A DNA stretch of 64,000 nt from Candidatus Hermodarchaeota archaeon (GTDB lineage Archaea > Asgardarchaeota > Hermodarchaeia > Hermodarchaeales > Hermodarchaeaceae), in assembly GCA_016839365.1 (NCBI GenBank), contig JAEOUH010000044.1, positions 1 through 64,000 of the forward strand, given 5' to 3'. Made by a program: the position numbers and the translations under genes. This document shows, piece by piece, positions 1-64,000 of the stretch (positions are counted from its first letter, which is position 1; each line of letters starts with the position of its first letter). The notes below the pieces were generated by a model. The model saw only the letters and a list, made by a program, of their open reading frames with translations. It searched no databases and was not told the origin of the DNA.

Positions 1-779
1 AAGATTGATTTTAGGTCTTCTTCAATGGTACTTTTGACATATTCATCAAGATTAGAAAATTTGATCGATGTGCCTTCAACATTTCCTTCAGCAAGATAAA
101 AACCAATTATCCGACCTGTATGCGTTTCTAGTGTTATAGATTTTGGAAACCAACTAGTATCACGTTTTCTTCGTATCCATGATCCCGAAGGCAATGAGAT
201 TTTGCCCTGGATTATTGCGCCCATTGTATTTTGTGTTACATTTGAGATAGCCGCAGCTCTTTTTGCACTCATACTACCAAAATTTACTTGTTCTATTTGG
301 TCAATAATCACATCAGTACTGACAAGCTCATTTGCTGGAAATTCTGAACTCAAATCGAAGGAAGCCTTACCATTTCCTAGACTTATATTCCTAGCAATCG
401 GTAGATAAACGCCTGTATGAAGCTCATTTGCAGTAACCACTTTCAAGTGACCATTTGAAATCGTTGTAAATGAGTGATCTGGGGTAGCTAGCACTGTTCT
501 TCCTGAGCGGGTCTTGATTCTAACCAATTTGCTGGTTTGATGTCTGCTAACCTCGTATATCCGTGATTTCTTGATTTTCAATGAAAAAGGATCCATTGCT
601 TGAGTAAAGATGGATTTGGAATCTGGTAGCGAAAGAACCTCCGTGTGATTACTTTCGAGAATATCGTCTGGAAAGTCAGCAATTAGTTCGTCAACAAATG
701 AGCCAATTGATTTGGTGATCCAATGGGTGCGGTTTTTCTGTTGATACCCGACATAAATTTTTTCTGACCCATGTATGCT
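1..779 (-). mobile_element. Intein with LAGLIDADG homing endonuclease inserted in the MCM Walker A motif (partial)
   Basis: After GDPGTAK the frame continues SIHGSEKIYV (Ser1, block A), TRSGRTVLATPDHSF (block B TxxH) and GRIIGFYLAEG (LAGLIDADG). DNA is visibly more AT-rich than the flanking mcm sequence. Confidence 0.92.
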
Positions 780-1808
780 CTTTGCGGTTCCTGGGTCCCC
801 TACGAGGAGGATGTTGGAGTCGCCGCGGATTTTGACGCCGTCGGCGAGGAGTTTGCTTACTCCGCCAAACAGAAGGAGACAGACGGCTTCTTTGATGTCG
901 GTTAATCCGTAGATGGAGGGGGCGATTGAGTTGACGAGTTTGCGGTGAACGAGGGGATCTTTTGCGAGTTCGCGGATGGCTTCTTCTTCTTTTGGATCGA
1001 TTTCCACTCGGTCTGCTTCTCTTTCTGAGACGGCGACATAGTTGGTGTCTAAAAAGACGCTAAAGGTGGGTGCTTTGCGCCTTGTTCGGGCTGTGGTATC
1101 CTGGGTTGATCGTAGGATGCCGACTACGCGGCAGGGGTCGCCTGGGCGAGCGATGTCGACGAGATCTTCGCGAAGGATGCAATCGAGGGCTCGGGGTAAA
1201 GCGCCTGGGGGTAATTCTTCCGGCTTTTCTTGAAGGCGGATTTTTTGCCAGTCTACAAATTGTGAGCGTTCAGGTATTAAATCGAAAGGCCCTTTACTCC
1301 GACATGCCTCGTTCATGCAACTAGTCGGGAGAATGAATTGGTTGGTTTGGGGGACCGTGATGGGTTCTAAGCATTCTCGACATTGGAAGACGCCTTCGAT
1401 GAGGAGGGGCTTGACATCGCTAACGCGTGTAACCAATGCGTCAACCATGATTAATTGTCCAATATGTTCAGCCCGGATGAAACGCACGGACACGCGATCA
1501 GGAACTTCTTTGAACCGTCCATGAACCTTTTGTTCCTTAACAATATCGTAATAATCAGGGTCAACGACCCGAAGAATGCGAAGAATCGCTGTCGAAGCCG
1601 CTTCGATGGCGCGTTGAGGATTCTTTTTTGATGCGATTGCAAGTTCAGGATCAAAGGTTAGTAGGTGATTGAAATCAATCGGTACAGAAATGAGCTTATC
1701 TAAGCTGATTCGGGCGATGGCATCATTATAGGGAGTATCACCCTCTTCGGTCTTATAAGACCTAAAAAATTCCTCATAACGGGCGATATAGTCAATTTCT
1801 TCAGTCAC
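1..1808 (-). CDS. mcm: MCM replicative helicase (5' part, runs off the window; intein-containing)
   Basis: Hand translation from GTG at 1808 (overlaps the gins23 stop): VTEEIDYIARYEEFF... Zn finger CREC..CMNEAC, QFVDWQKIRLQEKPEELPPGALPR, Walker A region RGDSNILLVGDPGTAK. Not in the ORF track because there is no stop inside the window. Confidence 0.95.
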   Translation of the reverse strand, partial: MTEEIDYIARYEEFFRSYKTEEGDTPYNDAIARISLDKLISVPIDFNHLLTFDPELAIASKKNPQRAIEAASTAILRILRVVDPDYYDIVKEQKVHGRFKEVPDRVSVRFIRAEHIGQLIMVDALVTRVSDVKPLLIEGVFQCRECLEPITVPQTNQFILPTSCMNEACRSKGPFDLIPERSQFVDWQKIRLQEKPEELPPGALPRALDCILREDLVDIARPGDPCRVVGILRSTQDTTARTRRKAPTFSVFLDTNYVAVSEREADRVEIDPKEEEAIRELAKDPLVHRKLVNSIAPSIYGLTDIKEAVCLLLFGGVSKLLADGVKIRGDSNILLVGDPGTAKSIHGSEKIYVGYQQKNRTHWITKSIGSFVDELIADFPDDILESNHTEVLSLPDSKSIFTQAMDPFSLKIKKSRIYEVSRHQTSKLVRIKTRSGRTVLATPDHSFTTISNGHLKVVTANELHTGVYLPIARNISLGNGKASFDLSSEFPANELVSTDVIIDQIEQVNFGSMSAKRAAAISNVTQNTMGAIIQGKISLPSGSWIRRKRDTSWFPKSITLETHTGRIIGFYLAEGNVEGTSIKFSNLDEYVKSTIEEDLKSI

Positions 1809-2358
1809 TATTTCCGATCTCCATTACTTCTTTCTGCCAATTACGTAAAAGACTGGCGAGTTTGTCAAAAAGCCACCGTTCTTCTTCTGTCATTTTCTTT
1901 TTAGTCTCGCGTATTCGTTCTTCCCGTGATGCTAATTTCATGAGTTTCAGTAACCTATTGGCAATAAGATCCCGGAGTAACGTTTCCATTTTTGCTTGGG
2001 ATGCTACTCGAACATCATTGGGGGCTTTTTTGTTTTGTTGAATAAGATGTTCGATGGCAGTCCTGATTTGGAAGTAGTAATTGGGAGTTAATGGTTGGAG
2101 AACAGGTTCTCCTGCTTCCCGTAGTAATGCCTTATGTAAATCAGGGACACTAATTTCTGGAGCCTTTAGTTGAACCATATTATTTGAGGCTAAGAGGACT
2201 GCGACCCATCGAGGAAGATCAAATTCTCGTCCCTTTTCAACAGGACCATAAGTTGAGCCTTGGATGGTGAACTCGTCTATTGTCCTTAAGGCAATTACAG
2301 GCACTGTAGCGTTTTCGTATTGAAACCAAAGTGCATCCTTCATGTTTTGAGCTTCCAT
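1801..2358 (-). CDS. GINS subunit Gins23 (Psf2/Psf3-like)
   Basis: N-terminal beta B-domain (GPVEKGREFDLPRWVAVLL) followed by helical A-domain (LQPLTPNYY...RLLKLMKLA); directly upstream of mcm. Confidence 0.85.
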   Translation of the reverse strand: MEAQNMKDALWFQYENATVPVIALRTIDEFTIQGSTYGPVEKGREFDLPRWVAVLLASNNMVQLKAPEISVPDLHKALLREAGEPVLQPLTPNYYFQIRTAIEHLIQQNKKAPNDVRVASQAKMETLLRDLIANRLLKLMKLASREERIRETKKKMTEEERWLFDKLASLLRNWQKEVMEIGNSD

Positions 2359-2378
2359 GTATAATTCTTCTTCTGTTT

Positions 2379-3584
2379 TTAATCAAAATTTCCTTCCATC
2401 GATTCGCGACGCTGCAGGATTTCGCTGACACGTTCATCGAAGACTTCAACGGGGATGTCCATGAGGGTTAGGCGTGCACGCCGTCCCCGCTGGCCTGTTC
2501 CAATCCCTTCGACGACCTTTCCGATGATTCCGAGTGAAACGAGGGCATCAATGGTTTTTCTGAAGGTTGGGAGAGCCTGTTTCTTAACTCCGAATTCTTC
2601 ACAGATGAGCTGGTAACGCTCATAGACACTTGCAATGGTTGTTGAACTGGATTTTTCAGCTTTTAATTCTCGAGTGAGCGCGGCGAGTACGAGGATTTCT
2701 TGGTCACGGAGTCCATAAAGCACATCAGAACGTAATTCTGAGTAGACTTCTTGTTTGGCTCGGCGAATTAAGTCCGGAGTTATTGGTCTAACATTGAGAC
2801 GATCTGCAGCTTTACCGGCTAAATATAAAACTTCAATTCCGTGCCGAGCATTCTGAGTGGATGCGGCGATATTAGCTACCATGTTTATAATTTCATCCGT
2901 TACCACGCCTTTATGAAACGCGAGTTCGGATCGGAATTTAAAGATTTTAAAAAGTTCATCTTGGTTATAGGCTGGCATGTCGATGCGGTCATGAAGCCGG
3001 CCGGAAAGGGGAAAACTCAGAGTGTTTTGCCAATCGACTATACGGCAGGCTATTAGTGTCGAAATAAATGCGTGGCCATGCTTTGCCACTTCACTAGCAT
3101 GAATGATGCTAAGAAGATCTTGACCGAGTAAATAAGCTTCATCAAGGCATAGGACTAAACGTATGTTTTCCCGTGATAGTCGTCGGTTAATCATCGTTGT
3201 GATTTCTTCATCTGAAAACCCACGGCTAGTGACTTTGAAGCGTTCAGTGAGTAAATCGCGGAGAATGGCGCTTTTTGTTCGGAACATGAAGCAGTCATAG
3301 TATTCGAAGCGGACTTTGATGTCCCGTTTCGCTGCCGCCTTCTCTAGTCCCTGTCCAAAGTATCGGATGGATACGGTTTTTCCAGTTCCGGGTTTGCCCA
3401 CGACCGCGACATTTACCGCATAGGCCCCATCCTTGTTAAGGAGGGCTTTGAATGTGTGACTCAGTCTAATGAGTTGGTTTTCGCGGTTGGGAAGCTCTGG
3501 TGGAATAAATGCTGGGTGAAGGGTTTCTTCATTTTTAAAAACTGATGCACCCAATAGTGCTTTTTCGATGATATTCTCGCCCAC
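2379..3584 (-). CDS. cdc6: Orc1/Cdc6 replication initiator
   Basis: VFKNEETLHPAFIPPELPNRE, Walker A GKPGTGKT, Walker B LCLDE, C-terminal winged helix ending GQRGR. Confidence 0.93.
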   Translation of the reverse strand: MGENIIEKALLGASVFKNEETLHPAFIPPELPNRENQLIRLSHTFKALLNKDGAYAVNVAVVGKPGTGKTVSIRYFGQGLEKAAAKRDIKVRFEYYDCFMFRTKSAILRDLLTERFKVTSRGFSDEEITTMINRRLSRENIRLVLCLDEAYLLGQDLLSIIHASEVAKHGHAFISTLIACRIVDWQNTLSFPLSGRLHDRIDMPAYNQDELFKIFKFRSELAFHKGVVTDEIINMVANIAASTQNARHGIEVLYLAGKAADRLNVRPITPDLIRRAKQEVYSELRSDVLYGLRDQEILVLAALTRELKAEKSSSTTIASVYERYQLICEEFGVKKQALPTFRKTIDALVSLGIIGKVVEGIGTGQRGRRARLTLMDIPVEVFDERVSEILQRRESMEGNFD

Positions 3585-3713
3585 GTGCGCACCCTCGAAA
3601 CAGTCGATCAGAGAAGGCTAGCCGCTTCACTGCACGAACTGAAGTTGCCGCCCATAAAAGGATTTTCCACGCTAACGTAAAACTGACTAGGAGAAGCCTA
3701 CATAGAAGTATGA

Positions 3714-3953
3714 CTACTTCTTGCGTTTTTCCTTTCCTTTCTTACTGAGCCACCATTCAAGATAGTCGCGGCGGTGTTGGGATTTTTCTCGTTCCGCATC
3801 CTCGTGTCGATATGAGGAACGCTGTTCATCCCAAAGCCGGTCCAGCTCAGCACGAGATACGGCGAGTCCGCATCGTTGACATACTTGACGGCTGCTCTTC
3901 GGATCAAATTTCATAGTGCCAGCGCACTCAGGGCAACGAGCCAAATTGGTCAC
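3714..3953 (-). CDS. Small zinc-ribbon protein
   Basis: CPEC-x14-CQRC knuckles, charged helix and DYLEWWL tail; co-oriented with glmS and cdc6. Confidence 0.7.
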   Translation of the reverse strand: MTNLARCPECAGTMKFDPKSSRQVCQRCGLAVSRAELDRLWDEQRSSYRHEDAEREKSQHRRDYLEWWLSKKGKEKRKK

Positions 3954-4003
3954 CTAACATTGGGTGTTGAGAACTAACCAATGTAGTGTTTTAACTCTTT
4001 GTG

Positions 4004-5836
4004 TCAAAGGACTGTGACCGATTTTGCAAGGTTCCTGGGTTGGTCTGGATCATGTCCGCGTAAAATGGCAGCATAATATGCTAGAAGCTGGAGAGGTATC
4101 ACATAGCTTATTGGTGAAAAAAATTTTGATGGGAGTTCAGGCAGGGGTATAGCGTGGTGGCTGAGGTCAATAAGTCTCTGATCAGTGGCTGAGCAGATAG
4201 AGATGATTTGGGCCCCTCTGGCCTTCATTTCCATCACGTTACTTTCTAAGTGTCGACGTGTATTATCATTGGGGGCTACGAAGATAATAGGGAATCCAGG
4301 TTCAACAAGAGCAATGGGACCATGTTTAGATTCACCGGCAGGATAGCCTTCTGCATGAACGTAGGCAATTTCCTTGATTTTCAGAGCCCCTTCCATTGCC
4401 GTAGAAGTGCTAATGCCCCGTCCGAGGAAAAAGAAGTTGGATTTGGTGATGTATTGTTGGGCAGTTTCTTTAATCTGACTTTCTTGATTGCGAATGACGG
4501 CTTGGATAAGATTGGGAAATTGATTCAATGCCATGAATAATTCCTGGCTTTCTTTATCCGTTTGTGCACCAGTCATTGTTCCTAACGAAATCGAAAGAGA
4601 GGCTAGGGTTGCAAGTTGGGTTGCGTAGGTCTTTGTTGCTGCAACCCCGATTTCTGGACCAGCCTGGGTGTAAAGGACGGAATCTGCCATTCGGGTAATT
4701 GAGCTGCCCACCGTATTGGTAATGGTTAATATGGTTGCGCCTTGGTTCTTGAGGTGTTTGACAGCGTGTAAGGTATCAATGGTTTCACCTGATTGTGTCA
4801 CTGCCAAAACGGCCGTATCTTTACCCAGACTTTCTGCAACAGTATCAGATCCCTCAGAGGCAATTACCCCATGTATGAGTCGGTCAGCGATGTGAGAGAA
4901 CATGTATTTTGCAGCCATCGTTGCATGGAACGATGTCCCCGCGGCGATAGTTAGAATATTCTTGTGGTTATGTAAGACTTCGGCAAATGCTTCAAGATCA
5001 TTTTTTCGAATACGAAGAGTATCGCTGAGTGCACGGGGCTGTTCATGAATTTCTTTCAACATGAAATGGGGATAACCGCCTTTTTGAGCCATGTCAATTG
5101 TCCATTTGACCACAGTAGGTTCTCGAATAGGAAGTGGGGCTAGTGACCCTGTGTCATCAATTCGACTCATCAATGCGCTGTTAGAGGTTAGATGAACGAC
5201 CTCATGGTCTTCAAGAACGATTGTTTTTCTAGTCATGGGGAGGAATGCAGGAACATCTGATGCACAATAGACTCCTTGAGTGCCCAATCCAATCACAAGG
5301 GGGCTTTCTTTTCGGGCACACACAAGCTCTTTGCCATTCGTTCCTAGTACAACGATGGCATAACTCCCTTCCAATTGTGTTATAGTCTCTGCTACTGCTT
5401 CTTTGAGGGTGGGGGTGTGACTAAGAGCTTCTTCAATCATGTGAGGAATGACTTCAGTATCGGTTTGTGACTCAAAGCGGTGACCATTTGCTTGAAGCTG
5501 CTCACGAAGTTCTTGGTAATTTTCGATGATTCCATTGTGGACAACTGCGATACGTTTTTGGCAATCGGTGTGAGGGTGCGCATTAACTTTTGAAGGGGGT
5601 CCATGGGTAGCCCATCTTGTGTGTCCGATGCCGATGCTTCCAGGAAGGGTGTCGAAGTTTAGGCGGTGGTGTATGTCATCGATTTTACCTTTGTCCTTCT
5701 TGATGAACAGGGTACCCTCAGAAACCGTAGCAATTCCGCTTGAATCATATCCGCGGTATTCTAAACGCTTCAATGACTGGCGTAGAATGGAGGCGATATT
5801 ACCTTTCATGTGAACGGCGCCGATAATTCCACACAT
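4004..5836 (-). CDS. glmS: Glutamine--fructose-6-phosphate aminotransferase
   Basis: MCGI (catalytic Cys1, ATG at 5836), LEYRGYDSSG, GHTRWATHG, two SIS domains, PRNLAKSVTV. Confidence 0.97.
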   Translation of the reverse strand: MCGIIGAVHMKGNIASILRQSLKRLEYRGYDSSGIATVSEGTLFIKKDKGKIDDIHHRLNFDTLPGSIGIGHTRWATHGPPSKVNAHPHTDCQKRIAVVHNGIIENYQELREQLQANGHRFESQTDTEVIPHMIEEALSHTPTLKEAVAETITQLEGSYAIVVLGTNGKELVCARKESPLVIGLGTQGVYCASDVPAFLPMTRKTIVLEDHEVVHLTSNSALMSRIDDTGSLAPLPIREPTVVKWTIDMAQKGGYPHFMLKEIHEQPRALSDTLRIRKNDLEAFAEVLHNHKNILTIAAGTSFHATMAAKYMFSHIADRLIHGVIASEGSDTVAESLGKDTAVLAVTQSGETIDTLHAVKHLKNQGATILTITNTVGSSITRMADSVLYTQAGPEIGVAATKTYATQLATLASLSISLGTMTGAQTDKESQELFMALNQFPNLIQAVIRNQESQIKETAQQYITKSNFFFLGRGISTSTAMEGALKIKEIAYVHAEGYPAGESKHGPIALVEPGFPIIFVAPNDNTRRHLESNVMEMKARGAQIISICSATDQRLIDLSHHAIPLPELPSKFFSPISYVIPLQLLAYYAAILRGHDPDQPRNLAKSVTVL

Positions 5837-5896
5837 GATAGTTCGCCCCAAGGAACCACTTCAAACCCGTGGCATAAACTTTCCCGTTTGGGAATA

Positions 5897-7492
5897 CTAT
5901 AGGCTTTTGGTCATGTAGGGTCCATCGAGTTTGTAACCATGACGGCGATAATATTCTCTTGCTCCAATTCCACTAGTGCATACAATCAATTTGCGATCGT
6001 AGCTTTGCGCATAATCTTCAGCGGCAATTAGCAGTTTAGCGCCAACTCCGCGATGTTGCCAAGCGTCTTCTTTTGTTGTGCCAATGTTGACTGATTGACC
6101 ATAAACATGGAGTTCACGGAGAAGAGCTGCATCTCGTGATTTTATTTCTGGGCGATGGGCACCATCACTGGGTATTCGTAACCGTAGGTAACCCACCAGT
6201 GAGTTCTGTTTTTGATCTTCGTAGGCAAGGAAAAGTTCTCGTCCCTTAGACGCTGGATATTCATCTACTCGTAGCGTTAAATCCTGGATATCTGGGATTT
6301 CTGTGTTTGTATTCATTTGAGACCGCTGCTTATACCCTACTTCACGATATCGTATCGTGTGTACTTGGTACCCTTTTTGTTCGGCACGCTGAAAGACAAG
6401 TTGGGTTAAATTTCCGGCATCAGGTCCTGCGATGATAAGGCGTTTGGGAATATCACGTTGCATGCGTTGAATTCGTACCCACCGAGGAATTAAGGGTAAA
6501 ACGTCAGAAATGAGGTCTATAACTTCATCTGTGGTGTATGGATTGTACTCACCTTTCCGCCAGGTTTCGAAGAGATCACTACCTCGCAGAACTAAACAGG
6601 GGTATATTTTGAGAAGATCGGGTTGGAATCCTTCGTGTGAGAATAAGTCTTTGAAGACGTCTTGATCCCGTTCTCTAGTAGATCCGGGCAAGCCAGGCAT
6701 GATATGATAGCAGACTTTGAGCCCTGCATCCTTTGCCAGCTGAGTAGCACTGATGACATCAGACACAGTATGTCCACGACAAATGGCAGTGTAGATGTCA
6801 TCATATATGGTTTGAACTCCTAATTCTACTCGAGTGGCTCCAAAATCTAGCATTCTATCGACATGACCCTGTCTGCAGTAGTCAGGTCGAGTTTCAATGG
6901 TAATTCCAACGGGCCGAATTTGGGCATTTTCAGCTAGTTTTTTTGCTTCCGTGATGTTCCTAGCTTCAAAATCATTCATTGCATCAAGACATCTCTTCAC
7001 GAATTCTTGTTGATATTCTTCTGAAGCCGAAAGGAAGGTTCCCCCCATGATGATTAATTCAACTTTATCTGTGCTGTGTCCCATGGCTTGGAGCTGTTCC
7101 AATCGACTTACCACCTGTAGGTAAGGATCATATTGGTTCTGACGAGCTCGCAGTGTGGCAGGTTCATCTCCTACGTATGCCTTGGGTGCGGTGGGGATAT
7201 TGGTGGGGCAGTAGATGCACTGTCCCGGGCATTCCATCGGCTCGGTCATGACAGCTACGACTACAACACCAGATAAGGTGCGGGTGGGTTTTTTGCGGAG
7301 AATATGCCTTACTTGTTCTTTCTCTTCGTCGGTAGCATAACTTAATATCTCAACATCTGAGGGGAACCGAGAAAGCCTATACTTTTGGCTAAGTTTGCGT
7401 TTTAGTTTCTGGAGTTCACTTTTGCTTCGAACCTTCCCCAGTAATACCGCCTGAAGGATTTCTTCGGCCACGCGCTGCAACCTAGTTTCCAC
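5897..7492 (-). CDS. elp3: Elp3 tRNA U34 carboxymethyltransferase (radical SAM + KAT)
   Basis: RTLSGV, CPGQCIYCP, ETRPD, RVELGVQ, RELHVYG, WQHRGVG, GYKLDGPYM. Confidence 0.96.
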   Translation of the reverse strand: METRLQRVAEEILQAVLLGKVRSKSELQKLKRKLSQKYRLSRFPSDVEILSYATDEEKEQVRHILRKKPTRTLSGVVVVAVMTEPMECPGQCIYCPTNIPTAPKAYVGDEPATLRARQNQYDPYLQVVSRLEQLQAMGHSTDKVELIIMGGTFLSASEEYQQEFVKRCLDAMNDFEARNITEAKKLAENAQIRPVGITIETRPDYCRQGHVDRMLDFGATRVELGVQTIYDDIYTAICRGHTVSDVISATQLAKDAGLKVCYHIMPGLPGSTRERDQDVFKDLFSHEGFQPDLLKIYPCLVLRGSDLFETWRKGEYNPYTTDEVIDLISDVLPLIPRWVRIQRMQRDIPKRLIIAGPDAGNLTQLVFQRAEQKGYQVHTIRYREVGYKQRSQMNTNTEIPDIQDLTLRVDEYPASKGRELFLAYEDQKQNSLVGYLRLRIPSDGAHRPEIKSRDAALLRELHVYGQSVNIGTTKEDAWQHRGVGAKLLIAAEDYAQSYDRKLIVCTSGIGAREYYRRHGYKLDGPYMTKSL

Positions 7493-7551
7493 CTATCGAG
7501 CAATCACATGGTAAATGAAAATGATAGAGGCTAGACTGAAAGTTCTCAAGT

Positions 7552-7725
7552 CTAGCGGCGAACAGCTTTGGGCTGACCAGCAGGTGTCTGATTTAAGATG
7601 CGTTTAGTATAGATTCTACGATTGCGCAGACGAGGAATCGGAGTAACCCGTACTTTTCCTTCGATTTTTGGCGTTTGGCTCCGAACTTTACCTGCTTTTG
7701 TTAGGCTTCCGTGTGATCCGGGCAT
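7552..7725 (-). CDS. rps30e: 30S ribosomal protein S30e
   Basis: Hand translation, 57 aa: MPGSHGSLTKAGKVRSQTPKIEGK...PRLRNRRIYTKRIL; below the ORF-track length cutoff. Confidence 0.95.
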   Translation of the reverse strand: MPGSHGSLTKAGKVRSQTPKIEGKVRVTPIPRLRNRRIYTKRILNQTPAGQPKAVRR

Positions 7726-7860
7726 TGTGTTTCACTGCCCCGGTGTTTGTATCTTAGGCTTTAAGGGTTTCCATTTGTCGTAGAGAAAACAGCGGGACCT
7801 CGTGGTAGTTAGTATCAGCAATCTTTTTACAGCGGCTTGAACTGGTAGGCAATACGTGAT

Positions 7861-9117
7861 TTGGTGAATAGAATGGATGTCTTTCTCGTTTTTGGAATTG
7901 GTAAAGTATATTGTATTAATGAGCAGTTTTCGATTATTTCTGAGGCTAATTTAGGTAATACCGTAGACGAGATTGTCCAAGTCCATGATAATATTCGTCG
8001 AGGAGAAACCGCTCCACAGATTGCGGAATTTCTTGATGCCTTAGCAGTGAAGGATGTTAAGCGATATTTTGTAGAGTCAAAGGTGTTGGCTGATGAGTTT
8101 TCAAGAATATATGAAGTGAATGCACAACATTACGAAGATGTTCGGTTATGGCGGAAGGTTCGACAGGATTTCTTGAGTCGAATCTTTGCGTCTAAAGAGC
8201 AAAAGGCACTTCATGAAATAGCCATGGGAATTTCACGGCTCGCTATTCGGGAAGCCTCTGAACAAGGCGACCAATTAGTTATTCAAGCGATGAATTCCTT
8301 GGATGACGTAGAGAAGGTACAAAATCTGATGGTCTCACGACTTCGAGAATGGTATGGACTACATTTTCCCGAAGCGGCGCATACGATTGAGAATGGTCAC
8401 ACCCTTGCCCGCCTTGTAGTAGAAGGCGGTTTAAGAGAGCGCATTGAAGGTGAGCCTGAATTAGTGAAGCTGATTTCTGAATCACCGGTAAAGGTAGATT
8501 CAATTAGCCAGTCTATGGGAGCTGATATTCCCGAACAGGATATGGTCATGATTCAAAAATTGGCTCAACAAATCCTTGAGCTTTACAAGTTCAGAGAACA
8601 GCTGGAAAAATACCTAGATGAATCAATGCGAATCGTAGCACCGAATCTTAGAGGATTAATCGGTCCAGTGATAGGAGCTCGTCTGATTGGGCTAGCAGGG
8701 GGATTGCAAAAGCTTGCGCGTTTTCCGGCAAGCACTGTTCAAGTGCTTGGTGCTGAGCAAGCGCTGTTTCGTGCATTGAAAACGGGGGCTAGACCACCCA
8801 AACATGGTGTTATTTTCCAGCACACGCTTGTTCATACTGCGCCTTGGTGGCAACGAGGAAAAATCGCTCGCATTTTAGCAGGAAAAATCACAATTGCGGC
8901 ACGCATTGATTTGTATTCAGGCCAGTATGTCGCGGAAGAGTTGAAGCAGAATGTTCAATTAAGGGTTGCTGAAGTCAAACGAAAATATCCCACAGCACCT
9001 AAGACTCCACAATCAAAAGCACAAAAGCTTCCGCCCAAACGGAAACGATATGGAAAGCGGACTAAACCACATGCTCCGAAAAAACGGCGTAGCGGTTCTC
9101 GGAGGGACAGATCTTGA
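7861..9117 (+). CDS. nop5: Box C/D sRNP protein Nop5 (Nop56/58)
   Basis: RLREWYGLHFPE, APNL, PASTVQVLGAE, PPKHGVIFQH, RGKIAR, basic tail. Confidence 0.96.
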   Translation: MVNRMDVFLVFGIGKVYCINEQFSIISEANLGNTVDEIVQVHDNIRRGETAPQIAEFLDALAVKDVKRYFVESKVLADEFSRIYEVNAQHYEDVRLWRKVRQDFLSRIFASKEQKALHEIAMGISRLAIREASEQGDQLVIQAMNSLDDVEKVQNLMVSRLREWYGLHFPEAAHTIENGHTLARLVVEGGLRERIEGEPELVKLISESPVKVDSISQSMGADIPEQDMVMIQKLAQQILELYKFREQLEKYLDESMRIVAPNLRGLIGPVIGARLIGLAGGLQKLARFPASTVQVLGAEQALFRALKTGARPPKHGVIFQHTLVHTAPWWQRGKIARILAGKITIAARIDLYSGQYVAEELKQNVQLRVAEVKRKYPTAPKTPQSKAQKLPPKRKRYGKRTKPHAPKKRRSGSRRDRS

Positions 9118-9812
9118 TTGATATCAGTGAAGACAAGAATCGATCTGGACTATTTTGGGCTCATATGGATGTTGGGGCGAAACGTCCTGCCACTATGAAT
9201 TTAGTTCCAGGAACCACAGTCTATAATGAACAGATAGTCACTAAAGGAAGCTCGGAATTCCGGGTTTGGGATCCATATCGTAGTAAACTTGCTGCAGCTC
9301 TGCTTAGGGGTCTTGAAGCATTCGCCTTTGCTCCCAGAATATCCGTCCTTTATTTAGGAGCATCGTCTGGCACAACAGCGAGCCATGTATCGGATTTACT
9401 CGGTTCGGAGGGACGATTATACTGCGTTGAATTTGCGCCTCGAGTGATGCGTGATCTTGTGCAGGTCTGTGCCACTCGGAAGAATATGATTCCGATTATG
9501 GCGGATGCAAGATATCCTGAATCCTACAGACAGATACCCGAATTGGTTGATGTCTTGTACCAAGATGTGGCTCAACCCAATCAGGCGAAAATCCTAGTAG
9601 AAAATGCGAAACGGTTTCTTCGATCCGGAGGAACAGCATACGTAGCCATTAAAGCGCGGAGTATCGATGTTGTAGCGAAGCCAACACGTATATTCAGCCG
9701 TGAAGAAAAGACGTTAACACAATCTGGATTTACTGTAGTAGATCGATTCTCATTGGACCCTTTTTCCGCTGACCATGTTTTTTTAAGTGCCATTTATGGT
9801 GAAAACGTGTAA
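9114..9812 (+). CDS. flpA: Fibrillarin rRNA/tRNA 2'-O-methyltransferase
   Basis: WDPYRSKLAA, VLYLGASSGTTASHVSD, QDVAQPNQA, IKARSID. Confidence 0.97.
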   Translation: MIDISEDKNRSGLFWAHMDVGAKRPATMNLVPGTTVYNEQIVTKGSSEFRVWDPYRSKLAAALLRGLEAFAFAPRISVLYLGASSGTTASHVSDLLGSEGRLYCVEFAPRVMRDLVQVCATRKNMIPIMADARYPESYRQIPELVDVLYQDVAQPNQAKILVENAKRFLRSGGTAYVAIKARSIDVVAKPTRIFSREEKTLTQSGFTVVDRFSLDPFSADHVFLSAIYGENV

Positions 9813-10246
9813 TGAAAAAATATTCCGGCTTCCTTTCTGGTCTTGAACGAGAGATTGCACAAATTAATGATCATATGCCCAAGACTAAGAAACCCCTTTC
9901 CCAATTATTGAAGGAAAAATCTCCTGGATTCATTACACGAGAAGGGCAAAAAAGTGCAGTTCGCGTAGAAGAGCTAAACGAACTGGCACAGGTTGTACCA
10001 TCTGAATACCATAATAGAATAATGATACCTTTCACGATTCTAAGAAGGACTACTCTGGGTCCAGGGGCTCATACCATAGGTGGTTCAAAGCTGGAACAAT
10101 TTACTGTTTTATTGATTTTAGGAAGAGTTGAAAGACCCTTTGAATCATGGCGTTCCACAGAATTACCCCGAATTATTTATTCCCCAGAAGTGGGTCTCTT
10201 AAGACAGAAATTACCAACCACATTGACAATAGGATTTGGAAAGTAA
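9812..10246 (+). CDS. DUF61 (UPF0216) family protein
   Basis: INDHMPKTKKPLSQLL...REG and LRQKLPTT motifs; typical position after fibrillarin. Confidence 0.75.
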   Translation: MKKYSGFLSGLEREIAQINDHMPKTKKPLSQLLKEKSPGFITREGQKSAVRVEELNELAQVVPSEYHNRIMIPFTILRRTTLGPGAHTIGGSKLEQFTVLLILGRVERPFESWRSTELPRIIYSPEVGLLRQKLPTTLTIGFGK

Positions 10247-11206
10247 ATGCAGGCAAAGCAAAAGTATCTAGATGATGTCCGAGACGTCTTAGATACGGCT
10301 GCACGAGAACACGCCACCACCTTCAACCCCGAATACTGCTTCGACAGCATCATCGATGAGGGATCTGGGCGCATTGCCATTAAAGCCAGCCTCACAATAG
10401 ACAATGTTGAATCTCATGTTCGAGCAGAATTAGGTAAGATTTGTTCAATACTTCGATGCACACCCTTGATCATCGGGGAACGTACGCGGAAACGCCCCCT
10501 ACAGGATGGGGTTGTCCATGCACGAGGTTCTATTCCCGCAGTTACTCTAGAAACGCTACGCCTTATGTTGGAAGAAAATGTCTATCCATTTCTTTTAGCA
10601 AAAAAAGGTGGTATTTACGTTGTTATGGATGGTAATAAACTAAAGAAGATCCGTCAAGAACGGAACTTTTCACGGGGAGATATTGCTGAAGAGTTAGGGC
10701 TTTCGCGGCGGGCGATATACGAATATGAAAGAGGGACTATAAGTCCTAAAATTGATGTTGCACTCAGATTAGAAGATCTTCTTAATGCGAGCTTAATTGA
10801 ACCCCTAAACCTTTTAGAGACCAGCACAGTGTCTACGAAATCCAAGGCGGGAGTAGAGTCGCCTGGTAGGCAAACAAGACTTATAAAAACAACGCTAGAA
10901 GCTTTTTCTCGATTGGGCTTTGACTCAACTGTGGCTCACGATGCGCCTTTTAATTTGCTCTCATCCTTGCATCAACACGTCTTTCTGAGCTACTTGAAAC
11001 AGCGTCTTGAACGACTTGATGAAAACCGACTTGAGTTTTTAGCAAGACTGGCTGATGTACTGAAAGAAGAACCGGCAATAATCGCATCTGATTCTCCTGC
11101 CGTCGAAGTAATTAGTGGTGTACCAGTTCTGTCCATCAAAGAGCTCCTGTCATTGGAGGACCCAAATGAGTTCATCGAATTAATTCACAGCCGTCGAGGA
11201 GCTTAA
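10247..11206 (+). CDS. Archaeal XRE-HTH transcriptional regulator (COG1395-like)
   Basis: PLIIGE...LQDGVVHARG, GGIYVVMDG, HTH SRGDIAEELGLSRRAIYEYERG. Confidence 0.85.
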   Translation: MQAKQKYLDDVRDVLDTAAREHATTFNPEYCFDSIIDEGSGRIAIKASLTIDNVESHVRAELGKICSILRCTPLIIGERTRKRPLQDGVVHARGSIPAVTLETLRLMLEENVYPFLLAKKGGIYVVMDGNKLKKIRQERNFSRGDIAEELGLSRRAIYEYERGTISPKIDVALRLEDLLNASLIEPLNLLETSTVSTKSKAGVESPGRQTRLIKTTLEAFSRLGFDSTVAHDAPFNLLSSLHQHVFLSYLKQRLERLDENRLEFLARLADVLKEEPAIIASDSPAVEVISGVPVLSIKELLSLEDPNEFIELIHSRRGA

Positions 11207-11207
11207 T

Positions 11208-12380
11208 TTGTACGAAGAACACCAAGAAGGCGCTATAACTTTTCTACGGCCGCCTTTGCAGGACATCCCCACGACTAGTATGACAGTGTTTTTCAATCCG
11301 CAATCTGAACTAAACCGAGACATAGCCGTCGTTGCATTACAGACATTCATTACCGAATATGAATTAAAGCACGTTCGAGTGTGCACTCCATTAGCGGGAA
11401 CGGGTGTGCGACCTATTCGCTTTGCCAAAGAAGTTGAAGGAATCGAAAAGGTGATTGTGGGTGATGCAAACCCCCATGCGGTGGAGTTGATAAAAAAGAA
11501 TCGAGATATAAACGGCATCGGAAGCCTGATCGAAGCTTATCACATGGACGCTAATGAGTTACTAAGCCAGTATACAACATTTCATGAAAAATTTGATGTC
11601 ATTGACATTGATCCGTTCGGTACTCCACGTGAATTTTTCGATTCGGCTATTAGGGCATTAAGACCTCCAGCTTTTCTCTGTCTCACTGCAACCGATATGC
11701 CAGTTTTGGTCGGAATTCGACGTAAAGCATGTATCAAACGATATGCGGCCGTTCCTTTGAAAACTGAATACGCACATGAGCTTGCAGTGCGAATATTGAT
11801 GGGGTGTGCCGTTCGCCAAGCAGCTCCACTTAACATCGGACTCAGTCCCTTACTATCGTTTTCGATAGATCATTATGTTCGACTATGTTGTTTGGCGAAG
11901 GAAGGAGACAAGGACACCTGGAAGGCTGTTTCACAAGTAGGATTCATGATCCATTGCGATCAGTGTGGACATCGGTCAATTACTGAAGGATTGATCCCGC
12001 AGACGCTATCGTGTGATCAATGCAAGGCGGAAAAAACCCAATTAATAGGACCGCTCTGGATCGGCGGACTAGGACATGAAGCGTTTATCAATAAAATGTC
12101 TGAGAACTTAGCTAACTTTTCGCTGGGTGAGAAACGTAGAATCTCAGCACTCTTGGGTATGCTCAAAGAAGAAGTGAACGGTCCTCCCACCTATTTTAAC
12201 CTCCATCAGTTGGCAGATAAGCTGAATATCCCAGTCCCTCCTTTTCAAGAGGTGATCAAAAGATTACGTGATAATGGTGATTTTTGTGTTCGAACCCATT
12301 TTTCTCCTCATGCGATTCGTACTTCTGCCAGTGAACAGACCTTAATTCAGCTTCTTTCATCGCTCACCCTGGAGGAATGA
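11208..12380 (+). CDS. trm1: tRNA G26 N2,N2-dimethyltransferase Trm1
   Basis: VFFNP..ELNRD, GTGVRPIR, FDVIDIDPFGTP, TATD, HELAVRIL, GPLWIG, RTHF. Confidence 0.95.
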   Translation: MYEEHQEGAITFLRPPLQDIPTTSMTVFFNPQSELNRDIAVVALQTFITEYELKHVRVCTPLAGTGVRPIRFAKEVEGIEKVIVGDANPHAVELIKKNRDINGIGSLIEAYHMDANELLSQYTTFHEKFDVIDIDPFGTPREFFDSAIRALRPPAFLCLTATDMPVLVGIRRKACIKRYAAVPLKTEYAHELAVRILMGCAVRQAAPLNIGLSPLLSFSIDHYVRLCCLAKEGDKDTWKAVSQVGFMIHCDQCGHRSITEGLIPQTLSCDQCKAEKTQLIGPLWIGGLGHEAFINKMSENLANFSLGEKRRISALLGMLKEEVNGPPTYFNLHQLADKLNIPVPPFQEVIKRLRDNGDFCVRTHFSPHAIRTSASEQTLIQLLSSLTLEE

Positions 12381-12384
12381 TTGG

Positions 12385-13008
12385 TTGGCGCGATGGAAGA
12401 AAGATGAAATTTATCGAAGACAGGCCAGAAAGGCTGGGTATCGGTCACGTGCAGCTTTTAAATTATTAGAAATCGATAACCGATTTGAGATTTTCAAAGA
12501 CACGGCACGAATCGTTGATCTATGTTGTGCCCCTGGTTCTTGGCTGCAGGTGGCAAAGGAACGATGTGATGTCTCTGATGCAGTTATTATTGGAATTGAT
12601 ATTGCATATGTCAAACCAATTTCAGGCGTAAACATCATTCAAAGTTCTCTCGAGTCCCCGGAGCTAGTAGACCAAACCTTAGGATTGCTAGAAAAACCTG
12701 CCCAAGTTGTTCTCAGTGATTGCGCACCAAAGTTGTCTGGGAATAAGTCCCTTGATAGAGAACGGCAACTTTGGTTAGCAAAACTATCCTTTCAGATTGC
12801 CATAAAATTACTTGACAAGGACGGGTGTTTTGTAACGAAAGTCTTTCAATCGAATGAATTTCGTGACTTTGTTTTACAGACTAGAAAGTCATTTCGTTTG
12901 GTGAAAACGTATAAACCACAATCTTCGTTTAAACGGAGCCCAGAGATGTATTTAATAGCAAAAGGATTTCGTGGCGTATCAGAACCTGTCAGTCTAGCTG
13001 AACTTTAA
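12385..13008 (+). CDS. rlmE: 23S rRNA 2'-O-methyltransferase RlmE/FtsJ
   Basis: YRSRAAFKL, DLCCAPGSWLQ, VLSDCAP, KVFQ, KPQSS..SPEMY. Confidence 0.95.
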   Translation: MARWKKDEIYRRQARKAGYRSRAAFKLLEIDNRFEIFKDTARIVDLCCAPGSWLQVAKERCDVSDAVIIGIDIAYVKPISGVNIIQSSLESPELVDQTLGLLEKPAQVVLSDCAPKLSGNKSLDRERQLWLAKLSFQIAIKLLDKDGCFVTKVFQSNEFRDFVLQTRKSFRLVKTYKPQSSFKRSPEMYLIAKGFRGVSEPVSLAEL

Positions 13009-13321
13009 TCCACTTATTCAGTTTCTCACAGACCCAGGGGTTTGTGGGTTGTGCTGCTCCACATTGGTCGATATCGGGGCAGACAAAGCATGGAAGGCCT
13101 TCCCGGGTGTCCCATTCAGATTCAAAATCGTTCCAAATCAGTCTAAAGGTAGATTCCCCATCATGTTTTTCTGCGACTTTCTTGATTTGACCATTTTTGT
13201 TTAGAGAATCAATAACCTCGAGGATAGTGGATTCGGGTTCGTTCATTTTCTTAACTAGCTCTGCAAGAAGTATGCCCTGCTTTCCCGCGTCCTTAATGAC
13301 TTGGAGAGTACCCGATTCCAT
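12989..13321 (-). CDS. RNA Pol III C34-like protein / TFE-beta (winged helix + Fe-S cluster)
   Basis: wHTH plus PCFVCPDIDQC-x10-C..LNKW four-Cys motif; directly downstream of tfb. Start moved to ATG 13321. Confidence 0.8.
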   Translation of the reverse strand: MESGTLQVIKDAGKQGILLAELVKKMNEPESTILEVIDSLNKNGQIKKVAEKHDGESTFRLIWNDFESEWDTREGLPCFVCPDIDQCGAAQPTNPWVCEKLNKWIKVQLD

Positions 13322-13374
13322 GACATCATCTAGGAAGAAGGTCCGCTGGATAAAAAACCTTTCAAACGCCAACG

Positions 13375-13409
13375 AAAAATAAAGGAAAAAGGGCGAATAG
13401 GTTCGCCCT
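13375..13409 (-). terminator. Hairpin plus U-tract downstream of tfb
   Basis: Minus strand AGGGCGAA-CCTA-TTCGCCCT followed by TTTTCCTTTATTTTT. Confidence 0.6.
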
Positions 13410-13420
13410 ATGAATACCCG

Positions 13421-14350
13421 TTAGAGTGGAACTTCGAGATCTAATTTTTCCACAAGTTCTTTGTACCGATTTCGGACCGTAACTTCAGTGACTCGCGCCA
13501 CCGAAGCCACTTCGCGTTGCGTACGCCGTGAGTTTGCTAACACACTTGCAACATAGATAGCTGCGGCCGCAACACCTGTTGGTCCTCGACCACTTGTTAA
13601 TCCTTTGTTGGCAGCCATTTTTAAAATTTGAATGGCTTGTGCTTGAACCTCGCCAATTAATTTCAGTTCGCTGATAAATCGGGGAACATAGTCTATTGGA
13701 GAGGTGGGAGGGATTGAGAGACGGAGTTCACGCGCGATGAAACGGTAACTTCGTCCAATCTCCTTCTTGCCGACTCTTGAAACCTCTGCCACTTCGTCGA
13801 GTGTCCGAGGGATACGCGATTGGCGACAGGCTGCATACAGCGCTGCAGCAGCCACGCCCTCAATCGATCGCCCTCGAATTAATCGTTGTTCAACAGCTCT
13901 GCGGTAAAGCATTGCCGCGATTTCACGAACGTTGCGTGGAAGACCAAGACTTGATGCCATACGGTCAAGTTCTGAAAGAGCATATGCCAGATTGCGTTCA
14001 GTCGCATCAGAAACACGGATTCTGCGTTGCCATTTGCGAAGTCGATAGATTTGCGCTCGACGTTTTGGAGCTAAGTCTTTTCCATAACTATCACGATTGC
14101 GCCAGTCAATCATTGTTGAAAGACCCTTATCATGTATAGTGAAGGTCAGGGGTGCTCCAACACGCGCACGTTTATCACGTTGTTCTTGATCAAAAGCCCT
14201 CCATTCAGGGCCTTCATCGATGATTCGGTCCGTGAGCACGAGCCCACAGTTCATGCATATAATTTCCGCTCTTGAATAGTCTTTCACAAGACGGGTAGTA
14301 CCACAGTCAGGACAATGAGCGAGTGCAGCTGCACTTACTTCTTTCGTCGT
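13421..14350 (-). CDS. tfb: Transcription initiation factor IIB (start codon uncertain)
   Basis: Zn ribbon CPDC...CMNC (first pair lies upstream of the ORF-track GTG at 14287), GPEWRAF, HDKGLST, two cyclin repeats, [10 protein letters not shown]. Confidence 0.95.
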
Positions 14351-14604
14351 TTCCCTACGCCTCCTTTTGGAGCCTTCTTTAGATAGAGATTTGTCCCAGG
14401 AGGCACCACAGCGTCTGTAATCTTTGATTCTGGTTTTAGCGCAGCAAACGGTTGAATAGTTGGGCCAAAGATATCAATTACTCTACCAATCGGGTGAGAT
14501 TGAGTTGTGAAAACGCGTGTCCCTAGCCGTACAGCTTGATTTAGACGCGCGATGACATTTCCTTGCGCGGAAATGTGTAGAACATGGCCAATTCCTTGCA
14601 GCAG
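14335..14604 (-). CDS. gar1: H/ACA sRNP protein Gar1 (CTG start)
   Basis: Hand translation: [20 protein letters not shown]...[29 protein letters not shown]...KRRKK. AGGAG precedes the CTG; gar1-tfb synteny. Confidence 0.88.
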
Positions 14605-14659
14605 ATCGACTCCTGGGAAGGCTAGAATGGGTCGTGGGGGGATTAGAAGGTGAAAAACG

Positions 14660-14710
14660 GACCGTCACTTAAAAACATTTGCCTGCTTTTCTGCGTCAAA
14701 AAGTTGACGT
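14660..14710 (-). promoter_or_regulatory. Probable TATA box (TTTTTAAG) of gar1-tfb with an upstream inverted repeat
   Basis: cttaaaaa near 14668-14675 on +; inverted repeat CGTCAA-aaag-TTGACG at 14694-14709. Confidence 0.4.
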
Positions 14711-14793
14711 TTGTAACCCCATCATGGATTTACACTATTTTCAGTCCCACATTGTAAATTTCGCTAGTTTTGGAGGCTCCTTGTCTCTTGATT

Positions 14794-15096
14794 CTATTTT
14801 TTGCCAACCTCTTTCAAGGTGATCATGATTTTGGCAAGTTCCTTGAGGAGTTGGGTTTTGGTCTGATTTTCGGGCTTCTTTATCAAGACGACCCCAGATG
14901 AAACCCACCAACTTGCTGGATAGCGAGCCTTCGATTCAATAATGTAGTCTAGCCCAAGTCGTTGAGCAGCTTGTGCAATCATCGATGTTGTTACTGTCGT
15001 CAGAGCAAATTTCTTTGGAACACGTCGTCCCGAATGCCGAGTGCGGTTCGCTTCGAAATATGCGGGGTAAATGTAGTAGCTTCCTGATTTTCGCAT
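14794..15096 (-). CDS. srp19: Signal recognition particle protein SRP19
   Basis: IYPAYFEANRTRHSGRRVPK, ARYPASWW..SG, KTQLLKELA. Confidence 0.93.
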   Translation of the reverse strand: MRKSGSYYIYPAYFEANRTRHSGRRVPKKFALTTVTTSMIAQAAQRLGLDYIIESKARYPASWWVSSGVVLIKKPENQTKTQLLKELAKIMITLKEVGKK

Positions 15097-15192
15097 TCTC
15101 GACCGTCTTCATAGCGACCATTCGTGGCACAAAAGCTTTGCTTTTGTAAGGGGGGAAGGTTGAAAAGTTTTGAGGAGTCGGGTTGAAATACT

Positions 15193-15570
15193 ATGCACGA
15201 ATTTTCGACGGCAGTGAACATTGTAGAAGCCGTGAAACGAGCTGCAAAAAGCTATGATGCGACGAAGGTAATTGGGATTACAATACAGATAGGAAAATTA
15301 TCGATGTTAAACCATGACCAATTACTCTTTGGTATCGAGATAGCGGCAAAGGGATCAGTTGCTGAAGGAGCCAAGGTAACCATTGAACCGCTTGCTACGA
15401 AAATTCGTTGCAGAGAATGTAAGAAAGAATCTGAAGTGCCCGAAGAAGGTACGCTATATGACATTTTGACCTCCCTGGCATGCTCAAAATGCCAATCAAA
15501 GGATGTGGAGGTCATCCAGGGAAGAGAATGTGTTATTAAAGATATCAAAGCCGAAGTTGGAAAGAAGTAG
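15193..15570 (+). CDS. hypA: Hydrogenase nickel metallochaperone HypA
   Basis: MHE Ni-binding motif, CREC...CSKC, GRECVIKDI. Confidence 0.93.
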   Translation: MHEFSTAVNIVEAVKRAAKSYDATKVIGITIQIGKLSMLNHDQLLFGIEIAAKGSVAEGAKVTIEPLATKIRCRECKKESEVPEEGTLYDILTSLACSKCQSKDVEVIQGRECVIKDIKAEVGKK

Positions 15571-15574
15571 TGGC

Positions 15575-15955
15575 TTATTCGAGTCTAATGGCATCAACAA
15601 CGCCATTTTGGCCTGGACGACTTGTCACAACGGCTCTTCCTTTTTCAGTCTCAATAATGGTTCCTTTTGTTATAATCCCACGTCGATCAAAATCAACATT
15701 CGCTGGGTTTTGTAAGACCTGAATGATTTTTACTTTTTCTGAAGTGCCTGAAGCCTTATCCGTGACATTGGCATGAGAGGCAGCAAGTAGACGATGTTTG
15801 GAACTCCCGCCCAGAACTCGTTTTACTCTTAGCTTCTTTTCTCCCATGATTGTTTCGGTGGCTTGGCCACCTCTTTCGAATTTCCGATGCTTTCGTGAAA
15901 TTCGACGTCTGGCGCCCGTGTGATATCGTTTTGATTTACCTTGCCAAAGGGGCAT
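15575..15955 (-). CDS. rps8e: 30S ribosomal protein S8e
   Basis: WQGKSKR..TG, NPAN...RRGIITKGTIIETEKG.AVVTSRPGQ; ATG at 15955. Confidence 0.96.
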   Translation of the reverse strand: MPLWQGKSKRYHTGARRRISRKHRKFERGGQATETIMGEKKLRVKRVLGGSSKHRLLAASHANVTDKASGTSEKVKIIQVLQNPANVDFDRRGIITKGTIIETEKGRAVVTSRPGQNGVVDAIRLE

Positions 15956-16081
15956 TTCAGTAACCTCGGATTTGAGACGAGACACTAACTAGGAGCTATA
16001 AACGTTTCGCCATCCCGATAATGGCAAAGACTTTAGGTAACCGGGATTTGACTCCCTTACAGTAAATCTGGAGTAATTGTT

Positions 16082-17113
16082 ATGCAAAGAGAAAAGACAC
16101 TCGTTGAGCTAGCCGATGGCGCAGGTGGGCGTGCAATGGCACAATTTCTCGCAGACGTCATCTTTCCTCATTTCAAACTTAATCGATTTCAAGATGGGAT
16201 AGGGCTTGCTGAAGCAGACGATGGTGCTACAATTCCATTCGGCGACAAGGCAATTGTGGTCTCTACGGATAGTCATACAGTGTCACCACTATTCTTCCCA
16301 GGAGGCGACATTGGGAGTCTAGCAGCCGCAGGAACAATTAATGATGTGGCTATGATGGGAGCCCGACCCCTAGTCATGACGAGTGCCTTGGTAATAGAAG
16401 AAGGATTCCCAGTGAAAAAACTTCACATGATTTTGGAATCAATGGCTGCAACGGCCGCTGAAGAGCAAGTAGCTATTATTGCTGGAGATACCAAGGTGAT
16501 GCCAAAAGGAGGCATTGATCAAATCATCATCTGCACAACAGGATTTGGTTTGATCGAGAAAGGGCCAGTCATCACTGATAGTGGTGTAAAAGCTGGTGAC
16601 AAGTTGATAATGACCGGATCCATTGGAGATCATGGAATAGCGTTGCTAGCCAGCCGAGAGGGTCTTTCCTTTGAGACTGATTTAAGATCAGACATTGCTC
16701 CATTGTGGTCATTGGTTCGGGAAGCGTTGAAGGTTGGTGGAATTCATGCTATGAAAGATCCGACGCGGGGAGGACTATCTGCAGCTTTAAACGAGTTCGC
16801 AAAGAAGTCGGGCGTTGGTTTGATTGTCGAAGAAGAAAAACTTCCGTTCCGCCGAGAAGTCCTTGCTGCAAGCCAAATGCTAGGACTTGATCCATTACAA
16901 GTAACCTGCGAAGGAAAGGCATTAATCGCAGTTGAAGCCGAGAAGGCCGATAAAGTTCTTCAAGTCATCCGACAAAATAAGTACGGGAAATTAGCGCAAA
17001 TCATTGGCGAAGTGAATGATGACCATCCGGGTCGTGTAGTGATGAAGACAGAAGTCGGTGGCTCTCGGATCATCCAACACCCATGGGCAGAAGCAATTCC
17101 ACGCGTTTGCTAG
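16082..17113 (+). CDS. hypE: Hydrogenase maturation carbamoyl dehydratase HypE
   Basis: STDSHTVSPLFFPGGDIG, GDTKV, MKDPTRGG, C-terminal PRVC. Confidence 0.96.
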   Translation: MQREKTLVELADGAGGRAMAQFLADVIFPHFKLNRFQDGIGLAEADDGATIPFGDKAIVVSTDSHTVSPLFFPGGDIGSLAAAGTINDVAMMGARPLVMTSALVIEEGFPVKKLHMILESMAATAAEEQVAIIAGDTKVMPKGGIDQIIICTTGFGLIEKGPVITDSGVKAGDKLIMTGSIGDHGIALLASREGLSFETDLRSDIAPLWSLVREALKVGGIHAMKDPTRGGLSAALNEFAKKSGVGLIVEEEKLPFRREVLAASQMLGLDPLQVTCEGKALIAVEAEKADKVLQVIRQNKYGKLAQIIGEVNDDHPGRVVMKTEVGGSRIIQHPWAEAIPRVC

Positions 17114-17134
17114 CAGAGGCTAATCACACCAGTA

Positions 17135-17608
17135 TCACGAGATTTGAGCGCAGGTTTCTACAAATATACGTTCAATTTGTTGGTTGATGTCAGGAGCACA
17201 TAGAGCTGCTGGTTGCGGTTTGATGAGACGATCATTGTATTTAGTGAGCAAGAGCTTTGCGATACGCTTAGCAATTGTTTCAAGGATGATAGGATTGAAC
17301 GATTTTGCACTGCAAATGACTAAGAGCCCATTTCGAAGCGGATAAAAGGTGTATCTACAGGGCTCAGTTGTTACCGTTTCAATTTGGCTATCAGTTACCT
17401 CTTTGGCAAAAAGTGATAGGGCTATAAAAAAGCCCCCAAGAATCGCAGGGTCCGGATGATTTTTAGTGGTCGTAAATATGCGATAATAGAAGGGACACCC
17501 TGATTCTTTTAGGATGAATAGGGAGTAGAGCCCAACGGGTGAACTCGTTTTGGGAGCTTCATTGCTGGGAGCCATTTGGGATAAAGAAGGTTGAGGGATG
17601 CGTGCCAC
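17135..17608 (-). CDS. Longin-domain protein
   Basis: SLFILKESG.PFYYRIF...DPAILGGFFIALSLFAKEV, a longin/sedlin-like pattern common in Asgard archaea. Confidence 0.7.
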   Translation of the reverse strand: MARIPQPSLSQMAPSNEAPKTSSPVGLYSLFILKESGCPFYYRIFTTTKNHPDPAILGGFFIALSLFAKEVTDSQIETVTTEPCRYTFYPLRNGLLVICSAKSFNPIILETIAKRIAKLLLTKYNDRLIKPQPAALCAPDINQQIERIFVETCAQIS

Positions 17609-17704
17609 ACTTGCAGCCTCGAGTAACTTAGCTTCTGTTGAGTATATAGAAGCAGATATAAACTAACAAAGTTTGGAGAACACTAGGGGGAGATTGGCTA
17701 TATG

Positions 17705-18259
17705 CTACTTCTCAGCAGTAACCGCTAGTTCGGACTGTTCAATTCGAATTTGTTTAATCATTTTCTTGAGTTGGCCTTTGAGTTTGTCAATTTCATAATC
17801 GAAGCCAAAATAATCAGCAAACATTTCAGTTGTAGCAAGTTCTTTTGTTCGACCAGATGGTGTGGCTTCAATGAAACCATGTGCTTCTAGGTTCTTGATG
17901 TGCTTGTAACTATGGGATCCTCGGTAGATTACAACATCTGATTGGAGGATTGGTTGTGAGAGAGCAATATAGATGAGCGTTTTTAATTCTCCTAATGCGA
18001 GCAGCCCCTGCGGAGCAAGATGGCTAACATCTTCAGTAAGTTCTGGTTTCATTTGAAGGACAAAGCGTTGACGGGGAAGCCGGACAATTTCTAACGCCCC
18101 TTCCCGTTCTTCATACTCCTCAGCTAGCTGTTGAATACAATCGCGAACTTTCTTTAAGGTAGGTATTTGAGTAGCCTGTTGGATTTCGTTTATGGTGAGA
18201 GGGCGTCCTGAAATATAAAGTGCAGCTTCAACCAGCCGTTTTGCCTCATCCACCCGCAC
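17705..18259 (-). CDS. scpB: SMC accessory subunit ScpB
   Basis: VEAALY, LKTLIYIALSQPI.QS....RG, TTEMFADYFG. Confidence 0.94.
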   Translation of the reverse strand: MRVDEAKRLVEAALYISGRPLTINEIQQATQIPTLKKVRDCIQQLAEEYEEREGALEIVRLPRQRFVLQMKPELTEDVSHLAPQGLLALGELKTLIYIALSQPILQSDVVIYRGSHSYKHIKNLEAHGFIEATPSGRTKELATTEMFADYFGFDYEIDKLKGQLKKMIKQIRIEQSELAVTAEK

Positions 18260-18935
18260 TAGCCTCCTCGTTCAGAGGTTCTTGGACCCAAATCATTATG
18301 TCGCCAAATTGTCGGTCCTGGATGATCCGGATACTTCCTTTGCTCATCAAGAACAGTAGACTTAGAAACACTCGGATAATTTGGATACGGGACATTCCTG
18401 TAACGAAGTTAACGAATGAGATTGGATTGTTATCAAGGCTCGCTTCAATTAATTGCGCGTGGACCTGTTTCATTGATTTGGTCAATTCGACTGATGAACC
18501 ATCAAACTGGGGTATCGCTGGTAATGACCCGCTACCTTTGATGTGCTTTCGTGTATGTTTCTTAGGAGGGAAAACGAGTTCTCGTAAAGCCTCAACGAAT
18601 TCGGCCGAAGAGGTTGGCCGAATGTTTTTCCGAAATGGCGGACGGATTGGAGGGAGAAATATATCCTCCTCGATTACCCGGAGGATTTCCTCTTCCTCTC
18701 TCCCGAATTCAAGTAGATACTCGGTTTTCAGTCGCAGTAAGATGGCGGCTGAAAGCAGGGCACGACCACAAATTCGCAAATCAATGTATTCTGCGGTGAG
18801 TAACCGCCCAATAAACCCATTCACTAGTTCCGCCAGGTCAAGTTCCCATGGGCTAATCTTTTGTAATTCGAGAATGTCAGTAAGGACTCGCCATGGTTGA
18901 TGGAACCAGAATGGTTCAGGGCTAGTTTCTGTCAC
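18246..18935 (-). CDS. scpA: Kleisin ScpA
   Basis: PWELDL, DLRICGRALLSAAILLRLK, FLSLLFL...QDRQFGDI. Confidence 0.92.
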   Translation of the reverse strand: MTETSPEPFWFHQPWRVLTDILELQKISPWELDLAELVNGFIGRLLTAEYIDLRICGRALLSAAILLRLKTEYLLEFGREEEEILRVIEEDIFLPPIRPPFRKNIRPTSSAEFVEALRELVFPPKKHTRKHIKGSGSLPAIPQFDGSSVELTKSMKQVHAQLIEASLDNNPISFVNFVTGMSRIQIIRVFLSLLFLMSKGSIRIIQDRQFGDIMIWVQEPLNEEASAGG

Positions 18936-19024
18936 CGGATTATCATTCTCCCTTGCGGCTTCACGATTTTGTTATACTTGATAAATGCATCCTATATAAC
19001 CTGATGTATTATCAGAGCTTTCCG

Positions 19025-22000
19025 TTAGGTTTTGCTTGCTCCTTCAATCATTAGTAGACCTTCTTCAAATTGAACTGAAAAGACCTGTGATACACCGTCT
19101 ACTAATGCAACTCCCAATAGAGTCTGCGCTCTGCGGACTGTAATTTCGTTGTGAGAGATAATGAGAAACTGTGAGTTTTCCGAAAGATTAGATATTAGCT
19201 GGGCAACCCTAGCGGTGTTATTGGGATCTAAAGCCTCATCGATTTCATCGAGGAAGTAGAAGGGAGCAGGCTGATGGAGTTGTAGTGCGAACATGAATGT
19301 CAAAGCGGTGAGCGCTTTTTCGCCACCAGAAAGCGCATCGAGGTATTGGACGCGTTTTCCTGCAGGTCTGACCTTCATTCGAATGCCTCCTAAAAAGGGA
19401 TTTTCTGGATTCTCTAATTCCAGCTGACCAGCCCCTTGTGTAAGTTGGTGATAGACATCCGAAAAATTATGAGAGATACTCGAAAAGGCCGCCATAAATA
19501 CACGGAATTTCTCTTCCTCGGCTTTTCGCATTGCATCAAGAATGGCTTCACGTTCCTCTCGAATTTTACCTTCCTTTTCTAATATTTCATCATAAGCGTG
19601 GCGAATTTCTTCAAAGCGTTGCACGGCTTTTTGGTTGATGAGACCCATTTGCTCTCGTTCCTGTTGGAGGGTTGTGATTTGCCGACGCAAGTTGAGAACT
19701 TGTTCTGGGTTTAAGGGGAGCAAGGGCGGCTCTAGCCCAACGGTCTTCTCCTTTTGAGCATCATAGCGCTCTTGCCAATGTTCAATCCGCCCTTCGACCT
19801 TAGAACGCTCCATTTTTTCTTCATTGACCTTATCAAGCAATTCATCGATTGTAATCATTAGTTGTTGATTTTCATTCTCATGAGCTGCCACTTGTGTTTC
19901 GAGCTCGTGTATTTGTTCATTGAGGTTTGCTTCATCTGTTTCTAATTGGGTAAGCTGTGCCTGATTTTGTTCGATTTGAGTCGTATTTTCCGCTAGTTGC
20001 TCTTTTTTCTGTTTTAACTCGGCTTTCGCGTTCTTATGGTCCTCTGAAAGTCGTTTGACTTCTCCTTTGGCATGTCTAGCTTCGCTAGCTTTCTCGATTA
20101 GTTGAAGCTGCGCGTATTGAAGTTCTGATTCCAGTTCATCTAGCTGGGTTCGAAGAGCCGTGAGATTGGGATCCAAGCTACTTCTTTCAAGGATTGAAAG
20201 GTTTTGTTGAAGTTCTTCGCGTTTTTTAATCATCCCGTCGATTTCTAATTGGCCTGATCGGAATTTTTCTTCTAAGGAATTCTGCGTGTCTTCTTCATCT
20301 TTCAGACTTTCGCGCAGTTTCGCAAGACTTTCTTTGAAATCAATGAGGGCCTCGTCTTGGGAGTCTCTAATTTCGCTGGCTTTTTCGTACTTGAGTTGTA
20401 ACTCATCAAACCGTTTTTGATTTTCTTTAAGTTGGTTATCCAAATGACTGATTTTGTCTGTCCATTGCTGGTATTCGCCTTCAACTTTAACTTGGAGCGT
20501 GCGCAGTTCTTTGAGTTTTTTCTGTAGTTCTGGAATTCTTGCCTCCTCTTCTAGAGTTAATGAGGAGATGCCTTTGTAATAGCCACCCGTCAAGGTTCGG
20601 TTAGGTTCGACGATGTCACCATCAATAGTGATTTTTCGTACGCCCTCAGCCTTGATGTTGCGAGCAATCTTCAAGTCTTTCACAATAAGGGTTCGACCAA
20701 AGACAAACTCAAACGCAGGACGATACTGCTCTTCAAAGGACAGCAAATCAATCGCGTTCCCCACGACCCCCTTTTCTCCGCTTTTATGAGTGTAGGGGTT
20801 GGATTTAATCGTATCAAGGGGAATGAAAGTTGCCTGACCGAGACGGCTCTTCTTCAGGTGTTCAATACATTTTGTGGCTGTTTCTTCACTATCAACGACA
20901 ATGAAATCGAGCCGTCCACCACCTGCAACTTCAAGAGCGGTTGCATGTTTTGAGGAGGTTTTTCCTAGACTGCCTAGAGTTCCATACACTCCAGGGATTT
21001 TATTTTCCTTTGCATGTTTCAGAACTGCATCTGTTGCGCTTTTTCGTGTAAGACCATACTTCTTGAATTCACGTATAGTCTTTAACCGAGTTTGTGCTTC
21101 GAGGAGTTCTTCTTTAGAATCTTGAATTAATTGGTTCAGTTCATCGTTCTTATTCTGTTTTTCTTGCAGCGAATTATAATACTCATCTTTTTGTTGCTGG
21201 AGGCTCGTTAGCTCCAATTTAAGGGATTGAATTTGTTTTTCGAGCTTCTCTATCTCGGACTTTGCTTCGTCTAATGCGAATTCTTGTTCAGGAAGAAGAG
21301 CGTACCCATCTTCGATTTGTTTTTTGAGATTCGCAATCGTTCTTTCTGTGACTCGGCTTAATGCAGAGGTTTCGCCAAGTTCGCTCTTCTTGGTTTCGAT
21401 CATCTCTGTTAGCTTGAGGATTTCTTCCCTGATTGACATGTACTCAGCGTCAGGAGAAGTGGTTTGCTTGGAAAGTTCTGAGAGACGTTTGCGAATAGGA
21501 GAAATGCGTTCTTGGTAGGAGGCTTCTTGTGATTTGAGAATAGAAATTTCTTCCTCCATTTGAGAGGAACGATTTAGTTCGTCAATTTTCTGTGACTCGA
21601 GATGTTCCACGCTTGCGGATAGTAGTTCAATGTCTTGAGAAACCTGTCCTGAGACAAGTTGTAATCCTTTCAGTATTTCTCGAATGCGGGTCTGTTCGAT
21701 TTCCTTGCGGCGTAACTGCTGGTCAATTTGTTTTATTTTGCCTTGGTCAGTTTGCACCGTTTGTTCTAATTCGAGTTTTCGGTCCTTCGCTTCCTGACGC
21801 TGATTTTCAAGTTCCTTGACGTGCGAAGAGTATAGTTCGAACTCCGCGTTCATTTTGTTCAACCGTTCTTCAACGCGTGCGAGTTCAGCAAAAACTAGAT
21901 CTCTTTCACACTGTGCTAGCTGCTCGGTGATATCGCGCCAGCGAAGAGCGTCTTTCCTGTCCTTTTCCAAACGGGTGTATTCTTGACGAATTTCCTCGGT

Positions 22001-22588
22001 ACGCATCTGGACCATGTGAAGGTTTTGATCAACTTTTGTTAATTCGCTTTCAATCTGCTGTTTTTTCTCATCAAAAACTGAAATCCCAGCTACTCCCTCA
22101 ACAATTTGACGTATCTCTGTTGGCGTCATGGTAATGACATTAGCCAATTCATTTTGCATCACGATATTATGGCCTTCCGGATGGAGCCCGGCGACAGCTA
22201 TCGTATCTAACATTTCAGTACGCGTAACACGTTTACCGCCTATGCGATAAGCGCTAATACCGGTTTCATCCACCTCGCGGCTAATTGTGATTTCGTCGCT
22301 GTCAATTGGAAACTGTCGGTCAGTGTTATTAAAAACCAAACTCACTCGACTCGTCTTTGCAGGTGTGTTATCGGTGCCTCCGTTGAATAGCAATGAGGCA
22401 AAATTCTCCGCGCGAAGTGATTTGCTGCTTAACCGTCCAAGAACGAAGCATACAGCATCCAAAATGTTGCTTTTACCACACCCATTTTCACCGACTATGG
22501 CGGTGAATCCCTTATTGAGATCAATTGTGGTTTTCCGCGAACTGAAGCTTTTGAACCCATGAATTGCAATGTGTTGTAAGTAAGCCAC
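19025..22588 (-). CDS. smc: Chromosome segregation ATPase SMC
   Basis: GFKSF, GENGCGKSN, coiled coils, hinge, LSGGEK, DEIDEALD, ISH. Confidence 0.97.
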   Translation of the reverse strand: MAYLQHIAIHGFKSFSSRKTTIDLNKGFTAIVGENGCGKSNILDAVCFVLGRLSSKSLRAENFASLLFNGGTDNTPAKTSRVSLVFNNTDRQFPIDSDEITISREVDETGISAYRIGGKRVTRTEMLDTIAVAGLHPEGHNIVMQNELANVITMTPTEIRQIVEGVAGISVFDEKKQQIESELTKVDQNLHMVQMRTEEIRQEYTRLEKDRKDALRWRDITEQLAQCERDLVFAELARVEERLNKMNAEFELYSSHVKELENQRQEAKDRKLELEQTVQTDQGKIKQIDQQLRRKEIEQTRIREILKGLQLVSGQVSQDIELLSASVEHLESQKIDELNRSSQMEEEISILKSQEASYQERISPIRKRLSELSKQTTSPDAEYMSIREEILKLTEMIETKKSELGETSALSRVTERTIANLKKQIEDGYALLPEQEFALDEAKSEIEKLEKQIQSLKLELTSLQQQKDEYYNSLQEKQNKNDELNQLIQDSKEELLEAQTRLKTIREFKKYGLTRKSATDAVLKHAKENKIPGVYGTLGSLGKTSSKHATALEVAGGGRLDFIVVDSEETATKCIEHLKKSRLGQATFIPLDTIKSNPYTHKSGEKGVVGNAIDLLSFEEQYRPAFEFVFGRTLIVKDLKIARNIKAEGVRKITIDGDIVEPNRTLTGGYYKGISSLTLEEEARIPELQKKLKELRTLQVKVEGEYQQWTDKISHLDNQLKENQKRFDELQLKYEKASEIRDSQDEALIDFKESLAKLRESLKDEEDTQNSLEEKFRSGQLEIDGMIKKREELQQNLSILERSSLDPNLTALRTQLDELESELQYAQLQLIEKASEARHAKGEVKRLSEDHKNAKAELKQKKEQLAENTTQIEQNQAQLTQLETDEANLNEQIHELETQVAAHENENQQLMITIDELLDKVNEEKMERSKVEGRIEHWQERYDAQKEKTVGLEPPLLPLNPEQVLNLRRQITTLQQEREQMGLINQKAVQRFEEIRHAYDEILEKEGKIREEREAILDAMRKAEEEKFRVFMAAFSSISHNFSDVYHQLTQGAGQLELENPENPFLGGIRMKVRPAGKRVQYLDALSGGEKALTALTFMFALQLHQPAPFYFLDEIDEALDPNNTARVAQLISNLSENSQFLIISHNEITVRRAQTLLGVALVDGVSQVFSVQFEEGLLMIEGASKT

Positions 22589-22718
22589 AAGAAAACGCCT
22601 ACACTCTTCCTTTTATATTTTGGTCAGACATGCCAGAGAATGAAAACACCGGTACAAAAAGGTCTCGAATTAGCCTTTTTGCAGCTACAAAAAAAGGGGC
22701 ATATTATTGAAAATGGGG

Positions 22719-23087
22719 TCATGGAGTCTTCCCGATTTTGTCAACAGCAGAACGGAGACTTCTAATAATAAGCCCCAGACTTGGAGCCGCATCCTTACCG
22801 GCGATGGCAACAACCATTGTCTTTGAGGCAGTTACGGCCACGGTATAACCCTTATCTGTTTCCAGATACATCGATTGCACGGGGCCTTGGTCGACAGCTT
22901 TGCTTACAGTTTTTGTTTCCTTCAACAGAGCAGCAATACTTGAAGTAATCGCATTATGGTCCATTTCGCGCAGAGTTTGTCCTGCAACAACTTTCCCTGT
23001 CGGAGCGGCAGCGATTAGTCCCTCAAGTTCAGGGATAGTGTCCATGATTTCTGCAAGAATCTGTTCAACTTCTTTCTTTCCGAGCAT
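22719..23087 (-). CDS. Roadblock/LC7 domain protein
   Basis: About 120 aa with roadblock alpha-beta2-alpha-beta3-alpha pattern and SLGLI motif. Confidence 0.8.
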   Translation of the reverse strand: MLGKKEVEQILAEIMDTIPELEGLIAAAPTGKVVAGQTLREMDHNAITSSIAALLKETKTVSKAVDQGPVQSMYLETDKGYTVAVTASKTMVVAIAGKDAAPSLGLIIRSLRSAVDKIGKTP

Positions 23088-23287
23088 GAAAGCCACACCC
23101 ATCGCCAGTGGAACTTGGCAATTGTGGTTGCGATAAAAAGGATTTAGTGTCCTTGTTTAAAAACTGTCCGTCAGAAAGGTATAGGCGACAGATTTTTTCA
23201 AAACTTCGATATTAACTCCGAACAAGAGGGAACTTTTATAACTTCAATAAGAGACCACTAGTCAGTGGCTAGAGAGTGTGGAGTACA

Positions 23288-23575
23288 ATGATTGGCGGAA
23301 AAGCGTTAAAAGACTCGCTCAAGCGTCTCGGAGCCCACGAGGGTGTTCGTGGCGTCATAATCACTAACATGGAAGGCCTTCCAATCAGCTCCAATCTAAA
23401 CGCAGAAAAAACTGAGGTCATTGCAGCGCTTGTCACTTCACTGGTAGGTAAGGCTAAACGTGTTGTCGATGAACTTGGAGAAGGCGGCATGAACTTTCTT
23501 ACCATCTCAACACCAGCAGGTGAGGTCATGGTCGCCCCCGAAGAGGACTATATTCTCATCGTCATGCGAGGTTGA
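23288..23575 (+). CDS. Roadblock protein, dynein light chain (DYNLRB/LC7)-like
   Basis: [25 protein letters not shown] and [14 protein letters not shown]; lacks the last helix, as DYNLRB does. Confidence 0.85.
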
Positions 23576-23655
23576 GAATCCCAGATACCCCACACAAGAA
23601 TTAAAAGTCATCTCTCGAAGATAAGCTCGGCTAGCCTCATGGAAAGGGATGAACC

Positions 23656-24126
23656 GTGTCCATAACCGTACGGCAATTTGATGAGATCCTCTCCGATGTC
23701 ATCAAATCCGAACCAGGAATCAAGAAGACCATTCTCGTAGACAGAACAGGACTAACCATTGCTCATGTCTCGAAATTCTCATATTATCCAGTGGACGTTG
23801 ATGGTATTGGCGCCATTGCTAGCGCTGTGTTTTGTGCAAGCGAGGAACAAGGAAAGAGCCTTGACGTGGGCGATTTGACTATTGTTACATCGGAATTTGG
23901 TGATGGCAAGATCTTTGCTGCTGGTGCTGGCAAAGGTGTATTATGCGTGATTACAGATAAAGAAGTAAACATTGGCATGATACGCTTAACAATGATGAAG
24001 GCGGCTGCTGAGCTCGCGAAAGTTTTAGATGAGTTCATGGCCGAAAAGCCTGCCGTCGCAGCCGGTAAAACTGATGCGGAGCGGGAAGAGCTTAAGGCCG
24101 CATTGGGAGAACTCGAGAAGGGTTAG
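23656..24126 (+). CDS. Roadblock/LC7 protein, MglB-like, with C-terminal helix
   Basis: LVDRTGLTIA, GAIASAVF, VNIGMIRL; directly upstream of the GTPase. Confidence 0.85.
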   Translation: MSITVRQFDEILSDVIKSEPGIKKTILVDRTGLTIAHVSKFSYYPVDVDGIGAIASAVFCASEEQGKSLDVGDLTIVTSEFGDGKIFAAGAGKGVLCVITDKEVNIGMIRLTMMKAAAELAKVLDEFMAEKPAVAAGKTDAEREELKAALGELEKG

Positions 24127-24172
24127 TGGGGACGGGATATCGCAACGCGAATAAGGAAGGAGCCGTCCTACT

Positions 24173-24760
24173 TTGAAGAAAGACACACAGGGAAGAATAC
24201 ATTTCAAAATCGTCTTCTGGGGCCCCTCATTATCAGGAAAAACAACAGCACTCCGTTGGATTTATGATAATGTTGAGGGATTGAGTAAAGGAGGGTTCAC
24301 ATCGGTCGCCGATCATACCGGCCGAACACTCTTTTTTGATTATACGCCAATGCAAGCTACCGCACAGGTAGTATTTGATGTTTACACCGTTGCTGGCCAA
24401 CGTCGACATCGAGGTCAACGAAAGGTCATCTTGAGTGGTGTTGATGGCATTATTTATGTTGCAGACTCGTCACCCGATCAAATGGAAGCCAATATTGAAA
24501 GTATGTCTGAGCTTCGTTCTTTTGTGGGTGAAGAACTCGGTCATTCCATTAGCCTTGTTGTAATGTTAAATAAACAGGACCTGCCAAATGCTATGGAAAA
24601 AAATGTCATGCTTGCAAAGCTGGGGCTAGGCAATGCGCCAAATTTTACGACCTGTGCACTAACAGGTGAAAATGTTAAACGCGCGTTTAGACAGATAACT
24701 CGCGATATCTTGATGTACCATTTGTACCCTAAGACTCCTGCAACAGCTTCAGCGAGTTAG
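24173..24760 (+). CDS. MglA-type small GTPase
   Basis: KIVFWGPSLSGKTT, GRTLFFDY (Arg finger/G2), YTVAGQ (non-canonical G3), NKQDL, TCALTG. Confidence 0.9.
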   Translation: MKKDTQGRIHFKIVFWGPSLSGKTTALRWIYDNVEGLSKGGFTSVADHTGRTLFFDYTPMQATAQVVFDVYTVAGQRRHRGQRKVILSGVDGIIYVADSSPDQMEANIESMSELRSFVGEELGHSISLVVMLNKQDLPNAMEKNVMLAKLGLGNAPNFTTCALTGENVKRAFRQITRDILMYHLYPKTPATASAS

Positions 24761-24770
24761 ATTAAAATTG

Positions 24771-25151
24771 ATGATACCCAGTTCTCCTGAAATTGAAAAG
24801 ATATTGGAGAGCCTTACTGAGTCAGTTGAAGAGATTGAAGCGGCAGTCGTTGTGGGTGTTGATGGGCTACCCATTGCTGCAAAGCTTCCAGAAGAATATG
24901 ATGAAACATTACTCGCCGCAATGAGTGCCGCCTTGCTTACCGTAGGAGAACGCGCGGCTTCGGATTTAGGTAAAGGCGCATTAAGCCAAGTTTTCGCTCA
25001 GGGAAGTACCGGAGCAGTAATCATGGTTGCAGCTGGACCGGATTCGGTTTTAATGGTGAGCACAAACACAGAAACCCTTGCTGGGCTTGGACTAGTTTTT
25101 ATTAATATGGAACGCGCAGCAAAGAAAATTGCTAAGAAGTTGAACCGATAA
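24771..25151 (+). CDS. Roadblock/LC7 domain protein
   Basis: VVGVDGLPIA, LAAMSAALLTVGERA..LGKGAL, LGLVF. Confidence 0.9.
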   Translation: MIPSSPEIEKILESLTESVEEIEAAVVVGVDGLPIAAKLPEEYDETLLAAMSAALLTVGERAASDLGKGALSQVFAQGSTGAVIMVAAGPDSVLMVSTNTETLAGLGLVFINMERAAKKIAKKLNR

Positions 25152-25214
25152 TAACCTAGGAAGTTCTTAAAAAGAAAAGTTATATACCTCGAACTTTTCG
25201 CTCTATTCGGAGAC

Positions 25215-25988
25215 TTGTTGGTGACCAATCTAATCGGACCTATCTATCACTTATATTCCTGGTATCTTTGGCACCAAATTAAGGACAAGCCAATGCCAAT
25301 GCATGTAGGTATAATTTTAGACGGGAACCGCCGGTACGCAAAAGAACAAAGCCAAGATAGTAGCTTTGGGCACACAGTAGGGGCACACCGTATTGATGAA
25401 GTGCTCGACTGGTGTTTTGAAGCAGGAGTTAAGGTCGTTACTATTTACGTCTTTTCTACAGAAAATTTCTCACGCAAGGAAGAAGAAGTCAAACATATTA
25501 TGGAGCTAGCCCGTCAAAGATTTGAAACTGTAGCTCAATCAGAAGTTGTCCACCGCCATAAAGTACGAGTTCGCGCGATTGGGCAGCTTACTCTACTTCC
25601 CCCCTCAGTTCTCACAGCGATTAAAGAAGCAGAGGATATCACAGAAGGATATGATAATTTCCAATTGAATGTGGCAATAGGCTATGGTGGTCGAACAGAG
25701 ATAGTTGATGCTGTGAGAAGTATTGCAGTGAAGGTCAGCAAAGGCGCACTGGAGCCCTCTGAGATTTCAGATGAAACCATAGAAAAACACCTCTACACTG
25801 CAGGGATTGCAGATCCTGAGTTGATTATTCGAACATCGGGAGAGGAAAGATTGTCAGGATTTCTATTATGGCAATCAGCATATTCGGAGCTTTATTTCGC
25901 TGATGTTTACTGGCCAGAAATTCGGAAGATTGATTTTTGGCGAGCGTTACGTACGTACCAGCGAAGAGATCGGCGATTTGGTAACTAG
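25215..25988 (+). CDS. uppS: cis-prenyltransferase UppS
   Basis: HVGIILDGNRR, FSTENFSR, YGGRTEI, IRTSGEERLSGFLLWQ, RRFG. Confidence 0.97.
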   Translation: MLVTNLIGPIYHLYSWYLWHQIKDKPMPMHVGIILDGNRRYAKEQSQDSSFGHTVGAHRIDEVLDWCFEAGVKVVTIYVFSTENFSRKEEEVKHIMELARQRFETVAQSEVVHRHKVRVRAIGQLTLLPPSVLTAIKEAEDITEGYDNFQLNVAIGYGGRTEIVDAVRSIAVKVSKGALEPSEISDETIEKHLYTAGIADPELIIRTSGEERLSGFLLWQSAYSELYFADVYWPEIRKIDFWRALRTYQRRDRRFGN

Positions 25989-26000
25989 GAGAATTTAGAG

Positions 26001-26417
26001 ATGAAGGGTAAGAAGCCCGCAATGGCGCTATTGGTTGATAGTAGTATTTCATCCGGTCTTTTAGAGACACTATCTAAACTTCGACCAATCTTAGACGAAA
26101 TGGGTGATATAAAGATAGGTAAGGTGGTAGTTCGTCAACAGGAGGCTGTAGAATTTTCTAAGATTATTGCTCAAGAAGGCTTTATTCCTGTTATCATCCA
26201 CGATGACCTCGACATACATTTGGTTCTTGAAACCATGGAACTCATTTATAATGAAAAAATCGAAACGCTTGCCATAGCAACAGAAAATGTGAATCTCCTT
26301 TTATTGTTAAGCCGTGCAAGGGAGTTAGGAAAGGAAGTAATTTTGCTTTACACGTCGGATAAGGTAAACAGAGGTTTGCAGAACGCTGCAGATATTGTAC
26401 TTCCAATCACTCATTGA
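26001..26417 (+). CDS. NYN-domain protein (TIGR00288-like) with degenerate active site
   Basis: LLVD, GDIKIGKV, DLDIHL, MELIYN, ELGKEVI, LQNAAD. Confidence 0.8.
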   Translation: MKGKKPAMALLVDSSISSGLLETLSKLRPILDEMGDIKIGKVVVRQQEAVEFSKIIAQEGFIPVIIHDDLDIHLVLETMELIYNEKIETLAIATENVNLLLLLSRARELGKEVILLYTSDKVNRGLQNAADIVLPITH

Positions 26418-26423
26418 TATCCG

Positions 26424-27293
26424 TTAAAGTAATCCACGTTTCATAAGAAGCGTGAATTCTTCCATCGTGAGCCGTTCCCCACGTTTGTGTTTTTCGAGAG
26501 CCACAGCCGCCTTTTCCTCTAGTCGCTCTTCGAGTTCTTGGATTTTTTCCACTCGCCGTCGTATACGTATCTCGCCTAGCTCCTTCCTTAGCCGGTTGTT
26601 CTTTTGTTTGGACTCAATATATCGACGATGAGTCTCATCAGCTTCGCGCCGTGTTTCGAGATATTGTCGATGTGATTCATCAGCCTTTTTTCGAAGAGCA
26701 TCGACTTCGGCATATGCTTCAATCATGAGCTGGTTTTCTTCTTGAGATAATCGAGCAAACTCGAGAACTGAATTATGGTGCGCATTCATCAACAGTCGTA
26801 AATCATCGATTTCAGTTCGAGCTTTCGCACTCTCTTTACGCTGTTCTGCAGCTTCTTCAGCAGTCTTGAGTTCGGATTCTAGCTCTGCTATTTGATCAAT
26901 GATTTCGCGTTCACGCTTCAAATCTAACACTTGGGTTTGAAGAGACCAGTCGAGCTCACGGATTTTTCGGCGAAGGACATGAACCGGGGTTGCCGGTTTC
27001 CTTTTTTCTTCTTCAGGTTCATTTTCGTTGTCTTGTCGCTCATCGATCTTATCTTTAAGTGTGGCGTGAATTTCGTCCCGTTTTATTTTGAACTCGGCAA
27101 CCTTTTGATTATATTCGTCACGTTTTTCACGGTGGTCACGAGCCTTCTTCAGCCACTCGGCAACTTGTGCGTTGAGTTTGTCCCTTTCCTTGACTAACTG
27201 TTGAGCTGTAGTGTTTAGCTCATCACGCTTCTCACGCAAAGAAGCTGTAAGCCGATTAGTTTCAGCGAGTTGCAAGACCGTGTCCTCGGCCAC
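26424..27293 (-). CDS. Archaeal coiled-coil protein (COG1340-like)
   Basis: Repeated KRDELN/RDKLN heptads, LQTQVL..KRE, ADESH, GERLTMEE. Confidence 0.8.
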   Translation of the reverse strand: MAEDTVLQLAETNRLTASLREKRDELNTTAQQLVKERDKLNAQVAEWLKKARDHREKRDEYNQKVAEFKIKRDEIHATLKDKIDERQDNENEPEEEKRKPATPVHVLRRKIRELDWSLQTQVLDLKREREIIDQIAELESELKTAEEAAEQRKESAKARTEIDDLRLLMNAHHNSVLEFARLSQEENQLMIEAYAEVDALRKKADESHRQYLETRREADETHRRYIESKQKNNRLRKELGEIRIRRRVEKIQELEERLEEKAAVALEKHKRGERLTMEEFTLLMKRGLL

Positions 27294-27429
27294 GATACCA
27301 CCTTGTACAAGAAAACGTCTAACGTGATTTCCTGAGTGTGAGGGTGTATGGAAGAGGGATTTTTAAAACTAACGGAGCTTTACACTGACCGAAGGGCAGT
27401 CACAATACAAAACATCAAGACTATTGAGA

Positions 27430-28134
27430 TTAATTGGATTCTTCCAAAATTATCCGAGCATCTACACATTTCGCACCTTTAGAATAGGAAAAGACAGGAT
27501 TCAAATCGAGTTGATTAATAGATGGGTAATCTGTCACTAACTTCGAGACCTTAAGCAGAATATCCACTAACGCGCCTGTATCCCGTGGCTCTTGTCCTCT
27601 TACACCTGTCAAAATGGGGTAACCTTTGATTTCTTGAAGCATTTCCTGGGCATCATATTTTGTTATTGGGGCAACGCGGAAACTTACGTCCTTGAGTACT
27701 TCAACAAAGATGCCACCTAAACCAAACATTAACGCAGGACCAAATTGAGGGTCCTTTATAGCCCCTATAATAACCTCAACACCCGCTGGGGCGAACTCTT
27801 CCACAAATATTCCCCTTATTCGTGCTTTTTCCACATGCTTCTTAACATTTGATATGATAGATTGGTAACCTTCACGAACAGCATCTGCATCCTTGACATT
27901 AACGATTACGCCTCCGACATCGCTTTTGTGAATAACATCGGGACTTAATATCTTGAGAACAACGGGATAGCCTATTGTATCAGCTGCTTTCACGGCTTCG
28001 TCTTCGGTTTCAGCTATTTTGAATTGGGTTACGGGGAGCTTGTAGGTTTGAATAATGGTCTTTGATTCGTGTTCGAGCAAATATGTTCGATTTTCCGTTC
28101 GAGCACGTGCAATGATGTCATCAATTTTTGGCAT
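27430..28134 (-). CDS. acdB: Acetate--CoA ligase (ADP-forming) beta subunit
   Basis: GYPVVLKILSPDVIHKSDVGGV, DPQFGP, GLGGIFVE, LDLNP, VDARI. Confidence 0.92.
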   Translation of the reverse strand: MPKIDDIIARARTENRTYLLEHESKTIIQTYKLPVTQFKIAETEDEAVKAADTIGYPVVLKILSPDVIHKSDVGGVIVNVKDADAVREGYQSIISNVKKHVEKARIRGIFVEEFAPAGVEVIIGAIKDPQFGPALMFGLGGIFVEVLKDVSFRVAPITKYDAQEMLQEIKGYPILTGVRGQEPRDTGALVDILLKVSKLVTDYPSINQLDLNPVFSYSKGAKCVDARIILEESN

Positions 28135-28197
28135 CTAGTTCACCGGGTTTTTGATAAATCGAGATTTGTCAAATTAAAACCTTTTAGTAAAACAAGT

Positions 28198-28965
28198 TTA
28201 TCGAAATAGTTCAAAGCCTTCTCCACCAGTTAAAATATTCGAAATATGGGAGAATAACAGGTCAAGATTTTCCATATTCAAAGCAGACAAAGGAACCAAA
28301 TCGAGACCTGAAAAAATTGTTTGGATAGTAGTAACCAGTTCACTTGATAGTTCGATTTGTAACTCGTTGCGTGTTTGTTGGAGATCATAGATTAGTTGAT
28401 CACTATCATTGAGCCATTCAGTCAATCGTTCACTATCGCCTTTATCCAGTAGATCTGTTCGAGATAGTACATTGAGTTGAGGGAGATGAAATCGAACCAG
28501 TACTGATGCAGCGAGCAGAAGAGAGGAAATGAGCCCTGCTGGTGTTTTTGCTAATGCGGCATCTACTAAGTAGATGAGCATTCGACTTTCTTTAGCTAGA
28601 CTTGAGACAATTATTGGTCCGGTTTCACGGAATGCAAACAACTCGATTTGTCCTGGTGTATCAAAGAGTAGAAAATCAACACCTAGGTCCCTGATTTCCT
28701 CTTGTAGTGTCTCTAAATGAGAACTTATGAGATCAATCGCTGCAATTAATCCTCCATTGGGCCCTAAATTGTATTTTTCCATAACTCCTTGGAGTGAGAT
28801 AAAGTCACGAACATCGATGTCAGGGCCATATGGAAGGTGTAACACGCCAGGATCCAGATTAACAATACCAACGCTTAATTTAGCATCGCGTAACCATTGT
28901 GCAAGGCTATTCGTAAGCGTTGATTTCCCAGAACCTGCAGTTCCGACGAAGTAAAGCGCGTGCAA
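28198..28965 (-). CDS. GPN-loop GTPase
   Basis: GTAGSGKS, NLDPG, LGPNGG, DTPGQIELF. Confidence 0.93.
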   Translation of the reverse strand: MHALYFVGTAGSGKSTLTNSLAQWLRDAKLSVGIVNLDPGVLHLPYGPDIDVRDFISLQGVMEKYNLGPNGGLIAAIDLISSHLETLQEEIRDLGVDFLLFDTPGQIELFAFRETGPIIVSSLAKESRMLIYLVDAALAKTPAGLISSLLLAASVLVRFHLPQLNVLSRTDLLDKGDSERLTEWLNDSDQLIYDLQQTRNELQIELSSELVTTIQTIFSGLDLVPLSALNMENLDLLFSHISNILTGGEGFELFR

Positions 28966-28973
28966 CTATCCGA

Positions 28974-29720
28974 TTACACCTCTGGTTTGAAACTGCGAAG
29001 TCTGCGGATAAGATTCTCAGTTTCCTTGAAGAGAGATAGATACAGGGGTATTTTTTCAACCTTGGCAATCTTGCTGGCTACTGGGTCTACTTTTCTCGGT
29101 CCCTGTAGAATCACAATCGATGGGCGTACTGCTGAACCTAGTCCCATTTGAGATGTACGAATAGCGACCATGGGTGACCGCCCTGTACTTACACGGGTAA
29201 AAATAGCGGCGCGATTTGGTGTTGCTCCATAGAGTTTGACCATTTGGTCTGGTGTAAGCTGAAGAATCGCCCGAAGACTATCAATCGTGGTATATCCGAA
29301 GATTTCACGATCCTGAATCGTATCCGGTACAATCGTTTTACATTCAAGGTGATCAATGAGTAGTTGCGCAGGAATTGCAGCGGGAAATTCACGAATGTCA
29401 AGAAGAATCTCAGAGGGTATTTCTTGTCCAAGGAGCCGAACGAAAGCACTGACGATTTGACCACCACGGCTTTCGTCAATCGCGATGAGGCTTTCAGCGA
29501 ATTTTCTAATTGTTTCAACCCGTGGTGATTTTCGTCTCCCGCTCTCATAATCGCTTATTACAGAGGGAGAAATACTAAGATGTGAAGCTAGTTCATGTTG
29601 AGCTATGTTAAATTGCTCACGCCATTTCTTCATAATTCGACCGGGGTTCTCAGCCAAAGTGATTTCCCCAGCGATATTACGAAGCAGGTTCTCATTTGCG
29701 CTTTGATTCATTATATCCAT
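28974..29720 (-). CDS. XRE-HTH transcriptional regulator (COG1709-like)
   Basis: IAGEITL, KKWRE.F, SPSVISDYESGRRKSP, VSTGRSPMVAIR. Confidence 0.88.
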   Translation of the reverse strand: MDIMNQSANENLLRNIAGEITLAENPGRIMKKWREQFNIAQHELASHLSISPSVISDYESGRRKSPRVETIRKFAESLIAIDESRGGQIVSAFVRLLGQEIPSEILLDIREFPAAIPAQLLIDHLECKTIVPDTIQDREIFGYTTIDSLRAILQLTPDQMVKLYGATPNRAAIFTRVSTGRSPMVAIRTSQMGLGSAVRPSIVILQGPRKVDPVASKIAKVEKIPLYLSLFKETENLIRRLRSFKPEV

Positions 29721-29816
29721 AGAAATACGTCTCGCCTTAAAGCATCTTTGATGGCTCCTACGATTTTAAATAGATTGAAGGACAACACGCGAAGCGATTG
29801 ATTCAGGTGATCAAGC

Positions 29817-30605
29817 ATGCTGCAGTCATTCCCCACTTCTGTTGATCTAATAGTATTAGCAATCGCCTATGTCTGGGTGATCTCGGTTTTAGTCATCGGA
29901 GAAGGGTTGCGGCGATTGGGTAACTATCCACCAGCGATGACGCGGAAGTTTATCCACTTATTCGCTGGGTTCTCAGTGTTTACGGTTCCGTTCTATACCA
30001 ATTCTTGGGCGGCAATTATTGTAGCTGTTTCCTTTTTAGTTCTCATTTTTCTTGCATCACCAAAAAGTCCAGTGAAAAGTCTGAGGAATATGTTTGAAGT
30101 TATGGCGCGTGAGGAAGATTATCTCTCGGGTCATATTTGGGGCCCGTTTCTTTACGCCATCTCGATTACGATACTTGTATCGATCTTCACGTTACTCCCC
30201 ACTTTGACTCCCTTCTTCGTACTTGCGGCAATGGCTCTAACCGCCATGTATCTTGGAGATGGTATTGCACCGCTTGTCGGTGCAAAATATGGGAAGCACA
30301 AATATACAATTAGTAAATGCACAAGAAGTGTTGAAGGGTCACTTGCAGTATTTTTTGCATCCTTTCTTGGTGCATGGATCTGCTGGGCTTTCCTGGATAT
30401 CTTTGCTACGGGTGGTTTACAAATTTTTAGTATCATCCAGGTAGCGTTTCTTAGTTTGGTTTGTGCATCGTTTGCTACAGTGATTGAAGGTGTCAGCCCC
30501 AAAGGGATTGATAATCTCACTGTTCCGCTTCTGACGGCTCTGATACTGTTCATTACTGCATTAATCATTTATCCTCCTATGCTCTCGATGATCTTCATTC
30601 CTTAA
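29817..30605 (+). CDS. Polyprenol/phytol kinase family membrane protein
   Basis: TRKFIH, GDGIAPLVG..YGKH, RSVEGS, IDNLTVP; multiple TM helices. Confidence 0.87.
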   Translation: MLQSFPTSVDLIVLAIAYVWVISVLVIGEGLRRLGNYPPAMTRKFIHLFAGFSVFTVPFYTNSWAAIIVAVSFLVLIFLASPKSPVKSLRNMFEVMAREEDYLSGHIWGPFLYAISITILVSIFTLLPTLTPFFVLAAMALTAMYLGDGIAPLVGAKYGKHKYTISKCTRSVEGSLAVFFASFLGAWICWAFLDIFATGGLQIFSIIQVAFLSLVCASFATVIEGVSPKGIDNLTVPLLTALILFITALIIYPPMLSMIFIP

Positions 30606-30609
30606 TGCA

Positions 30610-31176
30610 TCATTCTTCTATGACCAGTGCAACTAATTCTGAGGTATAATCTCTAGCTCGCTGCATGGAAGCTTGGAAAGGGTCAGCCACCCCGTATCGT
30701 TTAGTAAGTTTCGCAAACCGATCATCTACTTTGGACAACCACTTCTCTGGGTATTCAATTCCATCCCATTCAAATGCACCTAATTTATCTGCGACGCACA
30801 CAATCTTTTCTTCCCAAGACTGAGGGAGAAAATCACGTTTTGGAAGCCCAAGGGATTCTGCTTCAAGTGCTCGAAATCCTCCCAGAACGTGTCTTTCTAC
30901 GATTAACACAATGCTGTTCGGATATCCATGTTCAATCAAAATTTGCCCTCCAATGCAGCCATGAGTAACATCGTGAACATGCGCACGACCGATATCATGA
31001 AGCAGTGCACCTAGTTCGAGCAACTGATGATTAACAGGGATTTTCGAAGTAACTTGGCTAGCAATCCGAAGAGCCTTGTGTCGAGTGGCCTGACAGTGTT
31101 TCAATACCTGAGAATCGGTGACTAGTCTATCCAAAAGATTCTGGGCGTCCTCCAGAGAGGGTAAACTGATCGACAT
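30610..31176 (-). CDS. HD/HDIG-domain metal-dependent phosphohydrolase
   Basis: H...LLHDIGR..H...G, VERH, EEKIVCVAD. Confidence 0.88.
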   Translation of the reverse strand: MSISLPSLEDAQNLLDRLVTDSQVLKHCQATRHKALRIASQVTSKIPVNHQLLELGALLHDIGRAHVHDVTHGCIGGQILIEHGYPNSIVLIVERHVLGGFRALEAESLGLPKRDFLPQSWEEKIVCVADKLGAFEWDGIEYPEKWLSKVDDRFAKLTKRYGVADPFQASMQRARDYTSELVALVIEE

Positions 31177-31258
31177 ATGTTGCGTTTTTAGTGTTTTACC
31201 AGACTTTAATTTTAGACTATAACTATTCTAAGTCAACAGAATTACGCGAGGACTGAAC

Positions 31259-32431
31259 ATGAAAGCGATCCGGGAGCTTTGGGTATTAGATGAGGAGATT
31301 CAGAAAATTGCAGAGCAAATTAATACTCTCGAAGAGAAACGAAACGCATTTGCTTCTATACTTCAAGCAAACCGCCATAGCTTGAATTTGCATGATAACC
31401 TCCCGTTAGCAAAAAAGTATCTGGTGGATAACCAGCTAGCCCGACAAGTTAAGCCCACGGGATTACAGGGGCTTCGGGTTGGCGGAGTTGATGGGGGGTT
31501 GCTCAAGAAAACCTTACGAGGAATCGAATTGGTGATTACTCGGGCATGCGCTACAATCTTTGAATATACGCCATCAAATCGGGTATCAGTGACATATTTT
31601 CCAGAAAAATCGATAGCACCCAAGATCAAAGCGGAATTGAACCCCATCTCTTGGCGAGAAGCTGATGTCAGTGCATCCCTTGAACGAGTTAAAGCCGAAC
31701 TTGAGCTGGCAATCCGAGTCCAGGACCATCATCCTGTGGAGCTGCTTCTTTTAGATGGCTCATTACGACCCCATATAAGTGATCGCCCAGCCAGTAATTC
31801 GTCGTTTTCTCCAAAATATAAACAAATCAAGCAGTTGTACGAGACCCTCTTTGAAAAAACTCAAGAAACTGGGACCCTGCTTGCCGGTGTTGTTAAAGAT
31901 AGTCGTAGTCAGCGATTTGTTAGAATCTTGGGTGAAATCTTGCCACACTTGATCTCTCGATACCCCGTGCTGAAACCACTCTTACAGATGGATTATCGAT
32001 CCATCCTACAAACGTGTTATGATTCTGATTTGTTTTTCAGAATTCTCAATGTAGGAGAGCGCTCACCAATTCTGCAACTCAATGAAGTAAACAAAGACCA
32101 AACATCAGAACCACTAACTAAGAGTTTTCAAGATAACAAGAACCTCGTCTGCATCTATCTTCGAACGGCGAAATTCGACTACCCTTTACGAATTGAGGTC
32201 TTCTCTGGATCCCATGACTCAGTTCGAGTCGTTGAAAAAGTAAGTGCAATGTTGTTGCCAATGTCTTCGGATAATGAGGGTTTTGCGCTCCCTACTGTTC
32301 TCATTGATGCTGATTCGCAAGCCCGATTAATTGAGAGGGATCTTGATTTTCTGTTCTCACAGCTAGCAAATCGGATTGGATATCCTGAGAGTATGTTGAA
32401 ACTTAGACGAGAGAGGATGCCATTTCATTAG
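31259..32431 (+). CDS. nurA: DSB-resection nuclease NurA
   Basis: GVDGG, LLLLDGSL, GVVKDS, PLRIE; upstream of herA. Confidence 0.85.
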   Translation: MKAIRELWVLDEEIQKIAEQINTLEEKRNAFASILQANRHSLNLHDNLPLAKKYLVDNQLARQVKPTGLQGLRVGGVDGGLLKKTLRGIELVITRACATIFEYTPSNRVSVTYFPEKSIAPKIKAELNPISWREADVSASLERVKAELELAIRVQDHHPVELLLLDGSLRPHISDRPASNSSFSPKYKQIKQLYETLFEKTQETGTLLAGVVKDSRSQRFVRILGEILPHLISRYPVLKPLLQMDYRSILQTCYDSDLFFRILNVGERSPILQLNEVNKDQTSEPLTKSFQDNKNLVCIYLRTAKFDYPLRIEVFSGSHDSVRVVEKVSAMLLPMSSDNEGFALPTVLIDADSQARLIERDLDFLFSQLANRIGYPESMLKLRRERMPFH

Positions 32432-32451
32432 AATAAAAGGAGTTGAAATGA

Positions 32452-33981
32452 ATGAACGCTGAACCGCTTGGAACAATTGTGTGTACTGAAGACGGGCCGT
32501 CAACAGAACAAATCTCATTTGTGGTAGGCAATCGTAATGCTTCAACCACCACGGTGGGACAGATTCCTGTTCATGTAGGACAGTATGTGTCTGTTGAAAC
32601 CGAAGAAGGATTGGTTATGGCTCACGTCGAACAAGTGTACAAAACCAATCGATACTTCTCCCAAGTTGATGCTGTGCATGAGTTTACAAGATCGGGTAAA
32701 CCATTTGGAGCAATTTTCCCCATTGATCGGTGGGAATACATCCTAGCCAAAGCAAAACCTCTAGGAATTTTCGAACAGGATCGGATTCAACGAATTACCT
32801 ATCCACCCTCGCCGGGGGCTATTGTTTCTTCACCTGATCCTAACATACTCTCCCAATTCCTAGGATTCTCGAAAGATGGAATTCACCTTGGACATCTATT
32901 GTTCCATCGTATCCCGGCAACTTTTGATTTGACTAAGATGTTTCAAAAACATGTGGCGTTATTGGCGATGAGTGGTGCAGGAAAGAGTTACGCGGCATCG
33001 GTTATGATAGAGGAGCTTTTGGCACGTAAGACAGCTCAGGGACGACCCGCCATTCTCATCATTGATGTTCATGGTGAATACGGGGGATTAGCTGAAGCCC
33101 AGGAGATCAAAGGAGCAAAGGTTGCAGATCAGTTATCCGTTATTCGAAGTCCTCTTGTTGAGATAGCGACACCGTATATGAACGCAAAATCCTTTGCAGC
33201 CTATTCTCCCGACATGGGAACCATCCAAGTTCGAGAACTTTCAAGGATTATTCGGACATTGCGGAGTGTGCGCAAAGGTCAGCCTTATGATCTGGGGGAT
33301 TTGATTACAGCCCTGGAAAAGGATCCATCAATTAATACTAGAACACGAGAAGCGCTCCTTGGATGGCTCGACAACCTCCAAAGTTACAACCTGTTTGGTA
33401 AGACATCAACGCCAGAATGGCAGAAGCTAATGAAACCGGGTCATGGAGTCATTCTGGATATGAGTGAAACAGTAAGCCTCCAAAAGAAACAGATTATTGT
33501 TGATGCTGTTCTTCGCCATCTATTCAACTTAAGGCGTGATGGAACAATTCCCCCCACAGTAGTGTTCCTCGAGGAAAGTCACCAATTCTGCCCCGAAGCA
33601 CGCCGAGCTTTAGCCTTTTCTAAGGGAATCGTTGAAACCATAGCGCGAGAGGGGCGGAAATATAATCTTTCTTTGTGCATTATTTCCCAACGGCCTGTTC
33701 GACTCTCAACCACAGTCCTTTCACAGTGCGGAACCAATATTTTTCTTCGAATTTCTAATCCCTATGATCTCGACCATATCCGTGCCACATCAGAAAAAAT
33801 CACAAAGGCAACCCTCACATCGATATCGAGCCTCAGCGTGGGAGAAGCCCTCGTGGTTGGTCAAGCAACCCGTTTTCCAGTATTCATACAGGTGCGTAAA
33901 AGAACAACAAAAGAGACGGCGTTTCACGAGGACTTCGAAACTGTGGCAAAGAAATTTGAAAAGAAAGAAAAGGCAAAATAG
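32452..33981 (+). CDS. herA: HerA helicase/translocase
   Basis: HAS barrel, HVALLAMSGAGKS, IDVHGEY, EESH, IAREGRK, SQRP. Confidence 0.92.
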   Translation: MNAEPLGTIVCTEDGPSTEQISFVVGNRNASTTTVGQIPVHVGQYVSVETEEGLVMAHVEQVYKTNRYFSQVDAVHEFTRSGKPFGAIFPIDRWEYILAKAKPLGIFEQDRIQRITYPPSPGAIVSSPDPNILSQFLGFSKDGIHLGHLLFHRIPATFDLTKMFQKHVALLAMSGAGKSYAASVMIEELLARKTAQGRPAILIIDVHGEYGGLAEAQEIKGAKVADQLSVIRSPLVEIATPYMNAKSFAAYSPDMGTIQVRELSRIIRTLRSVRKGQPYDLGDLITALEKDPSINTRTREALLGWLDNLQSYNLFGKTSTPEWQKLMKPGHGVILDMSETVSLQKKQIIVDAVLRHLFNLRRDGTIPPTVVFLEESHQFCPEARRALAFSKGIVETIAREGRKYNLSLCIISQRPVRLSTTVLSQCGTNIFLRISNPYDLDHIRATSEKITKATLTSISSLSVGEALVVGQATRFPVFIQVRKRTTKETAFHEDFETVAKKFEKKEKAK

Positions 33982-33984
33982 GAG

Positions 33985-34130
33985 TGGTGGGCACGGCGGG
34001 ATTCAAACCCGCGACCTCCGGCTAACCTAGGCTTCGCAAACGAATGTTCGGAGCGACTCCATATAAGGCATACACACCCCATGCAAAGTGCACGGCGGTT
34101 CGGCGCTCCATCAGGCTAAGCCACGTGCCC
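33985..34130 (-). tRNA. tRNA-Ile(UAU) with two introns (29/30: 34070-34100; 37/38: 34024-34061) and encoded CCA
   Basis: Acceptor GGGCACG/CGTGCCC-A-CCA, D arm, T arm GCGGG-TTTGAAT-CCCGC. After removing both introns the anticodon arm is CCGGC-CT-TAT-AA-GCCGG (77-nt mature tRNA). Both introns form BHB-type motifs. Confidence 0.88.
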
Positions 34131-34177
34131 TTGTGAAATCTGTGATGTTTTTCCGTAGCTTAAATGTGTTGGCACAC

Positions 34178-37150
34178 CTACTTCTTTTTCGCCAAGAAGG
34201 CAAAGCTGATTTTTTCCTTAGCGAATTTGAGTTTATCTTTGGCGGTCCATTCAAGAGCGGGAAGTTCTTCACTGATATTCAGCTGAGAAGCCCCAACCTT
34301 CGTTGAGATAGCATCCGCTGTATCCTTAATTGCTTGCCTCAGATCATTTGAAGTTGTTGCCACAAACAATTCGATACGTTGTGTAACATGAAGACCTGCT
34401 TTTTTGCGAGTTGCTTGAATTTGTCTAATTACATCTCGAGAAAGACGTTCCGCACGGAGTTCAGGGGTTTCTGAAATGTCGAGGTATACTGTAGCAAAGG
34501 GGAGCTCCATCTCTTTCAAATCGCCACCCTTAGCTTGCTTAAGGATTTGAACAGTTTTTACATTTGTTTGGCTGGCAACCACGTTGCTGAAGTGGTCCAG
34601 TTGGAATTCTTTCGTTGAAGGGACAATTACTAGGCGTTGACAGGGCCATCGAAGTTTGAGTCCCACTTGTTGCCGAATATGCTGTACTGTATCAACAATT
34701 TCAGACACCCACTCCATTTCTTGACTCAATTCAGAATCAATCAGATTCAACTCTGGAGATGGCCAAGATAGCATGTGGACACTAATGGGGGCATCTGTTT
34801 CAACAGACCGGACCAAGGCTTGATACATTTTTTCTGTTAGGAATGGGAGGACAGGGGCTAGAACTGCTAGAAGAGTCCGCAATACTTGATATAGGGTGTT
34901 GAAAGCCGCAGTTTTCGTTTCGTCCTGAGAACTCACCCAGGTTCGAGAACGAACGAGTTTGATATACCATCGACTGAGATCCCTTACTACGAAGTCTTCC
35001 ATTAACCGAGGGACATACGGTAATTCGTATTCATCTAGTCGCTCAGTGACTTGTTTGATAAGCAGGTGCAACTGAGAAAGAATCCAACGATCCTCATCCT
35101 GAAGCTGACTCAGTTTAAATTCATGTAATTTTGGATCGTAATTTGCGGCTTTCATGAACGTTGTGGCAAAAACGTAGACATTCCACAGTATCGAAATGCT
35201 GCGTCGGGTATCCTCAACATCCTTCCAGATGAAGCGCATATCTTCGCCGGGTCCAGTACTTTTGATACTATAAATTCGGAGCGTGTCTGCCCCAACTTTC
35301 TCAACAATTTCTTCGGGAAGTACACCCACGCCCTTTGATTTAGACATGGGTCGACCTTGTTCGTCAGTGGTGAATCCGTGCATATACACGTTCCTATAAG
35401 GTTCCCTGTCTGCCACCAACATGGTCGAGTTGAAGAGTGTATTGAACCAATTGCTAATCTGATCTTTTCCTTCGATGACAAACTCGGCAGTTTCCCAATT
35501 ATCAAAGTCCATGGTCCCGAAGGTTGCCCATCGTGTTGCCCAGGGTGCTACTCCACTGTCTAACCATACATCGAGAACATCATCTACCCGAGACATAGTA
35601 CCATTACATTTAGTGCAACCCCATGTGGCTTCGTCGACCCATGGGCGATGAAGATTCTCTAGTTTCTTACCACTTTTTTCGGTTAATTCGTCTGCACTGC
35701 CAATCACTTCTATATGGTTGCACTTGTCACAGTTCCAGATGGGTAGAGGGGCACCCCAGTATCGTTGGCGGGAGATACACCAGTCACGGAGATTTTGTAC
35801 CCAGTTTCGGAACCATGTGTGACCTGCCCAGTCGGGAATCCATCGGATATCCTCATTTCTCTTGATGATTTCGTGTCGAAGATCGCTAACTCGGAGGAAC
35901 CATTGATCTGTGGCTAGATAGATTAGGGGGTTACCACATCGCCAGCAGTGGGCGTATTCGTGCTCAATGGTATCTTGATGGATGAGTAAGCCCTTCTTTC
36001 GCAAATCCATGAGAATTACTTCACTGGCATTTTGAACCTTCATTCGAGCATATTTTCCACCCTCTTCAGAAAATGTGCCAGAAAGTGTAACTGGGCAAAA
36101 TATGGGGATTCCTTCCCGCTCCCCTACTTCAAAATCTTGTGGACCATGCCCAGGGGCCATGTGAACGAGGCCGGTTCCTTGTTCAAGTGTTACATATTCT
36201 TCACTCGGCACTATCGAATGAACTTTTGTGGATTCTTGGTGGAATTTCGCTTGACGAGGAACCTCATCCACTAGAGGATGTTCATACCGGAGACCGACAA
36301 GATCTGAACCTTTTACTTCTTCAATAACCGTGTACGGCTTGTCTAAGAGTCCTTGGAGAATAATATTCGCAAGTCCCTTTGCGAGTATCCATACTTCCTT
36401 GTCAACTTGAACTCGGACATATTGGAATTCAGGATGCACCATCACCGCCATATTGGCAGGTAACGTCCAAGGTGTTGTAGTCCAAATGACGATAAACTCG
36501 TGTAATCGATCAATGACTGGAAACTTGACCCAAATTGAATAGTCTTCAATTGTGCGGTACTCGTGTTCACGTTTTGCGATGGCTGTTTCACACCGAACAC
36601 AACAATCAATCGAACGGAGCCCCCGGTACAAGAATCCGCGGTCATGGGCTTTTTTCATCAGATACCACGTGCCTTCAATGTAGGGATTATCTAATGTTCG
36701 GTAGGGGCGATTCCAATCCATCCAGACACCTAACCGCTTAAATTGCTCTGTCATAGTATCTAAATTCGAGAGAGCAAATTCTTGGCATCTTTGAGTGAAT
36801 TTGTCTACCCCGATTGTTTTTTCAATATCCAGTTTCGATTTGATGCCTAGTTCTTTCTCAACACGCACTTCAATGGGTAATCCATGCATGTCAAACCCTG
36901 GAGTATCGATCACACGGAACCCTCGCATCCGCTGATACCGCAGAACCAGATCCTTCATTATCTTGTTCCAAGCAGTTCCAAGATGAATAGCACCGGTCGT
37001 ATAGGGGGGGCCATCCAGGAATTGGAATACTGGGCGATCCTTAAGCATCTCCTTGACTAGGTCATACACTTGGTGTTTCTACCAAAACTCCAGTATCTCC
37101 TGTTCTAATGAGAGAAAATCAAATTTCTTTGGAAGCTCTGAAACTGGCAT
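34178..37150 (-). CDS. ileS: Isoleucine--tRNA ligase; in-frame TAG at codon 24 (37079-37081)
   Basis: DGPPY, HLGT (HIGH), WTTTPWTLP, GTGLVH, DWCISRQRYWG, PMSKS. N-terminal MPVSELPKKFDFLSLEQEILEFW lies in frame upstream of the TAG. Confidence 0.95.
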
Positions 37151-37589
37151 TTATGTTGTTGCTCCATTAATTCCTAGCGTGACCCTACCATTCTTCAACC
37201 GAATAAAAAGTCTTGGGCAATAATAATGAACTAGTCAATTCAACTGATTGAATGAGGGGTCGAAATGGGAAACTTCATTCTAGATTGAAAATTAAGTGAA
37301 TTATTCTTCGATGAAGCTGTTAAGCCGATTCTCGCTAAGCATTATCCTTTACTCGACTATTCTGCCGGTTTGTAGCCCAGGCTCAGAAGTATTAGGTTTC
37401 GACACTTTGATGTCAAAAGATCATGTAACTGTATGTTACGGATTGTAAAATTAGAAACATTATATCAATGACACTTCATCCTCTAACAAATATTCAATAA
37501 AAAACAGTCGAGACTAAAATTGAACGAAAGCTCTATATGGCTACAAACGTAAGTCAGACAAACCGAGCCCTCGCTAGGAGCAAGGCTAC

Positions 37590-38105
37590 ATGAGTGTACA
37601 ACAACGACAATACGTACTCAAAGTGTGTGTCGTAGGTGATGGAGCTGTAGGCAAAACCAGCCTCATCATCCGCTATACCGAGGGACATTTTCGAGAGTCC
37701 TACATAATGACTGTTGGTACGTCTTTTGCAGTGAAAGAGTTGGATTTCGGAGATACATTGGTGCGCTTACAGTTGTGGGACTTAGCTGGACAGCCACACT
37801 TCAGTTCTGTTCGTCCCGTTTTTTACCGTGGCGCTGCTGGTATTATTTTAGTTTTTGATAGCTCTCGTCGTCAGACATTTGATAATATACCACAGTGGTA
37901 TACAGAGGTGTCACAGGTAACGGGTGTTGTTCCGACAGTGTTGATAGCAAATAAGGTGGATTTAGTGGATCAACGTCAAACTTCAACCGAGGAGTCTATG
38001 GAATACGCAAAACAATTGGGATGGGGGTATTTTGAGACCAGCGCCAAAGAAGGGCAAGGTGTGACAGAAGCCTTTCGACAAATCGCTTGGTCGTGTATCA
38101 ACTAG
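37590..38105 (+). CDS. Rab-like small GTPase
   Basis: GDGAVGKTS, YIMTVG, WDLAGQ, FYRGA, NKVD, ETSAK. Confidence 0.94.
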   Translation: MSVQQRQYVLKVCVVGDGAVGKTSLIIRYTEGHFRESYIMTVGTSFAVKELDFGDTLVRLQLWDLAGQPHFSSVRPVFYRGAAGIILVFDSSRRQTFDNIPQWYTEVSQVTGVVPTVLIANKVDLVDQRQTSTEESMEYAKQLGWGYFETSAKEGQGVTEAFRQIAWSCIN

Positions 38106-38938
38106 TCTTGCGGCTGTTCGGAATCGGAAAGAAAATCTGTGATTTTATGTGACCCAGTTTGATGAAGGTAGGTCGCACATTGTTGCGGTTCGATTTTTTT
38201 GTATTCTAAGCCGAGTTTTTCTAGCAGCGCATAGGTACCCTTAGTGAGACTGGGCGCAACGAGAATACCCCGGAGTTGAGTTGATTCATGAGATTGGAAG
38301 CTTTTCATGTAGCTGTGTAATTGATGAACTGCTTCGCTATCAGCTCTACGGCGTTTTATTTCAACGACTACTAGACGCCCTTCGTTGTCACGGGCGAAGA
38401 TATCGATGAAACCAGGTGCTACCTGTCTTTCACGTTGAATGGTTCGGAGTCCGGGTTCGATCAGTTCGGGATGAGCGCTGAGAATCTGTTGCATTTCAGC
38501 TTCGGTTAGATACATATTAAATTCGCCGGGATCTTCAATCAGTACAGCACTAAGCATGGTGAGAGAGTAGAATTCGATTCGAACCATTTCGCGTGGCTTT
38601 GCACGGTTAGCGAATAAGAAGAGTGTGTCATTTTCAAAGGTGACTTTAATGGTCGCTCCAGGTGGCTGCCAGTTTACTGGTTCGACTCCACTTTCTTTAT
38701 GAACTAAAATGCTCCCATCGCGTTTCAGAATTATTAGGCGTTCCCCTTCTGTCAGCACAGAGCGGGCACGACCTTGATATTCGACAAAGCAGGTACCGAT
38801 GATTTGGATAAGCCTTTTTTGTAATAGAGCATTGTTGAGCAATGTTTCGGCTTTTTTAAGTGAAGGTGAATGTAGAAACCAAATTTTGTCGTTAACTGAA
38901 TATTTATGCTCAGGCAAGGTCATTCTCGTCGAAGTCAC
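38102..38938 (-). CDS. nucS: Mismatch endonuclease NucS/EndoMS
   Basis: VEYQGRARS, IILKRDGSILVH, PVNWQPPG, GFIDI...VVVEIKR, QL..Y, RGILVAP. Confidence 0.94.
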   Translation of the reverse strand: MTSTRMTLPEHKYSVNDKIWFLHSPSLKKAETLLNNALLQKRLIQIIGTCFVEYQGRARSVLTEGERLIILKRDGSILVHKESGVEPVNWQPPGATIKVTFENDTLFLFANRAKPREMVRIEFYSLTMLSAVLIEDPGEFNMYLTEAEMQQILSAHPELIEPGLRTIQRERQVAPGFIDIFARDNEGRLVVVEIKRRRADSEAVHQLHSYMKSFQSHESTQLRGILVAPSLTKGTYALLEKLGLEYKKIEPQQCATYLHQTGSHKITDFLSDSEQPQD

Positions 38939-38966
38939 CCAATATGACTAAATAAGTATTCACTCA

Positions 38967-39512
38967 TTGATAGAAATTGTGCACAAGATTAGATTGTATA
39001 ACGAGTCAGCACCCACTTACCATCTTCGTTATCGCCAGATTCAACGGATTAAATATCAAGCAATAACCCCATTTCTAATTGAAGGCCCTATCATTGATGT
39101 GGGAATCGGAACGGGAATTGGTTTACCTTCACTAATCAAATTTTCTCCGATAGTGGGTGTTGATGGTGCCGTTGAGATGTTAAGGTTTGCTGCGGAGCAG
39201 ATTAAGGAGGAGAAATATAAACACAGAATCGTGTCCTTAGTGTGTGCCGTAGCTGAAGCCTTACCCTTCCGGGATCATAGTGTTCCCACAGTTGTCAGCA
39301 TCACTGTGATACAGAACTTCACAGATATTAATCAAGGATTGGCTGAACTGATTCGAGTATTACAAAAAGAAGGGCGGTGTGCAATTACAAGTCTTTCAAA
39401 GACTCTGCCCCTTGATGAACTCGAATCGACTATTAAAGCCGATGTCGCCCTAATTTCACAGTTTGAAAAACTTGCCGATGAGGATGATGGTTTAGTGTTT
39501 CAACTGATATGA
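38967..39512 (+). CDS. Class I SAM-dependent methyltransferase
   Basis: IDVGIGTG, GVD, AEALPFRD, ELIRV. Confidence 0.85.
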   Translation: MIEIVHKIRLYNESAPTYHLRYRQIQRIKYQAITPFLIEGPIIDVGIGTGIGLPSLIKFSPIVGVDGAVEMLRFAAEQIKEEKYKHRIVSLVCAVAEALPFRDHSVPTVVSITVIQNFTDINQGLAELIRVLQKEGRCAITSLSKTLPLDELESTIKADVALISQFEKLADEDDGLVFQLI

Positions 39513-39597
39513 ATTAAACCAATTTTCGTTCCCTTGCCTACCTATCTGACCGTTAGCTTTAAGTGGCAAATGACAATTAGCAGGACTACCTTCGAGG

Positions 39598-39858
39598 TTG
39601 AAAACCGTGGAGAACCAGCCCATCAAAATCCTGCAAAAGGCTACAAATAACTTAGTTTTGATTAAACTCAAGGATGGAAAAGAATATCGAGGTCGCCTGA
39701 AGGAGATTGATATGTACATGAACCTCGTTTTGGAAGGTGCAGAGGAGCTCATGGATGGTAATCCCACTGCAAAGTTCGGTGAGGTGTTGATTCGGGGGAA
39801 CAACATCCTATATATTAAACCCGATCTTACCCAAATTATCTGGGAAAACAAAGACTAG
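39598..39858 (+). CDS. Sm-like protein (SmAP/Lsm)
   Basis: Sm1 LKDG.EYRG.L...D.YMNLVL; Sm2 VLIRGNNI. Confidence 0.94.
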   Translation: MKTVENQPIKILQKATNNLVLIKLKDGKEYRGRLKEIDMYMNLVLEGAEELMDGNPTAKFGEVLIRGNNILYIKPDLTQIIWENKD

Positions 39859-39877
39859 GCTCTGTTTTCTTAGGAAA

Positions 39878-41962
39878 TTATTTTCGTCCTGATTCTTCAT
39901 TTCGTCTTTCGAGTCGATATGCCTCTATAAGACGTTCTAATGCATCTGCGGCTTCCTCTCTTTCCATAACCTTATGACCTTCTTGCCAGATTTTAATCTC
40001 TTCTTCTAATTGCGTTACATCGACAACCGCAAATTCATCGACCAGCGTAATCCGTAGTTTCTTTGCTTCGATAACCGGAATATGGGAGGCAGTGAACTGT
40101 TCGAGTGCCAAATGTGACATCGTCCCGTTTGTTATGATTACTTGGACACCAAATTCGATTAATTGTTCTGCAGTAGAACTGCCACCACCACTTGGATCCT
40201 GGATTAAAATGATCTTTCCCTTTTTCTTTGAATAGCGAGTTGTTATTCGTCTTATGTCATCTTGCGAAAAATGTGGAAGCACGGGAACAGGTTGAACTTC
40301 CCCGAGGTTTTCAAGGCGTCGCATAAGTTTCAAGTTTGAAATCGTTTGTTTGGCATTTTCAAGTTCCTTATCGGCTTTTTCGATTCTTTGTCGAAGCCTA
40401 GCGATCTCCTCATTCTTTCTTAGGATTACTTCATTTCGTCGCTGTTCGCGTTCTTCAAGATTCAAAACCCGATTCAGTTGGCGCTCAGTTTGCCGGGATT
40501 CCTCTTCGATTTCCCGAATCGTCGCTTCCTTTTGGACAAGTTTTTGCTTCTCATATTCTAATTGACGTGTGAGCGAGCCAACTTGTCGCTGTAACTGTTG
40601 AATACACTCTTGAAGCTCTTTAATCGTAGGAATTTTCTCTGTGCTGCTAGCGGGTTTGGGTGAATCAGTTTCAAATGGTTTTACCTCAGGCAAGTTTATG
40701 GACTGGTCAAGAGCCTCATGAATGGAGCCACCTTGTAAAATCACCTTGGTGGCTTCAACTACTGAATGCTGGTTTTCGCTCTCGTTTATTCGAGTTCGGA
40801 GAAGTTTCAACTTACGTTCATAAGTTAGAAAGACATTGCCTATGGCGGCTAAAGCATCCCGCTGATGGGCGTTTCGGGGTTGAAACTCAGAGTCTTTAGT
40901 GAATGATTTTGCTAATTCGCGCTTTTCAACTACTGAAAGTAACCTGTCTGGTACATGAAGGGGTAATTGCAGGGTGGTGCTCAGTTTTTCGATGAAGTTT
41001 GGGGGTGGTGACACATCGGCAGTGACAAGTATCGGCTTTCCGTAATTGACAAGATATCGGATCACATCCCCCCGCGACATCCCTCGGCCACTATGAAGAG
41101 CAATAATTTGCCCCGAAATGTCTGAAATTGCTATCCCGACAGTTGTTCCCGAATCAATGCCAACTACTAACGATTGACGGGGGCTTAACTCCTCACGCCT
41201 ATCCTTTTTTTGAAGATACAAAATAGTACGGTGTTTCACGGGTGATATTCGAACTGCCACACCTGCAATACGATTTACTTCTGAGTGGACAATTCTGGTC
41301 ACATTATCAATAGAATCATAAACGTGTATTACACAGCGTGACCAGCCATGGGATGTTCGTGTCTCATACTGATCGAAATCCATCTGGGATTTCGAGAGTT
41401 TTTCAATAATATTTCGGGCAACCTGCTGGATAGTTCCATGCATTCGCCTTTGAAATCGGGCTTGAGAAAAACCACCTGGACCAATATTTCTCGATCGCGA
41501 GACTATGATTTGAGTTTCCCGAGCTAAAGCAGAAATCTCCGTTCCAACACCTAAAGCGGCAAGTTGAGCTATTATGGTTGCAGCTTCATTAGGTGCTAGG
41601 TGTTTCTTGTCTCCAAATCCATGTCTTCTCGATAACTTTGATAATGAAGTCATTCCGTGAACTGGAGACCCGGTTACCTGAATTATCCGCGTTTTTAGTG
41701 GAATTTTAGAAAGAAAATCAATTACGCCTTTTTCGGTAGAAGCTATCTCAAGCAAATTATCAGTCGCAAGGATATCGGGTTTCACTTGACGAACCTTTGC
41801 CAATAATTCGTTACGCCTAACAGAGTCAATGGTTTCAACATGATTTCCTTTTAGGATAGCCAGAGCATAACGTGGTTGTTTTCGCGCTGATGGCGAACTT
41901 TGGGGAAGAATATCGAACCCAATAATTGTTTGAATTCTCTCAATCATTCCGTTTTTTCTCAT
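39878..41962 (-). CDS. DUF460-domain protein with coiled coil (COG2433-like)
   Basis: GFDIL, ILATDN, GPGGFSQARF, VGIDSGTTVG, HQRDALAA. Confidence 0.85.
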   Translation of the reverse strand: MRKNGMIERIQTIIGFDILPQSSPSARKQPRYALAILKGNHVETIDSVRRNELLAKVRQVKPDILATDNLLEIASTEKGVIDFLSKIPLKTRIIQVTGSPVHGMTSLSKLSRRHGFGDKKHLAPNEAATIIAQLAALGVGTEISALARETQIIVSRSRNIGPGGFSQARFQRRMHGTIQQVARNIIEKLSKSQMDFDQYETRTSHGWSRCVIHVYDSIDNVTRIVHSEVNRIAGVAVRISPVKHRTILYLQKKDRREELSPRQSLVVGIDSGTTVGIAISDISGQIIALHSGRGMSRGDVIRYLVNYGKPILVTADVSPPPNFIEKLSTTLQLPLHVPDRLLSVVEKRELAKSFTKDSEFQPRNAHQRDALAAIGNVFLTYERKLKLLRTRINESENQHSVVEATKVILQGGSIHEALDQSINLPEVKPFETDSPKPASSTEKIPTIKELQECIQQLQRQVGSLTRQLEYEKQKLVQKEATIREIEEESRQTERQLNRVLNLEEREQRRNEVILRKNEEIARLRQRIEKADKELENAKQTISNLKLMRRLENLGEVQPVPVLPHFSQDDIRRITTRYSKKKGKIILIQDPSGGGSSTAEQLIEFGVQVIITNGTMSHLALEQFTASHIPVIEAKKLRITLVDEFAVVDVTQLEEEIKIWQEGHKVMEREEAADALERLIEAYRLERRNEESGRK

Positions 41963-42860
41963 TTGGATTGATTATCACCCTTGCAAGAGTTTTTTCAACA
42001 TCGGAGATAATACGGAATCTCCGTCTGAAGAATGTGGTTATATTCCTTAGGTCTCGCCTGAGCAACCATAAAGCATTAGGATGTGTTAAAGGCTGCCATT
42101 GGGGCCAATCAAAGAGAGTAATCTCATTGTTTTCATCAACAAAGATGTTGTATTCACTGAGATCTCCATGAATAAGCTCCGCCTTATGATAGGCTAATCG
42201 GACTTGCTGAATTATTTGTTCGAGAATATCTTGGGCGTTGTTCAATTCGGAAATATTCAGCAACAATACGCCTGAAATGCTTGACATTACAATGACATGT
42301 CGATTTACTGCTATTGGTCTAGGAACTTTGCCTCCAGCGTTTTCGAGCATTTTAAGCGCCGCAAATTCACGTGTAGCAGCACGTTGGCTGAAGTCCATCC
42401 AGGAATGTAATGATTCACCCTTAAGGGTGCGGAGGCGCCGAACTCGTCGAAAGCTTGTTCGACCCCATCTTAAAAATTTCACAGCCACCTCTTGATTATC
42501 TACATCGAGAGCACGGTAAACAGTAGACTCTTTTCCTACACCATAAGGTTGTCCCAGGGAAATAATCACATCCTTTTGAGCTAGGTCATAAAGGGCAAGA
42601 GCATCATATCCAACCTGAGAAATCAGATAGCCGAGATAGCGTTCTTTTTTCCTTTGAACTAGACCTTTTTTATTGAGTTTGCTCAGAAGAAACAATACCT
42701 CTTCCCCGTCAATTGCGATTCTGTTTTTTATCTCCTGGACTGGGGCATACTTGAATCGGTGAGTCATTTCTTCGAGAGTTTGAAGAACTTGAATTTCTTC
42801 TGGTTGAAGTTCTGGCAGTATTTTTGCTAAACGATGCACATCGATCACGTGAACTTGCAT
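41940..42860 (-). CDS. rio2: RIO2 atypical kinase
   Basis: N-terminal wHTH, GYDALAL, GVGKES, GRTSFR, IHGDLSEYNI, FDWPQ. Confidence 0.93.
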   Translation of the reverse strand: MQVHVIDVHRLAKILPELQPEEIQVLQTLEEMTHRFKYAPVQEIKNRIAIDGEEVLFLLSKLNKKGLVQRKKERYLGYLISQVGYDALALYDLAQKDVIISLGQPYGVGKESTVYRALDVDNQEVAVKFLRWGRTSFRRVRRLRTLKGESLHSWMDFSQRAATREFAALKMLENAGGKVPRPIAVNRHVIVMSSISGVLLLNISELNNAQDILEQIIQQVRLAYHKAELIHGDLSEYNIFVDENNEITLFDWPQWQPLTHPNALWLLRRDLRNITTFFRRRFRIISDVEKTLARVIINPNEKKRND

Positions 42861-43068
42861 CTCATTGTGAAAAAATATTAGGTATATTGTGATGCTGACT
42901 CTAATTATCAGGCGACTTTAATGAGTCCCTAGTGTTCGCATCCGAATCTAAGGGAAAAACCTTCAACATGGTGATTAAATGTTTTAGATAGCTCTCCGCT
43001 TAATTAAATAGGAAACGTATATTAGGGAGAGCCGATGAATTGGCTACTGTTTCATCACATTTAATATT

Positions 43069-43365
43069 GTGGCGGGAGTCCAAAAATTGAATGAACGATT
43101 TGAAGTGCCCGATGAAGACGTACCGCATGTGGCTAAGGCGCTTTCCAGCAAAACAAGGTGGAAGATTCTCTCTCTTCTTCGTGACAAGAGTATGGATGTC
43201 AGCCGAATCGCCAAAGCATTAAAACAAACTGAGGCAAATATTAGTGCTCAAGTCAAGATTCTTGAACAAGCAGGGCTTATCAAAAGCCACTATGAACCCG
43301 GTGAGCATGGTGTTCGAAAGGTATGCGAACCGGCTGTGAAACAAGTAATAATTAATGCAGTATGA
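43069..43365 (+). CDS. ArsR-family HTH regulator
   Basis: AKALSSKTRWKIL, ANISAQVKILEQAGLI, GVRKVC. Confidence 0.85.
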   Translation: MAGVQKLNERFEVPDEDVPHVAKALSSKTRWKILSLLRDKSMDVSRIAKALKQTEANISAQVKILEQAGLIKSHYEPGEHGVRKVCEPAVKQVIINAV

Positions 43366-43477
43366 AGTGCTGTACACTCCATTTTCAGAACTGATAAGGT
43401 CTAGCTGCGTAGCGTACATTTATATGCTAATCAAGATACTGCTCAAACCCCCATTCAAACTGTTTAATTCGTAAGTA

Positions 43478-43741
43478 ATGGTGTTGAAAAACTTGACAGC
43501 CGAAAGATCTCGTCTTCGATTACTTCTCAGTCGATTTGGAACACTTCTTGAGTCGATTTTCATTTTTATCCTTCTACTTAGCGGTATTGGGGTTGTCTTT
43601 ATAGGCAAAATAACAGGGATTACCAGTGCGGGACCGCTTCTGCTTGCAGTTGGCTTAACGGTCCAGATAGGTGCGCTAGTTATTTTAGGGATTTTCCTGT
43701 ATATCCGATTCTTACGACAGAGAAGAATCACTGCCGAATGA
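43478..43741 (+). CDS. Small two-TM membrane protein
   Basis: Two hydrophobic segments with basic flanks; co-oriented with neighbours. Confidence 0.55.
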   Translation: MVLKNLTAERSRLRLLLSRFGTLLESIFIFILLLSGIGVVFIGKITGITSAGPLLLAVGLTVQIGALVILGIFLYIRFLRQRRITAE

Positions 43742-43802
43742 TCTGCCCTAGTTAGTTGGGCTCTTAAAGGTAGAAGGCAAATTGTATTGTCGAGGGTAGC
43801 TA

Positions 43803-44384
43803 GTGGATTTATTACTTGCAATTTTAACCATGGTATTCGTTTTCTTTCTCTTGCTAACTGCAGCGATCAAAGATTATCAGACAAGAGAAGTATCCAATTG
43901 GATTTGGTTAATCGGGTTGTTTGGCCTGCCCTTCACGATTTATCGGGTTGGAACAACAGGTTTGTGGTTGTTGTTTGGTTTCCAAGCAGTATTGGTATTT
44001 TTCCTTGTGATAGCTAGTTTCCGACTTGGTTTTCTTGGCGGAGCAGACGGAAAAGCCATACTCATAATCTCGTTGCTCTATCCTTGGATATTATTAGATC
44101 CAGTCTGGCTTTTAATCGCACCATTCGTCGTTTTATTTGGTGGATTTCTATTAGTGGGAATACATAGCATATGGCTTCTGTTACAGAACAGATTGGCCTG
44201 GAACCTCATATCCCGCAATGAAGAACGAGCACAAAAACCAGAGAGGAAGATATTTTGGTTCACACGGCGATTTTCTCCTTCACTGATTGAAAATAATCAG
44301 TGGAGGCAAGTTGAGGTCCCACTGGTTAGCTACATCTTCTTGGTTTACACTATTTTGGTGATTCTAACAAGTGTATTCCTATGA
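43803..44384 (+). CDS. Type IV prepilin/preflagellin peptidase (A24)
   Basis: KDYQTREVSN (first Asp), GGADGK (GxGD-like Asp), multi-TM, VPLV. Confidence 0.82.
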   Translation: MDLLLAILTMVFVFFLLLTAAIKDYQTREVSNWIWLIGLFGLPFTIYRVGTTGLWLLFGFQAVLVFFLVIASFRLGFLGGADGKAILIISLLYPWILLDPVWLLIAPFVVLFGGFLLVGIHSIWLLLQNRLAWNLISRNEERAQKPERKIFWFTRRFSPSLIENNQWRQVEVPLVSYIFLVYTILVILTSVFL

Positions 44385-44397
44385 GTATGCGGATTGT

Positions 44398-45135
44398 CTA
44401 AAGTTCGCCGCCTGGCATTACAACCAGCCCCGAACTGCTGATTTCGAATGGGAACCGCTTCAGGCTATGACCGGTTTGGCGCATTTTGCGAACTACGAGG
44501 CTTCGTCGAAGCTCTCGATCTTGTTCAGTGAGAGAGAGAATAATTAGCCCTTGAGCAATGAATTCTTCAACCCCATATCGGCTAAAACCAGTCGAGCCTT
44601 GGGCCACTTCTGACGTCATGATAGATGTTGCTCCAAGCTCTCGGAGAAGGCTTGAAAGTTTGAATATGGCATTTCGCACGGCCGCAATTCCTTCAAACCG
44701 AATACCAAGACCTGACACAGAATCGATGACGATTCGACGTGCGTTGATTCGTTTTGTTACTCGATAGATTTCTTGTGCAAGGGCGTTGATATCAAGTCCG
44801 GTTCGAATTGCGTGTGGTTCAGTTGTCGGTAGTCCAGCTTTACTTGAGGCAGCATCAACGATAATCATTTTTTCTTCTTCTTGCAATTTTTCAAAGTTCC
44901 ATCCAAAACGTGTTGCTTCGTGGCGTAACTCTTTCGGTCGCTCTTCCAAGGTGACAAAGACACCATTGTCTCCGAAATTAATCGCCCCTGAATAGAGAAA
45001 CTGCATACAGAAGATTGTCTTTCCCGTCCCTGCTCCACCAGAGACGAGTACATTACTTCCTGGTATGAATCCACCATGAAGGATTCCATCTAACCCAGGA
45101 ATGCCTGTTTTCACCCGTTCAGATGTCTCAGACAT
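44398..45135 (-). CDS. KaiC/RAD55-like single-domain ATPase
   Basis: RVKTGIPGLD, GGAGTGKT, VTLEE, VIDS, VRKMR.T.H. ATG 45135 overlaps the stop of the upstream Lrp gene. Confidence 0.92.
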   Translation of the reverse strand: MSETSERVKTGIPGLDGILHGGFIPGSNVLVSGGAGTGKTIFCMQFLYSGAINFGDNGVFVTLEERPKELRHEATRFGWNFEKLQEEEKMIIVDAASSKAGLPTTEPHAIRTGLDINALAQEIYRVTKRINARRIVIDSVSGLGIRFEGIAAVRNAIFKLSSLLRELGATSIMTSEVAQGSTGFSRYGVEEFIAQGLIILSLTEQDRELRRSLVVRKMRQTGHSLKRFPFEISSSGLVVMPGGEL

Positions 45136-45655
45136 CGGCTTTTTCCTCCTTTCCATTGATAGGTAATCCTGTACCAATCAGATTGTCTCCCTTTGTTGGC
45201 TTCTTCAGAAACCAGAGTCTCGCATCAACCACATCAGGGTTGTCTTTTAATTTGTCAAAGATCTCTTGAAGATCCTTTATTTGTTTACCAAGTATAAACG
45301 CAAAAATTCCGGTTTCAGTTTCATTTAACGCAAGAAAGATAACATTGGGACGGCTTTCAAGTTCCGCTTTGATTTTTTGAGTATGTTCTATCGTTATATC
45401 GCGTAAAATATGGCCACCAATTTCAATGAACATGACACCAGATATGGTATAGCCAAGCATTTCTTGATCAACGCTCACGGTGAAGCGTTTAATCACCCCT
45501 GCTTGCTGAAGTTTACGAATGCGGAACAAAATTGTTGTGTCTGGAATGCTCTGATTCATTGCTTTCGACAATGTTCTGGCAATTTGTGTATACTTCGCTC
45601 GACCATCTTGTTGGAGCAAAGAGAGGATATGTAGATCCTTGTCATCCAGTTTCAC
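45128..45655 (-). CDS. Lrp/AsnC family regulator
   Basis: LDDKDLHILSLLQQDGR, RIRKL..AGVIKRF, LGY. Confidence 0.88.
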   Translation of the reverse strand: MKLDDKDLHILSLLQQDGRAKYTQIARTLSKAMNQSIPDTTILFRIRKLQQAGVIKRFTVSVDQEMLGYTISGVMFIEIGGHILRDITIEHTQKIKAELESRPNVIFLALNETETGIFAFILGKQIKDLQEIFDKLKDNPDVVDARLWFLKKPTKGDNLIGTGLPINGKEEKADV

Positions 45656-45759
45656 TTAACTCCCTCGGTGGAAAACTGTCTAAAACTTCATTGGGGAAGG
45701 GCACCTATTAAGGTTTCCTCAAACAATATTCAGTTCTTAAGCGAAATCCTTAATGTCGT

Positions 45760-46116
45760 TCAAGGAGGCAGGGCTGTGTAGTAGTAGACGAAATTGAACA
45801 CTAAGAACCACAGTACAAGAAACATTAGCAATCCTGTGCCCAGACCCTTCATGAGCCCTTTTCCATGCCCACCAACTTCTCCAGGATTAACGCCCAGAAC
45901 ATAAATTGGAATGAGATACGACACGACGACAAATACAACTCCCAAAAAAAAGCCTACGAGTCCCAATGGACCCCAAAAGTTAAAGGCTAAGGCAATTGCT
46001 GCTCCAATAAAGGCGAAGATAAGTCGCGTGTAGTAGATTAGGTCTTCAGGAGTAATTTTACTACGCCAAAATTGATTCCATGGCAATGGTTCTTCAGGTA
46101 TTGGTTTCTTCGGCAA
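45760..46116 (-). CDS. EMC6-like three-TM membrane protein
   Basis: IYYTRLIFAFIGA...GLVGF...GL...LMFLVLWFLVFN resembles the EMC6/Rab5ip pattern. Confidence 0.65.
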   Translation of the reverse strand: MPKKPIPEEPLPWNQFWRSKITPEDLIYYTRLIFAFIGAAIALAFNFWGPLGLVGFFLGVVFVVVSYLIPIYVLGVNPGEVGGHGKGLMKGLGTGLLMFLVLWFLVFNFVYYYTALPP

Positions 46117-46128
46117 GGGTGAACCTCC

Positions 46129-48138
46129 GTGAGTTCTGGAATGTCCGCATCTGATGTTTTCGTTATGTTACGCGAAATCAAGGATGAGTTAATCGGCAGA
46201 TGGATTCTGAATATTTATCAACTTAACGGTACATTGCTTTTTAAATTCAGTTCTGATTCACCAAATAAGACGTGGCTGGTAATAGAACCTGGTAAACGAA
46301 TGCACCTCACTGCACTTACCTATGAACGGGAATCGAAGCCCCGAGCTTTTTGTAAGGCGTTACGGAATCAACTCCGTGATCATAAAGTCTCGGATATTGA
46401 ACAGCATGACTTTGATCGTGTAGTGTACCTCCGGGCTGGGCCACCCGAAAAACGGTTTACTTTAGTGATTGAACTTTTCGGTGGTGGAAATGCGATTCTA
46501 CTGGATCCTAAGGATAGGATTGTGTCAGCTATGACGTTTCGTCGGATGAAGGATCGCGATATTGTTCGAGGAGCCCCGTTCCAGTTTCCCCCACTTCGAG
46601 CGATGGATCCCCGGAACGTATCCTCGGAGGACTTAAACACTATTCTTGACGAATCAGACCATGAGCTGGTTCGAACTCTAGCCCGAAACCTGAATATGAG
46701 CGGCACCACGGTTGAAGAAATCTTGGCACGTGCAAACCTCGATCTCAAATTACGTGCCTCAAGTCTTTTAGCAAATCAGAGAGAAGCACTATACCAGGGG
46801 ATGCGAGAGTATTTCCGTATTCTCACAGAGGACCCACTTAATCCTCGGATAATCTTCGACGAAGAGGATGAACCCACAAGGGTCATAGTTACCGAGAGCA
46901 GCCTTTACTCAAATACCCGGATGAAGAAGTTTTCAACATTCAATGAGGCTTTAGATAGCTTCTATTCAACACGAAAGGAAGATACGGCTGTTGAGGTTGT
47001 TGAAGACAAGTACCAACAGGAACTATCAAAACTCCAACGGCTACGAACCCAACAGCAACAACACCTAGATGATATGCAGTCCCGTGCCGCATCTAGCCGT
47101 GACGCAGCCAATGCGATCTACCAACATCTCAATATCGTTGAAGAACTTCTAGCTACAGTTCGAGATGCACGCCAACAGAATCTATCCTGGGATGATATCA
47201 CCAAACGCCTCGAAGATGGAAAACATAAACAAATACCAGCTGCAATGATTTTTGACAAAATCAACAAGCATGCAGGTCGTATCCATGTCAATTTAAATGA
47301 GTTAGCATTAACCTTGGATATCCGTTTATCTGCAACAGATAATGCTAACCAACTCTTTCAGCGTAGTAAACAGCTGGAAAAGAAGGTGAAAGGTGCGACC
47401 ATCGCAATCGATGACACAGAAGCCAAGATTGCAACACTCCGAGAAAAACGAGAAGATGAACTAGTTAAGGTAGAATCCGAAAAACTAGTTACACGGCGAA
47501 GAAAGCATTGGTATGAGAAATTTAGATGGTTTCGAACATCTCATGGTATGCTGGTTCTTGGAGGACGGGACGCTGGAAGCAACCAGCAATTAATTCGCAA
47601 GTATCTTGAAGAACCGGATTTATTCTTCCATGCTGATTTCGCAGGGGCACCCATAGTGATTGCGAAAACCCAGGGGCGAGAAGTTACGGATAATGAACTT
47701 CTTGAAATTGCCACCTTTGCCGTTAGTTATTCACGTGCATGGAAAGCGGGGTGGAGTACAGCAGATACCTATTGGGTGAAGCAAAACCAAGTTTCGTTGA
47801 GCGCGCCATCAGGAGAATTTCTTCCAAAGGGTTCCGTGATGGTTAGAGGTGACAGAAACTATATTCGAAATGCAACCGTTCGTGTTGCAGTAGGACTGAG
47901 TGTAGAAGAGGGTTTACCAATCATCATTGCCGGACCTGAACAAGCGGTTCAACATCACAGTGAAGTCTTTGTTGTACTTATTCCCGGAAAGATGAAAGCG
48001 TCAGATGCCGCAAAACGAATACGCAAGCAATTTGCCGATCAAGTTCCTGAGAACCTAAGAGGCCAAATTCATGCCCTAAGTATTGACGAGATAATCGCTA
48101 TGTTGCCTCCAGGCCCGGTTGACTTCATAAGTGAATAA
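46129..48138 (+). CDS. rqcH: Ribosome rescue factor Rqc2/RqcH (NFACT)
   Basis: F...LR..L, Q.DFDR, IELFGGGN, WYEKFRWF, GGRDA..N, FFHAD, APSGEFLPKGS. Confidence 0.93.
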   Translation: MSSGMSASDVFVMLREIKDELIGRWILNIYQLNGTLLFKFSSDSPNKTWLVIEPGKRMHLTALTYERESKPRAFCKALRNQLRDHKVSDIEQHDFDRVVYLRAGPPEKRFTLVIELFGGGNAILLDPKDRIVSAMTFRRMKDRDIVRGAPFQFPPLRAMDPRNVSSEDLNTILDESDHELVRTLARNLNMSGTTVEEILARANLDLKLRASSLLANQREALYQGMREYFRILTEDPLNPRIIFDEEDEPTRVIVTESSLYSNTRMKKFSTFNEALDSFYSTRKEDTAVEVVEDKYQQELSKLQRLRTQQQQHLDDMQSRAASSRDAANAIYQHLNIVEELLATVRDARQQNLSWDDITKRLEDGKHKQIPAAMIFDKINKHAGRIHVNLNELALTLDIRLSATDNANQLFQRSKQLEKKVKGATIAIDDTEAKIATLREKREDELVKVESEKLVTRRRKHWYEKFRWFRTSHGMLVLGGRDAGSNQQLIRKYLEEPDLFFHADFAGAPIVIAKTQGREVTDNELLEIATFAVSYSRAWKAGWSTADTYWVKQNQVSLSAPSGEFLPKGSVMVRGDRNYIRNATVRVAVGLSVEEGLPIIIAGPEQAVQHHSEVFVVLIPGKMKASDAAKRIRKQFADQVPENLRGQIHALSIDEIIAMLPPGPVDFISE

Positions 48139-48161
48139 GGAACCACTTATTATCAATTGAG

Positions 48162-49031
48162 ATGCAAGAGCCAAAGTATTTTCAAGGTAATTTGAAAATA
48201 TTCTATATCGAGGTGATGTTGGTGCAAGTAGAGAAAGTTATGGCAAGCCCTGTAAAGACTATCGATAAAGATCAGACAGTCCCCATTGCATTAGACATCA
48301 TGGAGAAGCTAGGGATATCTGCAATCCCTGTTACAGAGGAAAATCGCTTAATTGGATTAATCACAGAACTAGATCTTGTCGATCGATTAGGATCTGCACG
48401 CGCAGGCAAATTATCACCTGCAAGCATTCACGTCAGCTCAGTCATGGAGTTTAATCCGCAAATAATTGACCCATCAATGGATATGTTTGAGGCTGCAAAG
48501 TTACTTCTGAAACGCCAAGAGCGGGCATTACCCGTTGTAAAAGATGGGGAAGTTGTGGGCATTATAACCAATAAGCATTTCGTGAACCAGTGCCAAGATA
48601 TTACCGATATTAGGGTGCAGGACCTGGAATTAGAAAAGCCAATCAGCGTGAGCCCCACAGACCGAGTAGTTCATGCCCGGCAGTTAATACTAGCTGAAAA
48701 AATGCCTGGACTCCCTGTTTTTGATGAAGGGAAGTTTGTTGGGTTGGTTACAAAGAAGCGGCTAGTGCTCGGATTTGCCGCGTTTCGACGGGAAATTCCC
48801 GCCAAGTACCAGAGTACACGATTACGAGAGTTTCTTGTAGCAAACATTCTTACAAGGACTGACTTGACAACAACCCCTGAGATGACCGTTGGTGATGCCG
48901 CGAAATTACTGCTACATGAACACCAACACCTTTTACCTGTAATGAAAAAAGAGATCATGCAAAACATTCTCATTAGACGTAGTCTTGTGAAATTAGTTGC
49001 AAGTCACTTCAACCCAAAAAAAGCTGCTTGA
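48162..49031 (+). CDS. Four-CBS-domain protein
   Basis: Four CBS repeats (IPV...LIGLIT, LPVV..GEVVGIIT, LPV..EGKFVGLVT). True start may be about 20 codons later. Confidence 0.88.
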   Translation: MQEPKYFQGNLKIFYIEVMLVQVEKVMASPVKTIDKDQTVPIALDIMEKLGISAIPVTEENRLIGLITELDLVDRLGSARAGKLSPASIHVSSVMEFNPQIIDPSMDMFEAAKLLLKRQERALPVVKDGEVVGIITNKHFVNQCQDITDIRVQDLELEKPISVSPTDRVVHARQLILAEKMPGLPVFDEGKFVGLVTKKRLVLGFAAFRREIPAKYQSTRLREFLVANILTRTDLTTTPEMTVGDAAKLLLHEHQHLLPVMKKEIMQNILIRRSLVKLVASHFNPKKAA

Positions 49032-49037
49032 AAGTAT

Positions 49038-49703
49038 TTGGGAGACAGAGCGATGGCTAGACTCCTGACACTTGAAGATGGAATTGTACTCACTAGGTTT
49101 GCTCGACAAACCATTGAACATTTTATCCTCTTTAATCAAAAGGCAACCTTCCCCGAATCCCCCTCAGAGGCGTTAACGGAGCATCGCGGTGTTTTCGTTA
49201 CGCTGAAAAAACGACATCCGCGAAATGAGCAGAAATGGGAATTGAGAGGCTGTATTGGCCATTTACAACCTGGACCAGATAGCCACCATCAATCGATTTC
49301 TTTACTTGAGGCTACACGTCAAGCGGCATTGAGTTCTGCATTCGAAGACCCCCGATTTCCTCCTGTACGTGCCGATGAAATGGAATCCATCCTTGTAGAG
49401 ACCAGCGTTCTAACATTACCCCAAGAAATCTTGACAATTGATAGGGGCAAGCTGTCTGATCAAATCACGATTGGTACTGATGGTCTAATTGTTCAGGGAA
49501 GAGGCTGGCACCGAGGCCTTCTACTTCCACAAGTTGCCCCCGAACAAGGTTGGAATGCTGAAGAATTCTTACAGGGTTGTTGCCAAAAAGCGGGACTTCC
49601 CCCCAGTTGCTATCTGGATCCTGGAGTAAAGATTCTGAAATTTCAGGCTCAAATTTTTGCAGAATCAGTTCCGAACGGAGAAATAAGAGCACGGAAGTTT
49701 TAA
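49038..49703 (+). CDS. AMMECR1-domain protein
   Basis: GVFVTL, LRGCIG, AFEDPRF, GLLLPQV, CQKAG. Confidence 0.93.
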   Translation: MGDRAMARLLTLEDGIVLTRFARQTIEHFILFNQKATFPESPSEALTEHRGVFVTLKKRHPRNEQKWELRGCIGHLQPGPDSHHQSISLLEATRQAALSSAFEDPRFPPVRADEMESILVETSVLTLPQEILTIDRGKLSDQITIGTDGLIVQGRGWHRGLLLPQVAPEQGWNAEEFLQGCCQKAGLPPSCYLDPGVKILKFQAQIFAESVPNGEIRARKF

Positions 49704-49704
49704 A

Positions 49705-50160
49705 CTACCCTGTCTCAAATTGGAGCGGTGGCGTATTATTTACTTCTTCTAGTACCATTAAAGTATCAATACTTGTGATTCCAGGAATCTTTGATAGCGA
49801 TTTATGAAGAAAAGTTGTGAAATCTGAAATACCACCTGCAAGAAAGCGGACAACCAAATCGATATTTCCAGCGGTCTTGGTTATCGAAAGGATTTGAGGG
49901 ATTTTGTGGAGTTGCTTTGTAACCGCTTCAGCTTTACCATGCTCTGTGCGAATTAATAATATGGATTGAATTGGCCACCCAATTTTTGCCCAATCGAGTT
50001 CTGCACCCAGCTTTCTTATTATTCCTCGAGAGACAAGACTGTTGATTCGATTTCGCGCTGCAGTTGCGCTTAACCCAACACTCCGTCCTAACTCAGAGAA
50101 TGAGATTCTCGAATTGGTTTGGAGGACTTGGAGAATCTGCAAATCAACTTCATCTAACAT
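49705..50160 (-). CDS. Lrp/AsnC family regulator
   Basis: LDEVDLQIL..LQ.NSR.SFSELG..VGLS; C-terminal RAM domain. Confidence 0.9.
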   Translation of the reverse strand: MLDEVDLQILQVLQTNSRISFSELGRSVGLSATAARNRINSLVSRGIIRKLGAELDWAKIGWPIQSILLIRTEHGKAEAVTKQLHKIPQILSITKTAGNIDLVVRFLAGGISDFTTFLHKSLSKIPGITSIDTLMVLEEVNNTPPLQFETG

Positions 50161-50229
50161 CTGTAGAGCTCCCTCGAAATAGGGCTTAGACTTTATGACT
50201 TAAAAGCATAGTCGCCAAGAAACCATTCG

Positions 50230-51654
50230 ATGTCCATTCCTAATACTATATGGCTTAAGTGTCTGAAAGAAATTCGCCCAACCGAGTCTGATATTCAAGA
50301 ATCATCCTTTGTTTTTGAAAAGGTACGCAAGGCTATTGAATTAGAAGCAGAAGATCGGAAAATCACTGTTGCGTTTATTAATTTAGAAGGCTCGTCTGGT
50401 CGAAAACAGACACAGCTTCGTGGTTGGAAAGAGCTGGACATATTCGTCGGATTACCCGTGTCAATCTTATCGCACTCACTTGAAGACAAGAAAACTAGAA
50501 AACCCGTGATTCGTCGTTTGCTTAAAAAAATGGTGAAGGATATAGCTGTTAATGCTGCAAGAAGTGCGGGATCCAAAGAAGTCGAAATTGCTTATGCGGA
50601 GCATCCCTATGTGATAGCTCAAATTGATAATTATAAGGTTGATATCGTTTTTTGCTTCGATTTAACCAAAGACTATATTATCAACAATGGTCCAATCACC
50701 GCCGTCGATCGGACGCCGCACCATTCCAATTTTGTGGATAAGCACCTTACCGTAGCCCAACGTGATGATGTCCGTCTTCTCAAAGCCTTCTTTCACACAG
50801 CATATGTCTACGGGGATTCGAGTCCAGTTGGTCGGAGTGGATTTACGGGATTTAGTACTGAGATGCTAATCTTTCACACAAAAGCACTAGAACCAGCATT
50901 GGAATATTTGTCTCAATCAACACCACAACCACGCGATTTCTTCAATCGTGATGCCGATTCCTTGAAACGAAAATTCCCTAACGATTTTTTCATCATCTCA
51001 GACCCAGTGGATCCGAACCGCAACATTGCCTCTAGTATTTCACAACGTGCCTACCGTTACACTAGCCACAAGTCACGCCAACTGTTACAGGACCCCTCTG
51101 AAGTATTCTTTGACAGGAGACCCATTCCCCAATTATCTGCGACGGAACTTGACTTGTTGGGCCCAAACTACTTTGTCATCGAGTTCCATGATCAAACTGG
51201 GTGGCATTACACCAAAACCCGTGATAAACTCTATCGTTATTTCTCAAAGCTTGCACGTTTCCTCAAACAGGAACCAACAGGAGAATCACGATTCGGATTC
51301 GTAGCCTTTGAAGAGCTTTTTCAAGGTGATATTTTCGCAGTTGCGCTTTACGTAGAAAGGGCGAAAGTGAGTCAATCGTATAGAAGAGCAGGACCTCAAC
51401 AGAGCCATGTTGAAGGCGTTCACCAGTTCATAGAGAAACATCCTGAAGCCTTTTTGAAAAATGGTCGATATTATACTAAGATCCGAAGAACGTTCACATC
51501 GGCAGAAGCGACGCTTCGTTACTATTTATCAGAAAATCAACTCTCTTCGAAATTGCCAGTTATTGAAGTGTCTAGAACTGGCTCAACACAGATAGGAGCA
51601 CAGGCATTATGGATTCTAACGAAAGCAGTATTGCCATTTATGACATTAACTTAA
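50230..51654 (+). CDS. cca: Class I CCA-adding enzyme (divergent)
   Basis: GS...T.L.G..ELDIFV, YAEHPYV, AVDRTP.H, DDVRLLKAF, DPVDPNRNIAS. Confidence 0.85.
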   Translation: MSIPNTIWLKCLKEIRPTESDIQESSFVFEKVRKAIELEAEDRKITVAFINLEGSSGRKQTQLRGWKELDIFVGLPVSILSHSLEDKKTRKPVIRRLLKKMVKDIAVNAARSAGSKEVEIAYAEHPYVIAQIDNYKVDIVFCFDLTKDYIINNGPITAVDRTPHHSNFVDKHLTVAQRDDVRLLKAFFHTAYVYGDSSPVGRSGFTGFSTEMLIFHTKALEPALEYLSQSTPQPRDFFNRDADSLKRKFPNDFFIISDPVDPNRNIASSISQRAYRYTSHKSRQLLQDPSEVFFDRRPIPQLSATELDLLGPNYFVIEFHDQTGWHYTKTRDKLYRYFSKLARFLKQEPTGESRFGFVAFEELFQGDIFAVALYVERAKVSQSYRRAGPQQSHVEGVHQFIEKHPEAFLKNGRYYTKIRRTFTSAEATLRYYLSENQLSSKLPVIEVSRTGSTQIGAQALWILTKAVLPFMTLT

Positions 51655-51672
51655 AACGAAAATTTTATGGAA

Positions 51673-52119
51673 TTATAACTTGTTTTTCGCCTCATAGACG
51701 CGAATAGAATATCCAGTCTCTCTTTGAAGGGGAGCTTCGAAGAAGGCGATAATATCATCTGCATTCTTCTTAACGAGTTCTTCATTATCAAGCGCTACAA
51801 GCCGAATCGCCCCGTAGGAATACTCAAAAAGGCCTGTAACTGTGGGCATTTTGTTTTCTGCTTTGACTAGTTCAACAACGACGTAGCTTGAAGGAAGTCT
51901 GTTTATTCCTTCAGGTGATTTTACCTGAAAGTCAACTTTGTGAGTTTGTGAAATCCCTTTCAGTTCATTGATATATCTTGGACGAATCATATGTGCACCA
52001 GTTTTGTCAAGTACATCACTTAGAACACGTTCTTTTGACCTTAGTGTAATTCGCCACTGATCCACTGGCAGCCACCCACATTTACTATAAATCACAAACT
52101 GTAAAATAGTGTATTGCAA
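51673..52119 (-). CDS. Hypothetical protein
   Basis: Fills the gap between cca and iorA; no recognised motif; start may be the GTG near 52065. Confidence 0.55.
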   Translation of the reverse strand: MQYTILQFVIYSKCGWLPVDQWRITLRSKERVLSDVLDKTGAHMIRPRYINELKGISQTHKVDFQVKSPEGINRLPSSYVVVELVKAENKMPTVTGLFEYSYGAIRLVALDNEELVKKNADDIIAFFEAPLQRETGYSIRVYEAKNKL

Positions 52120-52145
52120 TTCCGTTTAAACGGTTCGGCAAGCTG

Positions 52146-54038
52146 GTGAATCAGATGGATATCGCCGAGGTTCTAACAAAGGGAGCAGCTGGTAAACAGT
52201 ATTTGCTCTTAGGAAATGAAGCGATTGCACGTGGTGCAATTGAGGCAGGATTGGAACTTGCAGCCACTTATCCTGGCACTCCCTCCTCAGAAATAGGTGA
52301 CAGCCTCTTCCGTGCAGTTAAGCAGGGGAATTACTTCTTCGAGTATTGCACGAATGAAAAGGTCGCAATGGAAGTGGCTGGTGCTGCAGCAGTGGCGAAT
52401 GCCAGATCCCTTGTAATCATGAAACACGTTGGACTCAACGTTGCATCTGATGCGTTCATGACGTTAAACTACATTGGTGTTCGAGCGGGCTTGGTCATTG
52501 TGTCTGCAGATGATCCTGGCTGCTGGAGTTCTCAAAACGAGCAGGATAATCGGTTATATGCGATGTTAGGTGATACCACCATGCTCGAGCCCGCAGATCC
52601 ACAAGAAGCAAAGGATATGACTGTTGCCGCATTCGATTTATCTGAAGAATTAGAACAGCCTGTGTTACTCCGAGTTACTACACGTGTCAGCCATACCCGT
52701 TCAGGTGTTGAGCTAGGAGAAATTCGTCCCCCGCGGAATAATCCGAATTTTGAGCGAGATCCATTTCGATTTGTAACGGTTCCGACTGTCGCTAGAAAGC
52801 GACACCCAATTCTGCTTGAAAAGGTGAAACAAGCTACAGAAATCTCAGAAAAAACTCCTTGGAATAAAATCGTTGGAAAAGGAGAACTAGGTATCATTAC
52901 TTCTGGTGTGAGTTTCAATTATGTAATGGAAGCCCTCGAAACGTTACAGTTGAAAGCGGCAGTCTTCAAGATCGGAATGTCTTATCCTTTGCCAAAGAAA
53001 AAAATCCAGAAGTTCATGGCTTCAAAAGAAAAGGTCATTGTCGTAGAGGAGCTAAAGCCTTACCTTGAAAATCATGCACGTGCTTTCGCACAGGAAAAAG
53101 AGATCATGGTTCCAATTCTGGGAAAGAGCCAGGGATATTTCTCTGAAATTGGTGAATTCACCCCTAGAACCGTCATTGAAGGCGTTGCTAAGGCCTTAGG
53201 AAAGGCAATACCACCGGAATACGTAGATGTTGATAACAAAATTTCTGAAACTCTTGCCACAGCTCCTCCCCGGCCTCCTATCCTCTGTGCAGGTTGTCCA
53301 CATCGTGCAACATTTTATGAAATCGCGACTGCAACTGGACGAAAGGGCATTTACCCAACAGATATTGGATGTTATACATTGGTAATTCAGCCTCCTCTCG
53401 AAATGGCTGATTTGCTTCTTTGTATGGGATCAAGTATCGGAACTTCTTGCGGACTTACAGCTGTTTTGGATAAACCCATTGTGGGAGCTATTGGTGATTC
53501 CACGTTTTTCCATTCTGGAATTCCCGGTCTTGTTAATGCGGTATACAACCAACATCCAGTGAAAATTATTGTGGTGGATAATCACACAACCGCAATGACC
53601 GGCCACCAGCCACATCCAGGAACGGGAATGACTGGTATGGGTGTTCCAGGCAAACAAATCAGTATTGAGGCCGTGGCACGGGGTGTGGGAGTTGACTACG
53701 TTAAGGTAATCGATCCTCTACAAGTCAAGGAATCGATTCGTGCAATGCGCGAAGCTTTGGCATATGATGGCCCTGCAGTGGTTATCTCACGAAGCCCATG
53801 TGCACTTTTAGAGAGTGCCCGGAAGCGCAGTGCTAATGAACCAATAATCCCCTATGAGGTTGATCCAGAGAAATGTCAGGGTTGCCGGGTGTGTACAGAT
53901 AAATTAGGCTGTGCCGCAGCTATTTGGACAGGAGAACACGCAGCAATTGAAGCAGACTTATGTTCAGGATGCGGCGTGTGTGCGCAGATTTGCCCATACA
54001 AAGCAATTCATGAGGGAGAGGCGAATGAAAGAGTATAA
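52146..54038 (+). CDS. iorA: Indolepyruvate ferredoxin oxidoreductase alpha subunit
   Basis: LGNEAIARG, YPGTPSSE, MKHVGLN, SSQNEQD, CAGCPH, DIGCY, IGDSTF, two ferredoxin motifs. Confidence 0.96.
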   Translation: MNQMDIAEVLTKGAAGKQYLLLGNEAIARGAIEAGLELAATYPGTPSSEIGDSLFRAVKQGNYFFEYCTNEKVAMEVAGAAAVANARSLVIMKHVGLNVASDAFMTLNYIGVRAGLVIVSADDPGCWSSQNEQDNRLYAMLGDTTMLEPADPQEAKDMTVAAFDLSEELEQPVLLRVTTRVSHTRSGVELGEIRPPRNNPNFERDPFRFVTVPTVARKRHPILLEKVKQATEISEKTPWNKIVGKGELGIITSGVSFNYVMEALETLQLKAAVFKIGMSYPLPKKKIQKFMASKEKVIVVEELKPYLENHARAFAQEKEIMVPILGKSQGYFSEIGEFTPRTVIEGVAKALGKAIPPEYVDVDNKISETLATAPPRPPILCAGCPHRATFYEIATATGRKGIYPTDIGCYTLVIQPPLEMADLLLCMGSSIGTSCGLTAVLDKPIVGAIGDSTFFHSGIPGLVNAVYNQHPVKIIVVDNHTTAMTGHQPHPGTGMTGMGVPGKQISIEAVARGVGVDYVKVIDPLQVKESIRAMREALAYDGPAVVISRSPCALLESARKRSANEPIIPYEVDPEKCQGCRVCTDKLGCAAAIWTGEHAAIEADLCSGCGVCAQICPYKAIHEGEANERV

Positions 54039-54639
54039 CATCATGTTTACGGGAGTTGGGGGGACGGGTGTTCTAACCGCGGCTCGAATCCTAGCATCAG
54101 CGGCACTCGCTGAAGGAGAAAACGTTCGAATGGGCGAGATTCACGGTATGGCTCAGAGAGGCGGTGCAGTGAACTGTACTATTCGAATTGGGAAAAGTGT
54201 TCATGGTCCAATTATACCGACAGGCAAGGCAAATTTGCTCTTGAGTGTTGAGCCTGTTGAAGCCTTAAGGAATGTCGATCGAATAATGCCTTCTGGTACT
54301 ATTATTGTGGGTGAATACCGAATTACGCCAACGGGAGTTTTACTTGGCCGAGATAAATACCCTAGTGACGAAGCGATATTACAGGACCTAGCCAAGTTTG
54401 CGAAAGTCATTACTTTTGATGCGGCTAAGCTGGCTCAGGAGGCAGGAGGTATTCTGACTATGAATACAGTCTTAATTGGAGCTATCATCGGTTTGAACCT
54501 AATTCCCATTAAAGAGGAAACTGTGATTGCGGCTATAAAGGAAATCCTTCCTGAAAGGTATCAAGCAATGAACATTTCTGCCTTTGAAAAGGGAAAAAAA
54601 ATTCAAAAAAGGCGATTACAATCTAGCGGTTTAGGGTAA
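54025..54639 (+). CDS. iorB: Indolepyruvate ferredoxin oxidoreductase beta subunit
   Basis: GVGGTG, EIHGMAQRGGAV, EPVEALR; ATG at 54025. Confidence 0.95.
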   Translation: MKEYNIMFTGVGGTGVLTAARILASAALAEGENVRMGEIHGMAQRGGAVNCTIRIGKSVHGPIIPTGKANLLLSVEPVEALRNVDRIMPSGTIIVGEYRITPTGVLLGRDKYPSDEAILQDLAKFAKVITFDAAKLAQEAGGILTMNTVLIGAIIGLNLIPIKEETVIAAIKEILPERYQAMNISAFEKGKKIQKRRLQSSGLG

Positions 54640-55546
54640 TGGACGCATAACCAACAATTGCTTCTGAGCTACCGCTAATATCATAACTTGTCGCATATTT
54701 CAGGCACGTTCCATGTTTAGCACCTAACTCTTTTGCCGTCGCGATAGTGGTGGCAACCGCGCTTGCTCCACACATCGTTCGATTCTTTTGTACCACTGTG
54801 TCTAGAAGGGCTTTGCCATCCAGTTGCTCAATTTTGTTAATAAGGTCACCATCCGTTTCATGAACCCATTTAACGATTTTGTCAACCGGACCACTTCCGA
54901 CAGGAGCATAATCGTAGTAGTATTTACCATAATGTGTGAAATCAGTGCTGGCGATAACAAATACATCACGTTTACTCTTTTTAACGGCATCAGCGATTGT
55001 GCGGCCCACTTTTTCACAAATGGAATACTTCGAAGATGAAATCACAACTGGAACAATTTTAAAATCAGAGTCTTTACCTAAGAATTGGAGAAAGGGTAAC
55101 TGTACCTCAATTGAATGCTCACCCAAATGGGCTTCCGTACTATCCATTACACAGTTAATCGAAGAAGCTTGATCTTGGTTTAATACGGTCTTGGCAAGAG
55201 AAGAATCTATTTTACAGCGTCCGAGTGGAGTTTCCCATTCGCCTTCTGACATCAAAGCAGCCCCGGGAAATCGTAGAGGTCTATGTTTTGTACCGATAAT
55301 TATGAATGTCGCTGGAAACCCCTCCTCGGCAGTTGCTTTGTAAAGGTGGGAAGCGATAGGTCCCGAGTAAATGTAACCTGCGTGTGGAGCAACTCCTGCA
55401 ACTAATCTATTCACACGTTTAGGATTAATTGGAGGTATTTGGCCAGCGCCATGAGTGTCCGCAAATGCCGCACGAATTGATTTTTCAAGGTCCTTTTTTT
55501 CTGGAGGATAGAACCCGAATGCGGCTGGCTGTCGAATTTTTCCCAT
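54623..55546 (-). CDS. MEMO1 family protein
   Basis: PHAGYIYSG, WETPLG, EHSIEVQLPFLQ, ASTDFTHY, TMCG, VGYAS. Confidence 0.94.
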   Translation of the reverse strand: MGKIRQPAAFGFYPPEKKDLEKSIRAAFADTHGAGQIPPINPKRVNRLVAGVAPHAGYIYSGPIASHLYKATAEEGFPATFIIIGTKHRPLRFPGAALMSEGEWETPLGRCKIDSSLAKTVLNQDQASSINCVMDSTEAHLGEHSIEVQLPFLQFLGKDSDFKIVPVVISSSKYSICEKVGRTIADAVKKSKRDVFVIASTDFTHYGKYYYDYAPVGSGPVDKIVKWVHETDGDLINKIEQLDGKALLDTVVQKNRTMCGASAVATTIATAKELGAKHGTCLKYATSYDISGSSEAIVGYASITLNR

Positions 55547-55624
55547 GATGTCACCTATAGAACAATTCACTCAGTGACCAAAAAGGTTTTTTCGAATGTT
55601 ATGAGGTGTCGATGTGTGGTAGAA

Positions 55625-56389
55625 ATGGGTGAACGTATGGACGAAGGAACAACACGAGCACTGCGAAGTTTGGGGCTAAGCAGTTATGAGGCTCGTGTTT
55701 ACATCTCATTGGTCAGAAATGGAGCACTCACCGCTAGTGAAGTCAGTTCACAATCTCGAATACCATTTAGTCGAGTCTATGATGTCTTAGCAGCCCTTGA
55801 GCGAGGGGGGTGGATTACTGTGGAACAGGGACGCCCTAAGCATTATGTTCCCAAAAGTCCTCGTGAAACGGCGAAAGCCGCTTTTCTCTCAGCTCAAGAC
55901 CGTTTAGCGGAATGGGAACAACAGGTCATCGAGAACCTGCAGCCATTATTTGACGAAAAAACAAAAATCTCTGCTCCAGAGGTTCACATTCTCCATGGTT
56001 CGAATAACGTTCGGGCAAAGTTGAATGTTGCACTCGGACAAGCAGAACGAAGCGTGCTTCTTTCGTGGGGGATTATTAGTGAAGAAGATATCGAGTTCAT
56101 TAGCCCCACATTACTCCACCTTCGTGATCGGGGAGTGAAAATACAGATTCTGGTATCTGAACAAACCCTAACCGAGAGAGTACAACGGCTCATATCAGCA
56201 GTAGGCGAAGGTCGGAAGCGAAAGGAAATCTATGGTGGTGGAGCCATTATTGATGAAAAACAAGCAATAATTATGCTGACGACAAAGCCTACTGAGTCTC
56301 TGGCAATTTGGACAAGCCATACCGAGCTGGGAGAGCTGGCGAAAATCTACTTTTTATATCTTTATCAATCGGCTGAACCACTGACCTAA
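55625..56389 (+). CDS. TrmB family transcriptional regulator
   Basis: LGLSSYEARVY, IPFSRVYDVL..LE.GG, GRPKHY, C-terminal effector domain. Confidence 0.9.
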   Translation: MGERMDEGTTRALRSLGLSSYEARVYISLVRNGALTASEVSSQSRIPFSRVYDVLAALERGGWITVEQGRPKHYVPKSPRETAKAAFLSAQDRLAEWEQQVIENLQPLFDEKTKISAPEVHILHGSNNVRAKLNVALGQAERSVLLSWGIISEEDIEFISPTLLHLRDRGVKIQILVSEQTLTERVQRLISAVGEGRKRKEIYGGGAIIDEKQAIIMLTTKPTESLAIWTSHTELGELAKIYFLYLYQSAEPLT

Positions 56390-56396
56390 AAACAAG

Positions 56397-56711
56397 TCAT
56401 TTCGTTTCTTGTGTCTCACGTTGAAGTTTATCAAGAAGTATGATTGCCACACCCAAAGGGACACGAAGTTGAATTGCTAGTTCCTCTTCGGTTATCGTGG
56501 GACGTTTAGGGAAAATTTTGGTTCGAGTGTAATCGAGAAGATGTGGATAAAGGACCATGGATTTTACTGTCTCCTCCAGAATAGCCCGCCAATCTCGGGC
56601 ACCAGAAAGGGTGGGTTCCAAAATTTCTGTTTTACTCTCTTCTTTGGCTTCTGAATCTTTCTTCTTAGCAGGTTTTTCTTTTTTGAGATACGGATCTAAA
56701 CCAAAACTCAT
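56397..56711 (-). CDS. Hypothetical protein (possible small HTH)
   Basis: Charged N-terminus then helical ITEEELAIQLRVPLGVAIILL. Confidence 0.55.
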   Translation of the reverse strand: MSFGLDPYLKKEKPAKKKDSEAKEESKTEILEPTLSGARDWRAILEETVKSMVLYPHLLDYTRTKIFPKRPTITEEELAIQLRVPLGVAIILLDKLQRETQETK

Positions 56712-56778
56712 CTCGTCTTTCCCATTTGAAGACTTTAAACACGAAAGGCTAATTAGGCTTGTGGCGGTGGTGGTGTTG

Positions 56779-57516
56779 ATGGCCCGAGAAGGATTTTACA
56801 TAATTCGATGTCCGAGATGTGGGCGTTACACCTATGCTTCCACGCATCAAAAAACACGATTGTGTGTATACTGTCAAAAAATCTTCAAAATTAATCCATT
56901 AGATGCTGTCTTTGTGGATGATGCAAAGACCGCCCGTGCAAGAGTTAAATTCTATCAGACTGGAAAACACTACAAAGATTACATGGATGCAGTGGAGAAA
57001 TCGCGTGACAAGATCAAATCACTTATTCCGGATACGAATCTGAATTTAGAACAGCTTCAGGATTCCAAACAGATAACTCAACCCGTATCCATGCGACGCC
57101 GAGAATTAGAACGCATTCTATATCAACGTGCCCGAAAAGAACCCCTTGATCTCGAGATATTAGAACAAGAGTGTCTTAGGGCCGGGGTTTCTTGGGAATG
57201 GGTTGTTCAACAGATAGAATCCCTTATTCGTTCAGGACATCTGATTTCACCCAAGCCCTGGTTAATTCAGCTAGTGACAGAGAAGATAGCATTGGCTGAT
57301 AAGCAGTTAACAGAAATCAGTTCGACAAAACTAGCCCAACTACTCGGAACCGTTCTTCGCGATTCGCCGGTTCCGCTAAGTCAAGATGAGTTGGCTACAC
57401 AACTTGAGAAGAAAGGTGTTTCGAGTGCAGGGATTGAAGAAGCCTTGAATCTCCTACGTAATCAAGGGTACGTTCTTAAGACCTCAACAGGAACCTATCG
57501 GTGGACAGGGGATTAG
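56779..57516 (+). CDS. Zn-ribbon (DUF1922-like) plus tandem winged-helix protein
   Basis: CPRC...CVYC, then two wHTH-like repeats (LIRSGHLISPKP, LRNQGYVLKTSTG); start moved to ATG 56779. Confidence 0.7.
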   Translation: MAREGFYIIRCPRCGRYTYASTHQKTRLCVYCQKIFKINPLDAVFVDDAKTARARVKFYQTGKHYKDYMDAVEKSRDKIKSLIPDTNLNLEQLQDSKQITQPVSMRRRELERILYQRARKEPLDLEILEQECLRAGVSWEWVVQQIESLIRSGHLISPKPWLIQLVTEKIALADKQLTEISSTKLAQLLGTVLRDSPVPLSQDELATQLEKKGVSSAGIEEALNLLRNQGYVLKTSTGTYRWTGD

Positions 57517-57574
57517 TTTTTCACCAGGATTGGCAAGTTAAAAATAAGCAATCTAGCTAACATGGAACAGAGAT

Positions 57575-57952
57575 ATGCCTGCCGTCTATTATCTTGCAAA
57601 ACAGTTGTATCGCCAACACTCAGGAGAAGTGATAGATTATGTGCTAATTTTATGGCTTTATTCTAACCCCCATGAAACTAGACGTCGTTCACTAGCATCG
57701 TTGCGTCATGTTCTGAAACATACTCCGGAATTTCAACGCCATAACGGGAAACCAAATGTCACCGATGATGAATTAAACAAAATAATCTTCGCATCCCTTC
57801 AACGACTAAAGAAACGAGAATATGTAACGGTGTTTTTAAAGACTGAAGCGAGAGCACAAATTTCACTGACGGAGAGAGGTGTTGCCTTCGTTAAGTCCCA
57901 TTTGACTGCAGAAGAGATGCAGTATCTTGAAGAATCAGGTCATGTTACTTAG
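57575..57952 (+). CDS. Hypothetical winged-helix protein
   Basis: SLQRLKKREYV...ISLTERG wing pattern. Confidence 0.6.
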   Translation: MPAVYYLAKQLYRQHSGEVIDYVLILWLYSNPHETRRRSLASLRHVLKHTPEFQRHNGKPNVTDDELNKIIFASLQRLKKREYVTVFLKTEARAQISLTERGVAFVKSHLTAEEMQYLEESGHVT

Positions 57953-58053
57953 TGAATGTGGGAATTTCAGGTCTAGCCAGGAGACCGCTCAAAATATATG
58001 TAGGATGATATCTCATTAATGAGGTAGTAAGTTTCCTGAGGAGTCCACCAGAT

Positions 58054-58719
58054 TTGGCATCGAAGGTTAGAGTGGATGGAGCTGTTCGGACAGAGTCGAA
58101 GGCAACAACCAGTTTTTTGAAACAGGCATACCACCTGTATACTTCAAAACAGGTCCACCAAAATCTAATCCTGCCTTCACTGCGTATCCTCGCAAATCAC
58201 CTTGGAACCCAGGAGATTGGGCGTGAACCTGAAGCACTCTTTGCAGCCGCTATCTATATTGCCTTTCGCCATCCTAATACCTACCCGAATCTCGTTCCTC
58301 GCAGCTATTTCTCAGCAGAAGCATCCCAAACTGCGAAGCGCCGACCAGCAGAGCCCCTATTTCACCAATCATTTGATGTTAAGGATACGAGCATAGATTG
58401 GTATGCAAAGCGAATCGTAGAAAAATTAGATATCATTGTCTTATACGATGAACGAGGACTTCCCTATTATCTTGAACGAGCAGGACCAATCTTTCGGCTA
58501 ATTGACGCTTTAGCTGAAGAGGCAGCAGTTGATGCTGTCTTAACTTCGAAAATTAGTGGTCGCCCTCTTCTTTTAGAACCTATTGTAAGGGTACTTCTGA
58601 ATCGCATATTCAATGTACTACAGATTCTTCCAAAGGTGTTTTACAACTCCTTATACGAGAATCTGTTACCCCATGTTGAGGCTTCAGTTGAAAGTTCTAG
58701 AGCCGAAATGGGAGATTAA
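58054..58719 (+). CDS. Hypothetical protein with a TFB/cyclin-box-like domain
   Basis: GREPEALFAAAIYIA and V...SI...KRIVEKLD resemble the TFB C-terminal repeat. Confidence 0.55.
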   Translation: MASKVRVDGAVRTESKATTSFLKQAYHLYTSKQVHQNLILPSLRILANHLGTQEIGREPEALFAAAIYIAFRHPNTYPNLVPRSYFSAEASQTAKRRPAEPLFHQSFDVKDTSIDWYAKRIVEKLDIIVLYDERGLPYYLERAGPIFRLIDALAEEAAVDAVLTSKISGRPLLLEPIVRVLLNRIFNVLQILPKVFYNSLYENLLPHVEASVESSRAEMGD

Positions 58720-59015
58720 CCGCCATTTTCCATATGGGTTTTGACTTCTTCCACAACAGTACGTCCTGCAACTACTTGATCAATCGAATGAACCGAGGCA
58801 CCACAGGCCTCGAGAGCAGCTTTAACCTCTTCAAATCCGAGGTTCTCACCTTCAACAGTAACTTTAATTGACTCAGTATGAGAGTCAACTTCGACAAGGG
58901 CAACGTTGACACCAACGACGCCATTAACTTTACCAACCAATGTTGCTATGTCCACGAGATTAGGGACATGCGGTTTGAGAACATCTAGAACGAGTCGTTT
59001 GATACCCGAAGGCAT
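58716..59015 (-). CDS. DUF211 family protein
   Basis: RLVLDVLKPH, GVN, EVD..TE, GASVHSIDQV. Confidence 0.9.
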   Translation of the reverse strand: MPSGIKRLVLDVLKPHVPNLVDIATLVGKVNGVVGVNVALVEVDSHTESIKVTVEGENLGFEEVKAALEACGASVHSIDQVVAGRTVVEEVKTHMENGG

Positions 59016-59164
59016 CTTTGGAATACACTCCCAGCAATCTTCATCATAAATTGCTTAGATGTGTAAGGTTTGTGAAAGTTCTTGAAGTTTTCTATTCAAC
59101 AAAAGTACAACTAATACTAACGCATTTCGAACGCGGTGATTTTGATGTACGCGGAAATGCATTC

Positions 59165-60349
59165 TTATTCGGTGTGAACGCGGAAGAGGTCTATATCGCC
59201 TTGCATTTGCGTTAGAAATTCCCGGGTTGAGCGCTCAACATCTCGTGATTGGGTGATATAGCGTCCAACGACAATAATGTCAGCTTTCGCTTTGAGAGCT
59301 GCGTCGATGTTATTAGGTTGAATACCACCTGCCACTGAGACAAGGAGTCGTTTTCCTTTGAAAGCTGCTTTAACTTCCTTTACTACATCCCACTTATGGT
59401 CGGCTCGACCTTCGGTGTCGATTCCCCGATGCATTATGACGACGTTGGGTGGCATTTTCAGGCTCTGTAACTTAGTGATAGGATCTTCAACGTTCATCAT
59501 GTCAACAAAGGAGTAAATTCCTAAACGATTGGTTTCATAGATGAACTGATCTATGGTGTCAATTGATGCTAAACCTGCAACGACTACGGCATCTGCTGAT
59601 TCATCGAATGCTAAGTCAACTTCAACCTTGCCTACGTCAAGTGTTTTTAGGTCAGCAACCAAGAATTTGTCTTTGGCTACTTCACGGATATCACTGAGCA
59701 CTGATGTACCGTACCGCTTAATGAGAGGCGTGCCTGCTTCGAGGATAATATTATCACTTCGTGGTAAGGCGGCAATAATCTTCTTAGTCGCCTCTATACT
59801 TGGCAGATCTAGCGCGATTTGAAGATAGGGTGGTCGCCATAACCGTGGTACCCGAAAACCCATGATTGGATGGGTTGCTCGATCCTTGTCAAACATGATT
59901 TTGTCCACAGGCGGATAATTGGATAGGGCACGCTGAATTGACAGTTTTGTTGCTGCATAATTGTAATGATAAATCCGTCGATAGTCCTTTGCGTCAGGAT
60001 GAATGAAAACACTACAAATAATCACCCACTCATCCTCTTTTCCTTTGGGAATCATACCCTCTTCTAAGGCGTCGGCAACGGCTTTGGCCACAGCAGCTTG
60101 GGCGGGACCAAAGATCTTCTCTGCATCACCCATATCTTTCACTGTCACTTTAGGGATGATGAGTGTGTGAGGTTTGGGTGGTAGGTTTGGTCTGATAACT
60201 GCTAAGAGCGGAGAATGGCCATGTGAGACATTTGTCATTCCATGAGCGAAAGCCGTACCAACGGGACCCGACTTTTCTCCGATAATTAGGTCGATATGGG
60301 CAATTTCGTTTCCTTTTCCAACGAGCGCTTCACCAACAAGATATACCAT
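59165..60349 (-). CDS. fae-hps: Bifunctional formaldehyde-activating enzyme / 3-hexulose-6-phosphate synthase
   Basis: GEAL.G.GNE.AHIDL, FGPAQAAVAKAVAD; then LQIALD, EAGTPLIK, DLKTLD, HRGID, VAGG. Confidence 0.95.
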   Translation of the reverse strand: MVYLVGEALVGKGNEIAHIDLIIGEKSGPVGTAFAHGMTNVSHGHSPLLAVIRPNLPPKPHTLIIPKVTVKDMGDAEKIFGPAQAAVAKAVADALEEGMIPKGKEDEWVIICSVFIHPDAKDYRRIYHYNYAATKLSIQRALSNYPPVDKIMFDKDRATHPIMGFRVPRLWRPPYLQIALDLPSIEATKKIIAALPRSDNIILEAGTPLIKRYGTSVLSDIREVAKDKFLVADLKTLDVGKVEVDLAFDESADAVVVAGLASIDTIDQFIYETNRLGIYSFVDMMNVEDPITKLQSLKMPPNVVIMHRGIDTEGRADHKWDVVKEVKAAFKGKRLLVSVAGGIQPNNIDAALKAKADIIVVGRYITQSRDVERSTREFLTQMQGDIDLFRVHTE

Positions 60350-60456
60350 TAGATGTTGTCCCCAGTATTGTTTTCAGAGTTCATAACTCCAACATCCGTT
60401 ATAATAACGTTTTGTGACAATACCGACGGTGAAGTGTAGGAGAAATAATCACACGG

Positions 60457-60630
60457 CTACCAAGAAATTTCTCGTTGGAAGAGAAGGTAGTGATTAATCC
60501 AGTTTGGATCACCTGTAGCTTGATAGGTATGGAGCCGCCACCCATCTTTTTGGTATTCAGCAATTGTCCTTGCGATATTTTTGTGATGGTTAACTTGCAC
60601 ACACACATACTCGAAGTCGAAATCTTTCAT
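60457..60630 (-). CDS. Small DUF4177-like protein
   Basis: 57 aa from ATG 60630: FEYVCV...IAEYQKDGWRL...LLFQR. Confidence 0.65.
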   Translation of the reverse strand: MKDFDFEYVCVQVNHHKNIARTIAEYQKDGWRLHTYQATGDPNWINHYLLFQREISW

Positions 60631-60708
60631 ATGGATTACACCTATGAAGTTCTCAGAAAAATGGGAAATAAAAGGATTAGCTGTGGGCACTTGCCCTGGT
60701 TTGTCGTT

Positions 60709-60736
60709 ATTTTGGTTAAAAAAAATTGACCAAAAT
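60709..60736. promoter_or_regulatory. 11-bp inverted repeat, candidate operator
   Basis: ATTTTGGTTAA-AAAAAA-TTGACCAAAAT (one mismatch) between divergent genes, adjacent to TATA-like CTTAATA. Confidence 0.5.
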
Positions 60737-60822
60737 CTTAATACGAAGCGATTGCCTGCTATCTTCCACTCGAAACCCAATGAATTTGGAGGTGTTATGC
60801 ATGACAACTGACCAAGACGGGG

Positions 60823-61194
60823 TTGGCTGCGAAATCCTCCATGAAAGGCAACTTTGAATTAGGTTCAACCTGGTACTTCGAGGGGCTGTTTCTACAACTG
60901 GCTAGCACACTCACTCAGATAGCTAAGACACGGTTAACAGAGAAACAACGATTTCTATTATTTGCGACGCAACGGGCATTACGTTTCCATCCAAGTCTTT
61001 CTCCTACAGCCCTTGCAGATTTCTTAGCTAAGAAATTCAGGTTTCCATTGAGTACAACAAAGTTCAATTTGAACGTTCTCAGAAATGCTGGATTATTAGA
61101 GATAAAATCGTCGAATAGCCGAAGAACCAGTGTTTGTCTTTCATATAGCGGTCAGCTACTCACGCAGCTTCTCCCGGAACCAGATTTCAAGTAA
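60823..61194 (+). CDS. Winged-helix (ArsR/MarR-like) protein
   Basis: RLTEKQR.LL, PLSTTKFNLNVLRNAGLL, LSYSG. Confidence 0.7.
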   Translation: MAAKSSMKGNFELGSTWYFEGLFLQLASTLTQIAKTRLTEKQRFLLFATQRALRFHPSLSPTALADFLAKKFRFPLSTTKFNLNVLRNAGLLEIKSSNSRRTSVCLSYSGQLLTQLLPEPDFK

Positions 61195-61214
61195 ACAGTA
61201 CTCAGGAAGTATAT

Positions 61215-61250
61215 CATGAGGGGGGTGACCTCCTCATGGGCTTCTTTTTT
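61215..61250 (+). terminator. GNRA-capped hairpin plus U-tract between convergent genes
   Basis: CATGAGGGGG-GTGA-CCTCCTCATG followed by GGCTTCTTTTTT. Confidence 0.6.
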
Positions 61251-62253
61251 ACAACTTTGAAGCTACCAGTTGCGTTAGCTCCACCAAGCGTGTACTGAAC
61301 CCAGCCTCATTGTCGTACCAAGAAACAACATGAGCGTAGTTATCTTCGAGAATCTCCGTGAGCTGGCTATCAAAAATGGAAGAGTGAGGATTACCAATAA
61401 TATCGGTTGATACGATAGGATCTTCGATATATTGCAAAATGCCCTTAAGTTCAGTTTGAGCTGCTTTGCGGAAGGTTTGGTTGAGTCCTTCTTTTGTTGT
61501 GTTTTTCTCTAGTTCGACGCTTAGATCAATTATCGATCCATCGGGAACTGGGACACGATAGGCCATAGCTGCGATTTTGCCTTCGAGCTGCGGGAAGAGC
61601 CGAATAATGGCCTTAGCAGCACCTGTGGTTGTAGGTATGATGTTAATGGGTGCGGCACGAGCGCGTCGATAATCCGTGTGGACGGCATCGAGCATACGTT
61701 GGTCGAGTGTGTAGCCATGTATGGTGGACATGAATCCACGTTTGATGCCATAGGTTTCCATGAGTATTTTGATAACCGGAGCAAAGCAGTTAGTGGTACA
61801 TGAAGCATTAGAGATGATGTGATGGTTGTCAGGATCGTAGGTATGGTCGTTGACGCCAAGAACAAACATGGCATCTTCACCTTTTCCAGGTGCGGAAATG
61901 ATAACCTTCTGTGCACCTGCTTTTTGATGGAGCGCTGCTTTATCGCGGTCTCGAAAAACCCCTGTAGCTTCGATTGCAATATCTACCTCTAGCTGTTTCC
62001 AAGGAAGGCTAGCAGGGTCGCGTTCCTGAAATAGTTTGATAGGATGCTTGTCGATGAGGATTTCTTCCTTTCCGGCTTTGATGATTCCAGGATATTGTCC
62101 GTAAATTGAATCATAACGCAGCAGGTGGGCGAGGATGTTAGCATCTCCTAGGTCATTTGCTGCAACAATTTCGAAATCTTTGACTTTCATCGCACCACGG
62201 AGAAAATTCCGTCCAATTCTTCCAAGTCCGTTGATGGCAACTTTTACAGCCAT
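61249..62253 (-). CDS. gap: Class I (bacterial/eukaryotic-type) glyceraldehyde-3-phosphate dehydrogenase
   Basis: VAINGLGRIGR, SNASCTTNC, IIPTTTGAAKA, RVP, SWYDNE; ATG at 62253. Confidence 0.95.
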   Translation of the reverse strand: MAVKVAINGLGRIGRNFLRGAMKVKDFEIVAANDLGDANILAHLLRYDSIYGQYPGIIKAGKEEILIDKHPIKLFQERDPASLPWKQLEVDIAIEATGVFRDRDKAALHQKAGAQKVIISAPGKGEDAMFVLGVNDHTYDPDNHHIISNASCTTNCFAPVIKILMETYGIKRGFMSTIHGYTLDQRMLDAVHTDYRRARAAPINIIPTTTGAAKAIIRLFPQLEGKIAAMAYRVPVPDGSIIDLSVELEKNTTKEGLNQTFRKAAQTELKGILQYIEDPIVSTDIIGNPHSSIFDSQLTEILEDNYAHVVSWYDNEAGFSTRLVELTQLVASKL

Positions 62254-62361
62254 AAGGCATTCCTCCACGAAAGTGACGAATCGACGCCTTATGGCTATAA
62301 GTTTTTCCGCAATTATCAGAGTATACCAATGACGTTTAGGCTGGTATAACAGAAACAACTG

Positions 62362-62841
62362 TCAAGGTTCGTTGGTGAGTTGTTCTGTGATACTCTCTGG
62401 AAGAGGTTCACGGGCAAGGAGATAGATGACCGAAAGCAGAAACAAATCGAAATCTGAAAGGTCGTCAATATTAGCCCAAGGTGTTGATTCGAGCGTTACA
62501 CACAAAACGAGGGGCTCTCGACCTTCGTTCAAAGCGTATATATGTCCCATTTTTATATCGACTTCAAATGTCGCCTCATCCCGTTGGATGACAATCCGGT
62601 TAGCGCGTATTGCAAAGCCCTCAGATTGAAGGATTTGTTTCAATCTTTCAAGGTTACGTGTTTGTGTTGGTTTTGGTTTACCTGTCACTTGGAGATTGCG
62701 TTGTTGACGGAGATTGTGCATCCACTGCTCGTTTTGTTTTTCGTCTTGAATTTCCGAGTCCGAAGAGGATTTCTTTGAACGTGAAGATGGATCGATGGAA
62801 ATACACACCCCAAGTGGAGCTAGAATGGTTGACTTACACAC
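62362..62841 (-). CDS. Hypothetical protein
   Basis: Co-oriented between profilin and gap; start uncertain. Confidence 0.55.
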   Translation of the reverse strand: MCKSTILAPLGVCISIDPSSRSKKSSSDSEIQDEKQNEQWMHNLRQQRNLQVTGKPKPTQTRNLERLKQILQSEGFAIRANRIVIQRDEATFEVDIKMGHIYALNEGREPLVLCVTLESTPWANIDDLSDFDLFLLSVIYLLAREPLPESITEQLTNEP

Positions 62842-62874
62842 TCAATGAGTGAACAAGCGAGAAAGTGGAGATGA

Positions 62875-63246
62875 CTACATGAATCCTCCAATGTTTGCTG
62901 ACGCTTTAGCAATTTCAACGTAGGCGCCCTGCACATCCCCCTGAGGAGATACATAAGCTATGACATAGCCCTTGTCCCGCGCGGCAGTGATTACAATCGA
63001 CCCTTGCCCACGAACATTTGTGGCAACCAGGTGATGGTCTGTTGCTTGGATTGTGCTATACTTCACACCCTGGATTGTAATACTAGGTGGTTTACTTTGG
63101 ACTGCTGAAAGAATTTCTGCGCCTGTGATTGTCCAGTTTGGAGTCGTGAATAGAACAGTTCCGTCCTTTCTGATGACTGAGACAGCCATGATTGTATTGT
63201 CGACTTGTTGCATGTAGTTGACCCATGCTTGTATATTTTCAGACAT
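62875..63246 (-). CDS. Profilin (Asgard eukaryotic signature protein)
   Basis: 123 aa from ATG 63246: T.NW, SITIQGVKYSTIQ, LVATNV.GQG. Confidence 0.85.
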   Translation of the reverse strand: MSENIQAWVNYMQQVDNTIMAVSVIRKDGTVLFTTPNWTITGAEILSAVQSKPPSITIQGVKYSTIQATDHHLVATNVRGQGSIVITAARDKGYVIAYVSPQGDVQGAYVEIAKASANIGGFM

Positions 63247-63328
63247 TTTTGTGCCTACACCTCTCACTGCCAGATTGTATTTGGAATAATGATACATTTT
63301 TGAAATCGGTACTAAAAGGTTCTGTTGG

Positions 63329-63634
63329 ATGTCAATGATTGAGTTGCATAATAAGGGAACCTTACTGAGAATACAAGTCAAACCTCGATCGAAAAAAGAA
63401 GTAATCACAATCACTGAAAACGAGCTTTGTGAAGTTTATGTCAAAGCGCCGCCAACACGGGGTCAAGCTAACTTAGCCGTTGTCAAACTTATCGCGAAGA
63501 AGTTAGGCATCCAAGCTAATCGCGTTCGAATAATTTCTGGGGAAAAGACTCCAAACAAAGTACTGCTTATTGAAAACATGACTCCAGATTTATTCACTAA
63601 GGCATTGCGAAAGGTTGAAGTTCCTTTTAAATAG
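63329..63634 (+). CDS. DUF167/YggU family protein
   Basis: VKPRSK, VKAPP..GQAN, ISGEK...K. Confidence 0.9.
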   Translation: MSMIELHNKGTLLRIQVKPRSKKEVITITENELCEVYVKAPPTRGQANLAVVKLIAKKLGIQANRVRIISGEKTPNKVLLIENMTPDLFTKALRKVEVPFK

Positions 63635-63656
63635 AAGATAAAAGGGAGGGGGATTC

Positions 63657-64000
63657 ATGTCTACACTATTCCGGTTGCTTAGAATAATATCTGTGATTAC
63701 AGTTACAATCTTAATCGTAATCCCATTAAATCCAATGCAAGTATCTGCTGCACTTGTGTGGAATGAAGACTTCACGGTTACTACTGTTGAAGAGTTGGAC
63801 GATTGGGTCCTTCAAGGATATGAGCTGATTGATTCTACGTTCTACCAAGTTGATCATGGTTTCACCATTGTGAATGGAGAGTTGACTGCAGAGGACGTGT
63901 ATGTTCCATGGTCAATCTACATGTCCCAAGTGCGAAGAGCGATTCATAATAGTACCGTGGCATATGGTACTTGGAGTTTTGATTGGCGTGTTAGTGGAAG
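63657..64000 (+). CDS. Secreted/surface protein (5' partial)
   Basis: Hand translation: signal peptide MSTLFRLLRIISVITVTILIVIP..VSA, then LVWNEDF...DDW...STVAYGTWSFD; frame is open to the window end. Confidence 0.65.
   Translation, partial: MSTLFRLLRIISVITVTILIVIPLNPMQVSAALVWNEDFTVTTVEELDDWVLQGYELIDSTFYQVDHGFTIVNGELTAEDVYVPWSIYMSQVRRAIHNSTVAYGTWSFDWRVSG

What the first reader, a model, noticed from the sequence alone, without database searches (positions are those of the whole stretch)
33985..34130. tRNA-Ile with UAU anticodon, hidden by two BHB introns around an 8-nt exon, directly behind ileS
Seen: the minus strand gives a full cloverleaf only after two introns are removed. Intron 2 (38 nt, 37/38) has C32-U33-U34-A35 pairing with intron UAGG, 3-nt bulges and an outer GG/CC helix. 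Intron 1 (31 nt, non-canonical 29/30) has G24-C25-G26-C27 pairing with GUGU and outer ACC/GGU, CCG/UGG and UGCA/UGCA helices. The middle exon GCCTTATA (34062-34069) carries anticodon TAT. The gene lies 47 bp downstream of ileS on the same strand, with TATA-like ATTTAAG at 34159-34165. Established: most archaea decode AUA with tRNA-Ile2(CAU) agmatinylated by TiaS. UAU is reported only in a few archaeal lineages (e.g. Nanoarchaeum, Korarchaeum), whereas eukaryotes use an intron-containing tRNA-Ile(UAU) with intron-dependent pseudouridylation. Inference: this lineage may decode AUA the eukaryotic way, with a linked synthetase-tRNA pair. Intron 1 disrupts the D stem and interrupts the stem flanking intron 2, which implies ordered splicing.
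Basis: partly seen in the sequence, partly recalled or inferred. Interest (0 to 1): 0.85.

Follow-up and report, generated by a model that had tools for sequence, protein, structure and literature searches.

The report
Two-intron Asgard tRNA-Ile(UAU) behind ileS
This is a real isoleucine tRNA gene with a UAU anticodon, hidden from standard finders by two introns, in a Hermod-type Asgard archaeon that lacks TiaS, the usual archaeal enzyme for reading AUA; a few other archaea are already known to do this, but its anticodon-side intron carries a conserved, unexplained match to the tRNA's own D arm.

Summary
Minus strand 34130-33985 gives a 77-nt cloverleaf, called tRNA-Ile(TAT) by ARAGORN, once a 31-nt intron at 29/30 and a 38-nt intron at 37/38 are removed. 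In 13 same-genus genomes all 77 exon columns are invariant. The intron-1 hairpin is 53% identical, with 6 of 9 pairs changed on both sides. A sister-genus allele lacks intron 1 exactly at the predicted junction.

The genome uses AUA (10.2 per 1000 codons) as Ile. TiaS was not found here or in any of 18 family relatives. An ileS-linked UAU tRNA with a 37/38 intron also occurs in four other TiaS-lacking Asgard families, and in no TiaS-positive family searched.

UAU in place of TiaS is published for Nanoarchaeum, Korarchaeum and ARMAN, and heavily interrupted Asgard tRNA genes are published too. I found no paper reporting UAU in Asgard. Earlier notes of this scan report the same thing on other DNA, in at least 33 other Asgard genomes. 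This is therefore a new member of a known kind.

One new lead: intron-2 bases i7-i12 pair 6/6 with tRNA positions 21-26 in nearly every lineage examined, with covariation. Its function is unknown. No RNA reads could be obtained.

The parts
33985..34130 (-). pre-tRNA-Ile(UAU) gene, 146 nt: three exons, two introns, encoded CCA
34101..34130 (-). exon 1: acceptor 5' strand, D arm, and anticodon stem positions 27-29
   Evidence: 0 of 30 columns vary in 13 genomes
34070..34100 (-). intron 1, 31 nt, non-canonical position 29/30; a hairpin flanked by BHB-forming ends
   Evidence: The hairpin is 53% identical with 6 of 9 pairs compensatory; the flanks are 96.5% identical. It is absent at exactly this junction in the sister-genus loci L017/L026.
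34062..34069 (-). exon 2, GCCUUAUA = positions 30-37; anticodon UAU at 34065-34063
   Evidence: invariant in all Hermod, Odin-like, Atabey, LC30-like, f15 and f20 loci examined
34024..34061 (-). intron 2, 38 nt, canonical position 37/38; unusually conserved (92% identity within the genus)
   Evidence: a 37/38 intron is present in every lineage examined
33985..34023 (-). exon 3: positions 38-76, with T loop UUUGAAU, discriminator A73 and CCA
   Evidence: 0 of 39 columns vary
34072..34075 (-). GUGU at the 3' end of intron 1, pairing with G24-C27 (34106-34103): the central 4-bp helix of BHB1
   Evidence: It is part of the precursor's MFE fold, with 3-nt bulges on both sides that hold both splice sites. 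It is invariant in the genus; one sister-genus genome has GUGC, which strengthens the helix.
34026..34029 (-). UAGG in intron 2, pairing with C32-A35 (34067-34064): the central helix of BHB2
   Evidence: other lineages have UGAG or UAAG, which keeps the pairing
34050..34055 (-). intron-2 bases i7-i12 (CGCUCC), complementary to tRNA positions 21-26 (GGAGCG, 34109-34104)
   Evidence: 6/6 pairs in nearly every lineage examined, with double changes at three pairs; function unknown
34158..34172 (-). conserved spacer box CCAACACATTTAAGC (BRE/TATA-like), 28-42 nt upstream of the mature 5' end
   Evidence: Invariant in most same-genus genomes while the flanking spacer drifts; the sister genus has GCCAACA..TTTAAAA. 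Promoter function is inferred.
34178..37069 (-). ileS, isoleucine--tRNA ligase, 963 aa, ending 47 nt upstream of the tRNA
   Evidence: TIGR00392, 880.8 bits; the same gene order occurs in f1, f2, f12, f15 and f20

Best explanation
The locus encodes the AUA-reading isoleucine tRNA of a Hermodarchaeota-type Asgard archaeon. The gene is probably transcribed from its own BRE/TATA-like box in the 47-nt spacer behind ileS, as a 146-nt precursor (inferred). The splicing endonuclease EndA, here encoded by two catalytic-domain genes, would cut at two bulge-helix-bulge motifs (inferred). One motif is a relaxed one at 29/30, whose central helix borrows G24-C27 from the D stem. The other is the canonical one at 37/38, whose central helix uses C32-A35. 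Ligation yields a 77-nt tRNA with anticodon UAU, A37 and A73 (shown by sequence). Charged by the adjacent IleRS, this tRNA reads AUA directly (inferred), replacing the tRNA-Ile2(CAU)/TiaS/agmatidine route, which this family lacks (absence of TiaS shown; absence of tRNA-Ile2 not shown). Intron 1 is a lineage-specific gain. The 37/38 intron and the ileS linkage are shared with at least four other TiaS-lacking Asgard families.
For: Spliced product: ARAGORN calls it tRNA-Ile(tat).

Comparative support: exons have 0 of 77 variable columns in 13 genomes. The intron-1 hairpin is 53% identical with 6 of 9 compensatory pairs. Overall 98.3% of cells pair, against 30-45% in slid controls.

Junction: a natural allele without intron 1 reads ...GGAGCGCCG|GCCTTATA....

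BHB1 appears in the MFE fold.

Tertiary pair (read directly from the sequence): Hermod has A19 with U56, where the LC30-like and Atabey genes have G19 with C56.

Codon use: AUA is 10.2 per 1000 codons and 13.5% of Ile codons. At this genome's ATA sites in ileS, orthologues carry I 58%, V 20% and M 5%, like ATT/ATC sites.

TiaS: both Pfam domains are absent from this genome, and TiaS_FLD is absent from 18 of 18 family relatives while present in 111 of 201 sampled Asgard genomes.

Co-distribution: the UAU-arm/BHB pattern hits 23 genomes, all in TiaS-negative families, against 1 hit for the reversed control. f20 was added by inspection.

EndA: two catalytic-domain genes, and (alpha-beta)2 EndA with the L1 insert is published for Asgard (PMC5829648).

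Synteny with ileS holds in five families.
Against: The genome is 83.7% complete. The elongator tRNA-Met was not found, so the tRNA inventory is incomplete and absence of tRNA-Ile2(CAU) cannot be claimed from it. BHB1's central helix is weak (two G-C and two G-U pairs) and its exon-side outer helix is only 2 bp with a bulged A. ViennaRNA does not form BHB2's central helix spontaneously. An unmodified U34 could also read AUG, and how that is avoided is unknown. TiaS-negative families f9 and f23 gave no UAU tRNA with my patterns.
Confidence: 0.88

Rival explanations
1. The tRNA is real, but AUA is still read mainly by a tRNA-Ile2(CAU) modified by TiaS. Both would have been missed because these are incomplete MAGs and because intron-rich tRNA genes escape detection.
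For: The genome is 83.7% complete. The elongator tRNA-Met was not found, so CAU tRNAs can be missed, and my strict scan is blind to 29/30-type architectures.
Against: TiaS_FLD was not found in any of 19 genomes of the family (72-91% complete), nor in closed or near-complete genomes of the other UAU-bearing families. The same search finds it in 111 other Asgard genomes and in 4 control archaea. The UAU pattern and TiaS never co-occur in a family.
Confidence: 0.04
2. The locus is a decaying or non-functional tRNA relic, and the two 'introns' are insertions that are never removed.
For: No expression data. BHB1 is a relaxed motif with two G-U pairs. Standard finders reject the locus.
Against: All 77 exon positions are invariant across 13 species-level genomes, while the intron-1 hairpin has diverged to 53% identity with compensatory changes. 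Both splice sites sit in 3-nt bulges. No other AUA reader was found, although there are 4553 AUA codons in 1044 long ORFs.
Confidence: 0.02
3. The UAU tRNA marks a codon reassignment or ambiguity: it is charged with Met or reads both AUA and AUG, rather than acting as a dedicated Ile decoder.
For: Reviews argue that a U34 tRNA would read both AUA and AUG (PMC8879553). The modification state here is unknown.
Against: At this genome's ATA sites orthologous IleRS proteins carry I or V in 78% of cells and M in 5%, the same profile as at ATT/ATC sites and unlike ATG sites (only 6 sites). A73 and A37 fit Ile identity, and the gene is fixed behind ileS in five families.
Confidence: 0.04

Closest known systems
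tRNA-Ile3(UAU) of Nanoarchaeum equitans and Candidatus Korarchaeum cryptofilum (PMC8450103; PMC6000648)
   Same: An archaeal tRNA-Ile with a genomically encoded UAU anticodon, which makes tRNA-Ile2(CAU) unnecessary. The Korarchaeum gene also carries an intron.
   Different: This one is in Asgard archaea, for which I found no published report. It has a second, non-canonical intron at 29/30. It is fixed directly behind ileS in five families. Unlike the Korarchaeum case described in PMC6000648, it does not look like a recent copy of the genome's own tRNA-Ile(GAU): the acceptor stems differ (GGGCACG against GGCTCAG).
pre-tRNA-Ile(UAU) of ARMAN-2, -4 and -5, with a 25-nt intron at 37/38 (Fujishima et al. 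2011, PMC3239211)
   Same: UAU anticodon, a canonical 37/38 BHB intron, and simultaneous lack of TiaS and tRNA-Ile(CAU). Those authors drew the same parallel with eukaryotes.
   Different: ARMAN uses an epsilon2 EndA and its cleavage was shown in vitro. Here there are two EndA catalytic-domain genes (the (alpha-beta)2 layout) and no experiment. Whether ARMAN introns carry the D-arm-complementary element was not tested.
Eukaryotic nuclear tRNA-Ile(UAU), whose intron is needed for pseudouridine at positions 34 and 36 (cited in PMC8879553 and PMC6000648)
   Same: UAU anticodon, and an intron next to the anticodon that is retained in every lineage examined.
   Different: No evidence here for pseudouridine or for a Pus1-type enzyme acting on the precursor. 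The partner tRNA is Ile(GAU), not AAU/IAU. The intron is defined by a BHB motif cut by an archaeal EndA.
[quoted passage not shown]
   Same: Several BHB introns per gene at non-canonical positions, missed by standard annotators, and gained lineage by lineage.
   Different: That study does not mention Ile, UAU or Hermodarchaeia. The present gene adds a decoding consequence and one intron that is retained throughout rather than gained sporadically.

Membership tests
Archaeal tRNA-Ile3(UAU), an AUA decoder that replaces TiaS/tRNA-Ile2 | Regular cloverleaf with anticodon UAU in the mature sequence | tested here: met
   ARAGORN calls the 77-nt spliced product tRNA-Ile(tat). UAU is conserved in all relatives.
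Archaeal tRNA-Ile3(UAU), an AUA decoder that replaces TiaS/tRNA-Ile2 | No TiaS in the genome | tested here: met
   PF08489 and PF22641 give no match in this genome. PF08489 is 0 of 18 in the family, while controls and 111 other Asgard genomes are positive. Caveat: these are MAGs, 72-91% complete.
Archaeal tRNA-Ile3(UAU), an AUA decoder that replaces TiaS/tRNA-Ile2 | No tRNA-Ile2(CAU) gene | tested here: inconclusive
   Only an initiator-type CAU tRNA was found (contig C76). The elongator tRNA-Met is missing too, so the inventory is incomplete.
Archaeal tRNA-Ile3(UAU), an AUA decoder that replaces TiaS/tRNA-Ile2 | AUA codons are in use and mean Ile | tested here: met
   10.2 per 1000 codons. 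Orthologues carry I or V at this genome's ATA sites (6 sites).
Archaeal tRNA-Ile3(UAU), an AUA decoder that replaces TiaS/tRNA-Ile2 | Charged with isoleucine by IleRS | not testable with these tools
   A73 and A37 are present and IleRS is encoded 47 nt upstream. Aminoacylation needs an assay.
Archaeal bulge-helix-bulge introns (EndA substrates) | A 4-bp central helix flanked by two 3-nt bulges, with the splice sites at symmetrical positions | tested here: met
   BHB1 appears in the MFE fold, with helix 25-28/56-59 and bulges 29-31 and 60-62. BHB2 has C32-A35 paired with UAGG and bulges U36-A37-i1 and i37-i38-A38.
Archaeal bulge-helix-bulge introns (EndA substrates) | At least one outer helix (hBH or HBh') | tested here: met
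   Intron 1 has a 9-bp intron-internal helix with covariation. Intron 2 has the anticodon stem plus GG/CC.
Archaeal bulge-helix-bulge introns (EndA substrates) | The genome encodes an EndA type able to cut relaxed motifs | tested here: inconclusive
   Two separate PF01974 genes, with 188-aa and 200-aa frames, fit an (alpha-beta)2 enzyme. The L1 insert reported for Asgard (PMC5829648) was not checked here.
Archaeal bulge-helix-bulge introns (EndA substrates) | The intron is absent from the mature RNA | not testable with these tools
Indirect support comes from the intron-less allele at 29/30 in the sister genus.
Eukaryote-type AUA decoding (tRNA-Ile-UAU with intron-dependent pseudouridines, plus tRNA-Ile-IAU) | UAU tRNA with an obligate intron at 37/38 | tested here: met
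   A 37/38 intron is present in all loci of five families.
Eukaryote-type AUA decoding (tRNA-Ile-UAU with intron-dependent pseudouridines, plus tRNA-Ile-IAU) | The major Ile tRNA has an AAU anticodon deaminated to IAU | tested here: not met
   The major Ile tRNA is GAU (contig C54:10307-10409, with a D-loop intron). No credible AAU arm was found.
Eukaryote-type AUA decoding (tRNA-Ile-UAU with intron-dependent pseudouridines, plus tRNA-Ile-IAU) | Pseudouridine at positions 34 and 36, made on the intron-containing precursor | not testable with these tools
   Needs mass spectrometry or pseudouridine mapping.

The most novel reading that the evidence does not exclude
The 37/38 intron of Asgard pre-tRNA-Ile(UAU) is retained because it works on the precursor. 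Its bases i7-i12 pair with D-arm positions 21-26 and hold the precursor in an alternative fold that excludes both the D stem and the 37/38 splicing motif. That fold could time the removal of the other introns. It could also present the anticodon for an intron-dependent modification of U34/U36, as in eukaryotic tRNA-Ile(UAU). If so, intron-dependent maturation of the AUA reader would predate eukaryotes.
Probability: 0.2. Interest if true: 0.75.

Novelty: new member of a known kind. Interest (0 to 1): 0.5.

Why it matters
AUA is the one sense codon that most bacteria and archaea can read only after chemically rewriting a CAU anticodon. Eukaryotes use a UAU tRNA whose intron is needed for its maturation. 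In this sample of 201 Asgard genomes, whole families either have TiaS or have an ileS-linked, intron-bearing UAU tRNA, and I never saw both in one family. That makes the history of AUA decoding near the root of eukaryotes testable. It also warns annotators: ARAGORN mis-called this locus and its relatives as Met, Gly, Asp, Thr, Leu or Gln, so tRNA inventories of such genomes will wrongly show AUA as unreadable. The covarying match between intron and D arm gives a concrete, mutable element for asking why this particular intron is never lost.

Tried and rejected
- ARAGORN with introns calls the raw locus 'tRNA-Met(cat)', with a 49-nt intron splitting the anticodon, a weak stem and a 20-nt extra arm. 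I rejected this as an artefact. In relatives the same locus is called Gly, Asp, Thr, Leu or Gln.
- my intron-less UAU-arm pattern had a wrong 3' stem, so it is uninformative.
- the relaxed pattern matched as often as its reversed control, so it is uninformative.
- the permissive anticodon-arm scan gave hundreds of chance hits and was discarded.
- the strict scan missed the positive control, because the 29/30 intron leaves only 2 exon bases before the loop. It cannot exclude similarly built CAU genes.
- The CAU hit on contig C30 is not a tRNA.
- Families f9 (0 of 41 with TiaS) and f23: there is no UAU tRNA behind ileS, and two targeted patterns gave nothing or control-level hits. A G097 hit carrying CGCTTC at i7-i12 lies in coding-like sequence without tRNA features. 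How these families read AUA is unresolved here. Earlier scan notes say that Loki-type genomes have a differently built UAU gene; I did not test that.
- I considered whether the intron/D-arm match is a copied D-stem 5' strand (gene conversion). I rejected this because the two strands make different G-U choices in several lineages.
- I considered whether it could coexist with BHB2 as a pseudoknot. I rejected this on topology: there is no linker between G26 and C27.

Full report
**What is there**

The minus strand from 34130 to 33985 reads as a tRNA gene in five pieces:
- exon 1, 34130-34101
- intron 1, 34100-34070, 31 nt
- exon 2, 34069-34062, GCCTTATA
- intron 2, 34061-34024, 38 nt
- exon 3, 34023-33985, ending in CCA

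ARAGORN and Rfam find nothing on the raw window. After both introns are removed, ARAGORN returns a regular 77-nt tRNA-Ile(tat). It has a 7-bp acceptor stem, a D stem GCUU/GAGC, an anticodon stem CCGGC/GCCGG, the loop CUUAUAA, a T stem GCGGG/CCCGC and discriminator A73. ARAGORN's own intron mode calls the raw locus 'Met(cat)' with the anticodon split by the intron, which is an artefact.

**Comparative test**

The window lies in a 2.2-Mb MAG (46% G+C, 83.7% complete). Its IleRS is closest to MAGs labelled Hermodarchaeota or Promethearchaeota, that is Asgard archaea. The same locus is present in all 14 same-genus genomes and in the sister genus.

In an alignment of 13 distinct same-genus precursors:
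- the exons have 0 of 77 variable columns
- the intron-1 hairpin is 53% identical
- the 11 intron-1 bases that build the splicing motif are 96.5% identical

Counting the proposed pairs gives 98.3% paired cells, against 30-45% when partners are slid. Six of nine pairs in the intron-1 hairpin change on both sides, and there are 16 compensatory cells against 6.5 +/- 2.0 in shuffles (0 of 500).

One sister-genus genome (L017/L026) has no intron 1 and reads ...GGAGCGCCG|GCCTTATA.... This is a natural intron-less allele at exactly the predicted junction. Relatives carry other extra introns, in the D loop and at about 59/60, which is the lineage-by-lineage gain described for Asgard tRNA genes (bioRxiv 10.64898/2026.10.13.758758).

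Read directly from the sequence, Hermod genes have A19 with U56, where the LC30-like and Atabey genes have G19 with C56. That is a compensated tertiary pair, as expected for a working tRNA.

**Splicing motifs**

The MFE fold of the 146-nt precursor (-60.2 kcal/mol) already contains BHB1. G24-C27 pair with GUGU, and the helix is flanked by the 3-nt bulges C28-G29-i1 and i30-i31-G30, which hold both splice sites. BHB1 also has a 9-bp intron helix and a 2-bp exon helix.

BHB2 is canonical: C32-A35 pair with UAGG, with bulges U36-A37-i1 and i37-i38-A38. Forcing BHB2 in the full precursor costs about 5 kcal/mol. Forcing both motifs gives -52.2 kcal/mol, with BHB2's exon helix reduced to 2 bp.

The genome has two EndA catalytic-domain genes. 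That fits the (alpha-beta)2 enzyme with broad specificity published for Asgard (PMC5829648).

**Decoding**

AUA makes up 10.2 per 1000 codons and 13.5% of Ile codons. At the six ATA sites of ileS, 18 orthologues carry I 58%, V 20% and M 5%, like ATT/ATC sites and unlike ATG sites. AUA therefore means Ile.

Neither TiaS domain is found in this genome. Across 201 sampled Asgard genomes TiaS_FLD is present in 111. It was not found in:
- f1 (this family), 0 of 18
- f2, 0 of 4, including a closed 1.42-Mb genome
- f9, 0 of 41
- f12, 0 of 3
- f15, 0 of 5
- f20, 0 of 3
- f23, 0 of 3

A pattern for the UAU arm plus its BHB hits 23 genomes, all in f1, f2, f12 and f15. It hits none in TiaS-positive families, and the reversed control gives one hit. 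f20 has the gene too, as seen by inspection. In all five families the tRNA sits directly behind ileS.

The genome's other Ile tRNA is GAU. It is hidden by a D-loop intron and ARAGORN mis-called it as His (contig C54:10307-10409). I found only an initiator-type CAU tRNA, and the elongator tRNA-Met is also missing. Absence of tRNA-Ile2 therefore rests on the absence of TiaS, not on my tRNA inventory.

**Promoter**

This box is conserved across the genus while the rest of the spacer drifts, and the sister genus has GCCAACA..TTTAAAA. I infer that the tRNA has its own promoter despite its tight linkage to ileS.

**An unexplained feature**

Intron 2 is 92% identical within the genus, far more than intron 1. 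Its bases i7-i12 are complementary to tRNA positions 21-26, which are the 3' strand of the D stem plus G26, in the lineages examined:

| Lineage | Positions 21-26 | Intron i7-i12 |
|---|---|---|
| Hermod | GGAGCG | CGCTCC |
| LC30-like | GGAGCG | CGCTTC |
| Atabeyarchaeum | AAAGCG | CGCTTT |
| Odin-like | AGAGCG | CGCTCT |
| f15 | GGGGCG | CGTCCC |
| f20 | GGAGCG | CGTTCC |

- One Odin-like genome scores 5/6.
- Slid registers give 1-5 pairs.
- Three pairs change on both sides.
- The element always sits at i7-i12, although the rest of the intron differs between lineages.

Forced in the precursor, this helix costs only 1 kcal/mol against the MFE. It excludes the D stem, the BHB1 central helix and, on topology, BHB2.

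In ten other canonical-intron tRNAs of this genome, the same register gives 0-5 pairs with a median of 2. Asp(GUC), however, has a perfect 6-mer one base further on, so the feature may not be unique to this tRNA. I could not assign a function. The candidates are a folding timer and a handle for an intron-dependent modification. I searched the earlier scan notes for this feature and found none describing it.

**Comparison with what is known**

UAU in place of TiaS/tRNA-Ile2 is published for Nanoarchaeum and Korarchaeum (PMC8450103, PMC6000648). It is also published for ARMAN, where the tRNA likewise carries a 37/38 intron and where the authors drew the eukaryotic parallel (PMC3239211). Multi-intron Asgard tRNA genes that annotators miss are also published. 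My searches found no paper reporting UAU or loss of TiaS in Asgard archaea.

Earlier notes of this scan report the same decoding arrangement in at least 33 other Asgard genomes. I used them as leads and re-tested the TiaS/UAU exclusivity and the ileS linkage myself.

**Verdict**

It is a new member of a known kind. The eukaryote-like framing is only partly justified, because the partner tRNA is GAU rather than IAU and the modifications are unknown.

**Limits**

- No RNA evidence could be obtained.
- All genomes used are MAGs.
- Families f9 and f23 remain unresolved.

Noticed in passing
window 34050-34055 and 34104-34109 (minus strand); also loci L068, L069, L080-L086: Intron-2 bases i7-i12 are complementary to tRNA positions 21-26 in nearly every Asgard lineage examined, with covariation at three pairs. 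Intron 2 is also far more conserved than intron 1 (92% against 68.5% identity). The function is unknown.
   Followed up: partly
genome contig C54:10307-10409, minus strand (outside the window): ARAGORN calls this tRNA-His(gtg), but it has a CCUGA/UCAGG stem with the loop CUGAUAA. It is the genome's tRNA-Ile(GAU), hidden by a D-loop intron. Its acceptor stem (GGCTCAG) is unrelated to that of the UAU tRNA (GGGCACG).
   Followed up: partly
genome contig C19:54023-54128 (outside the window): The canonical intron of tRNA-Asp(GUC) holds a perfect 6-mer (GATGAT) complementary to its own positions 21-26 (ATCATC), at i8-i13. Intron/D-arm complementarity may therefore occur in other tRNAs too.
   Followed up: no
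window 33999-34005 (T loop) and 34111-34112 (D loop), minus strand: The T loop is UUUGAAU, with U56 instead of C56, and the D loop has G18-A19 instead of G18-G19. This is a compensated change of the 19-56 tertiary pair, shared by both Hermod genera but not by the LC30-like or Atabey genes.
   Followed up: partly
genome contigs C80:7-173, C12:583-714 and C51:9032-9183 (outside the window): Further multi-intron tRNA genes that ARAGORN misses or mis-calls, for example a Lys(UUU) gene with D-loop and 37/38 introns on C80. Only about 34 tRNAs are called in the whole genome, and several isoacceptors, including the elongator Met, are unaccounted for.
   Followed up: partly
window 32452-33981 (+) and 31259-32431 (+): A HerA/FtsK-like ATPase ORF (509 aa; weak NCBIfam HerA hits, far below cut-off) ends 4 nt from the tRNA's 3' end, in convergent orientation. 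It is preceded by a 390-aa ORF with no NCBIfam match.
   Followed up: no
loci L080-L083 (f2, Odin-like): The UAU tRNA there has the T loop UCCGAAU, with C at position 55 where U/pseudouridine is almost universal, and a short third intron next to a duplicated CCGG at about 43/44.
   Followed up: no
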